A stretch of DNA of 64,000 bases, from NCBI GenBank assembly GCA_963745035.1, contig CAVUVW010000015.1, positions 300,414 through 364,413 of the forward strand, read 5' to 3'. How positions within the stretch are numbered: the first letter of the stretch is position 1; every line of letters starts with the position of its first letter. A model generated the notes under the pieces. The model searched no databases. It was not told the DNA's origin and worked only from the letters and a program-made list of their open reading frames with translations. Of this stretch, positions 1-64,000 are shown in pieces. Position numbers and translations under genes: made by a program. The stretch is from an uncultured delta proteobacterium (lineage in GTDB: Bacteria; Desulfobacterota; Binatia; UBA9968).

Positions 1-296
1 CGCCGGGAGTGAAAAACGCGATGTCGGCCAGCCGTTCAGATTATAGCGCGCGTCGATGTCGGGCCGCGTGGCGTTTTCGACTCGAAGCGCAATGAAGTAA
101 GCATTCAGCAGACGCCATGTTTTCGCGGTCAGAAAGCGCGCCTTCATCCATGCGCTGGCAATAGCGGCACCAAAACGCCGACAAGAAAAGCATCACCGGC
201 TTGTCTTGCTCGCGCGCGCGCTTTGAGAGCGTCGTCCTCCCATTCGAACCAGCGGATGAGATGAGCAAGATTTGGATTAGGCGAAAACCGCAGCAT
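1..296 (-). CDS. DUF255/YyaL-type thioredoxin-domain protein, N-terminal part (runs off window; frameshifted)
   Basis: Read across indels: MLRFSPNPNLAHLIRWFEW...AREQDKPVMLFLSAFWCRYCQRMDE...RPDIDARY...GWPT, matching the DUF255 N-terminal pattern. Confidence 0.8.
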
Positions 297-485
297 GAGT
301 GAATCCGGTACCCTGCATTCTTAATACTCAATATCACCCTTTTGCATCCAGGAAAAACCAGCCCCCACATTTGAACTACAGCAAACTGCGGCAGGCTCAG
401 AAAAGTAATCGATAACCGGGCCGCTGCCATCTCGAACAAGAGAGAGACTATTCAATACAGCGTGCCGCGCTTCGAACCTCGTGCG

Positions 486-515
486 TTGACAAGCTTCTCC
501 GCCAAGGCATAAGAT
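486..515 (+). promoter_or_regulatory. sigma70-type promoter for the grdE/grdB-like genes
   Basis: TTGACA (486-491), 18-nt spacer, TAAGAT (510-515), about 40 nt before the ATG at 554. Confidence 0.6.
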
Positions 516-553
516 TCCGTACTTGGCGGCGCTTCACGCTTTCGGAGAGAATC

Positions 554-1835
554 ATGCAACTGACCTTGGCCAATCATCCGATCACAAACATGCGCTTCGG
601 CGCGCCGGCGCGCCTCGAAGGCACCGATCTGGTCGTCGATGCCGACGAGCTGCGCCGTATCGTGCTCGACGACGATGCCGTCGTCAGCGTCGACTTCGAA
701 ATCGTTCGTCCGGGCGAGAGCTGCCGCGCCGGGCCGATCTTCGATGTGATTGAACCGCGAGCCAAGGAGCCCGGCTACGGCGCCGATTTCCCCGGCATTT
801 TGGGCGCGCCGCTTACGGCGGGAATGGGCACGACACATGTTCTAAGCGGCGCGGCGGTATCGGTGCTCGCGGAAATCTCCCCGATCTTACGAGAAGCGCC
901 ACCGGGCGCGTTCTCGAAATGAGCGGCGCTCCGGCTGAGGCGAGCGCCGTATTCCGCGCTCACGCACCTGCTCGTGATTCCGCACACCAAACCAGATTTG
1001 CCGCGCCAAGCGATTGAAAAAGCTTATCGCATCGCCGGCATTCGAGTCGCGGTGCGCTGTCGCGCGACTCGCTCTAAGACCGCGCCGCGGATCGCGGCAC
1101 CAGTTCGAGCCGGTCGGGCCGGCGCGGCAAGCCGCGCAGGTCTGCCGCGCGTCGCCTACATCGGACAGATTTTTTCCCGCCAGCGCAAACCCGCCGTCGA
1201 CGAGCCGATTCTTTACGGCGCCAATACCGACGGCATGCTGCCGATCATGCTCCATCCCGATGAATGGCTCGACGGCGCCATCGTGCCGTCGCTGCATTCA
1301 TGGTTCGGCGGCACGGAAACTTATTTCTATCAGAATCATCCGATCATTCTCGATCTCTATCGGCGCCATCAGGCGCGCGAAATAAATTTCGTCGGCACGG
1401 TCGCCACCATCGCCGGCTCGGACAATTTCGACCGCGAGCGCCACTGCAAGGCGGCCGCCAATCTGGTGAAATGGAATTTGCAAGCCGACGGCGCGGTGCT
1501 GTCCAAATACGGCGGCGGCTTGCCCCACGCCGATCTGGCGGAAACTGCGCGTCTGCTCGAAGACATGGGCGATAAAAACGGCGGTGATGGTTTCCGACGT
1601 GTCGCGCGACCGGCGAGTCGAGTCGGCGCTGCTTTTCAATGTCCCGGAAGTCAACGCCATCGTCTACAACGGCGGCAACGGCACGTATTGGGAAGTGCCA
1701 AAAGTGGATCGCGTCGTCGCCGCGACCGCGGAATTTACCGAACTGCTGGCCGGCCCAATGAAGATCGACGCGGCCAATATCGTCGGCGTAACCAACCAGC
1801 AAGGCGCATCGAAAATGAGAGCATTGGTGTACTAG
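554..1835 (+). CDS. Glycine/sarcosine/betaine reductase component B proprotein subunit (GrdE-like), split by indels
   Basis: ORFs 554-922, 974-1870 and 1584-1835 join: ...IVRPGESCRAGPIFDVIEPRAK...LHPDEWLDGAIV...TYFYQNHPIILDLY...ADGAVLSKYGGG; lies directly upstream of a GrdB-like gene. Confidence 0.85.
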
Positions 1836-1910
1836 AAGGCCACGAGGCGAAAGGCGTGAGGCGTGAGTGAGGATTCATACTCATGCCTCGCGCCTCAAGC
1901 CTCATGCCTT
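1836..1910. repeat. Heptamer tandem-repeat hairpin (GAGGCGT-like / ATGCCTC-like arms)
   Basis: gaggcga aaggcgt gaggcgt gagt ... actc atgcctc gcgcctc aagcctc atgcctt; ends just before the GAGGAG Shine-Dalgarno of the next gene. Confidence 0.8.
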
Positions 1911-1921
1911 GAGGAGCTTCC

Positions 1922-3212
1922 ATGCGAGTCGCACATTACTTGAATCAGTTCTTCGGCGGCGTCGGCGCTGAGGAGCATGCCGGCAAGGGTTTGGAGATCC
2001 ACGACGGCGCGGTCGGGCCCGGCCGGCTGCTGGAACAGTTGCTCGGCGGCAGACGCGCGCGTCGCATTGACTTTTGTCTGCGGCGATAATTTCGCGGTCG
2101 AAAATCAAGATGAGTTGACCGCCGCCGTGCTGGAAAGGCTCCGCGCCGCGAGCATTGATCTGTTCGTCGCCGGTCCATGCTTCGATGCCGGACGCTACGG
2201 CATGGCGGCCGGCGCGCTTTGCCGCGCCGTGCAAAGCGAACTCAAGATTCCCGTAATCACCGCGATGAGCGAAGAAAATCCCGGCGTCGATCTCCACCGC
2301 GACGCGCTCTACATCATCGACTCGGGAACGAATGCGGCAAAAATGCGCGACGTGCTCGGCAAGATGGCCGAGCTCTCGGCCAGAAACTTGTCGCCAACGC
2401 GCCGATCGGTTTGCCCGGCCGAGGAAGGCTATTTGCGGCGCGGTTGGCTGCGCGATCAACTGGTCGAAAAAACCGCGGCGACCCGGCTCGTCGACATGCT
2501 GCTTGGCGAAAATGAGCGGCGCGCCGTTCGAATCCGAAATGCCGGCCACGTCGTTCGCGCCCGTGCCGATACCGGCGGCGATGCAGGATCTATCGAAAGC
2601 CAAGGTGATGTTGATCACCGACGGCGGCCTGGTTCCCAAGGGCAATCCGGATCGGATCGAGGGCACCGCCGCGACGCGTTGGGGCGCTTACAACATCGAA
2701 GGCCGCGACGATCTGCGCGGCGAAGAATACGAAGTTTCCCACGGCGGCTACGACACGCGATTTGTTCAGGAAGATCCCGATCGGCTGGTTCCGCTCGACG
2801 CCATGCGCGAGATGGAAAAGAACGGCGTCATCGGTAAGCTCCACGATGAATTCATTTCCACCTGCGGCCGCTCCAATCCGCTGTCGAATACGCGCCGGCT
2901 CGGCCGGGAGATCGCCGACAAGATCAAGAAGGACGGCGTCGACGCGGTCATCCTTACGTCGACGTGAGGTACCAGCACTCGCAGCGGCGCTGCGATCACG
3001 ACCGAGCTGGAGAAGGCGGGCATTCCCGGTCGTGCAAATCACCTCCGCCCTGCCGATTGCCAAAATGGTCGGCTCCAACCGGGTGGTTCTCGGCGACCGG
3101 CATCGTCCACGTGACCGGCGACGCCAAGCTTCCGCCCGCCGACGAAAAGGACCTGCGGCGAAAGTTCGTCCAGCAAGCGCTCGACGCGCTGCAGTCCGAC
3201 AAGACACAGTAG
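1922..3212 (+). CDS. Glycine/betaine/sarcosine reductase selenoprotein B (GrdB-like), Sec at TGA 2965-2967; several indels
   Basis: N-terminus MRVAHYLNQFFGGVGAEEHA; FVAGPCFDAGRYG; ITDGGLVPKGNPDRIE; HGGYD; DPDRLVPLD; VDAVILTST-TGA-GTSTRSGAAITTELEKAGIP continues in frame. Confidence 0.92.
2979..2995 (+). promoter_or_regulatory. Putative bacterial SECIS hairpin for the GrdB-like Sec codon
   Basis: TCGCAGC-GGC-GCTGCGA: perfect 7-bp stem with G-containing loop, starting after an 11-nt spacer following the TGA. Confidence 0.75.
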
Positions 3213-3370
3213 CCGCTCCTCGTTCTGAACGAGCTTCCCGGGATTGGCGTGAGGCGGGCAACGGGGCTTGCGTCAGCGTCAACCCTTGATTGCTCGCCTG
3301 CAGGTCACGCCGCGCTCTACACAAACGGTGAATTTATCGTTAGAATCTTCTCGGCCTGCAGTTTTTATTT

Positions 3371-4021
3371 ATGGATGCGTCAAAAACCAAGTTTCTCTTG
3401 CTTGGCCTGGGCGTCGTCGGTCTGGGCATCGTCCTGGGCACCGCCCTTTGGCTCAGAGTCGGGGCGCCGCAGGGACCGTGGGGCCACGCTTCGGGCAACT
3501 CGGCTGAGAGTCTCGAACAGTATGGCGCGGTGCCCGATTTCGCATTGACGGAAAGAAACGGCAATGCCGTCGGCCTCGACGAGCTGCGCGGCAAGATTTG
3601 GATCGCGGATTTTATCTACACGACCTGCACGGACACCTGCCCATTGCAGACCGCGATGATGGCCAAGCTCCAGCAAGAATATGCCCACAAGCCTGAGGTA
3701 CAGTTCGTTTCGTTTACGGTCGACCCGGAGCGGGACACGCCGGAAGTGCTGACGGCTTACGGCGCCAAACACCAAGCCGACGCCGCGCGCTGGTATTTCT
3801 TGACCGGCCGGCGCGATCGCATCATGCGCTTGATCCAGGATGGGTTTCACCTGGCGGTGGCGGCGCTGCCGGTCGATGCCGCGCCCGGCGGCATGATCCC
3901 GCACAGTCCGCGCTTTGTCTTGGTCGACAAGCAATCCCGCATCCGCGGCTACTATGACAGCCGCGACCTCGAGGCATTCGCGCGCCTCAAGAACCACATC
4001 GATACTTTGTTGAAGGGGTAG
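3371..4021 (+). CDS. SCO1/SenC family copper chaperone
   Basis: N-terminal TM helix; FIYTTCTDTCP (CxxxC); TVDPERDTPE; conserved His in HSPRFVLVD. Confidence 0.92.
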   Translation: MDASKTKFLLLGLGVVGLGIVLGTALWLRVGAPQGPWGHASGNSAESLEQYGAVPDFALTERNGNAVGLDELRGKIWIADFIYTTCTDTCPLQTAMMAKLQQEYAHKPEVQFVSFTVDPERDTPEVLTAYGAKHQADAARWYFLTGRRDRIMRLIQDGFHLAVAALPVDAAPGGMIPHSPRFVLVDKQSRIRGYYDSRDLEAFARLKNHIDTLLKG

Positions 4022-4027
4022 ATAGAG

Positions 4028-4900
4028 ATGGCCAACGAGAAAAGCAAGAAAGGCAAGCAACCGGCTGCCGCGGGACTCGTGCGCGAGGGGCCGAACTGGC
4101 CGCTGTTTGTGCTGGCGGTTCTCGGCATGGCCTTGTCGGGATATCTCACGTTTTCCGCGTGGCAAGGAGACCGCGCCGCGTTCTGCGCCGAAGGAGCCGG
4201 CTGTGATGTCGTGCTCAGCAGCCGCTGGGCGACGCTCCTAGGCATGCCGACCTCATTCTGGGGTTTTCTAACTTACGCGCTGCTCGGCGCCGTCGCGTGG
4301 AATCGCGATGCCGCCAATCAATGGCGCTGGGCTTGGGTGATTTCCCTGTTCGGTCTGTTTTTCAGTCTGTATTTAACCGGCGTCTCGTTTTTGTCATTGC
4401 AGGCAGCCTGCCCCTACTGCCTGGGTTCGCTCGGGCTGATGACGGCTATTTTTCTTCTGACGACGTTGCAGCGACCGAAGAACTTGCCGAAGTTTTCCTG
4501 GGGACCGTTCCTGGGAAAAAGCGTCGGTGCCGCGGCGCTCGTCATGATCGCGCTGCATCTGCACTACGCCGGCTACCTGGGCAGCGCTCCCAAACCCGAG
4601 GACCCCTGGATTCGCGCCTTGGCGGAGCATCTGTCCAAGACCGACGTGAAGTTTTACGGCGCCTCGTGGTGCCCTCACTGCACCGAGCAGAAACACCTCT
4701 TTGGCAGCTCGGAAAAGCGCATCCCTTATGTCGAATGCAGCCCGGGTGGATCCAAGGGACCCCAGGCGCCGGCTTGCAAGGAGAAAAATATTCAGAGCTA
4801 TCCGACCTGGATCATCAACGGACAGCGCTATACCGGCATCCAGCCGTTGGATGCGCTCGCGCGGTTCAGCAACTTTCAATATCAAGGAGACAAACGATGA
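4028..4900 (+). CDS. Vitamin K epoxide reductase (VKOR) fused to a thioredoxin-like domain
   Basis: FCAEGAGCDVVLSSRWA loop cysteines; CPYC active site in the TM region; C-terminal YGASWCPHC, YVEC, SYPTW. Confidence 0.92.
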   Translation: MANEKSKKGKQPAAAGLVREGPNWPLFVLAVLGMALSGYLTFSAWQGDRAAFCAEGAGCDVVLSSRWATLLGMPTSFWGFLTYALLGAVAWNRDAANQWRWAWVISLFGLFFSLYLTGVSFLSLQAACPYCLGSLGLMTAIFLLTTLQRPKNLPKFSWGPFLGKSVGAAALVMIALHLHYAGYLGSAPKPEDPWIRALAEHLSKTDVKFYGASWCPHCTEQKHLFGSSEKRIPYVECSPGGSKGPQAPACKEKNIQSYPTWIINGQRYTGIQPLDALARFSNFQYQGDKR

Positions 4901-5370
4901 TCGCGCTCCGGATGCAACAAAGCGGTGGCGCCGCTCTCGTGAGCTTGGCGCTGACAATTTTTTCGATCGGACCGGCGCACGCGGATCCTTCCAAATATCC
5001 GGCCTTCGCCCAGCAGTCGCTGCCGCAAGATATCAAGCCGGAATTTATCGGCATCGAGGATCTCGTCAAAGAGATCCAGGCGGGCGCCAAGCCGGTGATC
5101 ATCGACGTGCGCACGGTCGAAGAATTTCACGAGGTGCATATTTTGGGCGCGGTTTCCGCCCCGCTCGCGGAGTTCAAGGATTATGTGAAGAGCATTCCGC
5201 GCGATCGCCCGGTCGTGCTCTATTGAGCTTGCCCCCATCACCTGGCCAGTCTGGCCTACGGCATGCTCTACGAAAACGGTTATCGCAACATGAAGATCCT
5301 CGACGAAGGAATCGTCGGATGGTACCAAAAGCGCTATCCGATGGAAGGGACCAAAACGCCCCGCTCCTGA
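4897..5370 (+). CDS. Signal-peptide rhodanese-domain selenoprotein (Sec at TGA 5224-5226, UxC motif)
   Basis: ATG overlaps the VKOR stop; signal-like N-terminus ending AHA; IIDVRTVEEFHEVHILGA; VVLY-TGA-ACPHHLASLAYGMLYENGYRNMKILDEGIVGWYQKRYP completes the rhodanese fold; final stop 5368-5370. Confidence 0.85.
5236..5265 (+). promoter_or_regulatory. Putative SECIS hairpin for the rhodanese Sec codon
   Basis: GGCCA-GTC-TGGCC (5244-5256) with lower CC/GG and CAT/ATG pairing; the apical CAGTCTG resembles the E. coli fdhF SECIS apex (CAGGTCTG). Confidence 0.6.
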
Positions 5371-5373
5371 GCT

Positions 5374-6070
5374 ATGGCCGCTAAGAACGCCGTGATCCTG
5401 CTGAGCGGCGGCATCGACTCCGCCACCGCCGCCGCCGTCGCGAAACGGGACGGCTACGATCTGCATGCGTTGACCTTCCACTACGGCCAGCGCCACGAGC
5501 GGGAGATCGAGTGCGCCGGGAAAATTGCCGCATTCTTGGGGGCAAAAACACAAAAGGTCATGCGCTTCGACTTGCGAGCGATCGGCGGCTCCGCTCTCAC
5601 CGACGACATCGCGGTGCCCAAGGAACGGAGCGAGGACGAGATCGCGGCCGGCGTGCCGATGACCTACGTGCCGGCGCGCAACACCATCTTTCTGTCGTTC
5701 GCATTGGCGCTCGCCGAGCGCATCGGCTCCCAGGATATTTTTTTCGGCGCCAACCAATTGGACTACAGCGGCTATCCGGATTGCCGCGACGAATACATCC
5801 GGGCGTTTGAAAAAATGGCGAATCTGGCCACCAAGGCCGGAGTGGAGGGCAAGAGCCGGATGAGCGTTCACGCGCCGCTACTGCAAATGACCAAGGCGGA
5901 GATCGTCAAGCTCGGTGATTCCCTCGGTCTTGACTTCGGTTTGACCTGGAGCTGCTACGATCCGCGACCGGGCGGGCGGGCGTGCGGCCAGTGCGACAGC
6001 TGCCGGCTCCGGCTGAAGGGCTTCCGCGAAGCCGGCCGCAGTCGATCCGCTCGCCTACGCCGAAGACTGA
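5374..6070 (+). CDS. queC: 7-cyano-7-deazaguanine synthase QueC (indel near 3' end hides the true stop)
   Basis: LSGGIDS; TYVPARNTIFLSFA; DYSGYPDCR; TWSCY...CGQCDSC; shifted frame ends VDPLAYAED* at 6068-6070. Confidence 0.93.
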
Positions 6071-6081
6071 AGTGTTTGTCC

Positions 6082-6972
6082 ATGTTGTCCACTCCGTTCA
6101 CCGCCGAATTTCTCAGTCAGCTCGAAGCGCTGCGCTTGCGCACGCGAAAGGAATTTCTCGGCAGCCACCCGGGCAGCTACTCTTCACCGCGGCGCGGCAC
6201 GAGCTTGGAGTTTTCCGACTATCGCCGCTACTCTCCCGGCGACGATCTGCGCTACATCGATTGGGGCATCTACGCGCGCAGCGACCGGCTGTTCATCAAA
6301 GTTTTTCGCCAGGAAGTCGATCTCTTCGCCTACGTCTTCATCGACACCAGCGCGTCGATGGCGTTTCCCTCGCGCGCGGAGAAATTCTTGCCCGCAAGCC
6401 ATGTCGCGCTGGCGCTTTCCTACGTGGTCCTGGCCAATCACGATCACGTCAAGCTGCATTTGCTCCAAAACACGAGCAACACCGCGTCCCAGTTCTATCG
6501 CGGCCGGCGGCGCATGCGCGATTGCGTGGAATTTGCCACCTCCGCTGCCCCGGGCGGATCGCTGGATCTGGCGTTCGCGTTGAGCGAACATCTCCAGCGG
6601 GTGCGCCGGCCCGGCAAGGCCATTCTGATTTCCGATTTCCTGATGCCGGCGGCGTCTTACCAGCAGGGACTCAACCTGCTGCGCGCGTCGAATCTCGATG
6701 TGGTGGCGATTCAGGTGCTGTCGCGCCACGAAGTCGATCCGCCCTTTCCCAACGGCAGCGTGGCGTTGATCGACAGCGAAAGTCAAAATGAGATCAAGCA
6801 TCAGTGGAGCGCGGCGGCGCGGCGCGAATACCAGGCGAGGCTCGCCCATCATAACTTGGAGATTCGCAGTTTCTGCCACCAGAGCGGCATGCACTATTCG
6901 CTCTACGTGACCGATCGCGATCTCGGCGATTTTGTCTTCGCCACCTTGCCGGCCATCGGCCTGTTCAAATAG
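6082..6972 (+). CDS. DUF58 domain protein (MoxR-associated family)
   Basis: GTSLEFSDYRRYSPGDDLRYIDWGIYARSDRLFIK; IDTSASM; ILISDF. Confidence 0.92.
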   Translation: MLSTPFTAEFLSQLEALRLRTRKEFLGSHPGSYSSPRRGTSLEFSDYRRYSPGDDLRYIDWGIYARSDRLFIKVFRQEVDLFAYVFIDTSASMAFPSRAEKFLPASHVALALSYVVLANHDHVKLHLLQNTSNTASQFYRGRRRMRDCVEFATSAAPGGSLDLAFALSEHLQRVRRPGKAILISDFLMPAASYQQGLNLLRASNLDVVAIQVLSRHEVDPPFPNGSVALIDSESQNEIKHQWSAAARREYQARLAHHNLEIRSFCHQSGMHYSLYVTDRDLGDFVFATLPAIGLFK

Positions 6973-6974
6973 TC

Positions 6975-8799
6975 ATGGAGTTTCTCAACCCTGCCGCCCT
7001 GCTCGGGCTGCTCGCCCTGCCGCTGCTGCTGATTCCTTACCTGGTAAGGCGCAAGCCGCGCCGCATGGTATTTTCAAGTCTCCTGCTTTTTCTCGAGGGC
7101 GGCACCCGCGCCAGCCGCCCTCTCGGACGCATCAATCTGCCGCCGCTGTTTTTTCTCCAGCTGCTGCTGCTGGCGCTGCTGATCTTGGCGCTGAGCGAGC
7201 CGGTCTTTTCGGTCCGGCCGACCAACGTCGCCTTGGTCCTGGACAACTCGGCGAGCATGCAAGCCGTGGAAGACGGCAAAGCCAGATTCGATCTCGCCAA
7301 AGAAAAACTCGGCGCCGTCGCCGGCGAGCTCAGCCCGTCCGGGTTGATCGATCTCTACCTGACCGTGCCGCAACTGGCGAAATTCAATCGCGACCCGTGG
7401 AGCCCGGCCCAGGCGCTCGACGCTGTGGGCAAGCTCGGCGCCTATGACCTGGGCGATGCGCCGATCGACTATGATCAGGCCTTGAACCAATTGGTCCGCG
7501 AGCAAAAGTACCAGCGCGTTTATTTATTCACCGACCATCCCGCGGCCGAGCAAAGCGCGACAATTCGAGTCGTTTCCATCGGCCGGCCGCGCGCGAATCT
7601 CGCCGTCACCGGCTTTGAGGTTCACCGCAGCTCGCTCGTCGACGCGCGCATGGAGGCAAGCGCGGCCGTGGCCAACTTCTCCGGCCGTGACGAAAAGATT
7701 CAGGTTGTGCTCAAGGCCGGCGACGCCACGTTGGCCAGTCGGGAGATCGCCGTTCCCGCCGACAAGACCTCGACGGTGAATTTTGCCGGGTTTGCGGAGC
7801 GGCCGTACTACGAAATCGAGATCGGCGCGCGCGATGCCTTGGCCCTCGACAATCGCCGTTTCGCCGTCGCTCCCAGATCGCGCAGCCTGCGCATCCTCGC
7901 AGTCACTCCGCGTCCCCAGGCCGCCGCGAGCCTCAAGACCATTCAAGGCGTCAGCGTGGACACGGCGGCCCCCGCCGAATACGGCAACGTCGTCCGCGGC
8001 GGGCATGATCTTGAGATTTTCCATTACTCGTCGCCCGCGCGCCTGCCGGAAAGCCCCGCGCTGTTTATTTTGCCGCCGGAGAACAGCTCGCTGGTCGATT
8101 TGGGCGCGCCGATGTCAAAGCCCCAGATTTCCGGTTGGCGCGAGCCGCACCGGCTCACCCGTTACGTGAATTTCAGCCTGCTCCGACCGACTTACGCCCG
8201 GCCGTTGCGGCCGCAAACCGCCGGCCAGGTGATCCTCGAAGGTCCGGGCGGCGCGCTCGCCTTCGCCGTCGAGCAGCGCGGCATCCGCTATCTCACCCTC
8301 GGATTCGATCCCCTGCCGTATCTCGGGCCGCGACAATTTGCCGATGTCGATCTTTACCCTCAACCTTCTCGATTGGTTCTTCGAGAGCGCCGGGGCGCGG
8401 GCTCAGGCGACCGGAGAACCGATTCCGCTCGGCTCCGTCGAGCCGGGCGACTCGCTCACGACTCCCGCGGGTCAAGACGTCGGCCTCAAGCGCGGCGCCG
8501 GCTATTTCCAGCCCACCTTTCAGCAGGGAATTTATCGGCGCAGCCGGGCCGGCGTAAGCGACCTATTCGCCCGCAACTTGGGGGCTATCGGCGAATCGGA
8601 CCTGCGCCACACCACGCCCATCGAGTTGCGCGGCCAGGCGGCGGCCGCCGCCAGCGCCTCGACGCTGTTTTCCTTCTGGCCCTACCTCGTGCTCGCTTCG
8701 CTGCTGCTTTTCATGCTTGAATGGTTTCTCTACCCGCGCTCGCCGCCGGCGCTGTCTGGAGCGCGCCGGGGCTGGCGGCAGATGGTGGCGCGCCGATGA
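6975..8799 (+). CDS. BatA N-terminal / vWA domain membrane protein (indel near 8330)
   Basis: MEFLNPAALLGLLALPLLLIPYL BatA-like start; VLDNSASM MIDAS; C-terminal ESDL...WPYLVLASLLLFMLEW. Confidence 0.85.
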
Positions 8800-11348
8800 C
8801 TGCGATGTTCGCGGATATCGTTTTCGCCAAACCGGCCTTTCTCTGGCTGCTTGTGCTCCTGCCGCTGCTTTGGCTGCGCGCGCGCCAGCGCCGTTTCGCG
8901 GTGGTGATCGCCCGCACTTTGATCCTCGCCCTGGTGATTCTCACTCTCGCCGATCCGCAGTCGGCGAGCCAACATTCGCGCCGCCAGGAGCGCGTCTTCG
9001 CCTTCGATGCCTCCGACAGTATTCCCGCTTCGGTGCGGCAGTGGATGAAAAACTCACGCAACGGTCTGTCGGCGCCCGGCAGTGGCGATCGCGTTTTCAT
9101 CTTCGGCTCGAGCGCGGCCGAGGTCGCCGATTGGAGCGCACACCTCGACGGCGACCGATCGAAGGCAGTCGCGATCCAACCCGGGAAAACCAACCTTGAG
9201 AGTGTGTTGCAGGCTGTCTTGGCGCTGCCGCCGGCGCCGCGCAATCTTTACCTGTTCACCGACGGGTGGGAAACCGAAGGAAATATCGAACGGGTGCTGC
9301 CGGCGGTGGCCGCGGCGGGGATCAGAATTCATCCGATAGTACCGGCCGGCCGGCCGGCGATTCCAAATATTGCCGTGACCAAGCTGCTGGCGCCGACCCA
9401 GGGCAGCAGCGGCGAGAGCCTGAACCTCAAAGTCGTGGTCGAGAATCAAAGCGACCAGCCGATCGATGGGACATTGGCGCTGGCGCGCAACGGCCAGACA
9501 TTCAAGACCGAGACGGTCAAGGTGGATCCGGGAAGCCAGGTTTTTTCCTTTCAGACTACGCCGGCGGAAGGCGCTTTGACTTCTTTTCAGGCGGCGTTTA
9601 CTCCGCGCCAAGCCAACCTCGACAGCTACCCGGCCGACAACCGCGCTTTGGCGTGGGTTTCGGTGCGCGCCAAAGCCAAAGTTCTGCTGATTAACGGTGC
9701 GAGCGGCGCCGGCCGCCACTTGGAAGAAATTCTCAAACGGCAGGGTCTCGACGTCACCGTGCGCGCGCCTGAGAACTCGCCGGCTCCCACCGGTTATAAA
9801 GTTGTCATTTTTAATAACGCCGAGCGCGACAAGTTTTCTTCCGCTTATCTCGCGGCGGTGGAAAAGCACGTCGCCGCCGGCAATGGCTTTATCATGCTCG
9901 GCGCCGATGCGAGCTTTGCGCCCACCAGTTACCGCCAGACGCCGATCGAGCGGGTCTTGCCGGTGGAGCCGAGAGAGCCGCCCAAGCGCGAAGAAAAAAA
10001 CCGCGCGATCGTTCTGGTCATCGACAAGTCGGGCAGCATGCGCGACGACAACCGGATCGTCTATGCCAAGGAAGCCGCCAAGGCGGTCGCGCGCCAACTC
10101 AGGGACATCGATCTGCTTGGCGTCGTGGGATTCGATGATGCGCCGTTCGTGGTCGTCTATCTGGAAACCATGGCGCGCCTGCGCGGCGTGATCGAAACCC
10201 AGATTGATAGGCTCAAGCCCGGCGGGCAAACCTACTTTCTCCCTGCCATTCTGGAGGCGAGACGGCAGCTCGAACGGGCCAACGCGACGCGTAAGCATAT
10301 TATTCTGTTGAGCGATGGAGTGACCCGTGGCAGTCAGGGCGAGCTCGTCGATCTGGTCAGCTCGATGAAGAATGATTCCAAGATCACGGTTTCAGCCGTG
10401 GCGATCAGCACCGAGGCCGACGTCCGGATCATGAAGCGGCTGAGCCAATATGGCGGCGGGTTGTTTCACCACACGATCGACCCCTCGAGCTTGCCCCAAA
10501 TCGTTTTGGATCAGCTTCAAGACAAGCCCAAAGATGAGCCGCAGAACGAGGGACCCTGGACGCCCATTCCCGACCGCGGCTCGGAACTGTTGGCGGGAGT
10601 CGCCGCCCGAGCTTATCCGAGCGTTCTCGGATTTATGGAAACTGACCTCAAGAAGGGCGCACGGATGGACTTGGCGGTCCAGCGCCAGGATCGCCGCCTG
10701 CCGCTCTTGGCGTCGTGGCGCTATGGCCAGGGCAAATCGATCGCATTCACCATGGACTTGGAGGGCCGCTGGAGCCGGAACTGGATTCCGTGGAGCGGCC
10801 TGCAAGGTTTTTGGAATCGGCTCTTGGAATGGCTCGCGCCGCCCGAAGAAAATCTGGTTCCGGCCCATGAAGCCCGGGTGACCTTTTCGGAAAATCAGTC
10901 GGTTCTCGACCTCTCGATCTATGAAGAGGTCGCTGCCAACAGCCAGTACCGTTTCACCCTCAGCGGCAAGTCCAAGGCCGAAGGTACGCTTACCAAGCTG
11001 GCACCGGGACACTATCAAACTGTCCTGCCGGCGACGGAGCCAGGCGACTACCGGATCGACGTCTCGGAGGATCGGGGTGGCCGGCGGATCGCCTTTCCGC
11101 CGGTCGGCTATAGCCTTGCCTACTCGTTGAATGGCGAATTGCCGCGGCCGGATTTCAACACGCGCCTGCTCGCCCGCATGGCCGAAGCCACCGGTGGCGA
11201 GATCAACCCGGCCTCCAGTCAGACACAGGCGCAGGTCAGCACAACTAAAAGCTATGCACCGCTGAAACAGCCGTTGATTATCCTGGCGTTTTGCCTGTTC
11301 TTGGTCGAAGTGGCGCTGCGGAAGTTTGTCTTTGCCGAGCCCGATTGA
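8796..11348 (+). CDS. Large vWA-domain membrane protein with glutamine-amidotransferase-like middle domain
   Basis: Two vWA motifs (FDASDS...TDG; VIDKSGSM...LSDG); PLLASWRYGQGK; ATGG and C-terminal TM helix. Confidence 0.85.
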   Translation: MTAMFADIVFAKPAFLWLLVLLPLLWLRARQRRFAVVIARTLILALVILTLADPQSASQHSRRQERVFAFDASDSIPASVRQWMKNSRNGLSAPGSGDRVFIFGSSAAEVADWSAHLDGDRSKAVAIQPGKTNLESVLQAVLALPPAPRNLYLFTDGWETEGNIERVLPAVAAAGIRIHPIVPAGRPAIPNIAVTKLLAPTQGSSGESLNLKVVVENQSDQPIDGTLALARNGQTFKTETVKVDPGSQVFSFQTTPAEGALTSFQAAFTPRQANLDSYPADNRALAWVSVRAKAKVLLINGASGAGRHLEEILKRQGLDVTVRAPENSPAPTGYKVVIFNNAERDKFSSAYLAAVEKHVAAGNGFIMLGADASFAPTSYRQTPIERVLPVEPREPPKREEKNRAIVLVIDKSGSMRDDNRIVYAKEAAKAVARQLRDIDLLGVVGFDDAPFVVVYLETMARLRGVIETQIDRLKPGGQTYFLPAILEARRQLERANATRKHIILLSDGVTRGSQGELVDLVSSMKNDSKITVSAVAISTEADVRIMKRLSQYGGGLFHHTIDPSSLPQIVLDQLQDKPKDEPQNEGPWTPIPDRGSELLAGVAARAYPSVLGFMETDLKKGARMDLAVQRQDRRLPLLASWRYGQGKSIAFTMDLEGRWSRNWIPWSGLQGFWNRLLEWLAPPEENLVPAHEARVTFSENQSVLDLSIYEEVAANSQYRFTLSGKSKAEGTLTKLAPGHYQTVLPATEPGDYRIDVSEDRGGRRIAFPPVGYSLAYSLNGELPRPDFNTRLLARMAEATGGEINPASSQTQAQVSTTKSYAPLKQPLIILAFCLFLVEVALRKFVFAEPD

Positions 11349-11455
11349 CACAACATCTTTAGAGTTCCGCCAATCGCCTTAAACCGCCAGACTCTCTGTT
11401 TTTTCGTTTGACACCAAAGCCGAAACCAATTAAAACTCAAAAATCCTTTTTAATT

Positions 11456-12880
11456 ATGCGGCTTAGGTCGACAGCAAGGCAACTCATCCCAGTGGCTCTC
11501 CAAGCGGAGGCGCGGCGGGATTTTTTTCACGGCCAGATTAACAAACTGGCATGGTTTTTTGCTGTGGCCGCGGCTTTTGCTGTCAACGCCCCCGACGCCC
11601 ACGCTTCCAAGCAACAAGCCGCTCGCAAAGAAGCCGTCAAAAGCAAAACCAACCCAGCGCCCTCGTCGACCGGAAAGATCGCGTCGGCGCAACCGCGAAA
11701 AACCTGGATGCGTTCACCCCTGCCGGAGCCGATTGATCCGTTTGAGACCCGCGAGCACACGCTGCACCGGGTGCGGCAGGGTGAAACAGTCTCCGACATG
11801 CTCGGTCGCTACGCGCTTCCGGAAGTTGAGAAGCGACTCTGGCTACGCGCCCTCACCCGTGACATTGGCCGGCGGCCCCTGCCGGTGGGCAGGGAAGTTC
11901 ATCTTTATTTCGCCAAGCCCACTCTGACCCGGGCTAAACCGGGCTCTCCCGGCCAGCTAAAGGCCCTGGAGTTCGACCAAGACGACGCCTTCACCCTCGC
12001 CTGGGAAAAAGGCATGAGAGGAATTCTTTTTCAGCGCCGGGAAAAGCCCTACGACGTTGAAATCAAATCGATCAGCGCCGAGGTCGAAACCTCGTTGTTC
12101 GAAGACGGCCGCAGGGCCGGGGTGCATCCGGCTTTGCTCTCGCAGCTCGCCGACATCTTTACCTGGGACGTCGACCTGAGCAAAGCCGTGGGCAAGGGCG
12201 ATACCTTTAAGATCCTTTACGAGCAGCGCAGCCGAAAGGGCCGGGAGAGCAATCTGGCGATGCGCATCCTCGCTGCCGAGCTCAACAATGCCGGCCAAAA
12301 GCACACCGCGGTTTATTTCGAGAAGCAAAAGGGCCAGGGTAATTATTACAACTTGGAAGGCCGCAGCCTGGCGCGGGCCTTCCTCCGCTTTCCGCTTGAG
12401 TTCACGAGCATTACTTCGCATTTCACCGAATCTCGCTTTCATCCCATTTTAAAGACTACCTTGCCGCACATGGGGGTGGACTTCGCCGCTCAAAGAGGCA
12501 CGCCGGTCCGCGCCGTCGGTGACGGCGTCATCAGCGAAGCGGGCTGGAACGGTCGCTACGGCAAGACAATCGATATCAAGCACGACGCCACGTACACCAG
12601 CCGCTATGCCCATTTGCACGGTTTTGCCCCGGGAATTCAGGCGGGGACAAGCGTCATCAAAGGACAAATTATCGGCTACGTCGGCTCGACCGGCAGAGCC
12701 ACTGGCCCGCATCTTCACTTCGAGCTCTACAAAGACCAGCAGTTTATTGACCCCCTGAGCGTCGATTTTCCCGCCGAAGAAAGCATCGAGCCAGCGTTGC
12801 AAAAGATCTTTGAGACTCAAACTCACACGTATCTCGTCGAGCTTTCCGCGCTTCCCCTGGTCTCCTCTCCGCAATCGTAA
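11456..12880 (+). CDS. M23 family metallopeptidase (MepM-like); start uncertain
   Basis: HPILK...HMGVDFAA (HxxxD); YAHL; GYVGSTGRATGPHLHFE. Confidence 0.9.
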   Translation: MRLRSTARQLIPVALQAEARRDFFHGQINKLAWFFAVAAAFAVNAPDAHASKQQAARKEAVKSKTNPAPSSTGKIASAQPRKTWMRSPLPEPIDPFETREHTLHRVRQGETVSDMLGRYALPEVEKRLWLRALTRDIGRRPLPVGREVHLYFAKPTLTRAKPGSPGQLKALEFDQDDAFTLAWEKGMRGILFQRREKPYDVEIKSISAEVETSLFEDGRRAGVHPALLSQLADIFTWDVDLSKAVGKGDTFKILYEQRSRKGRESNLAMRILAAELNNAGQKHTAVYFEKQKGQGNYYNLEGRSLARAFLRFPLEFTSITSHFTESRFHPILKTTLPHMGVDFAAQRGTPVRAVGDGVISEAGWNGRYGKTIDIKHDATYTSRYAHLHGFAPGIQAGTSVIKGQIIGYVGSTGRATGPHLHFELYKDQQFIDPLSVDFPAEESIEPALQKIFETQTHTYLVELSALPLVSSPQS

Positions 12881-13007
12881 GTCCGTACCGGTGGCTAGCC
12901 GTCTCGCGGCCGTCCCGGAAACTGTAAAATCATTGCGCCTAATGCTTGCGTGCCTGGGCAGAGAATCGGTTTCGCGACCGCCAGGGTGCCGTCAATCCTA
13001 ATTGAGC

Positions 13008-13478
13008 ATGCGTCAAATCATACGTAATTTTATCCTGCTGCTCGCGAGCGGCGCCGGAATCGGTTATTTGCCGCGCATGCCCGGCACCTTGGGAACGTTG
13101 GTTGGCCTGCCGGTGTCACTCGCCATCAACCGCTTGGAGCAGGCCTACCCGCTGCTTGGCATGGGCGCGCTCGTGGGCCTGGCCGTCGTCGCGATCGTTG
13201 TCGCCGGCCATGCGGCACGTCTTTTGAGCGCGAAAGATCCGCAAATCATCGTCATCGATGAAATCGCCGGCTTCGCCCTGGCCAACTTTCTCAGCGACAC
13301 TGCGACGGCGATCGTTGGCGCGTTTGTCTTGTTTCGTCTTTTTGATATTGCCAAAGTATATCCCGCGCGCCGGCTCGAAAGACTGACCGGCGGCGCCGGA
13401 GTCGTATTGGATGATCTGCTCGCGGGACTTTACGTTTTCGTGATTTTACGCCTGCTTTCCTGGATGGGGCTGCTATGA
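13008..13478 (+). CDS. pgpA: Phosphatidylglycerophosphatase A
   Basis: PGTLGT; KDPQIIVIDEIAG; LFRLFDIAK; GVVLDDLLAG. Confidence 0.93.
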   Translation: MRQIIRNFILLLASGAGIGYLPRMPGTLGTLVGLPVSLAINRLEQAYPLLGMGALVGLAVVAIVVAGHAARLLSAKDPQIIVIDEIAGFALANFLSDTATAIVGAFVLFRLFDIAKVYPARRLERLTGGAGVVLDDLLAGLYVFVILRLLSWMGLL

Positions 13479-14713
13479 AGACCAGCGCGGTAATCCTCAG
13501 CACCGGCGACGAGCTCACCACCGGCAGGGTCGTGGACACCAACTCGGCCGTAATCGCGGAACGCCTCTACTCGGTCGGGATCAATGTCGCCGCCGTGCTC
13601 AAAGTCGGCGACGACCGGGAAAGACTCGGCTGGGCGTTGGATCAGGCCCGCAACCTGGGCGATGTGATCATCGGCACGGGTGGACTCGGCCCCACGGCCG
13701 ATGATTTAAGCGCCGCAGCGGTGGCGGAATTTCTCGGCTGCCGGTTAGTGCAAGACGAGGCGGTGGCACGGGGCCTCAAGGAACGCTTTAAAGCGCGCGG
13801 CATCCCCTGGACGGAAAACAACCTCAAACAGGCGCTTTTCCCGCAAGGCGCGCTCATCATCGCCAACCCCGTCGGCACCGCGCCGGGATTTCGCGTGAGC
13901 GTGGCGCCCGGCAAAGATCTCGTTTGGCTCTCCGGCGTGCCCGAGGAAATGACCGCCATGTTCGATGCCACGGTCATGCCCTGGCTCCGCTCAGAGTGCG
14001 GAGAGAGAAATGAGATTTACTCCCGCGCATTTAAAATCTATGGACTGACGGAATCGAAGCTCGACAGTCTGGTAAGACCGATCGCCTTGTCTTCCCGTGA
14101 AAAACTTTCCTTTCGCGCCCACTTTCCGGACCTGACCCTGCGCTTGACGGCACTGGGAGAGCGCCGCGACGAGGGGAATTTCGTCACGCGCTGCGAGCAA
14201 ATTCGCGGCGTTCTCGGCTCGCACATCTACGCCGAGGGCGACGTGACGATGGAGGAAGAGGTCGGACGGCTCCTGGCGGAAAAAAAATCTACTCTTGCCC
14301 TGGCGGAGTCCTGCACCGGCGGTTTGATCAGCCGGCGCATCGCGCGCATCGCCGGCAGCTCGGCCTATTATCTGGGCGGCGTGGTGAGTTATGCCAACGG
14401 CGCCAAGATCGAGTTGCTCGGCGTCAAGCCTGACACTTTGGAAAAATACGGCGCGGTGAGCGAGCAAACGGCTAAGGAAATGGCGCGGGGCATACGCGAA
14501 AGAACCGGCGCGACCGTCGCGCTCAGCGTTACCGGCATCGCCGGCCCCTCGGGCGGAAGCCCGGAAAAGCCGGTGGGAACCGTGTGGATGAGCATCGCCC
14601 AAGCGGGCGGCGAAGAAGCGCGCCGGTTTCATTTTTTCGGCAACCGCGAGCGCGTCATTCTCGGCGCCTCCCAAGCCGGCCTCAACTGGCTGCGAGCCGC
14701 TCTCCTGACCTAG
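13475..14713 (+). CDS. cinA: Competence/damage-inducible protein CinA (MCF + PncC)
   Basis: GDELTTGRVVDTNS; GGLGPTADD; AESCTGG; TGIAGPSGG. Confidence 0.95.
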   Translation: MKTSAVILSTGDELTTGRVVDTNSAVIAERLYSVGINVAAVLKVGDDRERLGWALDQARNLGDVIIGTGGLGPTADDLSAAAVAEFLGCRLVQDEAVARGLKERFKARGIPWTENNLKQALFPQGALIIANPVGTAPGFRVSVAPGKDLVWLSGVPEEMTAMFDATVMPWLRSECGERNEIYSRAFKIYGLTESKLDSLVRPIALSSREKLSFRAHFPDLTLRLTALGERRDEGNFVTRCEQIRGVLGSHIYAEGDVTMEEEVGRLLAEKKSTLALAESCTGGLISRRIARIAGSSAYYLGGVVSYANGAKIELLGVKPDTLEKYGAVSEQTAKEMARGIRERTGATVALSVTGIAGPSGGSPEKPVGTVWMSIAQAGGEEARRFHFFGNRERVILGASQAGLNWLRAALLT

Positions 14714-14723
14714 CCGTTTTGCC

Positions 14724-15287
14724 GTGATTCGCGCCTTCATTGCAGTCACACTCAACTCCGCGGTCATCGAAAAAATCGCTGGCGCAAGCACACAGCTTAG
14801 AGCGGAAATCCCTGGGGTGCGCTGGGTGGCACCTGCGAATTTTCATTTGACGGTCAAATTTTTGGGTAGCATCGACGAGGCGTTGATCGAGCGAATCCAG
14901 AAGACCCTCGAGCAGCAACTTCGCCTCTTTCCGCGCTTCACCATTAGTGCTAAAGGACTAGGAGTATTTCCTGGCCCCAAACGACCGCGTGTGTTATGGG
15001 TCGGCTTGAATAGCGACCGTCTGATTTCGTTGGCTTCGCGAGTGGAATCTGCGCTGCAGCCGCTTGGCTTTGCGGCGGAGAGCAGAGCGTTCACGCCGCA
15101 TTTAACGATCGGACGCTGGCGTCAGACCGATGTTCCGCCGGAATCATTGGGGCGGCAATTGGAAAACTGGAAGGCGTATGACTTCGGCGCATCCCGTGTG
15201 GAATGCGTGAAGGTCATTCAAAGCCTGCTCAAACCCGACGGCGCAAGTTACGCCGATTTAGCTACGATTCCGCTCAAGGTAGAATGA
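14724..15287 (+). CDS. thpR: RNA 2',3'-cyclic phosphodiesterase (2H family)
   Basis: RAFIA; HLTVKFLG and PHLTIGR 2H motifs; cinA-recA context. Confidence 0.9.
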
Positions 15288-15312
15288 ACCGGCGCGGCGA
15301 AGGAGACGACTG

Positions 15313-16377
15313 ATGGATGTAAATCGAGAAAAGGCAATCGACTTGGCGGTCAGCCAGATCGAGCGGCAGTTCGGCAAAGGCGCCATCATGAAGCTCGGCG
15401 AGGGCGGCGTGGTCAAAGATGTGCCGGTGGTTTCGACCGGGTCGCTCGGTCTCGATATCGCGCTCGGGATTGGCGGCGTGCCGCGCGGCCGCGTAGTGGA
15501 GATCTATGGCCCTGAGTCGTCGGGCAAGACGACGCTGGCGCTACAAATCGTTGCGGAAGCGCAGAAACTCGGCGGCATGGGCGCATACATCGATGCCGAG
15601 CACGCGTTGGATCTAGGTTATGCGAAGAAACTCGGCGTCCAGACCGATGACCTGCTCGTCTCACAACCCGATCATGGCGAGCAGGCTTTAGAGATCGCCG
15701 AGACTCTGGTGCGCAGCGGCGCCATCGACGTGCTCGTGATCGATTCCGTGGCCGCTCTCGTCCCCAAAGCGGAAATCGAGGGCGAGATGGGCGATTCCCA
15801 TATGGGCCTGCAAGCGCGGCTCATGTCGCAGGCTTTGCGAAAATTGACCGGAACCATTGCCCGCTCGATGACGGTCGTCATCTTCATCAACCAGATTCGC
15901 ATGAAGATCGGCGTGATGTTCGGCAATCCGGAAACTACAACGGGGGGCAACGCCCTCAAATTCTACGCGTCCGTGCGCATGGACATCCGACGTATCGGCG
16001 CGCTCAAAGACGGCGACAATGTGATCGGCGGACGAACCCGCGTGAAAGTCGTAAAGAACAAAGTGGCGCCGCCGTTCAAGGAAGCCGAATTCGATATTCT
16101 TTACGGCGTGGGCATTTCCCGCGACGGCGAGATTGTCGACCTCGGCAGCGAGAGCGGCATCGTCGAGAAAAGTGGCGCATGGTACTCCTACGGGAGCGAG
16201 AGAATAGGCCAAGGCCGGGAAGCCGCGAAGCAGTTTCTTAAGGACCACCCGGAGACCGCAAGCGAGATCATGGGTAAAGTTATGGAAAAAACAGGCGTGA
16301 AACGGACCGCGCCCGAGGCTCCTGCGGCCAATACTCCCGCTGGAGCGGATAAAAAGGAAAAGGCCAGGGGAAGATAG
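15313..16377 (+). CDS. recA: Recombinase A
   Basis: GPESSGKTT; [18 protein letters not shown]; [10 protein letters not shown]. Confidence 0.99.
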
Positions 16378-16417
16378 TTTTCAACCTATTCTGGCTAGAA
16401 GAAAAGAGAGAAGCAGC

Positions 16418-16891
16418 TTGGAGCTGCCCGGCTCCGAAGCAGATGCGTTGCGAGTGGCGCTGCGCTACCTAGGATACCGCTCACGCAGCGAGGCCGAAGT
16501 TCGACGGTATCTAAGCCGGCGCGGTTGCGCGCGTGGCGCCGCCGATTCAGTCATCGAAAAACTGCGTTCCCTGCACTATTTGAACGACGAGAGTTTCGCG
16601 CACGGCTGGGCGCTCGGGCGCGCTCGAGAGCGCGGTTACGGTCCTCATCGGATCGAGCAGGAATTGAGGAGCAAGGGTATCGGCCTACCTCTGATCCGGG
16701 ACGCGCTGCGCGATACCTTCGACCAAGTCGACGAAACGGAGCGCGCCAAAGGGCTCTTGGCCAGACATTTCAAAGGCAGCGATCTTACCGAGCCCAGAAT
16801 ATTGCGCCGCGCGGCGGCCTTTTTACACCGCCGCGGCTATGGCAGCAAAGTGATTTTTAATTTGCTACGCTATTCTATAGAAGATGATTGA
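16418..16891 (+). CDS. recX: RecX regulatory protein
   Basis: ALRYLGYRSRSEAE; YLNDESFA; GPHRIEQELRSKG; RRGY; follows recA. Confidence 0.9.
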   Translation: MELPGSEADALRVALRYLGYRSRSEAEVRRYLSRRGCARGAADSVIEKLRSLHYLNDESFAHGWALGRARERGYGPHRIEQELRSKGIGLPLIRDALRDTFDQVDETERAKGLLARHFKGSDLTEPRILRRAAAFLHRRGYGSKVIFNLLRYSIEDD

Positions 16892-16898
16892 CAGAGCC

Positions 16899-19535
16899 AT
16901 GACTACGGGAAACCAAATTCGCAAGTCTTTTTTGGATTTTTTCGCCAGGCAGGGCCATACCGCGGTGCGCAGCTCATCGCTCGTGCCCGACAAGGACCCG
17001 ACTCTGCTATTCACCAACGCCGGCATGGTCCAGTTCAAAAATGTTTTTTTGGGCCAGGAGCGGCTTCCCTACGTGCGTGCCACGAGCGCGCAAAAATGCC
17101 TGCGCATCAGCGGCAAGCACAACGACCTCGAGGCCGTCGGGCGCGACACCTATCACCACACGTTTTTTGAAATGCTCGGCAACTGGTCGTTCGGCGACTA
17201 CTACAAAGCCGAGGCGATCGAATGGGCTTGGCAACTGTTGACCAAGGAATGGGGGCTGCCCAAGGACAAACTTTACGCCACGATCTATGTCGACGACGAT
17301 GACGCCGAGAAACTCTGGTACAAGATCAGCGGGCTGCCGCCCGAGCGGGTGAGTCGCTTTGGCGAGAAGGAAAATTTTTGGGAGATGGGCGAAACCGGCC
17401 CCTGCGGCCCGTGCAGCGAGATCCATCTCGACCGCGGTCCGGCCGCTTGCGACAAACAGGGCGTCACCGGCCACGTGTGCCGGGTCAACGGCGACTGCGC
17501 GCGCTACATCGAGCTGTGGAATCTGGTGTTCATTCAGTACAACCGCGAAGAAGACCGAAGTCTTGAAGAGCTGCCGTCCAAACACGTCGATACCGGCATG
17601 GGCATGGAGCGCATCACCGCAGTCTTGCAAAATGTTTTATCCAATTACGACATCGACTACATGCGCGCGCTCACCGCGACCACGGAAAAGCTCACGGGCA
17701 AGAAATACGGCGCCGATCCGGCGGCGGATATTTCCTTTCGCGTCATCGACGACCACGCCCGCGCGGTGAGCTTTCTGATCGCCGACGGCGTCATGCCGAG
17801 CAACGACGGACGCGGCTATGTGCTGCGCCGCCTGCTGCGGCGCGCCGCCCGTCACGGCCGCTTGATCGGCCTCGAACAGCCTTTCTTGCACGAAGTCGCC
17901 AAAACCGTCTCGGCGGTGATGGGCGATGCTTACCCGGAACTCCGCGCCGAAGAGCAGCGCATCCGCGAAGTCATTCGCAGCGAAGAAGAACGCTTCGGCG
18001 AGACCCTGGAAAAAGGATTGGCTCTTCTCGAAGAAGCGACGGCGAAACTCAAGAAAGAAAAGAACCAAGTGCTGTCGGGCGATGTGGCGTTCCGGCTCTA
18101 CGACACCTTCGGATTTCCCCTCGATCTCACGGAAGACATCTTGCGCGGTGAATCCATGTCCGTGGACCAAGCGGGCTTTGAAGAGCTCATGCAGGCGCAG
18201 CGCACGCGGGGACGTGAAGCGCGCGAGACGGCCAGCATGGAATCGAAGATTCAGCTGGACCGAGAAGTCCGTTTTATCGGCTACGATCGGCTCGAAGGGG
18301 AGTCATCCGTTTTGGCCATTTACGCCAACGGCGCGGGCCGAAACGAAGCCGTGGAAGGCGATGAGATCGAGCTGCTCACGGCCGAGACGCCTTTTTACGG
18401 CGAATCAGGCGGGCAGATCGGCGATCGCGGCACGATCACGACCGCGCGTGGAGATGTGATTGAAGTCATCGACACGCATCATCCTACGCCGCAACTTACC
18501 GCCCATCGCTCGCGAGTCAAAAAAGGCCGCGTCCAAGTCGGCGACAAAGTTCAATTGGCCGTCGATCCGAAACATCGCCAGAAAACCAAGCTCAATCACT
18601 CCGCCACCCATATTCTCCATTCCGTCTTGCGCCGGGAGTTGGGTCAACATGTCCGTCAGGCCGGCTCGTTGGTCACACCCGAGCGACTGCGCTTCGACTT
18701 CAACCACGGCGGCGCGATCGCGGATGAACAACTCGCACTCATTGAAACACACGTCAACCAGCACATTCGCGAGGATGCGGACGTCTCGATTCAGGAAGTG
18801 AGCTACGACGAGGCGATCCGCCACGGCGCCCTCGCCTTTTTCGGCGACAAGTACGGCGATCGAGTGCGCGTCGTCAAAATAGGCGACATTTCCACCGAGC
18901 TTTGCGGCGGCACCCATGTACGCGCTTCCGGGGAGATCGGCATATTCAAGCTCCACTCCGAAGGCGGCGTGGCCGCCGGGGTGCGGCGGGTCGAGGCCTT
19001 TACCGGCCAGGGCGCGTTGGATTTGATTCACAGCTACGAGCAGCGCCTCAAAGAGATCGGCCAGTTGGTGCGCGGCGGCAGCGACGATGCGGTGGATAAA
19101 ATCAAGAAACTCTTGGAGCGCCAAAAAGAGCTTGAGAAGGAAATCGACAAGCTGCGCGGCCAATTTGAAAAGGACCAGATCCCCGAGCTGCTGGCGAGGC
19201 AAAGGTCCGTCAACGGCACCAAGTTTCTCGTCAGCCAAGTCGACGGCGTCGACGCCAAACAGCTCCGCGATCTCGCCGACCAGCTCAAAGAGAAACTCGG
19301 CGCCGCGGTCATCGTCCTGGCGAGCGCCGGCCAAACGAACGTCAACCTGGTCGCCTCGGTCGGCGGAGAGCTCACTAAGCAATATCATGCGGGAAACATC
19401 ATCAAGGAGCTTGCCGGCATGGTCGGCGGGGGAGGGGGAGGCAGGCCGGATTTTGCTCAGGCCGGCGGCAAGGACCCGACCAAGATCGACGCGGCGCTCA
19501 AGCGCGCAGAAGAGCTGGTTCGCCGCGGAAAATGA
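16899..19535 (+). CDS. alaS: Alanine--tRNA ligase
   Basis: LLFTNAGMVQFK; HHTFFEMLGNWSFGDY; ELCGGTH; GGGGRPDFAQAGG. Confidence 0.99.
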   Translation: MTTGNQIRKSFLDFFARQGHTAVRSSSLVPDKDPTLLFTNAGMVQFKNVFLGQERLPYVRATSAQKCLRISGKHNDLEAVGRDTYHHTFFEMLGNWSFGDYYKAEAIEWAWQLLTKEWGLPKDKLYATIYVDDDDAEKLWYKISGLPPERVSRFGEKENFWEMGETGPCGPCSEIHLDRGPAACDKQGVTGHVCRVNGDCARYIELWNLVFIQYNREEDRSLEELPSKHVDTGMGMERITAVLQNVLSNYDIDYMRALTATTEKLTGKKYGADPAADISFRVIDDHARAVSFLIADGVMPSNDGRGYVLRRLLRRAARHGRLIGLEQPFLHEVAKTVSAVMGDAYPELRAEEQRIREVIRSEEERFGETLEKGLALLEEATAKLKKEKNQVLSGDVAFRLYDTFGFPLDLTEDILRGESMSVDQAGFEELMQAQRTRGREARETASMESKIQLDREVRFIGYDRLEGESSVLAIYANGAGRNEAVEGDEIELLTAETPFYGESGGQIGDRGTITTARGDVIEVIDTHHPTPQLTAHRSRVKKGRVQVGDKVQLAVDPKHRQKTKLNHSATHILHSVLRRELGQHVRQAGSLVTPERLRFDFNHGGAIADEQLALIETHVNQHIREDADVSIQEVSYDEAIRHGALAFFGDKYGDRVRVVKIGDISTELCGGTHVRASGEIGIFKLHSEGGVAAGVRRVEAFTGQGALDLIHSYEQRLKEIGQLVRGGSDDAVDKIKKLLERQKELEKEIDKLRGQFEKDQIPELLARQRSVNGTKFLVSQVDGVDAKQLRDLADQLKEKLGAAVIVLASAGQTNVNLVASVGGELTKQYHAGNIIKELAGMVGGGGGGRPDFAQAGGKDPTKIDAALKRAEELVRRGK

Positions 19536-19600
19536 CTCCGATCGCCTGTCGCAAAAGCCGCGCACAAAACGGACGTCGGAATCCGGGGTATTAAACTAGC

Positions 19601-20029
19601 GTGCTCAAGATTCGCGCTTACAAACTCTCCGAAAAGACCGCCGGCTTCTGCGATATCATCGACATCACTGCCAAAGTTCGCCAGCACCTGGAAAAAGAAT
19701 CGATTCAGAACGGCCTCGCCACATTATTCGTTTCCGGCTCCACCGCCGCGCTTACGACCATCGAGCATGAGCCGGGTCTGATCCAGGATCTAAAGGAGTT
19801 CGTCGAAAAAATCATTCCCTCCGATCGCCGTTACCACCACGACGACCGCTGGGGCGACGACAACGGTTTTTCTCATGTGCGCGCTTCCCTCTTCGGGCCG
19901 TCCCTGGCCATTCCGATCGAGCACGGCCAACTCTGTCTCGGCACTTGGCAACAGATCGTCCTGCTCGATTTTGACAATCGTGCGCGCACGCGGGAGATCA
20001 CCGTCCAACTCATGGGAGAAAGCGAGTGA
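19601..20029 (+). CDS. yjbQ: YjbQ/UPF0047 family protein
   Basis: GSTAALTTIE; SHVRASLFG; LGTWQQI. Confidence 0.88.
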   Translation: MLKIRAYKLSEKTAGFCDIIDITAKVRQHLEKESIQNGLATLFVSGSTAALTTIEHEPGLIQDLKEFVEKIIPSDRRYHHDDRWGDDNGFSHVRASLFGPSLAIPIEHGQLCLGTWQQIVLLDFDNRARTREITVQLMGESE

Positions 20030-21048
20030 AAGACGAAAAGAAGCAAAGCGCCGGGATCGTGACCGAAGTCGGCGTCAACTTTCTCGAATTTCACGATCCC
20101 CGTTTGTTCCGCGATCTGCTGGGACAACACGACCAGCACGTCAAGATTCTCCAGCACACGCTGCAGGTAAAAATTCGCGTGCGTGGCGCGGGGCTGGAAG
20201 TCGAAGGCGATCCGCTGCAAGTGGAGCTCGCCAGCCAGATTCTGCGCCAGCTCTACGGCCTTTTGGAAAAGGGCTATCCGGTCTACGCGAGCGACGTCGA
20301 CTACGCCGTGCGCATCCTGAGCGGCGACTCGCGCGCCCGTTTGCAGGATATTTTTCTCGACACGATCTATATCTCGGCGCACAAGCGCACGATCACGCCG
20401 AAGAGCATCGCGCAAAAGGCGTACATCGACGCGATTCGCCGCTATGACATCGTCTTCGGCATCGGCCCGGCGGGCACCGGCAAGACGTATTTGGCCATGG
20501 CGATGGCCGTCGCCGAATTGATGAAAAATAATTACGTGCGCATCATCCTCACGCGGCCGGCGGTGGAAGCCGGTGAAAAGCTCGGCTTTTTACCGGGCGA
20601 CCTCGCCGAGAAGGTCAACCCGTATCTGCGCCCGCTGTACGACGCGCTCCACGACATGGTCGACTTCGATCGCGCCCGCAAGATGGTCGAGCGCGGCACC
20701 ATCGAGGTCGCGCCGCTGGCGTTCATGCGCGGCAGAACGTTAAACGATTCTTTCGTGATTCTCGACGAGGCGCAGAACACCACGCCCGAGCAGATGAAGA
20801 TGTTTTTGACCCGCCTAGGCTACGGCTCGAAGGCCGTGATCACCGGCGACGCGACGCAGATCGATTTGCCGGCGGGAAAGCCGTCCGGGTTGAAAGAAGC
20901 GTCGCGCATCCTGAAGGGCGTGCACGGCATTCGTTTCGTCACCTTCACGGAAAAGGACGTTGCGCGCCACCACCTCGTGCAGGAGATCATCGCCGCCTAT
21001 GAGCGCGACGACAATCAGTCGGCGGCCCGCGAACCGTCGGAGAACTGA
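20026..21048 (+). CDS. phoH: PhoH-like ATPase
   Basis: GPAGTGKT; RPAVEAGEKLGFLPGD; AFMRGRTL; DEAQN. Confidence 0.95.
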   Translation: MKDEKKQSAGIVTEVGVNFLEFHDPRLFRDLLGQHDQHVKILQHTLQVKIRVRGAGLEVEGDPLQVELASQILRQLYGLLEKGYPVYASDVDYAVRILSGDSRARLQDIFLDTIYISAHKRTITPKSIAQKAYIDAIRRYDIVFGIGPAGTGKTYLAMAMAVAELMKNNYVRIILTRPAVEAGEKLGFLPGDLAEKVNPYLRPLYDALHDMVDFDRARKMVERGTIEVAPLAFMRGRTLNDSFVILDEAQNTTPEQMKMFLTRLGYGSKAVITGDATQIDLPAGKPSGLKEASRILKGVHGIRFVTFTEKDVARHHLVQEIIAAYERDDNQSAAREPSEN

Positions 21049-21072
21049 GCGCAACACCGCATCGGCGAGCCG

Positions 21073-22210
21073 TTACTGGATCGCCTCGAGCGCAACCTTC
21101 GCCTGGACGGTCTTGCCGTCGCGCAGCAGCGCAACCGTCACGACATCACCGATCTTATATTTCTCCAGCAGCAAGTATAGATCATTGGGAGTGGCGACCT
21201 TCTTGCCGTCGACGGCGCTGATGATATCGCCCAGACGCAAGCGGCCTTCGGCGTCGCGCCGGGTCGGCTGAATGCCGGCCTTGGCGGCCGCGCTGCCGCG
21301 CGCGACGTCGACCACCAGCACGCCGCTCACGCCGAGCCGCTGGGCGATCTGCTCGTCGGCGATCTGGATGCCCAGACCGGGGCGAATGATCTTGCCGTTG
21401 CGGATCAGCTCGGGAGCGATGCGATTGACTGTGTCCACCGGGATGGCAAAGCCGATTCCCGCCGATGCTCCCGATGGGCTGTAGATCGCGGTGTTGACGC
21501 CGATCAAGCGGCCCGCGCTGTCGAGCAGCGGCCCGCCTGAGTTTCCCGGGTTGATCGCGGCGTCGGACTGAATCACGCCTTGGATCGGGCGGCGCGTTAT
21601 CGACTCGATCTCGCGATTGAGCGCGCTGATTACCCCTGTCGTCAAAGTCTGGTCGAGTCCGAACGGGTTGCCGATTGCAAAGACGCTCTGGCCTACTTGC
21701 AAGTCTTTCGACGTCCCGATGGGAATGGGGTGTAGCCGATTTGCCGGCGCGTCGATGCGCAGCACGGCGAGGTCCTTGTCCGGCGCGACGCCGACGACGC
21801 GCGCTTTCCAGTTCGATTGATCGGCGAGGGTGACCTGAGCGGCGTCGGCATTTTGAATGACGTGGAAATTGGTGATGACGTTGCCGCTGTTGTCCCAAAC
21901 AAAACCCGAGCCCGTGCCTTGGGGAATCTGGTAGAGGTTCAAGGTAAAAAAATCACGCTGCACGCCGATGGCCGTGATGTTCACCACCGCCGGCGATGCT
22001 TGGCGGAATAGCGCAATGATCGATTTTTCACCGCTCGAGAGATCGCCCCGCGCTGTCACGGCGCGTGGCGCGGCGCGGGGATCGTTCAACGACGCGCCGC
22101 CGACCCAGGCGTCGCGTAACAATACTACGCCCAGCGCGGCGAACGCGACAACCACCGTCACGGTTGTCCAGACGGATCTGCGGCCAGGGATGAAGATTCT
22201 TATTCAGCAT
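21073..22210 (-). CDS. HtrA/DegP-like trypsin serine protease with one PDZ domain (start uncertain, likely indel near 22165)
   Basis: GSGFVWD; TNFHV; DLAVL; DAAINPGNSGG; C-terminal PDZ. Confidence 0.92.
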
Positions 22211-22482
22211 CCGTTCGTCGTTCCGCGATCTATGGTCGCGAGCGGTCGCTTGATTGGCAGCTATTCATAACATATCTCCTCGGAGAAATCCCAAACTCGC
22301 GCAACGCGACGAGTGATTTCGTTTTTTGAAGGCTCTCAACTGAGTTTATGCCGGAGCAGGCGAAGAGCTGGACTACGAATCTCGGAAGAATCATTTTCGA
22401 ACTCGAGACACTGCGAGTTGAATGAGTCACTAATGCTGCGCGGCGGCGAGTTATCGCGCAGCACTCGGCAGCTTTGCAGGCC

Positions 22483-22520
22483 AAAAAAAAGGCGCCGGAT
22501 TTCTCCGGCGCCCTTTGTTT
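22483..22520 (-). terminator. Rho-independent terminator after groEL
   Basis: A8 run, then GGCGCCGGA-TTTC-TCCGGCGCC stem (22491-22512); reads as hairpin plus U-tract on the minus strand. Confidence 0.88.
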
Positions 22521-22535
22521 ATGTTTGTTGTCCCT

Positions 22536-24174
<1,639 letters not shown>

Positions 24175-24465
24175 TTATTCAACAACTCCGAGGATGTCAT
24201 CTTCGCGCATGATCAGATGCTCCTCGCCGTCCAATTTGATTTCCGTGCCGGAGTATTTTCCAAAGAGAATTTTGTCACCCGTTTTTACTCCCAAAGGTAT
24301 CAGTTTGCCATCCTCATATTTACCCGGACCCGCCGCGACCACTTTCCCTTCCTGGGGCTTCTCCTTCGCGGTGTCCGGGATGATGATGCCTCCCTTGGTC
24401 TTCTCCTCTTCTGCAATACGTTTCACAATCACCCTATCGTGTAGGGGACGAATCTTAGTCGCCAT
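24175..24465 (-). CDS. groES: Co-chaperonin GroES
   Basis: IRPLHDRV; [16 protein letters not shown]. Confidence 0.98.
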
Positions 24466-24594
24466 AACACCCTCCTAAAATAAAACAAAGATTTAGAATC
24501 CTGCTAGAACAGGTTGGATGCGGCAAATTTAATCTCAGATCCCTGATCGTCAAGGGGGATCTTGAAAAAATTTATTCTTTTCCAAGTAGACGCC

Positions 24595-24960
24595 CTAAGG
24601 CTTATACGGCGGCACGGCCAATGTGCGGATATAGATAACGATGTCGCGCACCTGTTTTTCATTCAACGAGGTTCCCCACGCGGGCATAAAGGGGGATTTC
24701 CCTGTTCCACCGCCGCCCTTTGAAATCACGTCCACCAGGGCTTGGTCGGTCATTGAATTCATCACCGCACCGTTTGTATGGTCCTTCGGCTTGACCGGCA
24801 GCGAACTAGCCGCCACCCCATCACCTTTGCCCTTCTCGCCGTGGCAACTGGCACAATAACTGGCATAGAGTTTTCGTCCTTCTGTTTGGTCTTGCGCCGT
24901 CGCCAATAACGGCAAAGCAACTACCGACATCAACCCGATTGAGAAAATGATACGTTTCAT
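24595..24960 (-). CDS. Exported monoheme cytochrome c
   Basis: Signal peptide; CASCHG; distal MPAW. Confidence 0.92.
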   Translation of the reverse strand: MKRIIFSIGLMSVVALPLLATAQDQTEGRKLYASYCASCHGEKGKGDGVAASSLPVKPKDHTNGAVMNSMTDQALVDVISKGGGGTGKSPFMPAWGTSLNEKQVRDIVIYIRTLAVPPYKP

Positions 24961-25111
24961 TGAACCAGCCTTCCACCTTTGATGCTGCGCCGTTCCCTAT
25001 CAGAAATCGTACGAAACTGACAGAGGCGTGAAACATTGGTCCGCAGACCTAGGCATTCACCGGAAAGGGTGATAAACAGCGGGTGAAAAACTGTCAGCGG
25101 AGGCTACGACC

Positions 25112-25732
25112 ATGATCAAGATCTGGGGCAGAACCGATTCTTCCAACGTACAAAAAGTGCTTTGGTGTCTGGGCGAGCTGGGGTTGGAGTTCGACCGGCT
25201 GGACTGGGGCGGAAAATTCGGCGGCAATGACGATAAGACTTATCGCGAGATGAATCCCAACGGCCTGGTCCCGACCATGAAGGACGGTGACTTTATCCTT
25301 TGGGAGTCCAATAGCGTGATGCGCTATCTGAACGCCAAATACGGCGCCGGGAAGCTCTTGCCCGCCACTCCCGAAGGCATCGGCGATGCCAATCGCTGGA
25401 TGGACTGGCAGCTTTCGACCTTCAATGCGGCGATCGTGCCGCTATTCTGGAACTTGATCCGCACTCCGGCGGACAAGCGCGATCCCAAAGCGGTTGAAGC
25501 CGCGCTGGAAAAAACCGCCAAGGCCTGGCGGACGGTGGAAAATCACTTGGTGAAAAACCGCTACCTCGGCGGCGCCGAGTTCTCCCTGGGCGATATCCCC
25601 CTCGGGGTGTGGGCCTATCGATGGTTCAATCTGCCGATCGACCGGCCCGATTTTCCCCACGTCAGCGGCTGGTACGAACGACTCAAGGAACGTAAGCCCT
25701 ACCAAACGCATATTATGCTCCCGCTCAGCTAG
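25112..25732 (+). CDS. Glutathione S-transferase family protein
   Basis: IWGRTDSSNVQKVLW; NPNGLVP; WESNS; FSLGDI. Confidence 0.92.
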   Translation: MIKIWGRTDSSNVQKVLWCLGELGLEFDRLDWGGKFGGNDDKTYREMNPNGLVPTMKDGDFILWESNSVMRYLNAKYGAGKLLPATPEGIGDANRWMDWQLSTFNAAIVPLFWNLIRTPADKRDPKAVEAALEKTAKAWRTVENHLVKNRYLGGAEFSLGDIPLGVWAYRWFNLPIDRPDFPHVSGWYERLKERKPYQTHIMLPLS

Positions 25733-25921
25733 CGGTCGGCGTGGCGGATGGCCGGCAGGCCGCTACGCCTCGTTTCAGATCAGCGGAATAGTCCCAGATT
25801 CTAGGGTAGCACTCGGCGCGGTTCCGCGAGGCGCGATCCTGGAGTCGTGAAGACACTCAAAGGGCGCGGCCGCAAAGTCCTCTCGCACCTGGCAAGCCTT
25901 CTCCGCAGAAGCAGTGCTGTT

Positions 25922-27340
25922 TCATATATCGCCGGCGGCGGGGAGCGTGATTTCCACCTTCGTGCCGAAGCGCGCGCCTTTGCCGATCGCGATCGAGCCG
26001 CCGTTGACCTCGATGAATTTTTTCGCCAACGGCAAGCCAATGCCCGTGCCATGCGGTTTCGTGGTGAAAAACGGCTCGAAGACACGGGGAAGATTCTCTG
26101 CGGGAATACCCTCGCCGCTGTCTTCGACGAAAATATGAATCGCCTTCGCGCCGGCATCGGGCGGTGAAGAGCGCGTCCGAACGGCGACCGCGCCGCCGTG
26201 CCCGGTCGCCTCCACCGCATTGGTCAACAGCCCCATCAACGCCTGCTCCAAATGACCGAGATCGGCCGTGACGTTCGGAAGATCGGGCGCGAGATCGAGC
26301 TGCGGCTGGATTTCAGTTTCGGCAAAACGCGAGCGCATGGTCGCCACCGCGTCGCGCACCAGGCTATTGACGTCCACGGAACCCAACCGCGGCTCGAGCG
26401 GCTTGGCAAAATTCAGCAGACCTTGCATCCTTTTTTGTACCCGGTCTACTTCGCGCACGATGTTTTGGAGATTCCCGGCAATCTCATGAGTCGTCGCGCC
26501 GTCACCTCCATGACCGGCTTGCAGCAATGCCACCTGAGCGGCCGCGCGAATCGACGACAGCGGATTGCCGATGCCGTGGGCGACCGCGCCGGCCGTTTCA
26601 CCCATCGCCGCCATCCGCTGCGAAGCGATCAGCTCGGATTGCATCTTGAGCAGGTTCGCTTGCTGTTCATCGATCTGGCGCGCGGCCTGGCGCACCATGG
26701 CGAACAAGGAAATGTAGATGAGCAAGCCGCCGGCAACCGCGGTGAGCAAGACCACGAGGCGCGCTTCGCCCACGTGCCGCAGCACCGCATCGGCCCGCCG
26801 GTAGGTCTGGAACACGCCTAAAAGCTGCCGGTCTTTCTCCGCATAGACCGGCACATAGACTTCGACAATCTTACCCGGCGAGCCGGGAGCCGAAACGCTT
26901 TTTCCTGCCGTCAAAGAGCTCAGATTGGCGATCACCTCGCCTCGAAGCGCCCTTTGCAGCTGGACATCGTCGCCGAACGATTTGCCGACAAGCTGTTTGT
27001 CGTCCGACCAGATGACGACCGCGTTCGGATTGTAGACCTTAAAGCGCACGATCGCCGGCGAAAGCCGCATGTGCTCGAGCAGCGCGGTGAACTTGTGGCC
27101 GACAGACTTGCGGTCTTTAGCTTGAAAATCGTAAGCCTCGAGAAATTTCCGCACGTCGGCCTGCACCAACTGCGCGGTCGTTTCCCACTCGCGCTCGAGG
27201 ATTTGCTTGACCAGATAGTTGGAAACGATCAGCCACAAGACCGCCGTCATCAGTCCGATGCAAACAAAGCTATAGACGGCGAAGCGCGTGGTAAGGCTGC
27301 CGGCAAGAAACGATCTAAGCCAGGCGTAACCGTTGATCAT
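25922..27340 (-). CDS. Membrane sensor histidine kinase (no cognate regulator adjacent)
   Basis: Two TM helices; H-box VAHGIGNPL; N box NAVEA; DSGEG; FEPFFTTK; GTGIGL. Confidence 0.92.
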   Translation of the reverse strand: MINGYAWLRSFLAGSLTTRFAVYSFVCIGLMTAVLWLIVSNYLVKQILEREWETTAQLVQADVRKFLEAYDFQAKDRKSVGHKFTALLEHMRLSPAIVRFKVYNPNAVVIWSDDKQLVGKSFGDDVQLQRALRGEVIANLSSLTAGKSVSAPGSPGKIVEVYVPVYAEKDRQLLGVFQTYRRADAVLRHVGEARLVVLLTAVAGGLLIYISLFAMVRQAARQIDEQQANLLKMQSELIASQRMAAMGETAGAVAHGIGNPLSSIRAAAQVALLQAGHGGDGATTHEIAGNLQNIVREVDRVQKRMQGLLNFAKPLEPRLGSVDVNSLVRDAVATMRSRFAETEIQPQLDLAPDLPNVTADLGHLEQALMGLLTNAVEATGHGGAVAVRTRSSPPDAGAKAIHIFVEDSGEGIPAENLPRVFEPFFTTKPHGTGIGLPLAKKFIEVNGGSIAIGKGARFGTKVEITLPAAGDI

Positions 27341-27460
27341 GGGACGCGGCAATTTACCGGAGCTGTTCCATCGCGTCGCTTTACCGGTTAGCAAACAATT
27401 TCGCGCAATCGGCGCGCGATCGAGAGAAGCAACGCCGCGCAGCAAACATGAAGAATCCGC

Positions 27461-28486
27461 TTACGGAAGCTTGCCGCCCTCGGCGAGCCGCATCACCGCG
27501 TCGACGATTTGATCGACGTCGGGAATCATCGCGTCGACGAGCGGCGGGCTATGTGGCGGCGGGATCGGCTGCGCGCCGATGCGCACCACCGGCCCTTTCA
27601 GATCGGCAAACAAATTTTCCTGGATCATGGCCGCCAGCTCCGCCGAGATGCCGCCGAGCATCGGACCCTCGTCGAGCACGATGGCGCGCTTGGTCTTCGC
27701 CACCGAATTGAGTATCGTTTCCTTGTCGAGGGGCGCGAGCGAGCGCAGGTCGACGATCTCGACTGCGATGCCTTTTTCTTTCAATTGATCCGCAGCGGCG
27801 TCGGCCTTCAAAACCATGCCGCCGCAGGTGACGATCGTGAGATCTTTTCCGGAGCGTCTGACGACAGCCACACCGATCGGCACCGTGTAATCGCCTTCGG
27901 GGACCGGGCCGCGCTGGCCGTAGAGGTGATGGCTTTCGAAGCAGAGCACCGGGTTAGGATCGCGGATGGCTGCGAGCAATAATCCTTTGGCGTCCGCCGG
28001 CGTGGTCGGCATGATGATCTTCAGCCCGGGAAAATGAATGAACGCACCGTGATTGCAGCTCGAATGGCTCGGCCCGCCGCCCGCCCTGGTGGCGAACTTG
28101 TTGCGCACCACCATCGGCACCGACACCCGCCCGCCGGTCATGTAATGGTAGCGTGCGGCGTGGCTGGCGAGCTGATCCATCGCCAATGGCAAGAGATCGG
28201 AGAATTGGATTTCGACCACCGGGCGCATGCCGTTGATCGCGGCGCCGACGGCGAGACCGACCAGCGCCGACTCGGAGATCGGCGTGTCCAACACGCGCCG
28301 CTCGCCGAACTCCTGCATCAGTCCGCGCGTCACGCCGTATGCGCCGCCGAACAGCGCGACATCTTCGCCCATGACGAAAACGCGCTCATCGCGCGCCATC
28401 TCGTAGCGGAGCGCCTCGCGCAAGGCTTCCTGGATGCGCATCTCTTTGGTGGGAGCCTGCGATTCCGTCGCTATTGACTTAGCCAT
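27461..28486 (-). CDS. 2-oxoacid/acetoin dehydrogenase E1 beta subunit
   Basis: GEDV; DTPISE; RPVVEIQF; DLRSLAPLD. Confidence 0.93.
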   Translation of the reverse strand: MAKSIATESQAPTKEMRIQEALREALRYEMARDERVFVMGEDVALFGGAYGVTRGLMQEFGERRVLDTPISESALVGLAVGAAINGMRPVVEIQFSDLLPLAMDQLASHAARYHYMTGGRVSVPMVVRNKFATRAGGGPSHSSCNHGAFIHFPGLKIIMPTTPADAKGLLLAAIRDPNPVLCFESHHLYGQRGPVPEGDYTVPIGVAVVRRSGKDLTIVTCGGMVLKADAAADQLKEKGIAVEIVDLRSLAPLDKETILNSVAKTKRAIVLDEGPMLGGISAELAAMIQENLFADLKGPVVRIGAQPIPPPHSPPLVDAMIPDVDQIVDAVMRLAEGGKLP

Positions 28487-29459
28487 GGGCCGCCTCCGTC
28501 GTCGCGTAGATGCTGTTCAAATCGACTTCTTTCTTCGGCAGCGGCGCGGCTTCGGCGCGCTTGGCGACTTCATCGAGCTCGGCGTAGACCTGCGCCGACA
28601 TTTTGTCAAATTCCTGCTCGGTCAACGCGCCCTCGTGAATCAACTTTTCCTTGAGCCGTTTGATCGGGCATTTTTGCTTCCATGATTCGATCTCTTCCTT
28701 ACTGCGATAAGCCGTGCCCGGATCGCCGCCGAAATGGCCATCCCATCGATAGGTGATGCATTCCAGAAGCGTCGCCCCGCCGCCGCTCCGTCCTTTCGCC
28801 GCGGCCGCCGCCGTAGCCTCGTACACGGCTTCTACGTCATTGCCGTCGATCGTCTTGCCTTCGAAGCCGTAGGCCGCCCCGCGCGCGCTTAATTGTTTGA
28901 TCGCCACGCTCTTTTCCAAGCTCACGGTCATGGCGTACTGATTGTTTTCGCAGACATAGATTACCGGCAGCTTCCATACGCCGGCGAGATTCATGGCTTC
29001 ATGGACGACGCCCTGGTTGGCCGCTCCGTCGCCGAAAAAACTCACGACAACTTCGTTGGATCCCCGGACTTTCGCCCCCAGCGCGGCGCCGGTGGCGGTC
29101 GGAACCGTGCCACCGACGGTGCCCGTGTTGCCGAGAAAACCGAAACCCATATCGCCCATGTGCATCTTGCCGCCGCGGCCTTTCGAATAGCCGTCAGCGC
29201 GCCCCATGCACTCGCACAGCAGCAGATAAAGATCGGCGCCTTTGGCGAGCAGGTGGCCTGTGCCGCGATGGTAGCTGGCAATGAGATCTGTAGACTGCAA
29301 TGCCGAACAGACGCCGACGGCGATCGCCTCCTGACCGCGGTAGGAATGGGTGCTGCCGAACATCGCCTTACGTTGGTAGAGCTCTTCTAGTTTTTCTTCG
29401 AACGCCCGCACCAGAATCATCTGGCGCAGCATGCCTTTTTGCTTCGCCGTATCGAGCAT
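28479..29459 (-). CDS. TPP-dependent dehydrogenase E1 alpha subunit
   Basis: GQEA; YHRG; FFGDGAANQG; ENNQYA; TYRWDGH. Confidence 0.93.
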   Translation of the reverse strand: MLDTAKQKGMLRQMILVRAFEEKLEELYQRKAMFGSTHSYRGQEAIAVGVCSALQSTDLIASYHRGTGHLLAKGADLYLLLCECMGRADGYSKGRGGKMHMGDMGFGFLGNTGTVGGTVPTATGAALGAKVRGSNEVVVSFFGDGAANQGVVHEAMNLAGVWKLPVIYVCENNQYAMTVSLEKSVAIKQLSARGAAYGFEGKTIDGNDVEAVYEATAAAAAKGRSGGGATLLECITYRWDGHFGGDPGTAYRSKEEIESWKQKCPIKRLKEKLIHEGALTEQEFDKMSAQVYAELDEVAKRAEAAPLPKKEVDLNSIYATTEAAHG

Positions 29460-29550
29460 CGACACCTCCTCGCAGGGACGTGACGGAATCTTGGTTCTAG
29501 TTATTTCGCGCGCTCCGACTTGTCAAGGCAAGATGCGGCAGATCGAACAA

Positions 29551-29631
29551 TGGAGTGCTGGAGCGTTGGAGTCGTAGAGTGTTGGGTAGGAATATCGCCC
29601 ATCACTCGCTGGCAATCGCAAACCCTCCAGC
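29551..29631. repeat. Octamer tandem repeat (TGGAGTGN-like) with degenerate inverted arm
   Basis: tggagtgc tggagcgt tggagtcg tagagtgt tggg ... cccatcactc ... ctccagc, between nuoN and E1 alpha. Confidence 0.65.
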
Positions 29632-29672
29632 GCAAACCGCCGGATAACCGCGGCGGAATACACACAAGCCGA

Positions 29673-31163
29673 TTATTTTACGAAGAAGCGAAGCGACTCG
29701 CTGGTATATCGCAGCAGGGGGGCGAAATAGATGCCGAACACGACCGTCAGGAGCGTGAGGGGCGCGAGAAGGGTGAAATTAAAGTCGCCGGCGCCGAGGG
29801 ATACTGTTTTATCCTCCGGGTTGGGCGCATCCAAAAACATCGTCTTGATGATCTTGGCGTAGTAATAGAGCGACACGACGCTGTTCATGACCGCAACGAG
29901 AGCCAAGAGGACGAACACCCCGCCTTCTTTGAGAACCGCAGCGAACAAGAAAAACTTGCCGATGAATCCGGCGAACGGCGGCAAGCCGGTCAAAGAAAGT
30001 AAAAAGATCGCCAGGCAGACCGCGGGTACGACGGCGCCGCGCCAGGCCAGACCGCGGTAGCTCTCGATGTCTTCGCCGCCGGTGACGTTGGCGATCATGC
30101 CGACGACCAAAAACGCGCCGAGATTCATGATGAGGTAAACGACCACGTAAAACAAAATCGCCGAGAGCCCTTCGTTGTTCAGCACCGCCAGGCCCATCAG
30201 CATATAGCCGGCATGCGCGATCCCCGAGTAGGCGAGCATGCGCTTTAAATTACGCTGGTTGAGAGCGCAGAGATTGCCGACCGTCATCGTGATCATGCTC
30301 ACGAACAACAGCACATGCGGCCACTCCACACCGGAGATGAATGCCCATTCCCCGCCCGGAACCATGCGCGAGACGCCGGGAAAAAAGAATCGGATCATGA
30401 TCGCTATGCCGGCGGCGTTGGAGGCGACGGAGAGAAACGCCGTGAACGGCGTTGGCGCGCCCTGGTAGACATCGGGCGACCACATGTGGAAAGGCACGAA
30501 AACGATCTTGTAGCCGAAACCCGCCATGATGAAGACAAACGCGATAAACAGCGCCGCCTTGTTGATCTCGGGTTGCGCCAGCGCGACTTGAATGGCGGCG
30601 TAGTCCAGGCTGCCGGTCATGCCGAAGATCCAGCTCATGCCGTAAATCATCGTGCCGGACGCGACGCCGCCGTAGATCAAGTATTTCAGCGCCGCTTCGC
30701 TGGAGCGACGATTGCGCGGCAGGAAGCCCGTGAGAACATAAGAAGTCAAGCTCACCAGCTCGAGCGAGAGATAGGCCATCAGCAAATTGCTCGACGAGGC
30801 CATGAAAAACATGCCGAGCGTGCAAGTGAGCAGCAGCGCGTAATACTCGCCCTGGTAAACTTGCTTGATTTCGTTGCTGCCGAGCGACATCAAGATGCAA
30901 AGAATCGCCGCTGCCAGGGCGAGGACTTTAAAAAACAAACTGAAGCTGTCGAGGATTATCATCCGGTGAAAAAGCCAACCGGGTTGCGCGCTATAAAGAT
31001 CGAAAGTGGCGATCAGAGCGGCGACGCTGCCGGCGAGCGCGATCAGAGCCAGCCGATCCTTGGCGCGCACGAGCAGGTCGAGAACGATGATCAACAGGAT
31101 CGTTCCCGAAAGGATGAACTCCGGATAAAAGAAGCTGAGACTGCCGATGTTCTTTAAGTCCAT
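29673..31163 (-). CDS. nuoN: NADH-quinone oxidoreductase subunit N
   Basis: EAALKYLIYG; VPFHMWSPDVYQGAP; KRMLAYSGIAHAGY. Confidence 0.95.
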   Translation of the reverse strand: MDLKNIGSLSFFYPEFILSGTILLIIVLDLLVRAKDRLALIALAGSVAALIATFDLYSAQPGWLFHRMIILDSFSLFFKVLALAAAILCILMSLGSNEIKQVYQGEYYALLLTCTLGMFFMASSSNLLMAYLSLELVSLTSYVLTGFLPRNRRSSEAALKYLIYGGVASGTMIYGMSWIFGMTGSLDYAAIQVALAQPEINKAALFIAFVFIMAGFGYKIVFVPFHMWSPDVYQGAPTPFTAFLSVASNAAGIAIMIRFFFPGVSRMVPGGEWAFISGVEWPHVLLFVSMITMTVGNLCALNQRNLKRMLAYSGIAHAGYMLMGLAVLNNEGLSAILFYVVVYLIMNLGAFLVVGMIANVTGGEDIESYRGLAWRGAVVPAVCLAIFLLSLTGLPPFAGFIGKFFLFAAVLKEGGVFVLLALVAVMNSVVSLYYYAKIIKTMFLDAPNPEDKTVSLGAGDFNFTLLAPLTLLTVVFGIYFAPLLRYTSESLRFFVK

Positions 31164-31171
31164 GGGCGCGT

Positions 31172-32684
31172 TTAAAGGTGCGGCATAATCGCTTGATTGA
31201 TCTGATCCAACGAAGCGCGCAGCATGTCCAAGACCGCATTGGGGTAAATACCCACGATGATCACGATGGCGCCCAACGGCACCAAGGTGAACATTTCCCG
31301 GCCGTTGATTTCCGACAGCTTCAGATACTTTTCATTGGGTGGGCCGAGATAGACGCGCTGGATGGTCCAGAGCAGGTAACCCGCGGTCAGGATCACACCG
31401 CTGGCGCCCAGGATCGTCAAGACCGGATATTTCTGCCAGGTGCCGAGCAAAACCAGGATTTCCGAGATGAAGCCGGAAAGCCCGGGCAAACCCATGGAGG
31501 CAAAAAAGGCCAGGGCGGTCACACCCGTGTAGACCGGCATAATCGCCGCGAGGCCGCCGAAGCCGTCAATCTCACGGTGATGCGCCCGGTCGTAGATGAC
31601 CCCGACCAAAAGGAAGAGCATGCCGGTGATCGTGCCATGATTGAACATCTGCAGCACGGCGCCGTTGATTCCCTGGGTGGTGAAGCTCGCCATGCCGAGC
31701 ATGACATAGCCCATATGGCTCACGCTCGAATAAGCGACCAACTTCTTGAGGTCTTTTTGCGCCATGGCGCAAAGAGCGCCGTAAATGATGTTCCATACGC
31801 CGAGAGCGCCCAAAAACCAAAACGCCAGGTCCGCGGTCGCCGCCGGCAGCATCGGAAAATTGACGCGCAGAATGCCGTACGTGCCCATCTTCAAAAGCAC
31901 GCCGGCGAGAATGACCGAGATAGCGGTCGGCGCCTCGACGTGGGCATCCGGCAGCCAGGTATGAAACGGAAACGCCGGTATCTTGATCGCAAAGCCGATG
32001 AACATGCGCCATCCAGACCGCGTGCTGGAAACCCCAGCCGAGCTGATTGAACGGCCACATCGGCAGCGGCTCGGTGCCGAATTTGCCCGCCTGCGCCATC
32101 ATGACCGTCATGTCGAAGGTGTGCGGTTCAACCGAAAAATACAGCGCGAGGATGGAGATCAGCATGAAAGCGCTGCCGAAAAACGTGTAGAGAAAGAACT
32201 TGATCGCGGCGTACTCGCGCCGCGGCCCGCCCCATATGCCGATCAGGAAGTACATGGGCAGCAGCATCACTTCCCAGAAAACAAAGAACAGGAAAAAATC
32301 GAGGGCGCAGAAAACTCCCATCATGCCGGCGTCGAGCATGAGAAACAGCGCGAAGTAGCCTTTGACCGCTTTATCGATGCCAAAAGAAGCGAAGATGCAG
32401 AGAAAGCTCAACAGCGCGGTCAACAAAACCATGGAGATGCTGAGGCCGTCGACGCCCATGTAGTAGCTGATGTTGAAGGCGGGAATCCATTGATACTTCT
32501 CGACGAACTGAAAACCTGCTTGCTTGCGATCAAAGTTGGCGAACAGCCAGACTGCCATCAAGAGCGGCGGCACGGTCGCGGCGGCGGAGACCCAACGAAT
32601 CAGCTTGGCGTTGTTCGGCAGCGCCAGCACGATCGCCGCTCCAGCGACCGGAATAAAGGTCATGTAGGTGAGCAAGTTTTCCAT
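31172..32684 (-). CDS. nuoM: NADH-quinone oxidoreductase subunit M (indel near 32010)
   Basis: FFVFWEVMLLPMY; PFHTWLPDAHVEAP; AYSSVSHMG. Confidence 0.95.
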
Positions 32685-32705
32685 TTCCGAGATTCTCCCT
32701 AGAAA

Positions 32706-34742
32706 TCAGCTCCAGTAGCGGAGCTTGACAATGATCGCCAGCGCCACGGCGATCAAAATCCCATAAAGATAGCTGTTGATATTGCCGGTCTGAACTCGGC
32801 GAAACTTGTTGCCGGCCCAAAACGTGATGTTGGCAACCGCGTTGACGATGCCGTCGATGATGTAAGCATCGAACAGGCCGTTCAACCAGGAAATGAATCG
32901 GGTCACGCTCGCCGAGCCATTGACGATGCCGTCGATGACGTAGGCATCGAACGCGGACAAAACTTTGGCGAGCAGCAAGGAGCCGTTGACGAACAGAACC
33001 TGATAAATCTCGTCGACATACCACTTGCGGTCGAACAGCCGATAAAAAAACCCGCCCGCAAGATTGGCGAATACTGCCGGCGAAATGCTCTCGCGCCGGT
33101 ACATGAGGTAGGCGACGAAGGCGCCGCAGCGATGCCACGCCGACGGAGAGTGCCATCAAACCCCATTCCAAAGCATGGGAGCCGTGGTGCTCTTCGTGAT
33201 GAATCACCGGCTCGAGCCAATGCGCGAACTGGCTGCCGCCCAACACCGCCGGCAGGCCGATGAATCCGGCGAGCACAGCGCCGGCCGCCAAGCACGACAA
33301 GCGGCATCGTCATCACCGACGGCGATTCATGGAGGTGTTCCTGGGTATGATGGTCGGCGCGGCAGTCGCCGTAGAAGGTCATAAAGAGCTGGCGGAACAT
33401 GTAGAACGCGGTCATGCCGGCACCGCACAGGGCAAAGAACCAGATTTCCCAGTGGTGACCGGAAGCGGCGAGCCAGAGAATCTCGTCCTTGGAAAAGAAC
33501 CCCGCGAACGGCGGGAAGCCGGCAATGGCGAGCACAGAAATAAAAAACGTCGCAAAAGTGATCGGCATCCATGTCTTGAGCCCGCCCATTTTGCGCATGT
33601 CCTGCTCATGATGCATGGCGTGGATCACGCTGCCGGAGCCGAGGAACAAGCAGGCTTTGAAGAACGCGTGGGTCATCAAATGAAAAACCGCCGCGGCATA
33701 GCCGCCGACGCCGACGCCGATAAACATGTAGCCGAGCTGGCTGACCGTGGAATAGGCTAGGACTTTCTTGATGTCGTACTGGGTGAGCGCAATCGTTGCG
33801 GCGACCAGCGCGGTGGCGACGCCGATGACGGCGATCACATTCAAAGTGTCCGGCGCCATGGAAAAGAAAACGTTCATGCGCGCGGTCATGTAAACGCCGG
33901 CGGTCACCATGGTGGCGGCATGGATGAGCGCGCTCACCGGCGTCGGCCCGGCCATGGCGTCGGGAAGCCAGACAAACAAGCGGAATCTGCGCCGATTTAC
34001 CAGTCGCGCCGACAAAGAGGAACAGGGTCGCCACGGTCGCCACCGGCATGCCCCAGATCATCATGTCCTTGATCGACGGCGCCCATTTCACCATATCGCG
34101 AAACGTCAAGGTGCCGTGCCCCTGCGCGTCGAGCGACCAGAACAGCAAAAACATGCCGAGGACGAAACCGAAGTCGCCGACCCGGTTGACGATAAAAGCT
34201 TTATTGCCGGCGCGAGCGTTGGCATGGTCGGTGTACCAAAAGCCGATCAGCGCGTAGGAGCACAAACCGACGCCCTCCCAGCCGACAAACAACAGCAGCA
34301 GGCTGTCGCCCAATACCAAGGTCAGCATGGCCGCGGTGAACAAATTGAGATAGGCGAAGAAGCGCCAGAACGCCTTGTCGTCGTGCATGTAGCCGGTGGC
34401 GTAGATGTGAATCAAGCCGCCGATGCCGGTGACGATGAGGATCATGACGGCCGAGAGCGGGTCGACCATGAAGGCCATGTCGACCTTCAGCGAGCCGAGA
34501 TCGATCCAGCGATAGAGATTATCGATGAGAAAGCGCTTTTCCGGTTCGAGACCGACGAGAATGAAGAACGCCCAAACCGACAGACCGAAGGCGATCACCA
34601 CCGGCGCGCACGCGATCAGTCCGATGGCGCCTTTGCCCATGCTCTTCTGGATCTTCGCGCCTAATAGGCCGTTAACGATCGCGCCGAGCAACGGCAAGAA
34701 AACGATCCAGCGAATAAAATCTGTCTGTATCGGGTTTTCCAT
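32706..34742 (-). CDS. nuoL: NADH-quinone oxidoreductase subunit L (several indels)
   Basis: GWEGVG; NRVGD; GKSAQ...[22 protein letters not shown]. Confidence 0.95.
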
Positions 34743-34750
34743 AGAGTTAC

Positions 34751-34850
34751 AGTGAGAAGAAGTCCGTGAACAGTGAACCGCGCATAGATTCAACTTTAAT
34801 GTGCGTCTGGAATCTCCTCACGCCTCACTTCTCACAACTTAACCTTCACT
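34751..34850. repeat. Degenerate heptamer tandem-repeat hairpin between nuoK and nuoL
   Basis: agtgaga...gtgaaca gtgaacc ... tctcctc acgcctc acttctc acaactt aaccttc act. Confidence 0.6.
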
Positions 34851-34853
34851 ACT

Positions 34854-35165
34854 TTACTCTTTCAGCGTTTCCGCCGCTTCGACATCGATGGTATTGAAGA
34901 GCTGGAAGATCGCGAGCACGATGGCCAAGCCGACCGCCGCCTCCGCGGCGGCCAGCATGATCACGAAAATCGCATAGATCTGCCCGTCGGCGTTGCCGCT
35001 ACCAAAATGCGAGAACGCGACATAATTGATATTAGCGCTGTTGAGGATAAGCTCGACGCCCATCAACACGCTGATCGCATTGCGCCGCGTCAACACGGTG
35101 AAAAGTCCGAGGGCGAAGAGAATCGCGCCGATGATGAGATAAGAAGAGAGGTCGTTCGGCGACAT
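34854..35165 (-). CDS. nuoK: NADH-quinone oxidoreductase subunit K
   Basis: RRNAISVLMGVELILN; AAAEAAVGLA. Confidence 0.96.
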   Translation of the reverse strand: MSPNDLSSYLIIGAILFALGLFTVLTRRNAISVLMGVELILNSANINYVAFSHFGSGNADGQIYAIFVIMLAAAEAAVGLAIVLAIFQLFNTIDVEAAETLKE

Positions 35166-35166
35166 G

Positions 35167-35667
35167 CTACTCTTTGATCTCCTTGCGCGACAGCACGACC
35201 GCGCCGATCATGGCCGCAAGCAAAACCAAAGAGGCCAGCTCGAACGGAAGCAGATAGGTGTAGAGAAAAAGATCGCCGATCTTTCCCGCCGTGGCTTCGT
35301 AAACCAGTTGCTTCGCCTTGACCCATGGGGTTTCCATGGCGGTGTCGATCAAGAGATAAGCGAGGACGCCGACAACGATCAGCGCGGGAATTGTTCCGGC
35401 GGATCGGTTGGTGACCTGCACGTCGGTTATGCGGTGGGTCAACATGACCGCGAATAGAATCAGCACGAGAATGCCGCCGACATAAATCAGCACTTGAACC
35501 GCCGCCACGAAGTCGGCGCCGAGGAAAACATAAAGCCCGGCGACGCCCATAAACGTGCCGAGCAGAGAGAACGCCGAGTAAATAATATTGCGGGAAAACG
35601 CCACCATCGCGGCGGAACCCACCGTAATGAGAGCGATTAGATAGAAAACCGCCGTCGAAACGTCCAT
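35167..35667 (-). CDS. nuoJ: NADH-quinone oxidoreductase subunit J
   Basis: QVLIYVGGILVLILF; PFELASLVLL. Confidence 0.95.
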   Translation of the reverse strand: MDVSTAVFYLIALITVGSAAMVAFSRNIIYSAFSLLGTFMGVAGLYVFLGADFVAAVQVLIYVGGILVLILFAVMLTHRITDVQVTNRSAGTIPALIVVGVLAYLLIDTAMETPWVKAKQLVYEATAGKIGDLFLYTYLLPFELASLVLLAAMIGAVVLSRKEIKE

Positions 35668-35788
35668 ATCATTCTATAACTGTTGGGATCGCGGAAAGTT
35701 GAAGATGTTTTCGGTCACTTACCGGAAGATCCGACTCGAATCAAGGGGTAAAAACGCGGCACTTCTTTCGCTACCCCGCATCAGCGTA

Positions 35789-36356
35789 TCAACTGCCGCC
35801 CTCCTCTGCTGCGGCCCCTCCACCGTCCGGCGTGGCAAACTCATCGAGGTACTTCTGTCCGATATCGACTTTCGTAGCGAGCTTTGGATCGGTCTCGCCA
35901 CCCTTCTTCGGCTTGTAAAGGTTCTGCATCTGCGGCGCGAAGTGGCGCACCAGGCCGGCCGGGTTGTAGCTCGCGCCTTCAAATTCTTGCGAATGGCGAA
36001 TCGATCCGGTCGGACAGACTTCCGAACACAGCCCGCAATACATGCATTTGCAAACATCGATGTCGAAGTGAGTGAACTGGCGTTGCTTGGTTTCCTTATT
36101 CTGCGTCGATGCCGATCGTGATGCAGGTGATCGGACACACTCTTTCGCAGGCCAAACAGCCCGTGCAGATGTCGAGATCGACTTCAAGAATACCTCGGTA
36201 GCGGAGCGGCAAAGTATCCTGAATCGGCACCGGAATCTTGTCCGGATACTGAATCGTCATGGGACGGCGTATCAAATGCGAAAAAGTGATCGACATTCCC
36301 TCGAACGTCGAAGCGATCACTTGGCAAATATCTTTTCCGTAACTTAGAACACCCAT
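35789..36356 (-). CDS. nuoI: NADH-quinone oxidoreductase subunit I (indel near 36100)
   Basis: TIQYP; CTGCLACERVCP; CMYCGLCSEVCP. Confidence 0.93.
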
Positions 36357-36369
36357 AAAACCTCGATCC

Positions 36370-37567
36370 CTAGATATGCGGTTTAAAGTATAGCTCGGGC
36401 CGGGCGTTGTCGATCTGAAATTTCACCCGTATGACGAATAGGATGACGATTGCGATACCGAAGCCCAAGGTCGCCGCGCCGATGACGCGACGCAGGTCAT
36501 CGGGCACGAACATAAATCCGATGGTACCGAGCAAGCAGACAAACGACAGCGGCACCATATATTTCCAACAAAGCCCCATCAATTGATCGACGCGCACGCG
36601 CGGCAAAGTCGCGCGCACCCACATGGCGACAAAAACCCACAAATACGCCTTTAAGAAAAACGTTGTGAACTGCGCGATGCCGAGCAGCACCGGACTATTT
36701 TCGAAAATCGGCAGCGGCGGCACCTGCCATCCGCCCAAAAAGAGCGTGGTCGCGACCGCGCCGATGACGTAGAGATTGCCCCACTCGGCGAAAAAGAAGA
36801 ACAGAAAGCGCATGCCGCTGTATTCGGTGACATAGCCGGCGACGAGCTCCGATTCGGCTTCGGGAATGTCGAACGGCGTGCGGTTGCCTTCGGCGAGCGC
36901 CGCGGTGAAGTAGAGAAAAAACGCCGCAAAAGTGAATGGATTATGGAACAGGAACCAATCCCACGGTCCCCAACCTTGCGCCTTGATGATGCCCTGCATG
37001 CTCATCGTGCCGGCAAGAAACACGATCGTCACGATCGATACGCCCGCGGGAATTTCATAGCTGACGATCTGTGCCGCCGAGCGCATGCCGCCGAGCAGCG
37101 ACCATTTGTTGTTCGACGCCCAGCCCGCCATGAGGATGCCGACGACCACCAGCGACGTGACCGCGAGAACGTACAGGATACCGATGTTGAGATCGGCGAC
37201 GATCAGAGCTTGCGCCGAAGGGAATGACGACGAAGGTGCAGAGAAAGCCCATGAACACGATATACGGCGCCAGAGAAAACAGCTTGGAATCGGCCGCGGC
37301 AGGAATCAAATCTTCCTTGAGCAGATTCTTGATGCCGTCGGCGAGCCACTGAAGAATCCCTTGCGGCCCGACCCGGTTGGGCCCGACCCGCGACTGCATG
37401 CGCGCCCAAACCCGCCGTTCGAGCCAACTGGTCACGCCGGCAAGCGGCGCGACGAAAACCGAAAGCACGACGAAGGCGACGAGCACCATCGCAAGCGCAT
37501 AAACGACTTCTTTCGGCATACCGGCGAAGGCGCCGTCTTGAATCAACTGATCAATATAAGGTTGCAT
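36370..37567 (-). CDS. nuoH: NADH-quinone oxidoreductase subunit H (indel near 37210)
   Basis: GPNRVGP; ADGIK; NRTPFDIPEAESELVAGY. Confidence 0.95.
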
Positions 37568-37587
37568 GATTTATCTACGACTCGAAT

Positions 37588-38729
37588 TCAGCGATCGATC
37601 TCGGGCGCGTCGACATCGAGACTGCCGATCAAAGCGATCAGGTCCGCGAGCATGATACCCTTGCTGAGCTTATCGATGATGGCCATAGCGGTAAACGATC
37701 CCGTGCGGATACGCACCCGGTAAGGATACTCGCTGCCGTCGCTGACGACGTAAAAGCCCATGTCGCCGCGCGGCGCTTCGACCCGAGCGTAGCATTCGCC
37801 CGCCGGCGGTCTGAACTTGCGCGGCACCTTCGAAATCGCCGGCCCCTTGGGCATCATCTTCAGACACTGGCGTAAGATTTTGCAGCTTTCCTGCATTTCG
37901 CGGATGCGCACCCAGTAACGATCGAAGCTGTCGCCGAGCGTGCCCACGTGCGCGGTGCCGATCGGCACTTCGAATTCCAATTCAGGATAGACGGAATAAG
38001 GAATATCGCGCCGGATATCCCATTTGATCCCCGAGCCGCGCAGGTTCGGCCCGACCAGATTGTACGAAAACGCGTCTTCTCTGCTGACGATCGCGACTCC
38101 GGCCAAGCGCTCAATGAAAATCTTATTGCCCGACAGCAGACGATTGAACTCATCGACGATCGGCTCGAGATGATCGATAAACTCGCCGATCTTGGCGAGC
38201 AAGTCTCCGGAACGATATCGTAGCCGACGCCGCCGATGCGGATATAATTGTAGGTCAGCCGCGCGCCGCAGATCTCTTCCATCAAGTTATTGACGGTTTC
38301 CCGCTCTCTGAGCGCGTGCACGAACGGCGTCATGGCGCCGATGTCCTGACCGAAAGTGCCGACGGAGATCAGATGGCTGGCGATGCGGTTGAGCTCGCAG
38401 GCGATCACGCGGCAAAACTCGCCGCGCCGGGTCACCTCGGTGCCGGCAAGCTTTTCCGCCGCCATGCAGAACGCCTGATTGGCGAACATCGCGGCTAGAT
38501 AATCGGCCCGATCGGTATACGGCACGTAGCCGTGATAGGTCACCTTCTCGCCGATTTTCTCGATCGAACGATGCAGATAGCCGACGTCGGGGATGGCCTC
38601 GCTGATGACTTCACCGTCGGTCTTGACCACAAAGCGCAGCACGCCATGGGTGCTCGGATGCTGCGGCCCGACACTGATGGTCATGTCTTCGGTATTTAGA
38701 CCGGTCCCTGTTTCAATCGATTCGTTCAT
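37588..38729 (-). CDS. nuoD: NADH-quinone oxidoreductase subunit D (indel near 38200)
   Basis: [12 protein letters not shown]; GYLHRSIEK; EAPRG; EIDR C-terminus. Confidence 0.95.
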
Positions 38730-38732
38730 AAT

Positions 38733-39240
38733 CTAGCGCAGCAGTTTTTCCACCAATGGCGCGCGTTGCGTGCTGATGCCGTCGTATTCTTCCTGTTCGA
38801 CGTAGTCTTTGCGCAGCGGATAGCCCGTCCAATCTTCGGGCAACATGATGCGTCTAAATCGCTGTGGCCGTCGAAAATCACGCCGAACAAGTCATAGATT
38901 TCGCGCTCGAACCAATTGGCGACCTTCCAGACACCCTCGACGGTTGCGAGCTTCGGGTTGTCGCGCGGCAGATCGACTTTGAGCACGATCTGATGATTAT
39001 GCTTGTAAGAAAACAGGTGATAGACGACTTGAATTTTTTCGTCTTTCGGCCAATCGAGCGCGGTCAAGTCCGAAAGAACTTCGAAATCCATCCCGGCGCG
39101 GTCGCGCAGAAAACGGCAGACCTCCACGATCGACGATCCGTCGCGACGGTCAAATAGGGCTCCAAGACCTCGGCCTTTAGATCGCTGACTTGACCGGGGA
39201 ATTGCTGCTCTAAAGCGGCGTAAATCTCTTGTGCGTCCAT
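38733..39240 (-). CDS. nuoC: NADH-quinone oxidoreductase subunit C (indels)
   Basis: ANWFEREIYDLFG; shifted frame gives GYPLRKDY. Confidence 0.92.
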
Positions 39241-39254
39241 TGGCCGGGTCCGGC

Positions 39255-39770
39255 CTACGCCTCAGCGGCCCGCTCCTCCGCCGGACGCGACGGCTTGACC
39301 AGCCAGCGCTCGCGCATCATTTTGTCTTGAATCCGCAGCAGCCCTTCGGTCAGCGCCTCCGGCCGCGGCGGACATCCCGGCACGTAAACGTCGACCGGAA
39401 TGATCTTGTCCACGCCTTTGCAAACCGAGTAGGCCAGCTGAAAGAGCCCGCCGCAGTTCGAGCAACTGCCCATCGAAATGACGTACTTCGGATCGGGCAT
39501 CTGGTCGTAGAGCAGCTTGGTTCGCTTGGCCATCTTGTAAGTCAGCGTGCCCGCGACGATCATCAGATCGGATTGCCGCGGCGTAGCGCGCGGCACCGCG
39601 CCAAAACGATCCAAGTCCGCCCGCGGCCCGCCGGTCTGCATGAGCTCGATGGCGCAGCAAGCCAGGCCGAAAAGCATGTACCACTGAGACGAAGCTCGGC
39701 CCCAGTTGAGAATGTCATCAACTTTCGTTGTGAAAACCGTCTCCGGCAGGGAATTGATCAAAGGTTTCAT
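39255..39770 (-). CDS. nuoB: NADH-quinone oxidoreductase subunit B
   Basis: FGLACCAIE; [14 protein letters not shown]; [11 protein letters not shown]. Confidence 0.97.
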
Positions 39771-39789
39771 CCCACGTCTCCTGACAGGA

Positions 39790-40176
39790 TCAAGCCCGGA
39801 CCTTTTTTATCCAATCCAGATCTCCCTTGACCCAGGCGTAAACCAACCCGAGAAAAAGAATGCCGACGAAAATCAGAATCTCAATCAACGCGAATACACC
39901 CACTCCGCCTTCGACCCAGCGCCGAAACACCGAAGCCACAGGGAAGAGAAAGGCGATTTCAACTTCGAAAATGATAAAGATCAGCGCTACAAGGTAAAAC
40001 CGGATGTTGAAGTTGACCCAGGCGCTGCCCATCGCCGGCTCGCCACATTCATAGGTCGACAATTTACGGGCTTGGGGATTGGATGGGCGCAGCAAGCGCC
40101 CGATCAGCAGATTGACTCCGACAAACCCAAGCCCTAATGCCGTAAACACTAGGACATTAGCAAAATCAAATAACAT
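39790..40176 (-). CDS. nuoA: NADH-quinone oxidoreductase subunit A
   Basis: YECGE; [14 protein letters not shown]; KGDLDW. Confidence 0.96.
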
Positions 40177-40394
40177 CGCAATTTTCCGAAATTACACCGA
40201 GAGAAGAGTCTATCATCTTAATAACCACAAAAGCTCCGCAGAATCAACCGATTGCGCGGTGAGCGGACGACCGTTTTGTTTGCCATGCCGCGCTTTTTTG
40301 ACTAGAGTCAGCGCCAATTCCTATAGATATTGTTTCACAGTGCCCCACACATGCCAAGCACGCGTCCGTTCAACGAAAAAGGAGCCAGGAAGCC

Positions 40395-41360
40395 GTGACA
40401 CTGGGGTCGAAAGCCTGGACGGCAATGCTGATTCTCGCGGCATATTGCGCCGTCGCGGTCGCGGCCGCTCATGGTCAAGATCGCTTGCCCATAGTTCGCA
40501 CCGCCTACAGCGCCCTTTCGGCGGGGATAGGCACGCTCTGGCTGACCCAGGAAGATGGACATTTTAGGAAGCATGGTCTCGATTCCAATTTGATCTATAT
40601 CCGCGGCGGCACCACCGCGGTCCAGGCGCTTCTCGCCGGAGAAATCCAGTTTGGCCATCTGTCCCCCGCGCCGATGATGACCGCCTGGGCACAGGGCGCC
40701 GACTTTGTCTGGATCGGCACGACCACACACCAGATGGTTTTCACCCTGCTCGCCGAACCCACGATCACGAAAGGTTCCGATCTCAAGGGCAAGCGAATCG
40801 GCATCACGCGCATCGGCTCGGCCAGCGATCTGGCCGTGCGCACGGCGCTCGAACAATTCGGTCTCGGACCCAAGGATGCCACGATGATTTCGCTGGGCGG
40901 CATTCCCGACATCCTCGCCGCCATGCGCGCGGGGGCAGTGAACGCCGGAATTTTGTCGCCGCCGACCTCGACCGCTGCGCGCGACTTAGGCTACCGGCCT
41001 TTGCTGCATATTCCTGACCTGGGCAGGGAATTCACTTTTTCCGGGATTGCCGCCCGCCGTTCCTTCGTTCAAAGCCAACCTGGGATCGCGCGCGCTTACA
41101 TGGCGTCACTGACCGATGGCGCAAAAATCTATCGCGAAGACAGCCGCGCCGCGTTGCGTGTCTTGCGAAAATACTTGCGCGCCGACGAGCGCATTTTGGA
41201 AGGCGGTTACAAGGAATACGACGCGGCGATTACGAGCCCGCCATATCCCGGCCTCAAAGGCCTCGAGGCCGTGCGCGACAGTCTTGTGGATTCCACACCC
41301 CAGCTCAAGGGAGTTGATTTGCGAAAATTCGTCGACGATCGTTTCGTCAAAACAAAATAG
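40395..41360 (+). CDS. ABC substrate-binding protein, NMT1/SsuA-like
   Basis: Signal peptide; GHFRKHGLD; DLKGKRIGITRIGS. Confidence 0.88.
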   Translation: MTLGSKAWTAMLILAAYCAVAVAAAHGQDRLPIVRTAYSALSAGIGTLWLTQEDGHFRKHGLDSNLIYIRGGTTAVQALLAGEIQFGHLSPAPMMTAWAQGADFVWIGTTTHQMVFTLLAEPTITKGSDLKGKRIGITRIGSASDLAVRTALEQFGLGPKDATMISLGGIPDILAAMRAGAVNAGILSPPTSTAARDLGYRPLLHIPDLGREFTFSGIAARRSFVQSQPGIARAYMASLTDGAKIYREDSRAALRVLRKYLRADERILEGGYKEYDAAITSPPYPGLKGLEAVRDSLVDSTPQLKGVDLRKFVDDRFVKTK

Positions 41361-41388
41361 TCTTGGTCTTCGCATCCGAGATCTGACG

Positions 41389-41419
41389 TTTGAACCTTGA
41401 ACATTTGAACTTTTGAACC
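41389..41419. repeat. TTTGAACN 7/8-mer tandem repeat (single arm)
   Basis: tttgaacc ttgaaca tttgaact tttgaacc, just before the hydrolase Shine-Dalgarno. Confidence 0.7.
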
Positions 41420-41432
41420 GGCCGGAGGCCAG

Positions 41433-42645
41433 ATGAGAATCGAAACCGAACGTAAAATGCGTCGCTGGCGCGAGCAGCGCTGGATCCTGGATCAGGTGAT
41501 CCAAACCCGCGGCATCGACTGGGACCAGGGCCGGACCGGCAAAATCATCCGCAACTGCGGCCCGGGCGTAGAAGCCGATCTGCAAGAAATTTGCCGGCGC
41601 ATCCAAAAATTCGTCGATATCCCGCGCGAGTTCTCCAGCGCGGCGGCGCGGCGCGAGGAACAAGGGCGCGCGGCCGAATCTTCCGGCAATCTCGCTCAAG
41701 CGCGCGAGCACTACTATATCGCCGCCTGCTTCTACACCAACGCCATGTGGGCGATCTACGAAGACGGCAATCCGCAGCGCATCGCCTGGCAGGAGCGCAA
41801 GCGCGCTTGTTACGACAAGTTCATCAAGTACGCCGGCCGTCCCATCGAGCGGGTCGGGCTGCCGTATGGAGACAAAAAGATCCAGGCGATTTTGCATCTG
41901 CCGCCGAATAGAAAATCCAGCGAGAAAGTGCCGTGCATCATGTACATTCCGGGCATGGACGGCGTCAAAGAAGACAATCCGGCGAGCGGCGATCCGTTCA
42001 TCGAGAAGGGCTTTGCCGTGCTCGCGATCGATGGCCCCGGACAGGGCGAGACGCGCGAAGGCGGCATTCCCTGCACCGCATCGAACTACGCAGACGCCGG
42101 CAAGCTCGCCTGCGATTATTTGGTGAAGCGCCCGGAGATCGACGCCGATCGGCTCGGCGTCATGGGCTCGAGCATGGGATCGTACTGGGCCCCGCGCGTC
42201 GTCGCCGAAGAAAAACGCTTCAAGGCCTGCGCCGTGAGCGGCGTGTGCATGGAGCCGGGCCAATACGCGATTTTCAACATGTCGTCGCCGACCTTCAAGC
42301 TCAATTACATGTACATGTCTGGCTACGACGACGAAACCGAGTTCGATGAATTCTGCTAAAACGCTTTCGCTCCGCGGCGTGACCTCGAGAATCACCTGCC
42401 CCTACATGGTCGTCGCCGGCGAGGACGACGAGCACTGCGACATGAAGTTCGTCTATGAGCTCATGGGGGAAATTCCCGCGCCGAAACTCCTCTACGTCTT
42501 CGAAGGCGAACGCCATTCGATCCGCAATCCCAAGGCACGTCCTCTCGTCGTGAACTGGCTGGTGGACACTTTGCTCGGCAAACCTTTCAAATCGGAAATC
42601 GTCCGCATCGACACCAGCGGCAGGGAAGAGCGCCGGGGATGGTAA
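41433..42645 (+). CDS. Alpha/beta hydrolase (FrsA/DHPON-hydrolase-like; indel near 42355)
   Basis: PGMDGVKE; DGPGQGE; nucleophile GSSMG; GEDD...H in the shifted frame. Confidence 0.85.
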
Positions 42646-42651
42646 AAAGAC

Positions 42652-42712
42652 CGAGGATGGAGAATGGAGGATCGAGGATGGCGATCTTCTATCCTCTATC
42701 CTCGATCTTCGG
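42652..42712. repeat. GAGGATG heptamer tandem-repeat hairpin
   Basis: gaggatg gagaatg gaggatc gaggatg gc gatcttc tatcctc tatcctc gatcttc. Confidence 0.85.
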
Positions 42713-42742
42713 CCAATGGTCGATCCTTCGCCGAGGCGAGCG

Positions 42743-43906
42743 GTGAAGATCGCCTACGGTGAGCTCATCGGCGGCGTGAGCGGCGATATGTTCGTCGCCG
42801 CGCTGCTCGATCTCGGCCTGTCGCTAAATAAGATCCGCTCGGAATTAAGGAAGATTCCGACGCTCAAATTCGAGCTCAAGGCCGCAAGGAAACACGTCCA
42901 CTCGATCCGCGCCACGCAGTTTCACGTCATTTGCGCCAAAGATGAAGCGCCGCGCTCGTGGAAACAAATCCGCGATCTGATCACGCGCAGCAAGCTCGAT
43001 CCTCGGATCAAGACCACCGGCCTCGAAATATTCGCTGGCCTCGCCCAAGCCGAAGCGAAAGTCCACGGCATCGCCGTGGACAAAGTGCACTTCCATGAAG
43101 TCGGCGCCACGGATTCCATCGTCGACATCATGGCGGCGGCAATCGGCGTCCATGAACTCGGCATCGATGCCTTTCATTTTTCACAAATTCCGTTAGGCCG
43201 CGGCATCACCCGTTCCCAGCACGGCCCGCTGCCGGTGCCCGGCCCCGCCACTCTGGAACTGCTCAAAGGACTCCCCGTCTTCGGCGTCGAGATCGAGGCT
43301 GAAACGGTAACCCCCACCGGCGCCGCGCTTGTCCGCGCCTTGGGGAAAAATTTCGACGCTCAACCCGCTATGACGATCGACAAAATCGGCTACGGAACGG
43401 GCCAAAAAGATTTTCCGACTCGCCCCAATCTGTTTCGCCTGGTCGTCGGCGCTACTGACGCCGGCTGGTCACAGGAACAAATGCTTGTGATCGAAACCAA
43501 CATCGACGACATGAATCCGCAGTTCTACGATCACGTCATGGAGCGGCTCTTCGCAGCCGGCGCCCGCGATGTTTTTCTTGCGCCGATTCAGATGAAGAAA
43601 AGCCGCCCGGGGACCTTGCTCAGCGTCATTGCCGAACCTCGCGATCGGGAAAAGCTCGCGAGAATTATCTTCCACGAGACATCTACCATCGGCATTCGCC
43701 ACTACCCAATCGGCCGAATCATCTTGCAACGCGAATCGAAGAAGATAAAAACCCGCTACGGCGAAGTCGCGGTGAAGATCGTCGAGCAGCCGGACGGGCG
43801 CAAGCGAGCGATGCCGGAATACGACGACATCAAGCGCATCGCTGCGGCGAAGAATTTGCCCATCAAATTGATCCACGACGAAGTTATGCGCGTCGCCGGT
43901 AGCTAG
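42743..43906 (+). CDS. larC: Nickel pincer cofactor biosynthesis protein LarC
   Basis: GVSGDM; HFHEVGATDSIVDI; PVPGPAT; TPTGAA; ETNIDD; MKKSRPG; PEYDD. Confidence 0.93.
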   Translation: MKIAYGELIGGVSGDMFVAALLDLGLSLNKIRSELRKIPTLKFELKAARKHVHSIRATQFHVICAKDEAPRSWKQIRDLITRSKLDPRIKTTGLEIFAGLAQAEAKVHGIAVDKVHFHEVGATDSIVDIMAAAIGVHELGIDAFHFSQIPLGRGITRSQHGPLPVPGPATLELLKGLPVFGVEIEAETVTPTGAALVRALGKNFDAQPAMTIDKIGYGTGQKDFPTRPNLFRLVVGATDAGWSQEQMLVIETNIDDMNPQFYDHVMERLFAAGARDVFLAPIQMKKSRPGTLLSVIAEPRDREKLARIIFHETSTIGIRHYPIGRIILQRESKKIKTRYGEVAVKIVEQPDGRKRAMPEYDDIKRIAAAKNLPIKLIHDEVMRVAGS

Positions 43907-43927
43907 CGCCGGGCCGATAACCGCCCA

Positions 43928-45199
43928 ATGTCCGATGCTTCGTCCGGCAGCACTGACCGCTCTGAATCGCTTCCACCCTGGGCGTCGCTGCGTTACCGCG
44001 ACTACCGTTTTTTGTTTTTGCTGGCGCTGTTCGCCACCAGCGCGCAGCAAATGCGCCAGGCGCAAAATTTTTACCAGGTCTACGAGCTTTCCGGTTCCGC
44101 GTTTCTTTTGGGGCTTACAGGTTTAGCCCAGGGAGTGCCAATTTTCGCTCTCGGCTTGTTCGGCGGTACCCTGGCGGACTTTCTTGATCGCAGGAAAATT
44201 CTTCTGATCACGATTTTCGGGAATCTTCTCGTCGCCATCATCCTGGGCTTCCTGACTCTCGCCGGGCTGATTCAGGTCTGGCACATTCTCGCCGCCACAG
44301 CGCTCACCTCGGCGCTCAACATCGTGCTCAACCCGACGCGCATGGCGCTCATCTCCCACCTTGTGCCGCGCTCGCACTTGACCAACGCCGTGGCGCTCAA
44401 CTCCAGCGTTTCGCAAGGCGCCCACTTCGTCGGGCCCATGCTCGGCGGTCTCAGCCTGGCGTGGATGAGCACGGGAAACGCGTATTTGTTCAATGCCCTC
44501 TTTTATCTTCCCGCCGCCATCGCCATCGTTCTGCTCAAAATTCCGGCGGTCGACAAGACCGCGCGAGAGAAATTTTCTCTCGTTAGTTTTCTGGGCGGGC
44601 TCAAATTTCTTTTTTCCGAGCCGGTTATTTTGACGCTGGTCTTGCTCGATTTTATCGTCATCGGGTTCGGTTATTATCGGCCGCTGCTGCCGATCTTTGC
44701 CAAAGACATTCTCTTCGTCGGTCCTGCCGGTTTCGGCATGCTCTCGTCCGCTCCGGCGATCGGCGGCGTCCTTGGCACTTTCACTCTGCTAGCCATCGGC
44801 GACGTCAAGGGCAAAGGGCTGCTCGCACTCTGGTCTTTTCTCGCCTACGCGCTTGCGCTCGGCGTTTTTGCGATTTCGACGAGCTTCTGGCTGTCGCTTC
44901 TTTTGCTCGGCATCATGGGCTTGGCTAATTCGCTGCAGGCGGTCATGCGCCAGACGAGCTTTCATCTTTTGACGCCCGATCACATCCGCGGCCGCGCCTT
45001 CTCGGTCTTCAACATGTTTTCGCAAGGCGCGAATTCCGTCGGCGCCACCGAGGTGGGCTTCATGGCCGCGCTCCTCGGCGCACCGGGCTCGCTCCTCTTC
45101 GGCTGTGCGGTGGGCGGGATGCTAACGCTGGGCTGTTGGATCTTGATGCCGGGCCTGAGAACCTTCGGAACAGAAACGCGCCGCCCCAGTCGCTCCTGA
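43928..45199 (+). CDS. MFS transporter (EntS/MFS_3-like)
   Basis: About 12 TM helices; GGTLADFLDRRK; PDHIRGR. Confidence 0.9.
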   Translation: MSDASSGSTDRSESLPPWASLRYRDYRFLFLLALFATSAQQMRQAQNFYQVYELSGSAFLLGLTGLAQGVPIFALGLFGGTLADFLDRRKILLITIFGNLLVAIILGFLTLAGLIQVWHILAATALTSALNIVLNPTRMALISHLVPRSHLTNAVALNSSVSQGAHFVGPMLGGLSLAWMSTGNAYLFNALFYLPAAIAIVLLKIPAVDKTAREKFSLVSFLGGLKFLFSEPVILTLVLLDFIVIGFGYYRPLLPIFAKDILFVGPAGFGMLSSAPAIGGVLGTFTLLAIGDVKGKGLLALWSFLAYALALGVFAISTSFWLSLLLLGIMGLANSLQAVMRQTSFHLLTPDHIRGRAFSVFNMFSQGANSVGATEVGFMAALLGAPGSLLFGCAVGGMLTLGCWILMPGLRTFGTETRRPSRS

Positions 45200-45292
45200 T
45201 CGACAACCGATCATCCGCGATGGAAAGGAAGTGTCCGCTGCGAAGCAATCGCGCTGTGGAAGGGCAGTCGCCCCGACTATCTTGCTCGGAGG

Positions 45293-46249
45293 CTACGGCA
45301 TCGTAAAAACGATCAGCTGGTCGGTGACTCCGCCGGAGCCCGGCTTGAGGGATCCCGCAGCGAGATAAACGCTTCCGCCCGCGCTCGCTGCACTGGTGCC
45401 GTGTCTTCCGGCGGGCATGGGTGCCAACGTCCGCCAAGTTTTTGTCTTGGGATCGTACGCTTCGTTCTCGGCAAATGTGTTGGGCGGAACTTCACCGCCC
45501 AAGATGAGAATAAGGCCGCGATATAACGTATAAGCGAGACCGCTGCGCGCCGTCGGCAGCGGCGGACCTGAGGTCCACGAATTGGTCGCCGGATCGTAGA
45601 TATCATGCATGTCGGTCTTGTCGCTGGAGGCGCCGAAGCGCCCGCCTATCGCGTGGAGTTTTCCCTCGGCAGCAACCAGCGCCAAATGATCGCGCGCTTT
45701 GGGCAGCGGCGCGCGCTCGCTCCAGCTGTTGCTCGCCGGATCGTAGACCTGATGCGTCGCGACGGTTTCGCCCGCCGGATTGCGTCCGCCCACCGCGTGG
45801 ATCTTGCCCTCGAGGACAGCGACCGCCACCGAGCCGAGGCCGGACTTGAGCGGGGTCAACTCGCGCCATTTATCGTCTGCGGGATCATACTCGAGAACAT
45901 GCGGCTGGCCGTCCTTGTGCACGGAGCCGACGAAGCCGCCGACGGTGTAGATCTTGCCGTTGAGAACCGCCGTGCCGATGTGATCGAGACCGTAGGGCAG
46001 CGGCGCGCGCGGACGCCAACGATCGGTGGCCGGATCATACTCATCATGGTAGGTCCCGGCCACGCCCTTGACCCCACCGCCGATCACGTGGACCTTTCCG
46101 CCCGCCGCAGCGAGCGCCACCTCGTTGCGCGCCAGCGGGATCGGCGCTTTCGTCGTCCAGCTTCCCTGCGCGTAAGTGTCGGCCGTCAACGCGCCGACTG
46201 CGATGCAGGCGCCGGCAAACATCAAAAGCTTCAGCAGTTTTGCATTCAT
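45293..46249 (-). CDS. Exported Kelch-repeat protein
   Basis: Signal peptide; repeated GKI...GG...YDP..W Kelch motifs. Confidence 0.92.
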   Translation of the reverse strand: MNAKLLKLLMFAGACIAVGALTADTYAQGSWTTKAPIPLARNEVALAAAGGKVHVIGGGVKGVAGTYHDEYDPATDRWRPRAPLPYGLDHIGTAVLNGKIYTVGGFVGSVHKDGQPHVLEYDPADDKWRELTPLKSGLGSVAVAVLEGKIHAVGGRNPAGETVATHQVYDPASNSWSERAPLPKARDHLALVAAEGKLHAIGGRFGASSDKTDMHDIYDPATNSWTSGPPLPTARSGLAYTLYRGLILILGGEVPPNTFAENEAYDPKTKTWRTLAPMPAGRHGTSAASAGGSVYLAAGSLKPGSGGVTDQLIVFTMP

Positions 46250-46359
46250 CGTCGCCTCCGATCTGCTCTGATTTCGTATGTTTGACCGTCCTTTGACACA
46301 ACGCCTAACGAAACATTTGTATTCTAGTTCAGAAAAAAGTCCTGGGTGGTAGAAGATTT

Positions 46360-47316
46360 CTAGCGCAGTTCCTTCTGCACTTCCCGCAGCAACGTAAGAT
46401 CGCGAACCTGAGCGAGCGGAATCGGCTTGTCCGCCCGTACCGTCGCTTTGCGCGACTCGATGGCGAACTCGTAGGTTTTGTCGACGGTGCCGCCGTCGGC
46501 GCTGAACGACGGCAGAATGGAGTCGTAGGAATCCCGCGCCACGTCGGCCGTTTGGCTCAACCAACGGCTCATGATCTGAATCGTATCGTCTCTCCGCTCG
46601 TGCATGAACCTAAGTCCGCGCAAGACCGCGCGTAAAACCTTCTTGGTTTCGTCGCGGTTGCTCTTCAGTCGGGAATCGGTGACCGCCACCGAAGAGATCG
46701 GGCTGCCTATTTTGAGATCTTTCGGCCCACCGAGCAGATTGTAACCCTCGCGGGTGAGGCGCACCGGACCCGGAGGCACGGTGCAAATCGCGTCGACAAG
46801 TCCTTTTCTAAGAATCTCGACGCGCACCGGCTCGTCGCCGCCCAAGGTCACGAACTGGACTTCCTTGAGATCAATGCCCTTGGCTTGAAGAATCGCTTCG
46901 GCGGCGAGCTGGTCGGAGCCGCCGATCCGCTGGGTGCCGATGCGCTTGCCGCGCAGATCGTTGATCGTCTTGATTTCCGGTTTCGCAACCAGGCTGTGCA
47001 GCGGCTTGTCGGTCAATACCGCGAGAATTTTGAACGGCATGCCTTGCATGGCGCCGGCGACGATATTGCCGAAGCTCAGGGTGTAATTCACCTCGCCGCT
47101 CATCAGCGCCGGCACCGCCACCTGGCTGCGCATCTGGATCAGTACAGGTTCGAGATTCTCGTCTTTGAAAAATCCGCGGGCGACGGCGACCTGCGCCGGC
47201 AAAAACGCGTAACTCCGGCTGCTGTACGAGATAATCACTTTATCGGCGCCGTAGCCGGGGCTTGGCGGCCAAAGAGCGATTAGGAGCGTAATTCCGAGCA
47301 AGTGGCGAAATTTCAT
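46360..47316 (-). CDS. ABC substrate-binding protein, NMT1/SsuA-like
   Basis: Signal peptide; GFFKDENLE; DLRGKRIG. Confidence 0.88.
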   Translation of the reverse strand: MKFRHLLGITLLIALWPPSPGYGADKVIISYSSRSYAFLPAQVAVARGFFKDENLEPVLIQMRSQVAVPALMSGEVNYTLSFGNIVAGAMQGMPFKILAVLTDKPLHSLVAKPEIKTINDLRGKRIGTQRIGGSDQLAAEAILQAKGIDLKEVQFVTLGGDEPVRVEILRKGLVDAICTVPPGPVRLTREGYNLLGGPKDLKIGSPISSVAVTDSRLKSNRDETKKVLRAVLRGLRFMHERRDDTIQIMSRWLSQTADVARDSYDSILPSFSADGGTVDKTYEFAIESRKATVRADKPIPLAQVRDLTLLREVQKELR

Positions 47317-47350
47317 GCGCGCTTGTTTACCTCATCATCATAAGAATATT

Positions 47351-48067
47351 TCATCGCGTCGCCAAAAACGGCTGCAGCAATCGAGTGTCGAATTCCTGTT
47401 CGAATAGATCGAACGGCAAAGTCTTCTGAGTTTCAGTCGTCTCGATAAAGGGAAAATCACCGAGGCAGGGCACGCCGGTCAACCCTGACAGAACCTGGCG
47501 ATTGGTCTCAGCCGCGGGAGAACTTTCATTTGAGAGACGATTGAGCACGTAGCCAAGCACGCTCAAACCTTTACAGCTCGCGTGCTCCACGGTGAGCAAA
47601 AGATGGTTAAGAACACCGAGTTTGTTGGCCGCGACCACCAGAAGAGGCAGTTTCAAAACACGTGCAAAGTCAGCGTACGTATAGCTTGGCAACAGCGGCA
47701 CCATCAAACCACCCGCTCCTTCGACCAGCGTAATATCATATTCGGCACTAATCTCGCCGTAGGTGGTCAGCAGGAGATCGACATCGATCTTCCGGCCGGC
47801 CCGTTCAGCCGCGATGCTCGGCGCCACTGGCTCGGCAAATCGATAGGGGCAAATCTTCTCGATGGGCTCGGCGCAGCCTGAAGCCTCCTTGAGTCGCACC
47901 GCATCATTCGGGATCAGCGTGCCATTTGTTTCCGTGCAGCCGGTTTCCACGGGCTTCAGCACCCCGATCCGGTAACCGCAGGCGCGGAGGTAAGCCGCAA
48001 GCGTTGCAGCGACAAGAGTCTTGCCCACGCCAGTGTCCGTGCCGGTGATGAAAATACCCTTTCCCAC
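47351..48067 (-). CDS. bioD: Dethiobiotin synthase
   Basis: TGTDTGVGKT; KPVETG; EGAGG; LGVLNH. Confidence 0.96.
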   Translation of the reverse strand: MGKGIFITGTDTGVGKTLVAATLAAYLRACGYRIGVLKPVETGCTETNGTLIPNDAVRLKEASGCAEPIEKICPYRFAEPVAPSIAAERAGRKIDVDLLLTTYGEISAEYDITLVEGAGGLMVPLLPSYTYADFARVLKLPLLVVAANKLGVLNHLLLTVEHASCKGLSVLGYVLNRLSNESSPAAETNRQVLSGLTGVPCLGDFPFIETTETQKTLPFDLFEQEFDTRLLQPFLATR

Positions 48068-48080
48068 TCAAACCCCTTCA

Positions 48081-48149
48081 GTCGAGTATCGAGGATCGAG
48101 GATGGAAGATTGGTATGCCATCCTCAATCCTCTATCCTCCATCCTCGAC
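48081..48149. repeat. GAGGATG heptamer tandem-repeat hairpin between bioA and bioD
   Basis: gagtatc gaggatc gaggatg gaagatt ... catcctc aatcctc tatcctc catcctc. Confidence 0.85.
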
Positions 48150-48156
48150 ATAATAT

Positions 48157-49515
48157 TCACGCCTCCGTCACCGCGCGAATAGACTCATAAACGACGTCGA
48201 GCAAAGTCGTCAACTCCGCGCCGCTAATCGTCAGCGGCGGCATCAGAATCACAATATCGCCGAGCGGGCGGATCAGCACGCCGCGCTTGCGCGCCTCGAG
48301 GATGACTTTATGTCCGATCCTGCGATCCGGCGCGATAGTTTTTGCGGTTTTCCTTAGCTTCCACCAGCTCGATGCCAACCATGTAGCCCCACTGGCGCAC
48401 ATCACTCACGTGCGCCAGCGTGCGAAACTCCCGCAGGCGCTCTGCCAGGCAACGAATGCCCGGCGCCATCTTGGCGATGATATCGTCGCGTTCGAAAAGC
48501 TCGAGATTGGCGAGCGCCGCCGCGCAACCGAGAGGATTGCCGGTATACGTATGCCCGTGGAAAAAAGTCTTGTACTCGTGATATTCGCCAAGGAACGCGG
48601 AGAATATTTCTTCCGTGGCCAAAGTCGCGGCGAGCGGCAGATAGCCGCCGGTGATGCCCTTGGCCAAGCATAAGAATATCCGGCGCCACCCCGGCGTGCT
48701 CGCAGGCGAACATCTTACCGGTCCGGCCGAAACCAGTGGCGACCTCGTCAAGAATGAGAAGGATCCCGTTTCGCCGGCACATTTCGCTCAATGCATGGAC
48801 ATACTCGACCGGCTGCGCCCACATGCCGGCCGCGCCCTGCATCAGCGGCTCCATCACCAAGGCGGCGAGCCGATCTTTATTTTCTGAAAGTTTCTGCTCC
48901 GCGTCTTTGAGCGCCGCTTCGAGCGCGTCCCCATCGCTCATCCGCTGGTAGTAGCGAAACACGTGCGGCGGGGTGAGGCGCAGCACGGGGAACAGCAGGC
49001 TCTTGTGAATAACGATGGAAAGTTTCCGAGTAGCCCATGCTCATCGAGCCCACGGTGTCGCCGTGATACGACTCCGCAAGCGAAGCGATCAAAGTGCGCT
49101 CTGTCGCGCCTTTGAGTTGCCAATACTGCACAGCCATCTTGAGCGCGATCTCGACGGCCGTGGCGCCGCTGTCGGAGTAGAAAACGCGCTTTAATCCAGG
49201 CGGGGCAATGCCGATCAATTTTTCCGCGAGCTGAATGCCGGGCGCATGGCTTAAACCGAGAAACGTCGAGTGGCCGATCCGATCGAGCTGATCTTTGATC
49301 GCGTCGTCGATCTCCTTTTTTCGGTGACCGTGCACGTTGCACCAAAGCGACGACACGCCATCCAAATATTTTTTTCCCTGCACATCGATCAAATAATGGC
49401 CGTCGCCGCGGCTGATGATGACGGGCTCCTCGGCCATCCATTCCTGCATCTGCGTGAACGGGTGCCAGAGATAAGTATGGTCGAGCTGCTTGAGCTTCTC
49501 GTGCTCGGTCGTCAT
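48157..49515 (-). CDS. bioA: Adenosylmethionine-8-amino-7-oxononanoate transaminase (several indels)
   Basis: WHPFTQM; [10 protein letters not shown]; YHGDT; [11 protein letters not shown]; [10 protein letters not shown]; HGHTYTGNP. Confidence 0.95.
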
Positions 49516-50680
49516 CGGAGTCGCGCCGACTTCTGTGAAAACGGCGAGGGCGCGCTCGATGTGCGCCCGCGTATGGGTCGCCATCAAGGTAATTCGCAGA
49601 CGCGACGTTCCCTCGGGCACGGTCGGCGGGCGAATCCCCTGGGCGAAAACCCCGCGCTCGAAGAGTTGCTCGGAAAAGCGCATGCACTTGGCAGCCTCGC
49701 CGATAATCAGCGGCAAAATCGGGCTGGCGCTCTCGCCGATGTGAAATCCGAGCGCGCGCAAGCCTGTCGCCAGCCTGCGGCAGTTGTCCCATAGCGCTTC
49801 GCGCCGCTCCGGCTCGCTTTGCACCAGATCGAGCGCCGCGATTGCCATCGCCATGACCGCGGGCGGAAGCGCGGTGGTGAAAATAAAGCTCCGGCAGCGG
49901 TTGATCAAAAGCTCGCGCAGCGCGCGGCTGCCGGCTACGTAGGCGCCGAAGCCGCCAAGCGCTTTGCCCAACGTCCCCATCTGCACGAGCACGCGATCGC
50001 CCAGCCCGAGCTTTGCGACCACGCCGGCGCCGCTCGGCGCCAAAAAGGCCCGTGGCGTGCGCCTCATCGACCATGACCGAGGCGCCGTATCGTTCCGCGA
50101 GCTCGACGATGGCGGCGAGCGGCGCTTCGTCGCCGTCCATGCTGAAGATCGATTCGGTGACGATCAACTTGCGCCGGCAGCGCTCGGCCTGCTTGAGCAG
50201 TGATGCCAGCCGATCGAGGTCGCAGTGCGGATAGACAAAAGTCTTTGCCCGCGACAAGCGGCAGCCGTCGATGATGCTCGCATGGTTCAGCGCGTCACTG
50301 AGAATCGCGTCGCCGTCGCCTGCCAAAGTCGAGAGAATACCGACGTTGGCTTGAAATCCGGAGTTGAAGACCAGCGCGGCTTCGCTGCCTTTGAATTCGG
50401 CGATACGCCTCTCCAGCTCTTCGTGCAGCGTCATGTTGCCCGAGATCAGACGCGACGCGCCCGAGCCGCAACCGTAGCGATCGATCGCCTCCTTGGCTGC
50501 GGCGGCGAGCTTGGGATGATTGGCGAGACCGAGGTAATTGTTGGAGGAAAAATTCAAAACTTCGCGGCCATCGACCGTCAAGACCGGTCCCTGGTCGCCC
50601 TCAACGGCCCTCAGCGTGCGATAGAGCGCGGCATTCTTAAGCTCCTGCAGCTCCCATTGAATAAAATCTTCGGCACTCAT
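49512..50680 (-). CDS. bioF: 8-amino-7-oxononanoate synthase (indels)
   Basis: SSNNYLGL; SGASRLISG; NHASIIDG; FSMDGD; DEAHA; GTLGKA; IRPPTVP. Confidence 0.95.
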
Positions 50681-50792
50681 GGGTTGGAATTAGATAATAT
50701 ACACATGGCGGCGTCGCAACACGACCGCGACGCGCGCTCTGGTTACATCTTGAGAGACGCTCTTTTTCGAAAAGAATCTCCGGCTGGGGAAG

Positions 50793-51437
50793 CTAACCGG
50801 CTTTACCGAGTTTTAGCTTGCGGCGGATTGCTTTCATGTCGTCCACGAGGCGGTCGAACTCGCGCTCGCGTTCGCTGCTTTCCTGCAAACGCAGAATAGC
50901 CGAAGGATGAACCGTGATAAACGCCTCGCGCGAATCGAGAGGAATAAATTTTCCGCGTTCCTGGTTGATCCTGACGGCACGGCCCAACACGGCGTGTGCC
51001 GCCGTGGAGCCCAACGCGGCGATGATTTTGGGTTGGATGACTTCGATCTCCGCCTCGAGCCACGGCTTGCACGCCATCACTTGGCGGATCAGCGGTTTTT
51101 GGTGCAAGCGACGTTTGCCGCGCTGGATGAATTTGAAATGCTTCACCGCGTTGGTGACGTAGGCTTGCTGTCGAGGAATCCCCGCCGCTGCGAGCGCCTT
51201 GTCCAAAAGACGGCCCGCCGGCCCGACGAACGGTTGCCCCTGGCGGTCTTCCATATCGCCCGGCTGCTCGCCGACGAACATGATGCTCGCCCTCTCCGAT
51301 CCTTCGCCGAAGACTGTCTGGGTCGCATCCCGATAGAGGTCGCAGCCCTTGCAGGATGCGGCGGCGGCTTGCAAATCCTCAAAGCTAAACCGCTTGGGCA
51401 GGAACTCGGCAGCCGAAGAGGTCGATCGCACAGCCAT
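50793..51437 (-). CDS. Family-4 uracil-DNA glycosylase, UdgX-type
   Basis: CKGCDL...TQTVFGEG; GEQPG; KHFKF...RGKRRLHQKP R-loop; HPSAILR. Confidence 0.88.
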   Translation of the reverse strand: MAVRSTSSAAEFLPKRFSFEDLQAAAASCKGCDLYRDATQTVFGEGSERASIMFVGEQPGDMEDRQGQPFVGPAGRLLDKALAAAGIPRQQAYVTNAVKHFKFIQRGKRRLHQKPLIRQVMACKPWLEAEIEVIQPKIIAALGSTAAHAVLGRAVRINQERGKFIPLDSREAFITVHPSAILRLQESSEREREFDRLVDDMKAIRRKLKLGKAG

Positions 51438-51531
51438 GAATTCAAAGCTAACACTCCAACTAGCCTGCGCCTAGATGATCCAGATGCGATAAACCCTTCG
51501 TGTCCTTTTTTTGAAAATAACAGGTAGAGAA

Positions 51532-51622
51532 AGATTTCTCACGGAGTTTATCGAGCATTGCCGAAGGGTTCGAAATGACAGGATTCTGCTACGTTGTCAT
51601 TCCGAACGGATGTGAGGAATCT
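51532..51622. repeat. About 90-bp palindromic REP-like element
   Basis: Outer agatttctcac / gtgaggaatct and inner ttcgaaatgaca / tgtcattccgaa inverted arms. Confidence 0.75.
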
Positions 51623-51806
51623 ATCCCAACGCATTTTCAGCATCTGTGGGCGGGCGTAAGCTCACGACCCACTTCGTGGTGAAAATCTCCCTCTTTCTTT
51701 GGCTGCGGTCCTGCACTCTGGGTTTTCCCGATCGTCGCGCTTGCGAGTTCGAACCGGACCCGGTTAAAGTGAGCGGAATTCACCTCGCGCGATCGATCCG
51801 AACCTC

Positions 51807-53174
51807 ATGGCCAAAGCAAAAACCGTCTTCGCCTGCCAGAGCTGCGGCTATCAGTCGCCCAAATGGCTCGGCAAGTGTCCGGATTGCAATCAGTGGAACA
51901 CGTTTGCCGAGGAGCGCTTCGAAAAAGCTTCGACGCCGCGCGGCGAGCTCAGTCTCGGCACCAAAGAAGATCCGGCGCCGATCCACGCCATCGACACGGC
52001 GGAAGAAGGCCGCCTGCTTTCCGGCATCGGCGAGTTTGACCGCGTGCTCGGCGGCGGGTTGGTGCCCGGCTCGGTGATCTTGATCGGCGGCGACCCGGGC
52101 ATCGGCAAATCGACGTTGCTGCTGCAAGCCTTCGCCGCCGTAAGCGAAAAAGGTGTCACCTGTCTCTACGTTTCCGGCGAGGAATCGCCGCGCCAGATCA
52201 AGATGCGCGCCGAGCGTCTGGGCATCGCCGCGCCGAACCTGCTGATCCTGAGCGAAACCTCGCTGGAGCGCATTCTCGAGCACGTCAAGAAAATCAAGCC
52301 CGGCCTTTTGGTGATCGACTCGGTGCAAACGATTTTTTCGTCGGCGATCCCGTCCGCGCCCGGCAGCATCGCGCAGGTGCGGGAAGCGTCGGGCGCGATC
52401 ATCGTGCTCGCGAAAAAAACCGGCCTGACGACTTTCTTGATCGGCCACGTCACCAAGGACGGCGCCATCGCCGGGCCGCGACTGCTCGAGCACATGGTCG
52501 ATACCGTGCTCTATTTCGAGGGCGAGCGCGGCCATAGCTTTCGCATCCTGCGCGCGGTCAAAAACCGCTTCGGCTCGACCAACGAGATCGGCGTCTTCGA
52601 GATGAAGGAAGCCGGCTTGAAAGAGGTCGCCAACCCTTCGGAAATTTTTTTGATGGAGCGGCCGCTGCAAGTCCCCGGCTCGGCGGTCGTCTGCAGCATG
52701 GAGGGAACACGGCCGATTCTCGTCGAGCTGCAGGCGCTGGTCAGCCGCTCCTTTCTCGCCGTGCCGCGCCGCACGACCATCGGCGTCGATCATAATCGGG
52801 TCGCGCTTCTGGTCGCCGTCTTGGAGAAAAAACTCGGCGCCAAGCTCTTCGATCAGGATATTTTCGTCAACGTCGCCGGCGGCGTTCACGTCGACGAGCC
52901 CGCCGTCGATCTCGGCATCGTCGCCGCCATCGCCTCGAGCAGCCGGGAAAATGTGCTGGATTCCAAAACCGTCCTGTTCGGCGAAGTCGGCCTCGCCGGC
53001 GAGATTCGCGGCATTTCCCAGGCGGAAGCGCGAGTCAAAGAAGCCGGCAAGCTCGGCTTCGAGCGCTGCGTGCTGCCGGCGAGCAACTGCGCTCAGCTAA
53101 AGCACATCACGCACCCCCAACTCACCGGCGTCGGCTCGCTCGGCGAGTGCTGGAAGGTGATATTTGAGGATTAA
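51807..53174 (+). CDS. radA: DNA repair protein RadA/Sms
   Basis: C4 zinc finger; GDPGIGKSTLLLQ; KNRFG; GEVGLAGE. Confidence 0.98.
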   Translation: MAKAKTVFACQSCGYQSPKWLGKCPDCNQWNTFAEERFEKASTPRGELSLGTKEDPAPIHAIDTAEEGRLLSGIGEFDRVLGGGLVPGSVILIGGDPGIGKSTLLLQAFAAVSEKGVTCLYVSGEESPRQIKMRAERLGIAAPNLLILSETSLERILEHVKKIKPGLLVIDSVQTIFSSAIPSAPGSIAQVREASGAIIVLAKKTGLTTFLIGHVTKDGAIAGPRLLEHMVDTVLYFEGERGHSFRILRAVKNRFGSTNEIGVFEMKEAGLKEVANPSEIFLMERPLQVPGSAVVCSMEGTRPILVELQALVSRSFLAVPRRTTIGVDHNRVALLVAVLEKKLGAKLFDQDIFVNVAGGVHVDEPAVDLGIVAAIASSSRENVLDSKTVLFGEVGLAGEIRGISQAEARVKEAGKLGFERCVLPASNCAQLKHITHPQLTGVGSLGECWKVIFED

Positions 53175-53242
53175 GATTTTCAGGACTGAGGACAGAGTGA
53201 AAGTTCGGATCTCAGTACGCAGTCCTCATCCCTCAGTCCTCA
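53165..53242. repeat. TGAGGAC heptamer tandem-repeat hairpin after radA
   Basis: tgaggat...caggac tgaggac agagtga ... tcagtac gcagtcc tcatccc tcagtcc tca. Confidence 0.75.
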
Positions 53243-53297
53243 TTCGCTTTGCTCTTGAATCCCACGCGCCCGTTGGTTATCAATAATAGCTCTCCGC

Positions 53298-53341
53298 GCC
53301 GGAGTGGTGGAATGGCAGACGCGCCGGACTCAAAATCCGGT
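53298..53341 (+). repeat. 44-bp 5' fragment of tRNA-Leu(CAA), left att direct repeat
   Basis: Identical to 58062-58105 through the anticodon arm, then diverges; no T-arm or 3' acceptor strand. Confidence 0.93.
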
Positions 53342-53453
53342 GGGGTGTTAGTCGGAAAACGAGGGCTTAGCAATAAGTCCTCGTTTTTTTATGCACTTAC
53401 GTTTCGCTTATTTCTCTTATTTCGCTCGCTCTAGCTCATTTCCGGTCAGTTTT

Positions 53454-53475
53454 TTTGAAAATGGTTTGAAAATGA
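53454..53475 (+). repeat. TTTGAAAATG(G/A) x2, putative integrase arm-type sites
   Basis: Same motif and period as 58012-58033. Confidence 0.7.
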
Positions 53476-53798
53476 TTTGCCCGGCAAATACTCTGCCGTA
53501 GGTGATACAGGCATGGCAGTGAACTTCGACATGATAGTCGGTGTACCGCTCACGCTTCTGTGTCTCTTTGGTGCATGGCGTGCGTGGTTCTATGTTGCGT
53601 GGCACCGTACATGGCGGAAGCTGGTAGCGGTGGTGCTCGTGTTGTGGGGCGGCAATCTTCGCCGCGATTACCATCGGCATTCGCTGCTGAGGTATCTCTG
53701 CTACGAATGATCGCCCTCGGTGACATTCCTATCGACCCGCAAGAAGACGTTCGGTCCAGGCGCACACGGAGAATTTGTAGCCAAGGAGTAATGTCGTC

Positions 53799-55200
53799 TT
53801 GGAAGTCTTGCTATTCCTCGAGGTGTTCTGCTTCTTCATCAGCGGTTGCATAGTAATACTCTGTAGCGTCCGTTTCACGAGGGGCCAGAGGGAAAGACTC
53901 CCTATATTAAAAAAACTCGACGGAAAACAGGTGCTACTTGTATCAGCGGCCGTTTTAACTGCCTTAGCAGGCTGGGCTGCCCATGGGATAAGAAATTTTC
54001 CCGGAGAAGTGCCAACAGAAATAGTGGAACAGCGTAATGGAAATGTAATAGTTAAAGCTACCATAGGCGGCTTTGAGAACGAGCTGCGCGAGGCCGCGAG
54101 TGACCGTGCGAGCGAAGCCAAGGACTATTTTATTGCCGGCGAGCGCGATTTCGCTGCAAGCCGCTTTCGTGATGCTACCGTAAACTATGAAAAATCGGCT
54201 AACTTATTGCCGACAATGTCCGGCTTGCTCAACCTCGGGAATGCGCTCACGGAAACAGTCACTTTATACAAAGGCCAGGGAGGCCTTCCTTAAAGGGCTC
54301 AACATTGCTCAGAAGAAGAAAATTAAACGGCACGAGGCTCACTTTCTTCATAGCAACGCCGATGTCTACAACCATCTTCACGATGCTATTCAAGCGGACG
54401 CCTTTTACAAATCCGCAGCAGAAGCCTACCAGCAACTCGGCGATACTCTCGGGATGGCGCGACTCGAAAATAACAGGGCTCTTCTTCTAAAGGATAATCC
54501 TGGCGAGGCGCTCACGATGCTTGAAGCTGCATTAAAGAAGTACATAGTTCTTAAGAACACTCGCGGACAGGGGATAGCGTTCCTGAACAAGGGTAACATA
54601 TATTTTAATCTTAATAGATTAGATGAGTGTCGGCTGTCTTATCAGCGTGCGTTAGAAGCGTTTAGGCAGAGCGGCTATGTGTCCGGGCAAGCTAAAGCGC
54701 TTTTTAGCCTGGGCAATGTTTATGTGAGGCAGCAGGAATATGAGGAGGGCTTAAAAGCTTATACGGCAGCCCAAGAATTTTTTAAGAAAATTAACAATAT
54801 GGAAGGTGAAGCTGCTGCTCTGACAGGCATCGGTGGAGTCTATCGCACAAAAGAGCCTCAAAAGGCATTAACTTTCTACCAATCTGCGTTGGGACTAACG
54901 AAGAACCCTTATCAGCAAGCTGTAGTGCATGGGAATATTGCAAACATTTATTCTGACAAGATGGAATTCGACAACGCCATTTCTGCATACAAAAAAGCTT
55001 TAGACGATATTCGACCGAATCCAAGACTCACGCTCCGTAGCACAAACGCTGGCGAATATCGGCCGAGTTCTCGGCCGACAATGCAGGATAGACGAGGCGC
55101 TCGAATTTATAGGTCGCTCACGAGCAGTCTATAAACAAATTGGAGGTGAACCGATTGAGCTGGCAAGAGACGAAGCCTTACTCAAAGCGGCATCGTGCGG
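53799..55200 (+). CDS. Membrane-anchored tetratricopeptide-repeat protein (indels; ends approximate)
   Basis: N-terminal hydrophobic segments; multiple TPR helices (ALFSLGNVY, AAALTGIGGVY, GNIANIY). Confidence 0.78.
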
Positions 55201-55958
55201 AAGGAATCTAAAATCAACATAGTGGCCGGTAATAAATGATTGCGCAAATATATTGCATCAAACGTAGATTGGAGCACAGCGGTCGAACTTGCACCGTCCT
55301 CTCTCGACCAAAGTCTGGGCGGTTCGTTCACTCATCTCGCTTTTGCTTTTTGGATAGCCGTCCACGTCGTCTCGAATGAGGCAAACGCATATTGAATCGG
55401 CACGGGCGTGCGGATTATCCTTTTCGTGTGCGCATCCTTGAAGCCCTCGACATTCTCGAAGCCGCGACCATTGAGTGCAAGCATCGGCAGATAGACACGC
55501 CTGAAGTGAGGGCGGCGCTCGATCTGCTCGCGCCGTACAGCCATCGGATGGGCCCTTTTATCGAAAATCTACTCATACCGTACCAGGTGCGACGCGTGGC
55601 GCCGCGGTACTCGCCGCCAGCCCCGCGCCGGTCAGGGCCGCTATCACGCGCGCTCGTCAGCCTCTTTTACTTTCAGGACTCTTTCAGCTAGAGAAGTTTG
55701 TTTTCCTTCAGGATCTTGTCAAGTTTCCTTTCAAGCCCTTCACCGGCGCACCGATTGGGCGCCAGATCAGAGTCGCCAGAGAGCTCGATTACACAAGCAG
55801 ATAAAGCACTAACCCGGGAATTATTACAGAGGAGATTATTAGTGCGTCTTGGCCGTATCTTGAACAGAAGTCGCGCAGAGTGAGCATGGTGAGTATCCCC
55901 CCTTTGCTGTGAGTGGCGTGCAAGCCATATCACGAAGTTGTGGCTTTGCAAGGAAATA

Positions 55959-56123
55959 ATGGCAGTGGTGCAGAGAACGGGATGGATTACGGTCGGTAAG
56001 CCCAGCCCCTACGTAAATGACTCTCGAGTGGGCAAGCCGATCCCAATTCAGCCGGTCGAGAATCCGATCCTTTGTTCTCCCTACAAGGAACCAGATCAGC
56101 ATTCACTTCTGACGCCAAGCTGA
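55959..56123 (+). pseudogene. N-terminal fragment resembling a type III restriction (Res) subunit
   Basis: PIQPVENPILCSPYKEPDQH resembles the ENPILNSPYEEP..H start I recall for Res proteins; no helicase domain follows. Confidence 0.5.
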
Positions 56124-56683
56124 AAACTCGCTCGGCTCCCGTCACGGCTTCACGTTCATCGCGCCCTCTCAAAAGCCAAGGTCCCTCCCTTGGTGGAATG
56201 TCCTTTGCTTTTTTGAGACTCCAGCATTGCTTCTTTCTCGCTAGGAGGGCCCGGCAGATGGAAAGTGGATGCCCTTCAAAATGCTTTGTCGTAGCGCAAA
56301 GACCGCTGGATTTCCGCGAATATTCGCTTCTTCCACGCAAAGCACGGGCTGAACTCGTTCTCCTAAACGCGCCAGCCAAGTTCTGCGAAGCCTGCGGTGC
56401 CGTCTACGTGAACTGCCAAACCGGGACAGTTTTCCTTTGTCGAATTTCGATTCTAGGACATCGACCTACATGACAGCATTCCCAGTGTTTCATCTCATCT
56501 CTTGTAAAGCTTTCAACGCTTCATCCTCTGAAAGCTTCTCCATCAGCGTTCCCGCTTCACGCAAAGCACGGCCAACGCGAGAGCCTGCTCGACGCGGACG
56601 GTAGGACTCGACGCCAGCAGCGCGCCCGCGTTCCCTCTGCGCGTTCCGCCGACTGCGCCGGAGCTCCATTTATACCTTTGGGT

Positions 56684-56995
56684 TTAGAGCGTATGCGACA
56701 AATCCAAGTCGCCGATGTCTTTGATCGAACAGCCTACGTTAGCTTTTAGTATAGCGAAGATTTCTGCGCAGAATATTTGGTCATCAAAAACCAGCATCCC
56801 CATGTAGCGAGAGCCGTTGTAGTCAATAAACAAGAAAATTTTGGTGTTCATTAACTCGTTCATCAATGGTTGCTGAAGCGTTCCAACTTCGCCAACCGGC
56901 CTATCGTTGGCGTCCCAGCGCGTCGTCGTCCATTTCGGCGGCCACGTCGGGAAACCGCTTTTGCGGGTCATTAGCGGGTGGTCCCTGAACTTCAT
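56684..56995 (-). CDS. Hypothetical protein
   Basis: Clean 103-aa ATG-initiated ORF (MKFRDHPLM...WPPKW...IGDLDLSHTL). Confidence 0.65.
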   Translation of the reverse strand: MKFRDHPLMTRKSGFPTWPPKWTTTRWDANDRPVGEVGTLQQPLMNELMNTKIFLFIDYNGSRYMGMLVFDDQIFCAEIFAILKANVGCSIKDIGDLDLSHTL

Positions 56996-57061
56996 GGGGA
57001 ACTTGACTGTATTGTCAAAAATCGCTCGTCCGGTGTCAAGCTATTAATCGGCGACAGAGGG

Positions 57062-57313
57062 TTACTCGGCGCAGCTTCGGAACCGGCTTAGCGTGAACGA
57101 ATCTGGACCACGTACGACGATTGGTTGCGTAGCAAACGTCGCGGACTTTTTAAGCGATCTTGGCCGTTCCTCCAAGAATTTTTGCCGCCGCGCCGCGCAC
57201 TGCTCGGCTTCACGCATGTCGGAGTACCAGCGCCACCCATCGGCTGAGTAGAGAATCACGCGCTCACCGGACCCGACGACCGTGGTTTGTTTCGTTTGAA
57301 AATCGTTGTTCAT
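57062..57313 (-). CDS. Small hypothetical protein
   Basis: MNNDFQTKQTTVVGSGERVILYSADGWRWYSD...; no family recognised. Confidence 0.4.
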   Translation of the reverse strand: MNNDFQTKQTTVVGSGERVILYSADGWRWYSDMREAEQCAARRQKFLEERPRSLKKSATFATQPIVVRGPDSFTLSRFRSCAE

Positions 57314-57797
57314 TGTATGGTGAAAAAATGTCCCCGTCGCGCTGCCGGGCAGACGAACGCGACGGGGATTCCCGGCAAGCCTGCGTGAGCAGGGGGACGG
57401 AGCCGCATGGGCCAACATGCGCGCCGGGAAAAACGAAATCAATCAAAGTAACAGGCGATCTGATCGAGCGCGTCGCCGTGCATCCGGGCATCCGAGATTC
57501 ACTTACGAAAAGCTGCAACATCGTCGCGATGCACACCGCGCTGCTGCGCGAGCTTCTTAGCGCGGCAATACGCCGCGTTCCCGCCGCAACGGCACCGCGA
57601 GTAGTTTTGGCGCTCGACTTCACCGCTGACAGCGGAACCAAGAGCGCGAGCAGTGCGTAATCATCGCTGCGGATATATCCATCTTCGCTCGCTCTCCGAA
57701 GATTCGGCAACTCGTTGCCCACGTCGATCAACGCGCGCTTGTACGTCTCCGCGTTCGGAGTGCCGGTGCGCGCCAATCGCGTTGTCCGGACGATGAC

Positions 57798-58016
57798 GTG
57801 CGCCCGCACGATCTCAGGCGTAGCGGGATAACGCGATGGACGGCGTTAGGTATTCCGCGTGACATCGTTATGGCTTGCAGCGGTCACAAGCCGAATGGAG
57901 TCCATGATGGATATGTCAACTTCAGCGATCAGCAGTTAGTCAACGCGTTTCGCGAGCGTGGATTGATGCTGCCGCCGTTGCAGAGGAAAAAGCAGGCAAG
58001 CGCCAAAGCCGTTTGA
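57798..58016 (+). pseudogene. Tyrosine recombinase C-terminal remnant
   Basis: HDLRR...SGHK...Y catalytic motifs; N-terminal part missing. Confidence 0.82.
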
Positions 58017-58041
58017 AAATGCTTTGAAAACGCTTTAGTTT
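58012..58041 (+). promoter_or_regulatory. Arm-type repeats overlapping a putative element-borne promoter for the tRNA
   Basis: TTTGAAAATGC TTTGAAAACGC; TTGAAA (58013-58018), 17 nt, TAGTTT (58036-58041). Confidence 0.5.
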
Positions 58042-58061
58042 GTCGTTCTCACACACTCATT

Positions 58062-58147
58062 GCCGGAGTGGTGGAATGGCAGACGCGCCGGACTCAAAAT
58101 CCGGTAGGGGAAACCCTGTGCGGGTTCAAGTCCCGCCTCCGGCACCA
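58062..58147 (+). tRNA. tRNA-Leu(CAA)
   Basis: GCCGGAG/CTCCGGC acceptor stem; anticodon loop CT-CAA-AA; long variable arm; GGTTCAAGTCC T-arm; encoded CCA. Confidence 0.97.
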
Positions 58148-58231
58148 AGTAAAATCCCTACTTAGTACCTTCGGATTCAGGATTCTCAGGCTGGTGCGTG
58201 TGCTTATTGTGCCCGTTTTGTGCCCGAACGC

Positions 58232-58430
58232 TTATTGATTCGATCTAAGCGGGACGACGCTCGTCGATTGCTCTTGGTTTTGGGCGTGCTGCCAAGTGCG
58301 ACGCGCCGCTTCTCCCAAATCTTCTTCACTCACGATGTTGTATCGCTCAAAGACGCTTCGGTTTTTATGATCTGATACCATCAGCGCCACCCGCTCGAGT
58401 ATCCCGCGCGAACCATGTTCCTTACGGCGA
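58232..58430 (-). pseudogene. Tyrosine recombinase C-terminal remnant
   Basis: [36 protein letters not shown] matches the phage-integrase C-terminal pattern. Confidence 0.82.
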
Positions 58431-58519
58431 TCCAACTTTTCTGGTATCCATTACGGCCTGAGAAGCACTTTGCCACTCTTTCCTCGCAATTCTGAGTATC
58501 ACCACTTTCCTGTGATACG

Positions 58520-58630
58520 GTGCTCCTAGGCCTATCTGACGTCTCCAGTTCGATCCGTGTACGCGGCCACGTTGTTTCTGCTCGTGGGGTATCCGGGTGC
58601 TCTTCACCGAACACGCTTTTTCTAGATCGG
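58520..58630 (-). pseudogene. Decayed TPR (TPR_10/12-like) fragment
   Basis: VFGEEHPDT..SRNNVA followed by in-frame TAG stops. Confidence 0.5.
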
Positions 58631-58981
58631 CTTTCTCCTTGCGCTTAGAAAACACAATGATGTAGAGGGTCGTTATGGACTGGACAAGCGTGATCACAGA
58701 CGCCCATGGTAGCAGCGATTGAGGCAGAGCAGAGAGAATCTCGGAAGCTAAAGTCGGCAGCGTGAGGAGTTTAGGCAGGAGTCACTCAGGAAAATTTCAA
58801 CTAAAACTTGCCAGGTGGCAGGATAGACAGAAAACCTGGGGACAATGCCGGCCCTAGTAGAGAAAACAGTCCGGCCTATTATAGCTCAGACTATAAACTT
58901 GGCGATTGAGACCAAGCGTATATGAGGTTTCGTACGTCCATTCAGCGTCGGCGACCAGCGTAGGCGTGAGGAGCAGCGGGC

Positions 58982-59908
58982 GTGGCGAGTATCGTGCTTT
59001 CCAGGCTGGTGCAGGCAGTGCCCTCGTTATTGGGGGTGACGATCGTAGCGTTCGTGCTGCTCCAGTTGAGCGGGGACGTCACCCAACTGCTGCTGCCGAT
59101 GGAGGCATCCGAGGAAGTGCGGGCGGACTTTCGGCGCGCGTACGGACTGGACCAGCCCATCCCGGTCCAGTACGCTCACTACCTGGCGCGGCTGCTACAG
59201 GGCGACTTCGGCCAGTCGTTTGCCTATCGGCGGCCGGCGATGGAGGTGGTGCTGGAGCGGCTGCCCGCCACGCTGGAGCTATCGGCGGCGGCGTTGCTGA
59301 TCGCCTTGACGATTGCCATTCCGGCCGGGATCATCTCTGCAGTCAAGCGCAACTCGGTGTTCGACCACCTCTCGATGGGGGTGGTGCTGCTGGGGCAGTC
59401 GGTACCGACGTTCTGGCTGGGGATGCTGATGATCCTGGTGTTCGCGGTGGGGCTGCACGCGCTGCCGGTCTCCGGCCGGGGCAGCTTTGCGCAACTGGTA
59501 CTGCCGAGCGTGACGCTGGCGATGTGGCTGCTGGCGCTGGTGGCACGGCTCACGCGCTCCGGGATGCTGGAGGTTCTGTCCCAGGACTATATCCGCACCG
59601 CGCGGGCCAAGGGGCTGGCCGAGGTGGCGGTGACCACGCGGCACGCGGTGCGCAACGCGCTGGTGCCGATCGTGACGGTGGTGGGTCTGCAGGTGGGGGG
59701 ATTGCTGGGCGGCGCGGTCATGACGGAGGCGGTGTTTGCATGGCCGGGCGTGGGTACTCTGGTGCTGGAGTCGATCTTGAAGCGGGACTACCCAGTGGTG
59801 CTGGCGGCGCTGATCATGGTGGCCACGGCGTTCGTGCTGATCAACCTGCTGGTGGACCTGTTGTACGGGTACCTGGATCCGCGCGTGAGAGCGGGGCGGC
59901 GTGGGTAA
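58982..59908 (+). CDS. Peptide/nickel ABC permease (DppB-like)
   Basis: GLDQPIPVQY; GDFGQS; PTFWLG; DYIRTARAKGL; DLLYGYLDPR. Confidence 0.93.
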   Translation: MASIVLSRLVQAVPSLLGVTIVAFVLLQLSGDVTQLLLPMEASEEVRADFRRAYGLDQPIPVQYAHYLARLLQGDFGQSFAYRRPAMEVVLERLPATLELSAAALLIALTIAIPAGIISAVKRNSVFDHLSMGVVLLGQSVPTFWLGMLMILVFAVGLHALPVSGRGSFAQLVLPSVTLAMWLLALVARLTRSGMLEVLSQDYIRTARAKGLAEVAVTTRHAVRNALVPIVTVVGLQVGGLLGGAVMTEAVFAWPGVGTLVLESILKRDYPVVLAALIMVATAFVLINLLVDLLYGYLDPRVRAGRRG

Positions 59909-60450
59909 GGCGATGGTGCTGGCGGCGGACGCGCAGGAGTCGAGGGGGCGCGGCGATCACCAGGTACTATGGCGACTGGCGCGCATGCGCACCGGCTGGG
60001 TGGGGGCGGCTTTGCTCGTGCTGATGATCGGCGTGGCGCTGGCGGCGCCGCTGGTGGCGCCGTACAGCTTCGGCCAGATGTCGTTGGAGAATCGGCTGAA
60101 GCCGCCCAACTGGTTGAGCGGCGGAAGCTCGACGCACCTGCTCGGCACCGATCCGCTGGGGCGGGACATGCTGAGCCGGGTAATCTGGGCCGCGCGCACG
60201 TCGCTTGGCATCGCCGGTATCAGTGTGCTGGTGGCGATGGTGTTCGGTGTGATGATCGGGCTGCTTTCTGGATATTACGGCAGCTGGTTGGACGGGCTGG
60301 TCATGCGGCTGGCGGACATTCAGCTCTCGTTTCCGTATCTACTGTTGGCGATCGCGGTGATGGCGCTGCTTAAAACCCACGCTCGCCAACCTGATCCTCG
60401 TATTGGCGTTGCGCAGCTGGGTGGTGTACGCGCGCACAGTGCGCGGCTCT
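59901..60450 (+). pseudogene. Peptide ABC permease (DppC-like), C-terminal half missing
   Basis: HLLGTDPLGRDMLSRVIW; MRLADIQLSFP; breaks off after WVVYARTVRGS. Confidence 0.85.
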
Positions 60451-60455
60451 TGTTG

Positions 60456-60997
60456 GTAAACCCTTATCCGTACAATCCGGCCAGGGCCAAGCAGCTGCTG
60501 GCGGAGGCGGGCTATTCGAGCGGCGTCGAGGCAACGTTCAGCATAACCAGCGGCGCATTCCTTAAGGACCGCGACATTGCCGAGGTGATAGCCAGCCAAC
60601 TGGGTGAGGTGGGCATAAAGGTACGGCTGGTGCCGACCGAGCGCGCTACGCTGCAAACCACTTGGCTGGCGGGCGAGTTCAAGGGAATCACCTCGGTGGC
60701 CTGGGGGACCGCCGCCGATCCGGACGCGATGCTCGGCTGGACGCTGTACAATCGCAAGGCTCACAAGCCCGATGAGAAGCTGAACGGGCTGATCAACAAG
60801 AGCCGAAAAAGTGTCGACCCCGAGCAGCGCGCCAAGGTGCTGAAGGAACTAGGCCACTACGTGCACGACCAGGCATACTGGCTGTTCATGCACGCCCAGG
60901 ACGAATTGTACGCCAAGCGTAAGGCGTGCCCTGGGAGCCCGTGCCTGAGGGCCAGAGCTTTGCGAACGTGAAGTACTACACCGTGACGCCACGGTAG
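60456..60997 (+). pseudogene. Family-5 solute-binding protein, C-terminal part only
   Basis: YPYNPARAKQLLAEAGY; IASQLGEVGIKV; DPEQRAK; no start or signal peptide. Confidence 0.85.
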
Positions 60998-61711
60998 GTA
61001 AGGCCGCGTAACCTTGTCGGCGGCATTCAAAACTTATCGTGGTAACCAAACAGCGACTTTGTGAAATGAGTTCAGGCAACCTCGTCTGCAACTGCCTATT
61101 CGAATCGAAGCGAGGTCGCCGCCAAGACGGCTTGCTAGTAGATTATCACCCGATTGGTGGCCAGCAGATGAACTATCAGATCGATCGCAGAAAGGGAGCT
61201 AAGGAGCGGCCATCGTGCTGTGGCACTGACGTTGAGATACGTGTTTCCAAATTGTCTCCACTTGAACAGGACAGAACCATGAGAACCGCTTATTTCTTGC
61301 TTTACTTATCTTCTTTTCGTTGCTTTTTTCTGGTTACCGTAGGTGCTGTTAGGTTCAAAGTGTTGTTTTTGGAAACCAGTAAGTCGCCGGTTCGACTGCG
61401 GCGCGGTGGCTCCAGATTCTTCTGTGAGTTGGAACCATATCTCAGATGGGACACGATTCCCATCATTGGAGCGCTGGGAAGAGGTTTACGCGAGACAAGT
61501 CTGTTCCCCTCCGCCCGGGAGCCAGCAAGCATCGGTGGATGGGCACCTGGCCGTTCCATTTTTTAACGCGGATATGCAAGTCTGCACTGTCCGGTTTTTG
61601 ACAGGTAGTTCGTTGAAAAAAGTGAAAGCTAGTGCAAACTGGATAAACGGGAATGCAGTAGAATTGCAGAGTTAGAACAACCGTGAGTGATGCTTAAAGG
61701 GTAACGCAGAA

Positions 61712-61752
61712 CTCTCACGTCGGGAACACGGGTTCGATTCCCGTTGGGACCA
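61712..61752 (+). repeat. 3' half of tRNA-Glu(CTC), att-type fragment
   Basis: CTCTCAC-GTCGG-GAAC-ACGGGTTCGATTCCCGT-TGGGACC-A; starts at the 7-nt anticodon loop; no 5' half upstream. Confidence 0.82.
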
Positions 61753-61817
61753 TCACTATATATTTCATACAACTCAATTGCTTACAGCATTATTTCTCGA
61801 AACATTCTAGAGAGAAG

Positions 61818-62435
61818 TCATGGCTTTCTCACGGATCGGGCGGGCCGACTATATAACGGACTATACAAAGCCCTGAGTTTGGCCGCGCCGGTATCGCCGA
61901 CAAATTTGCCGTAATTGGCTTGAAGCATTTGAATGCTGGTTCCGCCCTGTTCGGCTACATATTTAACGGGTATGCCTGCACTGAGAGCGATCGAAAACCA
62001 TGTGTGTCTACAGTTGTAAAATCGTCGCTGCCGGACCTCCAGAACTCGCAGGGCATCCCCAAACTTTCGACCAAACTCAGCCTGATCGATCGGTAGGCCC
62101 TTCTCGTTCGTGAATACGTAGTCGTCCGGCTTTTCCTTGGCTGGCTTTAATTGCTTTAAGATATCGATCGTCGTTGGCATAAGATCGATTGTCCGATCGC
62201 TGGCAGCTGTCTTGGTCGAATGCTCTTCTCGTAAGTGCCTCGACGCGGAGATCCGGGCCTTCATCTTCTTGATATCGATCGCTCCCCATTTCAGCCCTGC
62301 CGCCTCGCTTGGCCGAGTTCCTTGCCAGAATTGCCATGCCAAAAACGCATATTCTTTAAACGGTCGATTCTTTCGATAGTAGTCAAGGAAGTTATCCCTC
62401 TCGAATTGCTCGAATGGATCTGGCGGTTCCCTCTT
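61818..62435 (-). pseudogene. Phage-type tyrosine integrase, catalytic domain only
   Basis: GTRPSEAAGLKW; STKTAASDRTI; YNCRHT; VAEQGGTS..ML...Y; N-terminal domains missing. Confidence 0.88.
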
Positions 62436-62535
62436 CTGCCTCGCATTCCTGCTTCTTTGTCCTCTTTTGCACATGTTTCATGGGGGACATGGAGGGCATG
62501 AAGGTAAGTCAGAGAATCACAAGCATGAGCGGTAA
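62431..62535 (+). pseudogene. DUF2933-like protein, C-terminal remnant
   Basis: LAFLLLCPLLHMFHGGHGGHEGKSENHKHER*; not in the ORF track. Confidence 0.72.
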
Positions 62536-62548
62536 GAGGAGAGAAAAC

Positions 62549-63215
62549 ATGACAGACGCACCGGCTTATGGCCTCTGGTCTTTGGTGATTATTAATTCTT
62601 TGATTTTTATTATTTTCGCTTTTAGCTTCTAGCAAGCCGCGAGACGAAGCGCGATTGGCGCTCCTTCAGCGCGTTCTCCGCGTTCATCGTCGCCCTTTTC
62701 GTCGAGATGTACGGCTTTCCGCTGACGATCTATTTGCTCTCCGGCTGGCTGGTGCGAAACGCTACCCGGGAGTCTGGATTTGTTTTCGCACGACGCCGGG
62801 CATCTCTGTTGAACACGCTGCTCGGCTGGAAGATCAATCCTCACTTTGATCCGCTTCACATCTTCTGAGCAACATTCTGATTTTCGGCGGCTTCATTCTT
62901 TTGTCCGCTGCGTGGAAAGTGCTTTATGAAGCTCAGCGGACGCACATCACTTGGCGACAACGGGACCGTATGCGTATGTGCGTCATCCGCAATACGTCGG
63001 TTTTATTGCTGATCATGCTCGGATTTCTCTTTCAGTGGCCCACGCTGATCACGTTGGTGATGTTTCCGATTCTTGTGACCATGTACGTCAAGCTTGCGCG
63101 CAGGGAAGAGCGAGAAGTACTAGGGGAGTTCGGTGAGGAATACCGACATTATATGGATTCGACGCCGGCGTTCATTCCGCACTTCGGCGGCCACCGGCGG
63201 CTGAATGAGGCGTAA
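62549..63215 (+). CDS. Isoprenylcysteine carboxylmethyltransferase-family membrane protein (multiple indels)
   Basis: AYGLWSLVIINS; ALFVEMYGFPLTIYLLSGW; GPYAYVRHPQYVGF; EEREVLGEFGEEY. Confidence 0.85.
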
Positions 63216-63305
63216 TTTTTACGGTCGACACGATGACTCAAGATCGAATCTTCAAAGTCGGGCACCGGTTCCCCATACCCGTGCCCGTACTTGGAGCGAC
63301 GTGTT

Positions 63306-63672
63306 TCAAGCTGCGGACCCCTGGCGCGGGCGCTCGGTCTGTCGAGACATTTCCCGGCAAACGTTTGCGCAGCGCCAGCAGATGTCAGCGCACAGACGGC
63401 ATCATGTCGTCGCCCACTGCCAGTCTGTTCTCAATCTTCGGCACAGCGGTCGCAAACCTCGGCGCAGACTCCACAAACCCGGGCATGGTGCTCGGAATTG
63501 CGCAGCATGAAATTTGCCGCGGTCCGGCAGATCTCGGCACACTCAATCAATAGTGTAATATGCCCGTCCGCCCATGGTCGCCGCCTTTGTCCAAACAGTA
63601 AGACAGGGTTTGAAGGCAAATGTCGTGGCAATCGGTCATGATCTCGACGTTATGATCCGGATGATGAGCCAT
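63306..63672 (-). CDS. Four-helix-bundle copper storage protein (DUF326/Csp-like), with indels and an in-frame TGA
   Basis: GAGGAGG Shine-Dalgarno; CHDIC; CAEIC; CGVCAEVCDRCAED; CADICWRCANVC. Confidence 0.8.
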
Positions 63673-63807
63673 ACTAAGCACCTCCTCGGTTTGATCGATC
63701 TGAGGCGCAATAAAAATGCCCGCCGCCCGGTCTTGTTAGTGTAATTGTGAATCTGCTGTTGCGTCAGCTAGGCTGAGAGTCAGAATAGCAACAACAAGGA
63801 GTTTTGC

Positions 63808-64000
63808 ATGGCCACCGATCCGATCTGCGGCATGACCGTGGATCTCAACAGCGCCGCCGGCAAGCACGACTATCACGGGCAGACGTATTATTTTTGCAGC
63901 CGGCACTGCGTCGACAAGTTCAACGAAAACCCGGCAAAGTACGTGGAAGCGGCCGGCGTCGGGCGCGCTCCGGCGGCAAGGGAGCGTGGCGAACAGCATC
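63808..64000 (+). CDS. YHS-domain protein, probably the N-terminus of a copper P-type ATPase (runs off window)
   Basis: AAGGAG Shine-Dalgarno; MATDPICGMTVD...YYFCSRHCVDKF; copper-cluster context. Confidence 0.78.
   Translation, partial: MATDPICGMTVDLNSAAGKHDYHGQTYYFCSRHCVDKFNENPAKYVEAAGVGRAPAARERGEQH

What the first reader, a model, noticed from the sequence alone, without database searches (positions are those of the whole stretch)
3371..5370. SCO - VKOR/Trx - exported rhodanese selenoprotein: candidate extracytoplasmic Se/thiol/Cu redox module
Seen: the ORF track stops the rhodanese at TGA 5224, but this TGA sits at the catalytic Cys position (VVLY-U-ACPH). The frame continues 47 codons to complete the fold, and an fdhF-like hairpin follows. 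The protein has a signal-peptide-like N-terminus, is coupled to VKOR by an ATGA overlap, and VKOR starts a few nt after SCO. Known: VKOR-Trx fusions catalyse extracytoplasmic disulfide exchange, and SCO uses CxxxC plus His for copper. Inference: an exported UxC rhodanese acting with VKOR and SCO in a periplasmic sulfur/selenium-transfer or metal-loading relay. I know of no described system with this composition.
Basis: partly seen in the sequence, partly recalled or inferred. Interest (0 to 1): 0.85.

Follow-up and report, generated by a model that had tools for sequence, protein, structure and literature searches.

The report
Exported selenocysteine rhodanese beside copper chaperones
A small secreted rhodanese-type protein of uncultured soil bacteria (Binatia) carries selenocysteine where the catalytic cysteine normally sits, is cut short in public annotation, and almost always lies beside copper-chaperone and disulfide-forming genes, which suggests a selenium-dependent step in copper handling outside the cytoplasm.

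Summary
The gene at 4897-5370 encodes a 157-residue rhodanese with a signal peptide and an in-frame TGA (5224-5226) at the catalytic-Cys position, in the motif U-x-C-P-[H/R]-H.

- **Selenoprotein evidence.** TGA is kept in 57 of 57 species-level genome loci and 9 of 9 metagenome loci. The 47 codons after it are conserved as protein. A hairpin 17 nt downstream shows frozen synonymous sites. The genome holds selA, selB, selD and tRNA-Sec.
- **Neighbourhood.** SCO then VKOR-Trx then rhodanese is conserved: SCO in 52 of 57 loci, intact VKOR in 51 of 57.
- **Copper link.** A Cox11-like/SCO/DUF4382 set lies just upstream in 25 of 57 loci. A second clade has no SCO or VKOR but sits beside YcnI-like (DUF1775) and CopD-like genes.
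- **Classification.** It fails NCBIfam's CxU rhodanese selenoprotein model (60 bits against a cut-off of 115). Its U/C order is the reverse of that family, so it is a new variant of a known kind.

My reading is a periplasmic selenol/thiol redox or copper-ligand protein that serves copper chaperones. Caveats: VKOR-Trx is the only DsbB/VKOR-type oxidase found in this genome, so it may be housekeeping. Nothing supports sulfur or selenium transfer. The mechanism is inferred.

The parts
3318..3346 (+). promoter-like site upstream of SCO (TACACA-17-TAGAAT)
   Evidence: Consensus scan: 2 sites found against 0.4 expected. A match to a consensus only.
3371..4021 (+). SCO1/SenC-family protein, 216 aa, with an N-terminal membrane anchor. 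CxxxC at 3626-3640 (C86, C90) and His178 at 3902-3904.
   Evidence: PF02630 at 101.5 bits. C86, C90 and H178 are conserved in at least 97% of 51 distinct orthologues.
4028..4900 (+). VKOR fused to a thioredoxin-like domain, 290 aa. Loop Cys53/Cys59 at 4184-4204, CPYC at 4409-4420, Trx-like domain from about 4610 to 4897 with WCPHC (Cys215/Cys218 at 4670-4681).
   Evidence: PF07884 at 85.6 bits. All eight Cys are invariant in 15 sequences. It is the only VKOR match in the genome.
4897..5370 (+). Rhodanese-like selenoprotein, 157 aa when TGA is read as Sec. Its start overlaps the VKOR stop (ATGA).
4897..4983 (+). Predicted Sec-type signal peptide (residues 1-29, ending AHA, before DPSKYP)
   Evidence: The pattern is shared by all 26 orthologues. 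Judged by eye; SignalP was not available.
5224..5241 (+). Active-site loop U110-A-C112-P-H-H. The Sec codon TGA is 5224-5226.
   Evidence: TGA in 57 of 57 genome loci, 9 of 9 metagenome loci and 69 of 69 distinct stretches. It aligns on the catalytic Cys.
5225..5268 (+). SECIS-like stem-loop with apical hairpin GGCCA-GUC-UGGCC at 5244-5256
   Evidence: Fold. The apical hairpin is kept in 25 of 26 loci. Synonymous sites are frozen exactly over it. No Rfam match.

Best explanation
The gene encodes a genuine, Sec-pathway-exported, single-domain rhodanese-like selenoprotein. Selenocysteine replaces the catalytic cysteine, and a cysteine two residues later completes a U-x-C pair, followed by P-[H/R]-H. 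It is co-transcribed with a membrane-anchored SCO copper chaperone and a VKOR fused to a thioredoxin-like domain with a CPHC (or CPAC) motif.

Most likely mechanism (inferred): the U-x-C pair cycles between selenolate/thiolate and a selenenylsulfide in the periplasm. In doing so it serves copper trafficking, either by setting the redox state of the SCO CxxxC site or of copper, or by holding copper through Sec, Cys and His. VKOR-Trx is the probable oxidant that passes the electrons to quinone.

Shown: the selenoprotein status, the export signal, the fold, and the conserved gene neighbourhoods. Inferred: the redox cycling, the partners and the copper role.

My odds:
- real selenoprotein: about 0.95
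- copper-related function: about 0.6
- the specific VKOR-Trx to rhodanese to SCO relay: about 0.3

The confidence figure given for this explanation (0.55) is for the statement as a whole without the specific relay.
For: **Selenoprotein**
- TGA is kept in the 29 of 41 related genomes that hold an orthologue, down to 40% identity.
- TGA is kept in 57 of 57 loci from species-representative genomes and in 9 of 9 loci of a second clade.
- The residues after the TGA are conserved: C112, P113, H115, R130, N131, E137, G138, W142 and others are invariant in 15 sequences.
- The Pfam domain and the AF2 model (pLDDT 85.1) need the part after the TGA. Foldseek finds single-domain rhodaneses (3nhv, 3ilm, 3tp9).
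- The hairpin codons show zero synonymous variation.
- selA, selB, selD (itself with a TGA) and tRNA-Sec are present.
- RNA-library contigs from two studies cover the TGA unchanged.

**Module**
- SCO lies upstream in 52 of 57 loci and full VKOR-Trx in 51 of 57.
- There is an ATGA overlap between VKOR and the rhodanese.
- In one locus (L058) the VKOR frame runs on into the rhodanese.
- An RNA-library contig bridges the VKOR/rhodanese junction (record 6).

**Copper**
- The SCO ligands are conserved.
- Cox11-like (PF04442), a second SCO and DUF4382 lie directly upstream in 25 of 57 loci, in two families.
- In the window's own genome that set lies in an island with a TonB-dependent receptor, DUF2946 and a TlpA-like redoxin.
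- Clade 2 has DUF1775 (YcnI-like) divergently upstream in 8 of 9 loci, and a CopD-like gene in 4.
- The only other UxC selenoproteins in the review table include a Cu/Zn efflux transporter (passages).
Against: - There is no biochemical evidence of any kind. The function rests on gene neighbourhood.
- VKOR-Trx is the sole DsbB/VKOR-type oxidase found in a 92.6%-complete genome, so its adjacency may be housekeeping.
- VKOR is a stop-containing remnant in L080 and L081. It is absent in L078 and L097 and in all 9 clade-2 loci.
- SCO is also absent in those last 11 loci.
- The first His of the loop is Arg in two families. The second His is Phe in one degraded copy from G076.
- The CopD-like match is below Pfam's cut-off (21.8 against 32.1).
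- The hairpin's energy is not better than shuffles. Its stem is invariant, so there is no covariation. Rfam finds nothing.
- A DsbA-like oxidant beside a copper chaperone that needs reduced thiols is not self-evidently logical.
- Only one record (P0055) shows Cys at the site, and I did not see its DNA.
- The orthologue was found in only 23 of 25 sampled genomes of the genus, 2 of 5 of family f2 and 4 of 11 of family f3. In a 400-genome phylum sample only one other genome (G076) had it.
Confidence: 0.55

Rival explanations
1. It is an ordinary periplasmic sulfurtransferase of the PspE type, handling thiosulfate, persulfide or cyanide. Sec merely makes a faster sulfane carrier, and the copper genes nearby are incidental.
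For: The fold and the best solved matches are thiosulfate sulfurtransferase-type rhodaneses. NCBIfam gives weak matches to PspE, GlpE and ChrE. The Sec sits exactly at the persulfide-carrying position.
Against: The active-site loop lacks the Arg/Ser-Thr pattern of sulfurtransferases. Instead it has an invariant second Cys, Pro and His. No sulfur-metabolism gene was seen beside it in any of the loci I examined. Copper genes recur in two unrelated neighbourhood types.
Confidence: 0.17
2. It is a copper metallochaperone or buffer with no redox turnover. Sec110, Cys112 and His115 form a Cu(I) site, and the protein hands copper to or from SCO, Cox11-like or YcnI-like proteins.
For: The neighbourhood evidence is the same as for the best explanation. 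A soft-ligand motif U-x-C-P-H-H is invariant at U, C, P and the last H in 15 sequences. A UxC motif is listed for a Cu/Zn efflux selenoprotein (passages).
Against: The first His is not conserved (H or R). A co-transcribed CPHC oxidant would destroy a thiolate/selenolate metal site. I know of no precedent for copper sites on the rhodanese fold (recalled, not searched beyond).
Confidence: 0.15
3. There is no dedicated module. VKOR-Trx is the cell's general periplasmic disulfide oxidase, and SCO and the rhodanese are simply two of many clients or neighbours in a housekeeping operon.
For: There is no DsbB and only this one VKOR in the genome. Four DsbA-family genes elsewhere would need an oxidase. 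The rhodanese persists without VKOR in 13 loci: L078, L080, L081, L097 and 9 in clade 2.
Against: The order SCO-VKOR-rhodanese holds down to about 40-50% identity in three families. There is a translational ATGA overlap and one in-frame run-on. This rival concerns VKOR only and leaves the copper link untouched.
Confidence: 0.25
4. The TGA is a true stop, a sequencing error or a pseudogene lesion, and the product is a 109-residue fragment.
For: Gene callers stop there: 118 of the 120 best database hits are 97-112 residues long. The neighbouring grdB-family gene in this window is broken over several frames, so local errors or decay do exist.
Against: TGA occurs at the same codon in 69 of 69 distinct stretches. 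The downstream frame is conserved as protein and the hairpin is under constraint. Independent assemblies agree. TGA is also used as an ordinary stop by VKOR and by this gene's own end, so a code change is excluded.
Confidence: 0.02

Closest known systems
Rhodanese-like selenoprotein 'form 3', NCBIfam NF041203 (rhodanese_LYCAU, CxU motif)
   Same: Both are single rhodanese domains with a Sec/Cys pair two residues apart at the start of the active-site loop, followed by Pro. It is the best NCBIfam match. Two CxU-type domains occur in the same genome.
   Different: The order is reversed: here Sec is at the catalytic position and Cys at +2. The score is 60.1 bits against a cut-off of 115. This protein is a free exported protein, whereas the genome's CxU copies are C-terminal domains of membrane proteins.
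TsoB, rhodanese/DsbD fusion-like selenoprotein (NF045694; 'form 5' in PMC13188914)
   Same: A rhodanese-type selenoprotein tied to a membrane thiol-disulfide electron carrier.
   Different: The score is 17.9 bits against a cut-off of 805. TsoB has a UxxxxU motif with two Sec (passages). Its partner is DsbD-like, which is reductive by recall. Here the partner is a separate VKOR-Trx, which is oxidative by recall.
VKOR with fused thioredoxin-like domain (cyanobacterial type; recalled from the Synechococcus structure)
   Same: The VKOR domain scores above cut-off. The loop Cys pair, the membrane CxxC and the Trx-like CxxC are all invariant.
   Different: Here it is operonic with SCO and a selenoprotein. 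Quinone use and substrates are untested.
Dedicated redox partners of SCO: TlpA-ScoI in Bradyrhizobium (recalled) and COA6-SCO1 in mitochondria (titles and abstracts in the listing)
   Same: A small extracytoplasmic thiol-disulfide protein is encoded or acts with a SCO copper chaperone.
   Different: Those partners have thioredoxin or CHCH folds, use cysteines and act as reductants. This protein has a rhodanese fold with Sec, beside an oxidant-type CPHC domain.
PspE, periplasmic single-Cys rhodanese of E. coli
   Same: It is an exported single-domain rhodanese with a weak NCBIfam match (28 bits). It has been linked to periplasmic disulfide formation (recalled, not checked here).
   Different: PspE has one Cys, no Sec and no CPHH loop.

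Membership tests
Rhodanese-like domain (PF00581) | Profile match above the gathering score | tested here: met
   58.0 bits against 22.2, residues 57-144
Rhodanese-like domain (PF00581) | Alpha/beta rhodanese fold | tested here: met
   AF2 pLDDT 85.1. Foldseek probability 1.00 to 3nhv, 3ilm and 3tp9, rmsd 1.7-1.9 over about 105 columns.
Rhodanese-like domain (PF00581) | Catalytic Cys at the first position of the active-site loop | tested here: met
   The TGA (Sec) column aligns on the catalytic Cys of 6mxv and 3tp9. Sec stands in for Cys.
Bacterial selenoprotein | In-frame UGA conserved among orthologues, with a conserved coding frame after it | tested here: met
   57 of 57 and 9 of 9 loci. Invariant residues after the UGA.
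Bacterial selenoprotein | Stem-loop (bacterial SECIS) shortly downstream of the UGA, with G/U in the apical loop | tested here: inconclusive
   The hairpin lies 17 nt downstream with a GUC/GUU loop and frozen synonymous sites. But the energy is not above shuffles, there is no covariation, no Rfam model matches and no SelB binding test was possible. The loop and distance criteria are recalled.
Bacterial selenoprotein | selA, selB, selD and tRNA-Sec in the genome | tested here: met
   All lie on contig C17.
Bacterial selenoprotein | Cys-containing homologue at the same position | tested here: inconclusive
   P0055 shows Cys, but I did not see its DNA. Its nearest DNA relatives all carry TGA.
Bacterial selenoprotein | Selenium shown in the protein | not testable with these tools
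   Needs 75Se labelling or mass spectrometry.
NF041203 rhodanese_LYCAU (CxU selenoprotein) | Score at or above the curated cut-off of 115 bits | tested here: not met
   60.1 bits; 53.3 bits in the genome scan
NF041203 rhodanese_LYCAU (CxU selenoprotein) | Cys at the catalytic position and Sec at +2 | tested here: not met
   Here Sec is at the catalytic position and Cys at +2.
VKOR-Trx fusion (DsbB-like oxidase) | VKOR profile, loop Cys pair, membrane CxxC and fused Trx-like CxxC | tested here: met
   PF07884 at 85.6 bits. C53, C59, C128, C131, C215 and C218 are invariant.
VKOR-Trx fusion (DsbB-like oxidase) | Quinone-dependent oxidation of thiols | not testable with these tools
   Needs an enzyme assay.
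SCO1/SenC | Profile match plus CxxxC and the distal His copper ligands | tested here: met
   PF02630 at 101.5 bits. C86, C90 and H178 are conserved in at least 97% of 51 sequences.
SCO1/SenC | Copper binding | not testable with these tools
   Needs metal-binding assays.

The most novel reading that the evidence does not exclude
This is the first selenoprotein dedicated to copper-centre biogenesis. A strictly Sec-dependent periplasmic rhodanese would, through a selenenylsulfide, gate the redox or metal state of SCO, Cox11-like and YcnI-type copper chaperones, and would be recycled to the quinone pool by VKOR-Trx. That would make respiration or other cuproenzymes of Binatia depend on selenium.
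Probability: 0.3. Interest if true: 0.8.

Novelty: new variant of a known kind. Interest (0 to 1): 0.6.

Why it matters
- **Annotation.** Public annotation truncates this family: 118 of the 120 best hits end at the TGA. No curated model captures it. Its active-site half is therefore invisible in databases.
- **Classification.** It adds a sixth motif type (UxC, exported) to the rhodanese-like selenoproteins.
- **Biology.** If the neighbourhood signal holds, it would be the first link between selenium use and extracytoplasmic copper trafficking. The link is directly testable in vitro with the Cys variant, the SCO domain and the Trx-like domain.
- **Ecology.** The organisms are abundant and uncultured. 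Close matches occur in soil and rhizosphere metagenomes and metatranscriptomes.

Tried and rejected
- **Rfam.** A scan of 5150-5400 at E up to 10 gave no match.
- **Folding energy.** The energy of the 86-nt stretch is no better than shuffles. I therefore dropped energy as evidence and used codon constraint instead.
- **Covariation.** I did not attempt a test, because the apical stem is nearly invariant. The only common change is G-C to G-U at the outer pair.
- **QueC and DUF58.** These downstream genes are adjacent only within the genus, so I rejected them as parts of the module.
- **Phylum-wide search.** In a sample of 400 genomes, no orthologue was found outside the order except a degraded copy in G076. 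This is a sample, not proof of absence. The genome-collection scan used patterns that cannot match clade 2, so the taxonomic home of clade 2 remains unknown.
- **Other Sec genes.** I compared downstream hairpins of other Sec genes in the genome. Each has a hairpin, but they share no sequence, so this is not informative.
- **Literature.**
  - 'VKOR' with 'rhodanese' gave 4 irrelevant papers.
  - 'Binatia' with 'selenocysteine' gave 0.
  - A search on vitamin K epoxide reductase, Sco1, copper and periplasm listed 10 papers, none holding the VKOR term.
  - A search on rhodanese, copper, periplasmic and YcnI listed no paper linking a rhodanese to YcnI.
  - I read PMC13188914 and PMC9312934 as found passages only, and all other papers as search listings only.
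  - Supplementary tables were closed. A UxC rhodanese could be listed there.
- **Complex prediction.** No result was obtained (see below).
Full report
**What is there**

The window is G000:C15:300414-364413, in a 7.4-Mb, 28-contig genome that is 92.6% complete. Database names and record titles place the gene's relatives in Candidatus Binatia MAGs.

Three genes lie head to tail on the + strand:
- SCO1/SenC, 3371-4021, PF02630 at 101.5 bits.
- VKOR with a C-terminal thioredoxin-like domain, 4028-4900, PF07884 at 85.6 bits.
- A rhodanese, 4897-5370, PF00581 at 58 bits.

VKOR starts 6 nt after the SCO stop. The rhodanese ATG overlaps the VKOR stop (ATGA, 4897-4900). A promoter-like site lies at 3318-3346.

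The rhodanese frame holds TGA at 5224-5226 and then runs 47 more codons to a terminal TGA at 5368-5370.

**Is it a selenoprotein? Yes, on five lines of evidence**

1. *Position.* The Pfam match and the profile alignments to solved rhodaneses span the TGA. They put it on the catalytic Cys column of 6mxv and 3tp9. An AF2 model of the read-through protein (pLDDT 85.1) is a complete single-domain rhodanese. Its best Foldseek matches are 3nhv, 3ilm and 3tp9.

2. *Conservation of the TGA.*
   - In 41 related genomes, 29 hold an orthologue (E at most 1e-29) and all 29 have the TGA inside. They are 23 of 25 genomes of the genus, 2 of 5 of family f2 and 4 of 11 of family f3.
   - A scan of one genome per GTDB species returned 57 loci. 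All 57 have TGA at the site. This set overlaps the 41-genome set.
   - A second clade from soil metagenomes, at about 48% identity, has TGA in 9 of 9 loci.
   - After the TGA, C112, P113, H115, L119, A120, R130, N131, E137, G138, G141, W142 and P148 are invariant in 15 diverse sequences.

3. *RNA element.* GGCCA-GUY-UGGCC lies 17 nt after the UGA. Over 69 distinct stretches, the codons that form it are frozen:
   - Ala+7 is GCC in 63 of 63.
   - Ser+8 is AGT in 61 of 61.
   - Leu+6 and Leu+9 are only YTG.
   - Ala+10 is only GCC or GCT.
   - By contrast, Ala+1 uses four codons (entropy 1.96 bits) and Pro+3 uses four.

   This is selection on the RNA, beyond the protein. Three results count against it as a SECIS. 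The folding energy is ordinary (z = -0.71). The invariant stem gives no covariation. Rfam has no match. The resemblance to the fdhF loop and the usual distance range are recalled, not tested.

4. *Machinery.* selA, selB and selD (itself with a TGA) are clustered on C17, and tRNA-Sec is on the same contig.

5. *Independent data.* Contigs of three RNA libraries (two studies) and one DNA run cover 5224-5226, and none shows another letter there. Nearby differences are at third codon positions. RNA-library contigs do not prove transcription.

TGA is an ordinary stop for VKOR and for this gene's own end, so a changed genetic code is excluded.

One database protein, P0055, shows Cys at the site. I did not see its DNA. 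I think it is a real Cys variant, because the common bacterial gene callers do not read TGA as Cys (recalled). P0004 shows Trp there, as a table-4 gene call would (recalled). All other 118 of the 120 best hits stop at the TGA.

**Export**

All 26 orthologues examined begin with a charged start and a hydrophobic core. They have a small residue at -1 before an invariant [D/N]P.xYP. SCO has an N-terminal membrane anchor. The Trx-like domain of VKOR follows a fifth hydrophobic segment. The topology is inferred by analogy with the cyanobacterial enzyme (recalled).

**Neighbourhood**

Among the 57 loci:

| Feature upstream of the rhodanese | Loci |
|---|---|
| Full VKOR-Trx directly upstream | 51 |
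| VKOR cut by the contig end (L056, L069) | 2 |
| VKOR reduced to a roughly 200-nt remnant with stops (L080, L081) | 2 |
| VKOR absent (L078, L097; MFS, aldo-keto reductase and GST context) | 2 |
| SCO upstream of VKOR | 52 |

Of the 5 loci without SCO, three are limited by contig ends and two are L078 and L097.

In L058 the VKOR frame runs without a stop into the rhodanese. This is either a fusion or an indel error. QueC and DUF58, downstream, are neighbours only within the genus.

**The copper theme**

- SCO keeps C86, C90 and H178 in at least 97% of 51 distinct sequences.
- In 25 of 57 loci, spread over two families, a Cox11/CtaG-domain protein, a second canonical SCO and a DUF4382 protein lie immediately upstream. 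In family f3 the Cox11-like and DUF4382 parts are fused, and one such protein carries a CFCF motif.
- In the window's own genome this set is elsewhere, at C14:346.7-352 kb. It sits in an island with a TonB-dependent receptor, TonB, DUF2946, a TlpA-like redoxin, three Cox11-like genes and two SCO genes.
- Clade 2 has no SCO or VKOR within the flanks. It has a DUF1775 (YcnI-like) gene divergently upstream in 8 of 9 loci; the ninth has only 46 nt of flank. Four loci also have a CopD-like membrane protein (below Pfam's cut-off) and a third conserved protein.
- YcnI is a copper-binding protein (title and abstract in the listing).

Two different sets of copper genes beside two clades of the same selenoprotein are the strongest functional clue.

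**The caveat on VKOR**

The genome has no DsbB match and only this one VKOR. It has four DsbA-family genes, one with a TGA. VKOR-Trx may therefore be the general periplasmic oxidase. Its CPHC motif is that of DsbA (recalled), so it is probably an oxidant. That fits oxidation of U-x-C or of the SCO CxxxC. It makes a simple 'reduce SCO for copper loading' model unlikely.

**Mechanism proposed (inferred)**

Sec110 and Cys112 would form a selenenylsulfide that is made or resolved by exchange with the Trx-like domain and with SCO or copper. Alternatively, Sec, Cys and His would hold copper. I give 0.6 to a copper-related role and 0.3 to the specific relay.

**Comparison with what is known**

A 2026 review table lists five rhodanese-like selenoprotein forms: UxxS, UxxG, CxU (NF041203), UxxG and TsoB (UxxxxU). 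It lists UxC only for a thioredoxin-like protein and a Cu/Zn efflux transporter (passages only).

This protein scores 60.1 bits against NF041203's cut-off of 115. Its Sec/Cys order is the reverse. The same genome has two CxU-type rhodanese domains fused to membrane proteins. The loops are alike in length and in the Pro. Hence my verdict is a new variant of a known kind. The SCO and VKOR-Trx neighbourhood did not appear in my literature searches.

**Not done**

**Verdict**

Interest is 0.6.

Noticed in passing
window 554-3212 (+): Genes for GrdG/GrdE-like and GrdB-family (selenoprotein B) reductase subunits. The GrdB-family gene has its Sec TGA at 2965-2967 but is split over at least three reading frames, and the alpha subunit is also split. 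This is either a decaying selenoprotein gene or local indel errors.
   Followed up: partly
window 5374-6972 (+): QueC and a DUF58 protein form one 532-aa open frame here. In relatives they are separate genes in different frames. Downstream, at 6975-11348, are a double-TM protein and a VWA protein of BatA-like type.
   Followed up: partly
G000:C10:50873-51190 (-) and G000:C27:202997-203326 (+) (L034, L035): Two further rhodanese domains with in-frame TGA, of the CxU type (Cys at the catalytic position, Sec at +2). Each is the C-terminal domain of a membrane protein and scores 78-79 bits against NF041203's cut-off of 115.
   Followed up: partly
G000:C17:315468-319742 and C17:371273-371367; C13:1485984-1486538: A selA-selB-selD cluster in which selD itself has an in-frame TGA, with tRNA-Sec 52 kb away. 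A DsbA-family gene on C13 also has one TGA inside the match.
   Followed up: no
L058:3047-4249: In one MAG the VKOR-Trx frame continues without a stop into the rhodanese, up to the Sec codon. This is a possible natural fusion or an assembly indel.
   Followed up: no
L080:1216-1430, L081:1500-1715: In one genus the VKOR-Trx gene between SCO and the rhodanese is reduced to a roughly 200-nt remnant of its C-terminal end, with stop codons. SCO and the selenoprotein stay intact.
   Followed up: partly
L100:2086-3809 (-), L102:744-2473 (-): In clade 2 the selenoprotein lies divergent to a three-gene set: DUF1775 (YcnI-like, with a His straight after the predicted signal peptide), a CopD-like membrane protein and a conserved 216-aa protein with no Pfam match.
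   Followed up: partly
G000:C14:338000-352000 (L110): A putative copper-acquisition island: MFS transporter, TonB-dependent receptor, TonB, methyltransferase, two His-rich small proteins (one DUF2946), a BNR protein, a TlpA-like redoxin, three Cox11-domain paralogues with a long N-terminal extension, two SCO genes and DUF4382.
   Followed up: partly
L109 (G076:C287) 3400-3640: A copy in another family of the phylum keeps the TGA but has Phe in place of the last loop His and lacks a recognisable N-terminal half. A DUF4382-like gene lies 1.8 kb downstream.
   Followed up: no
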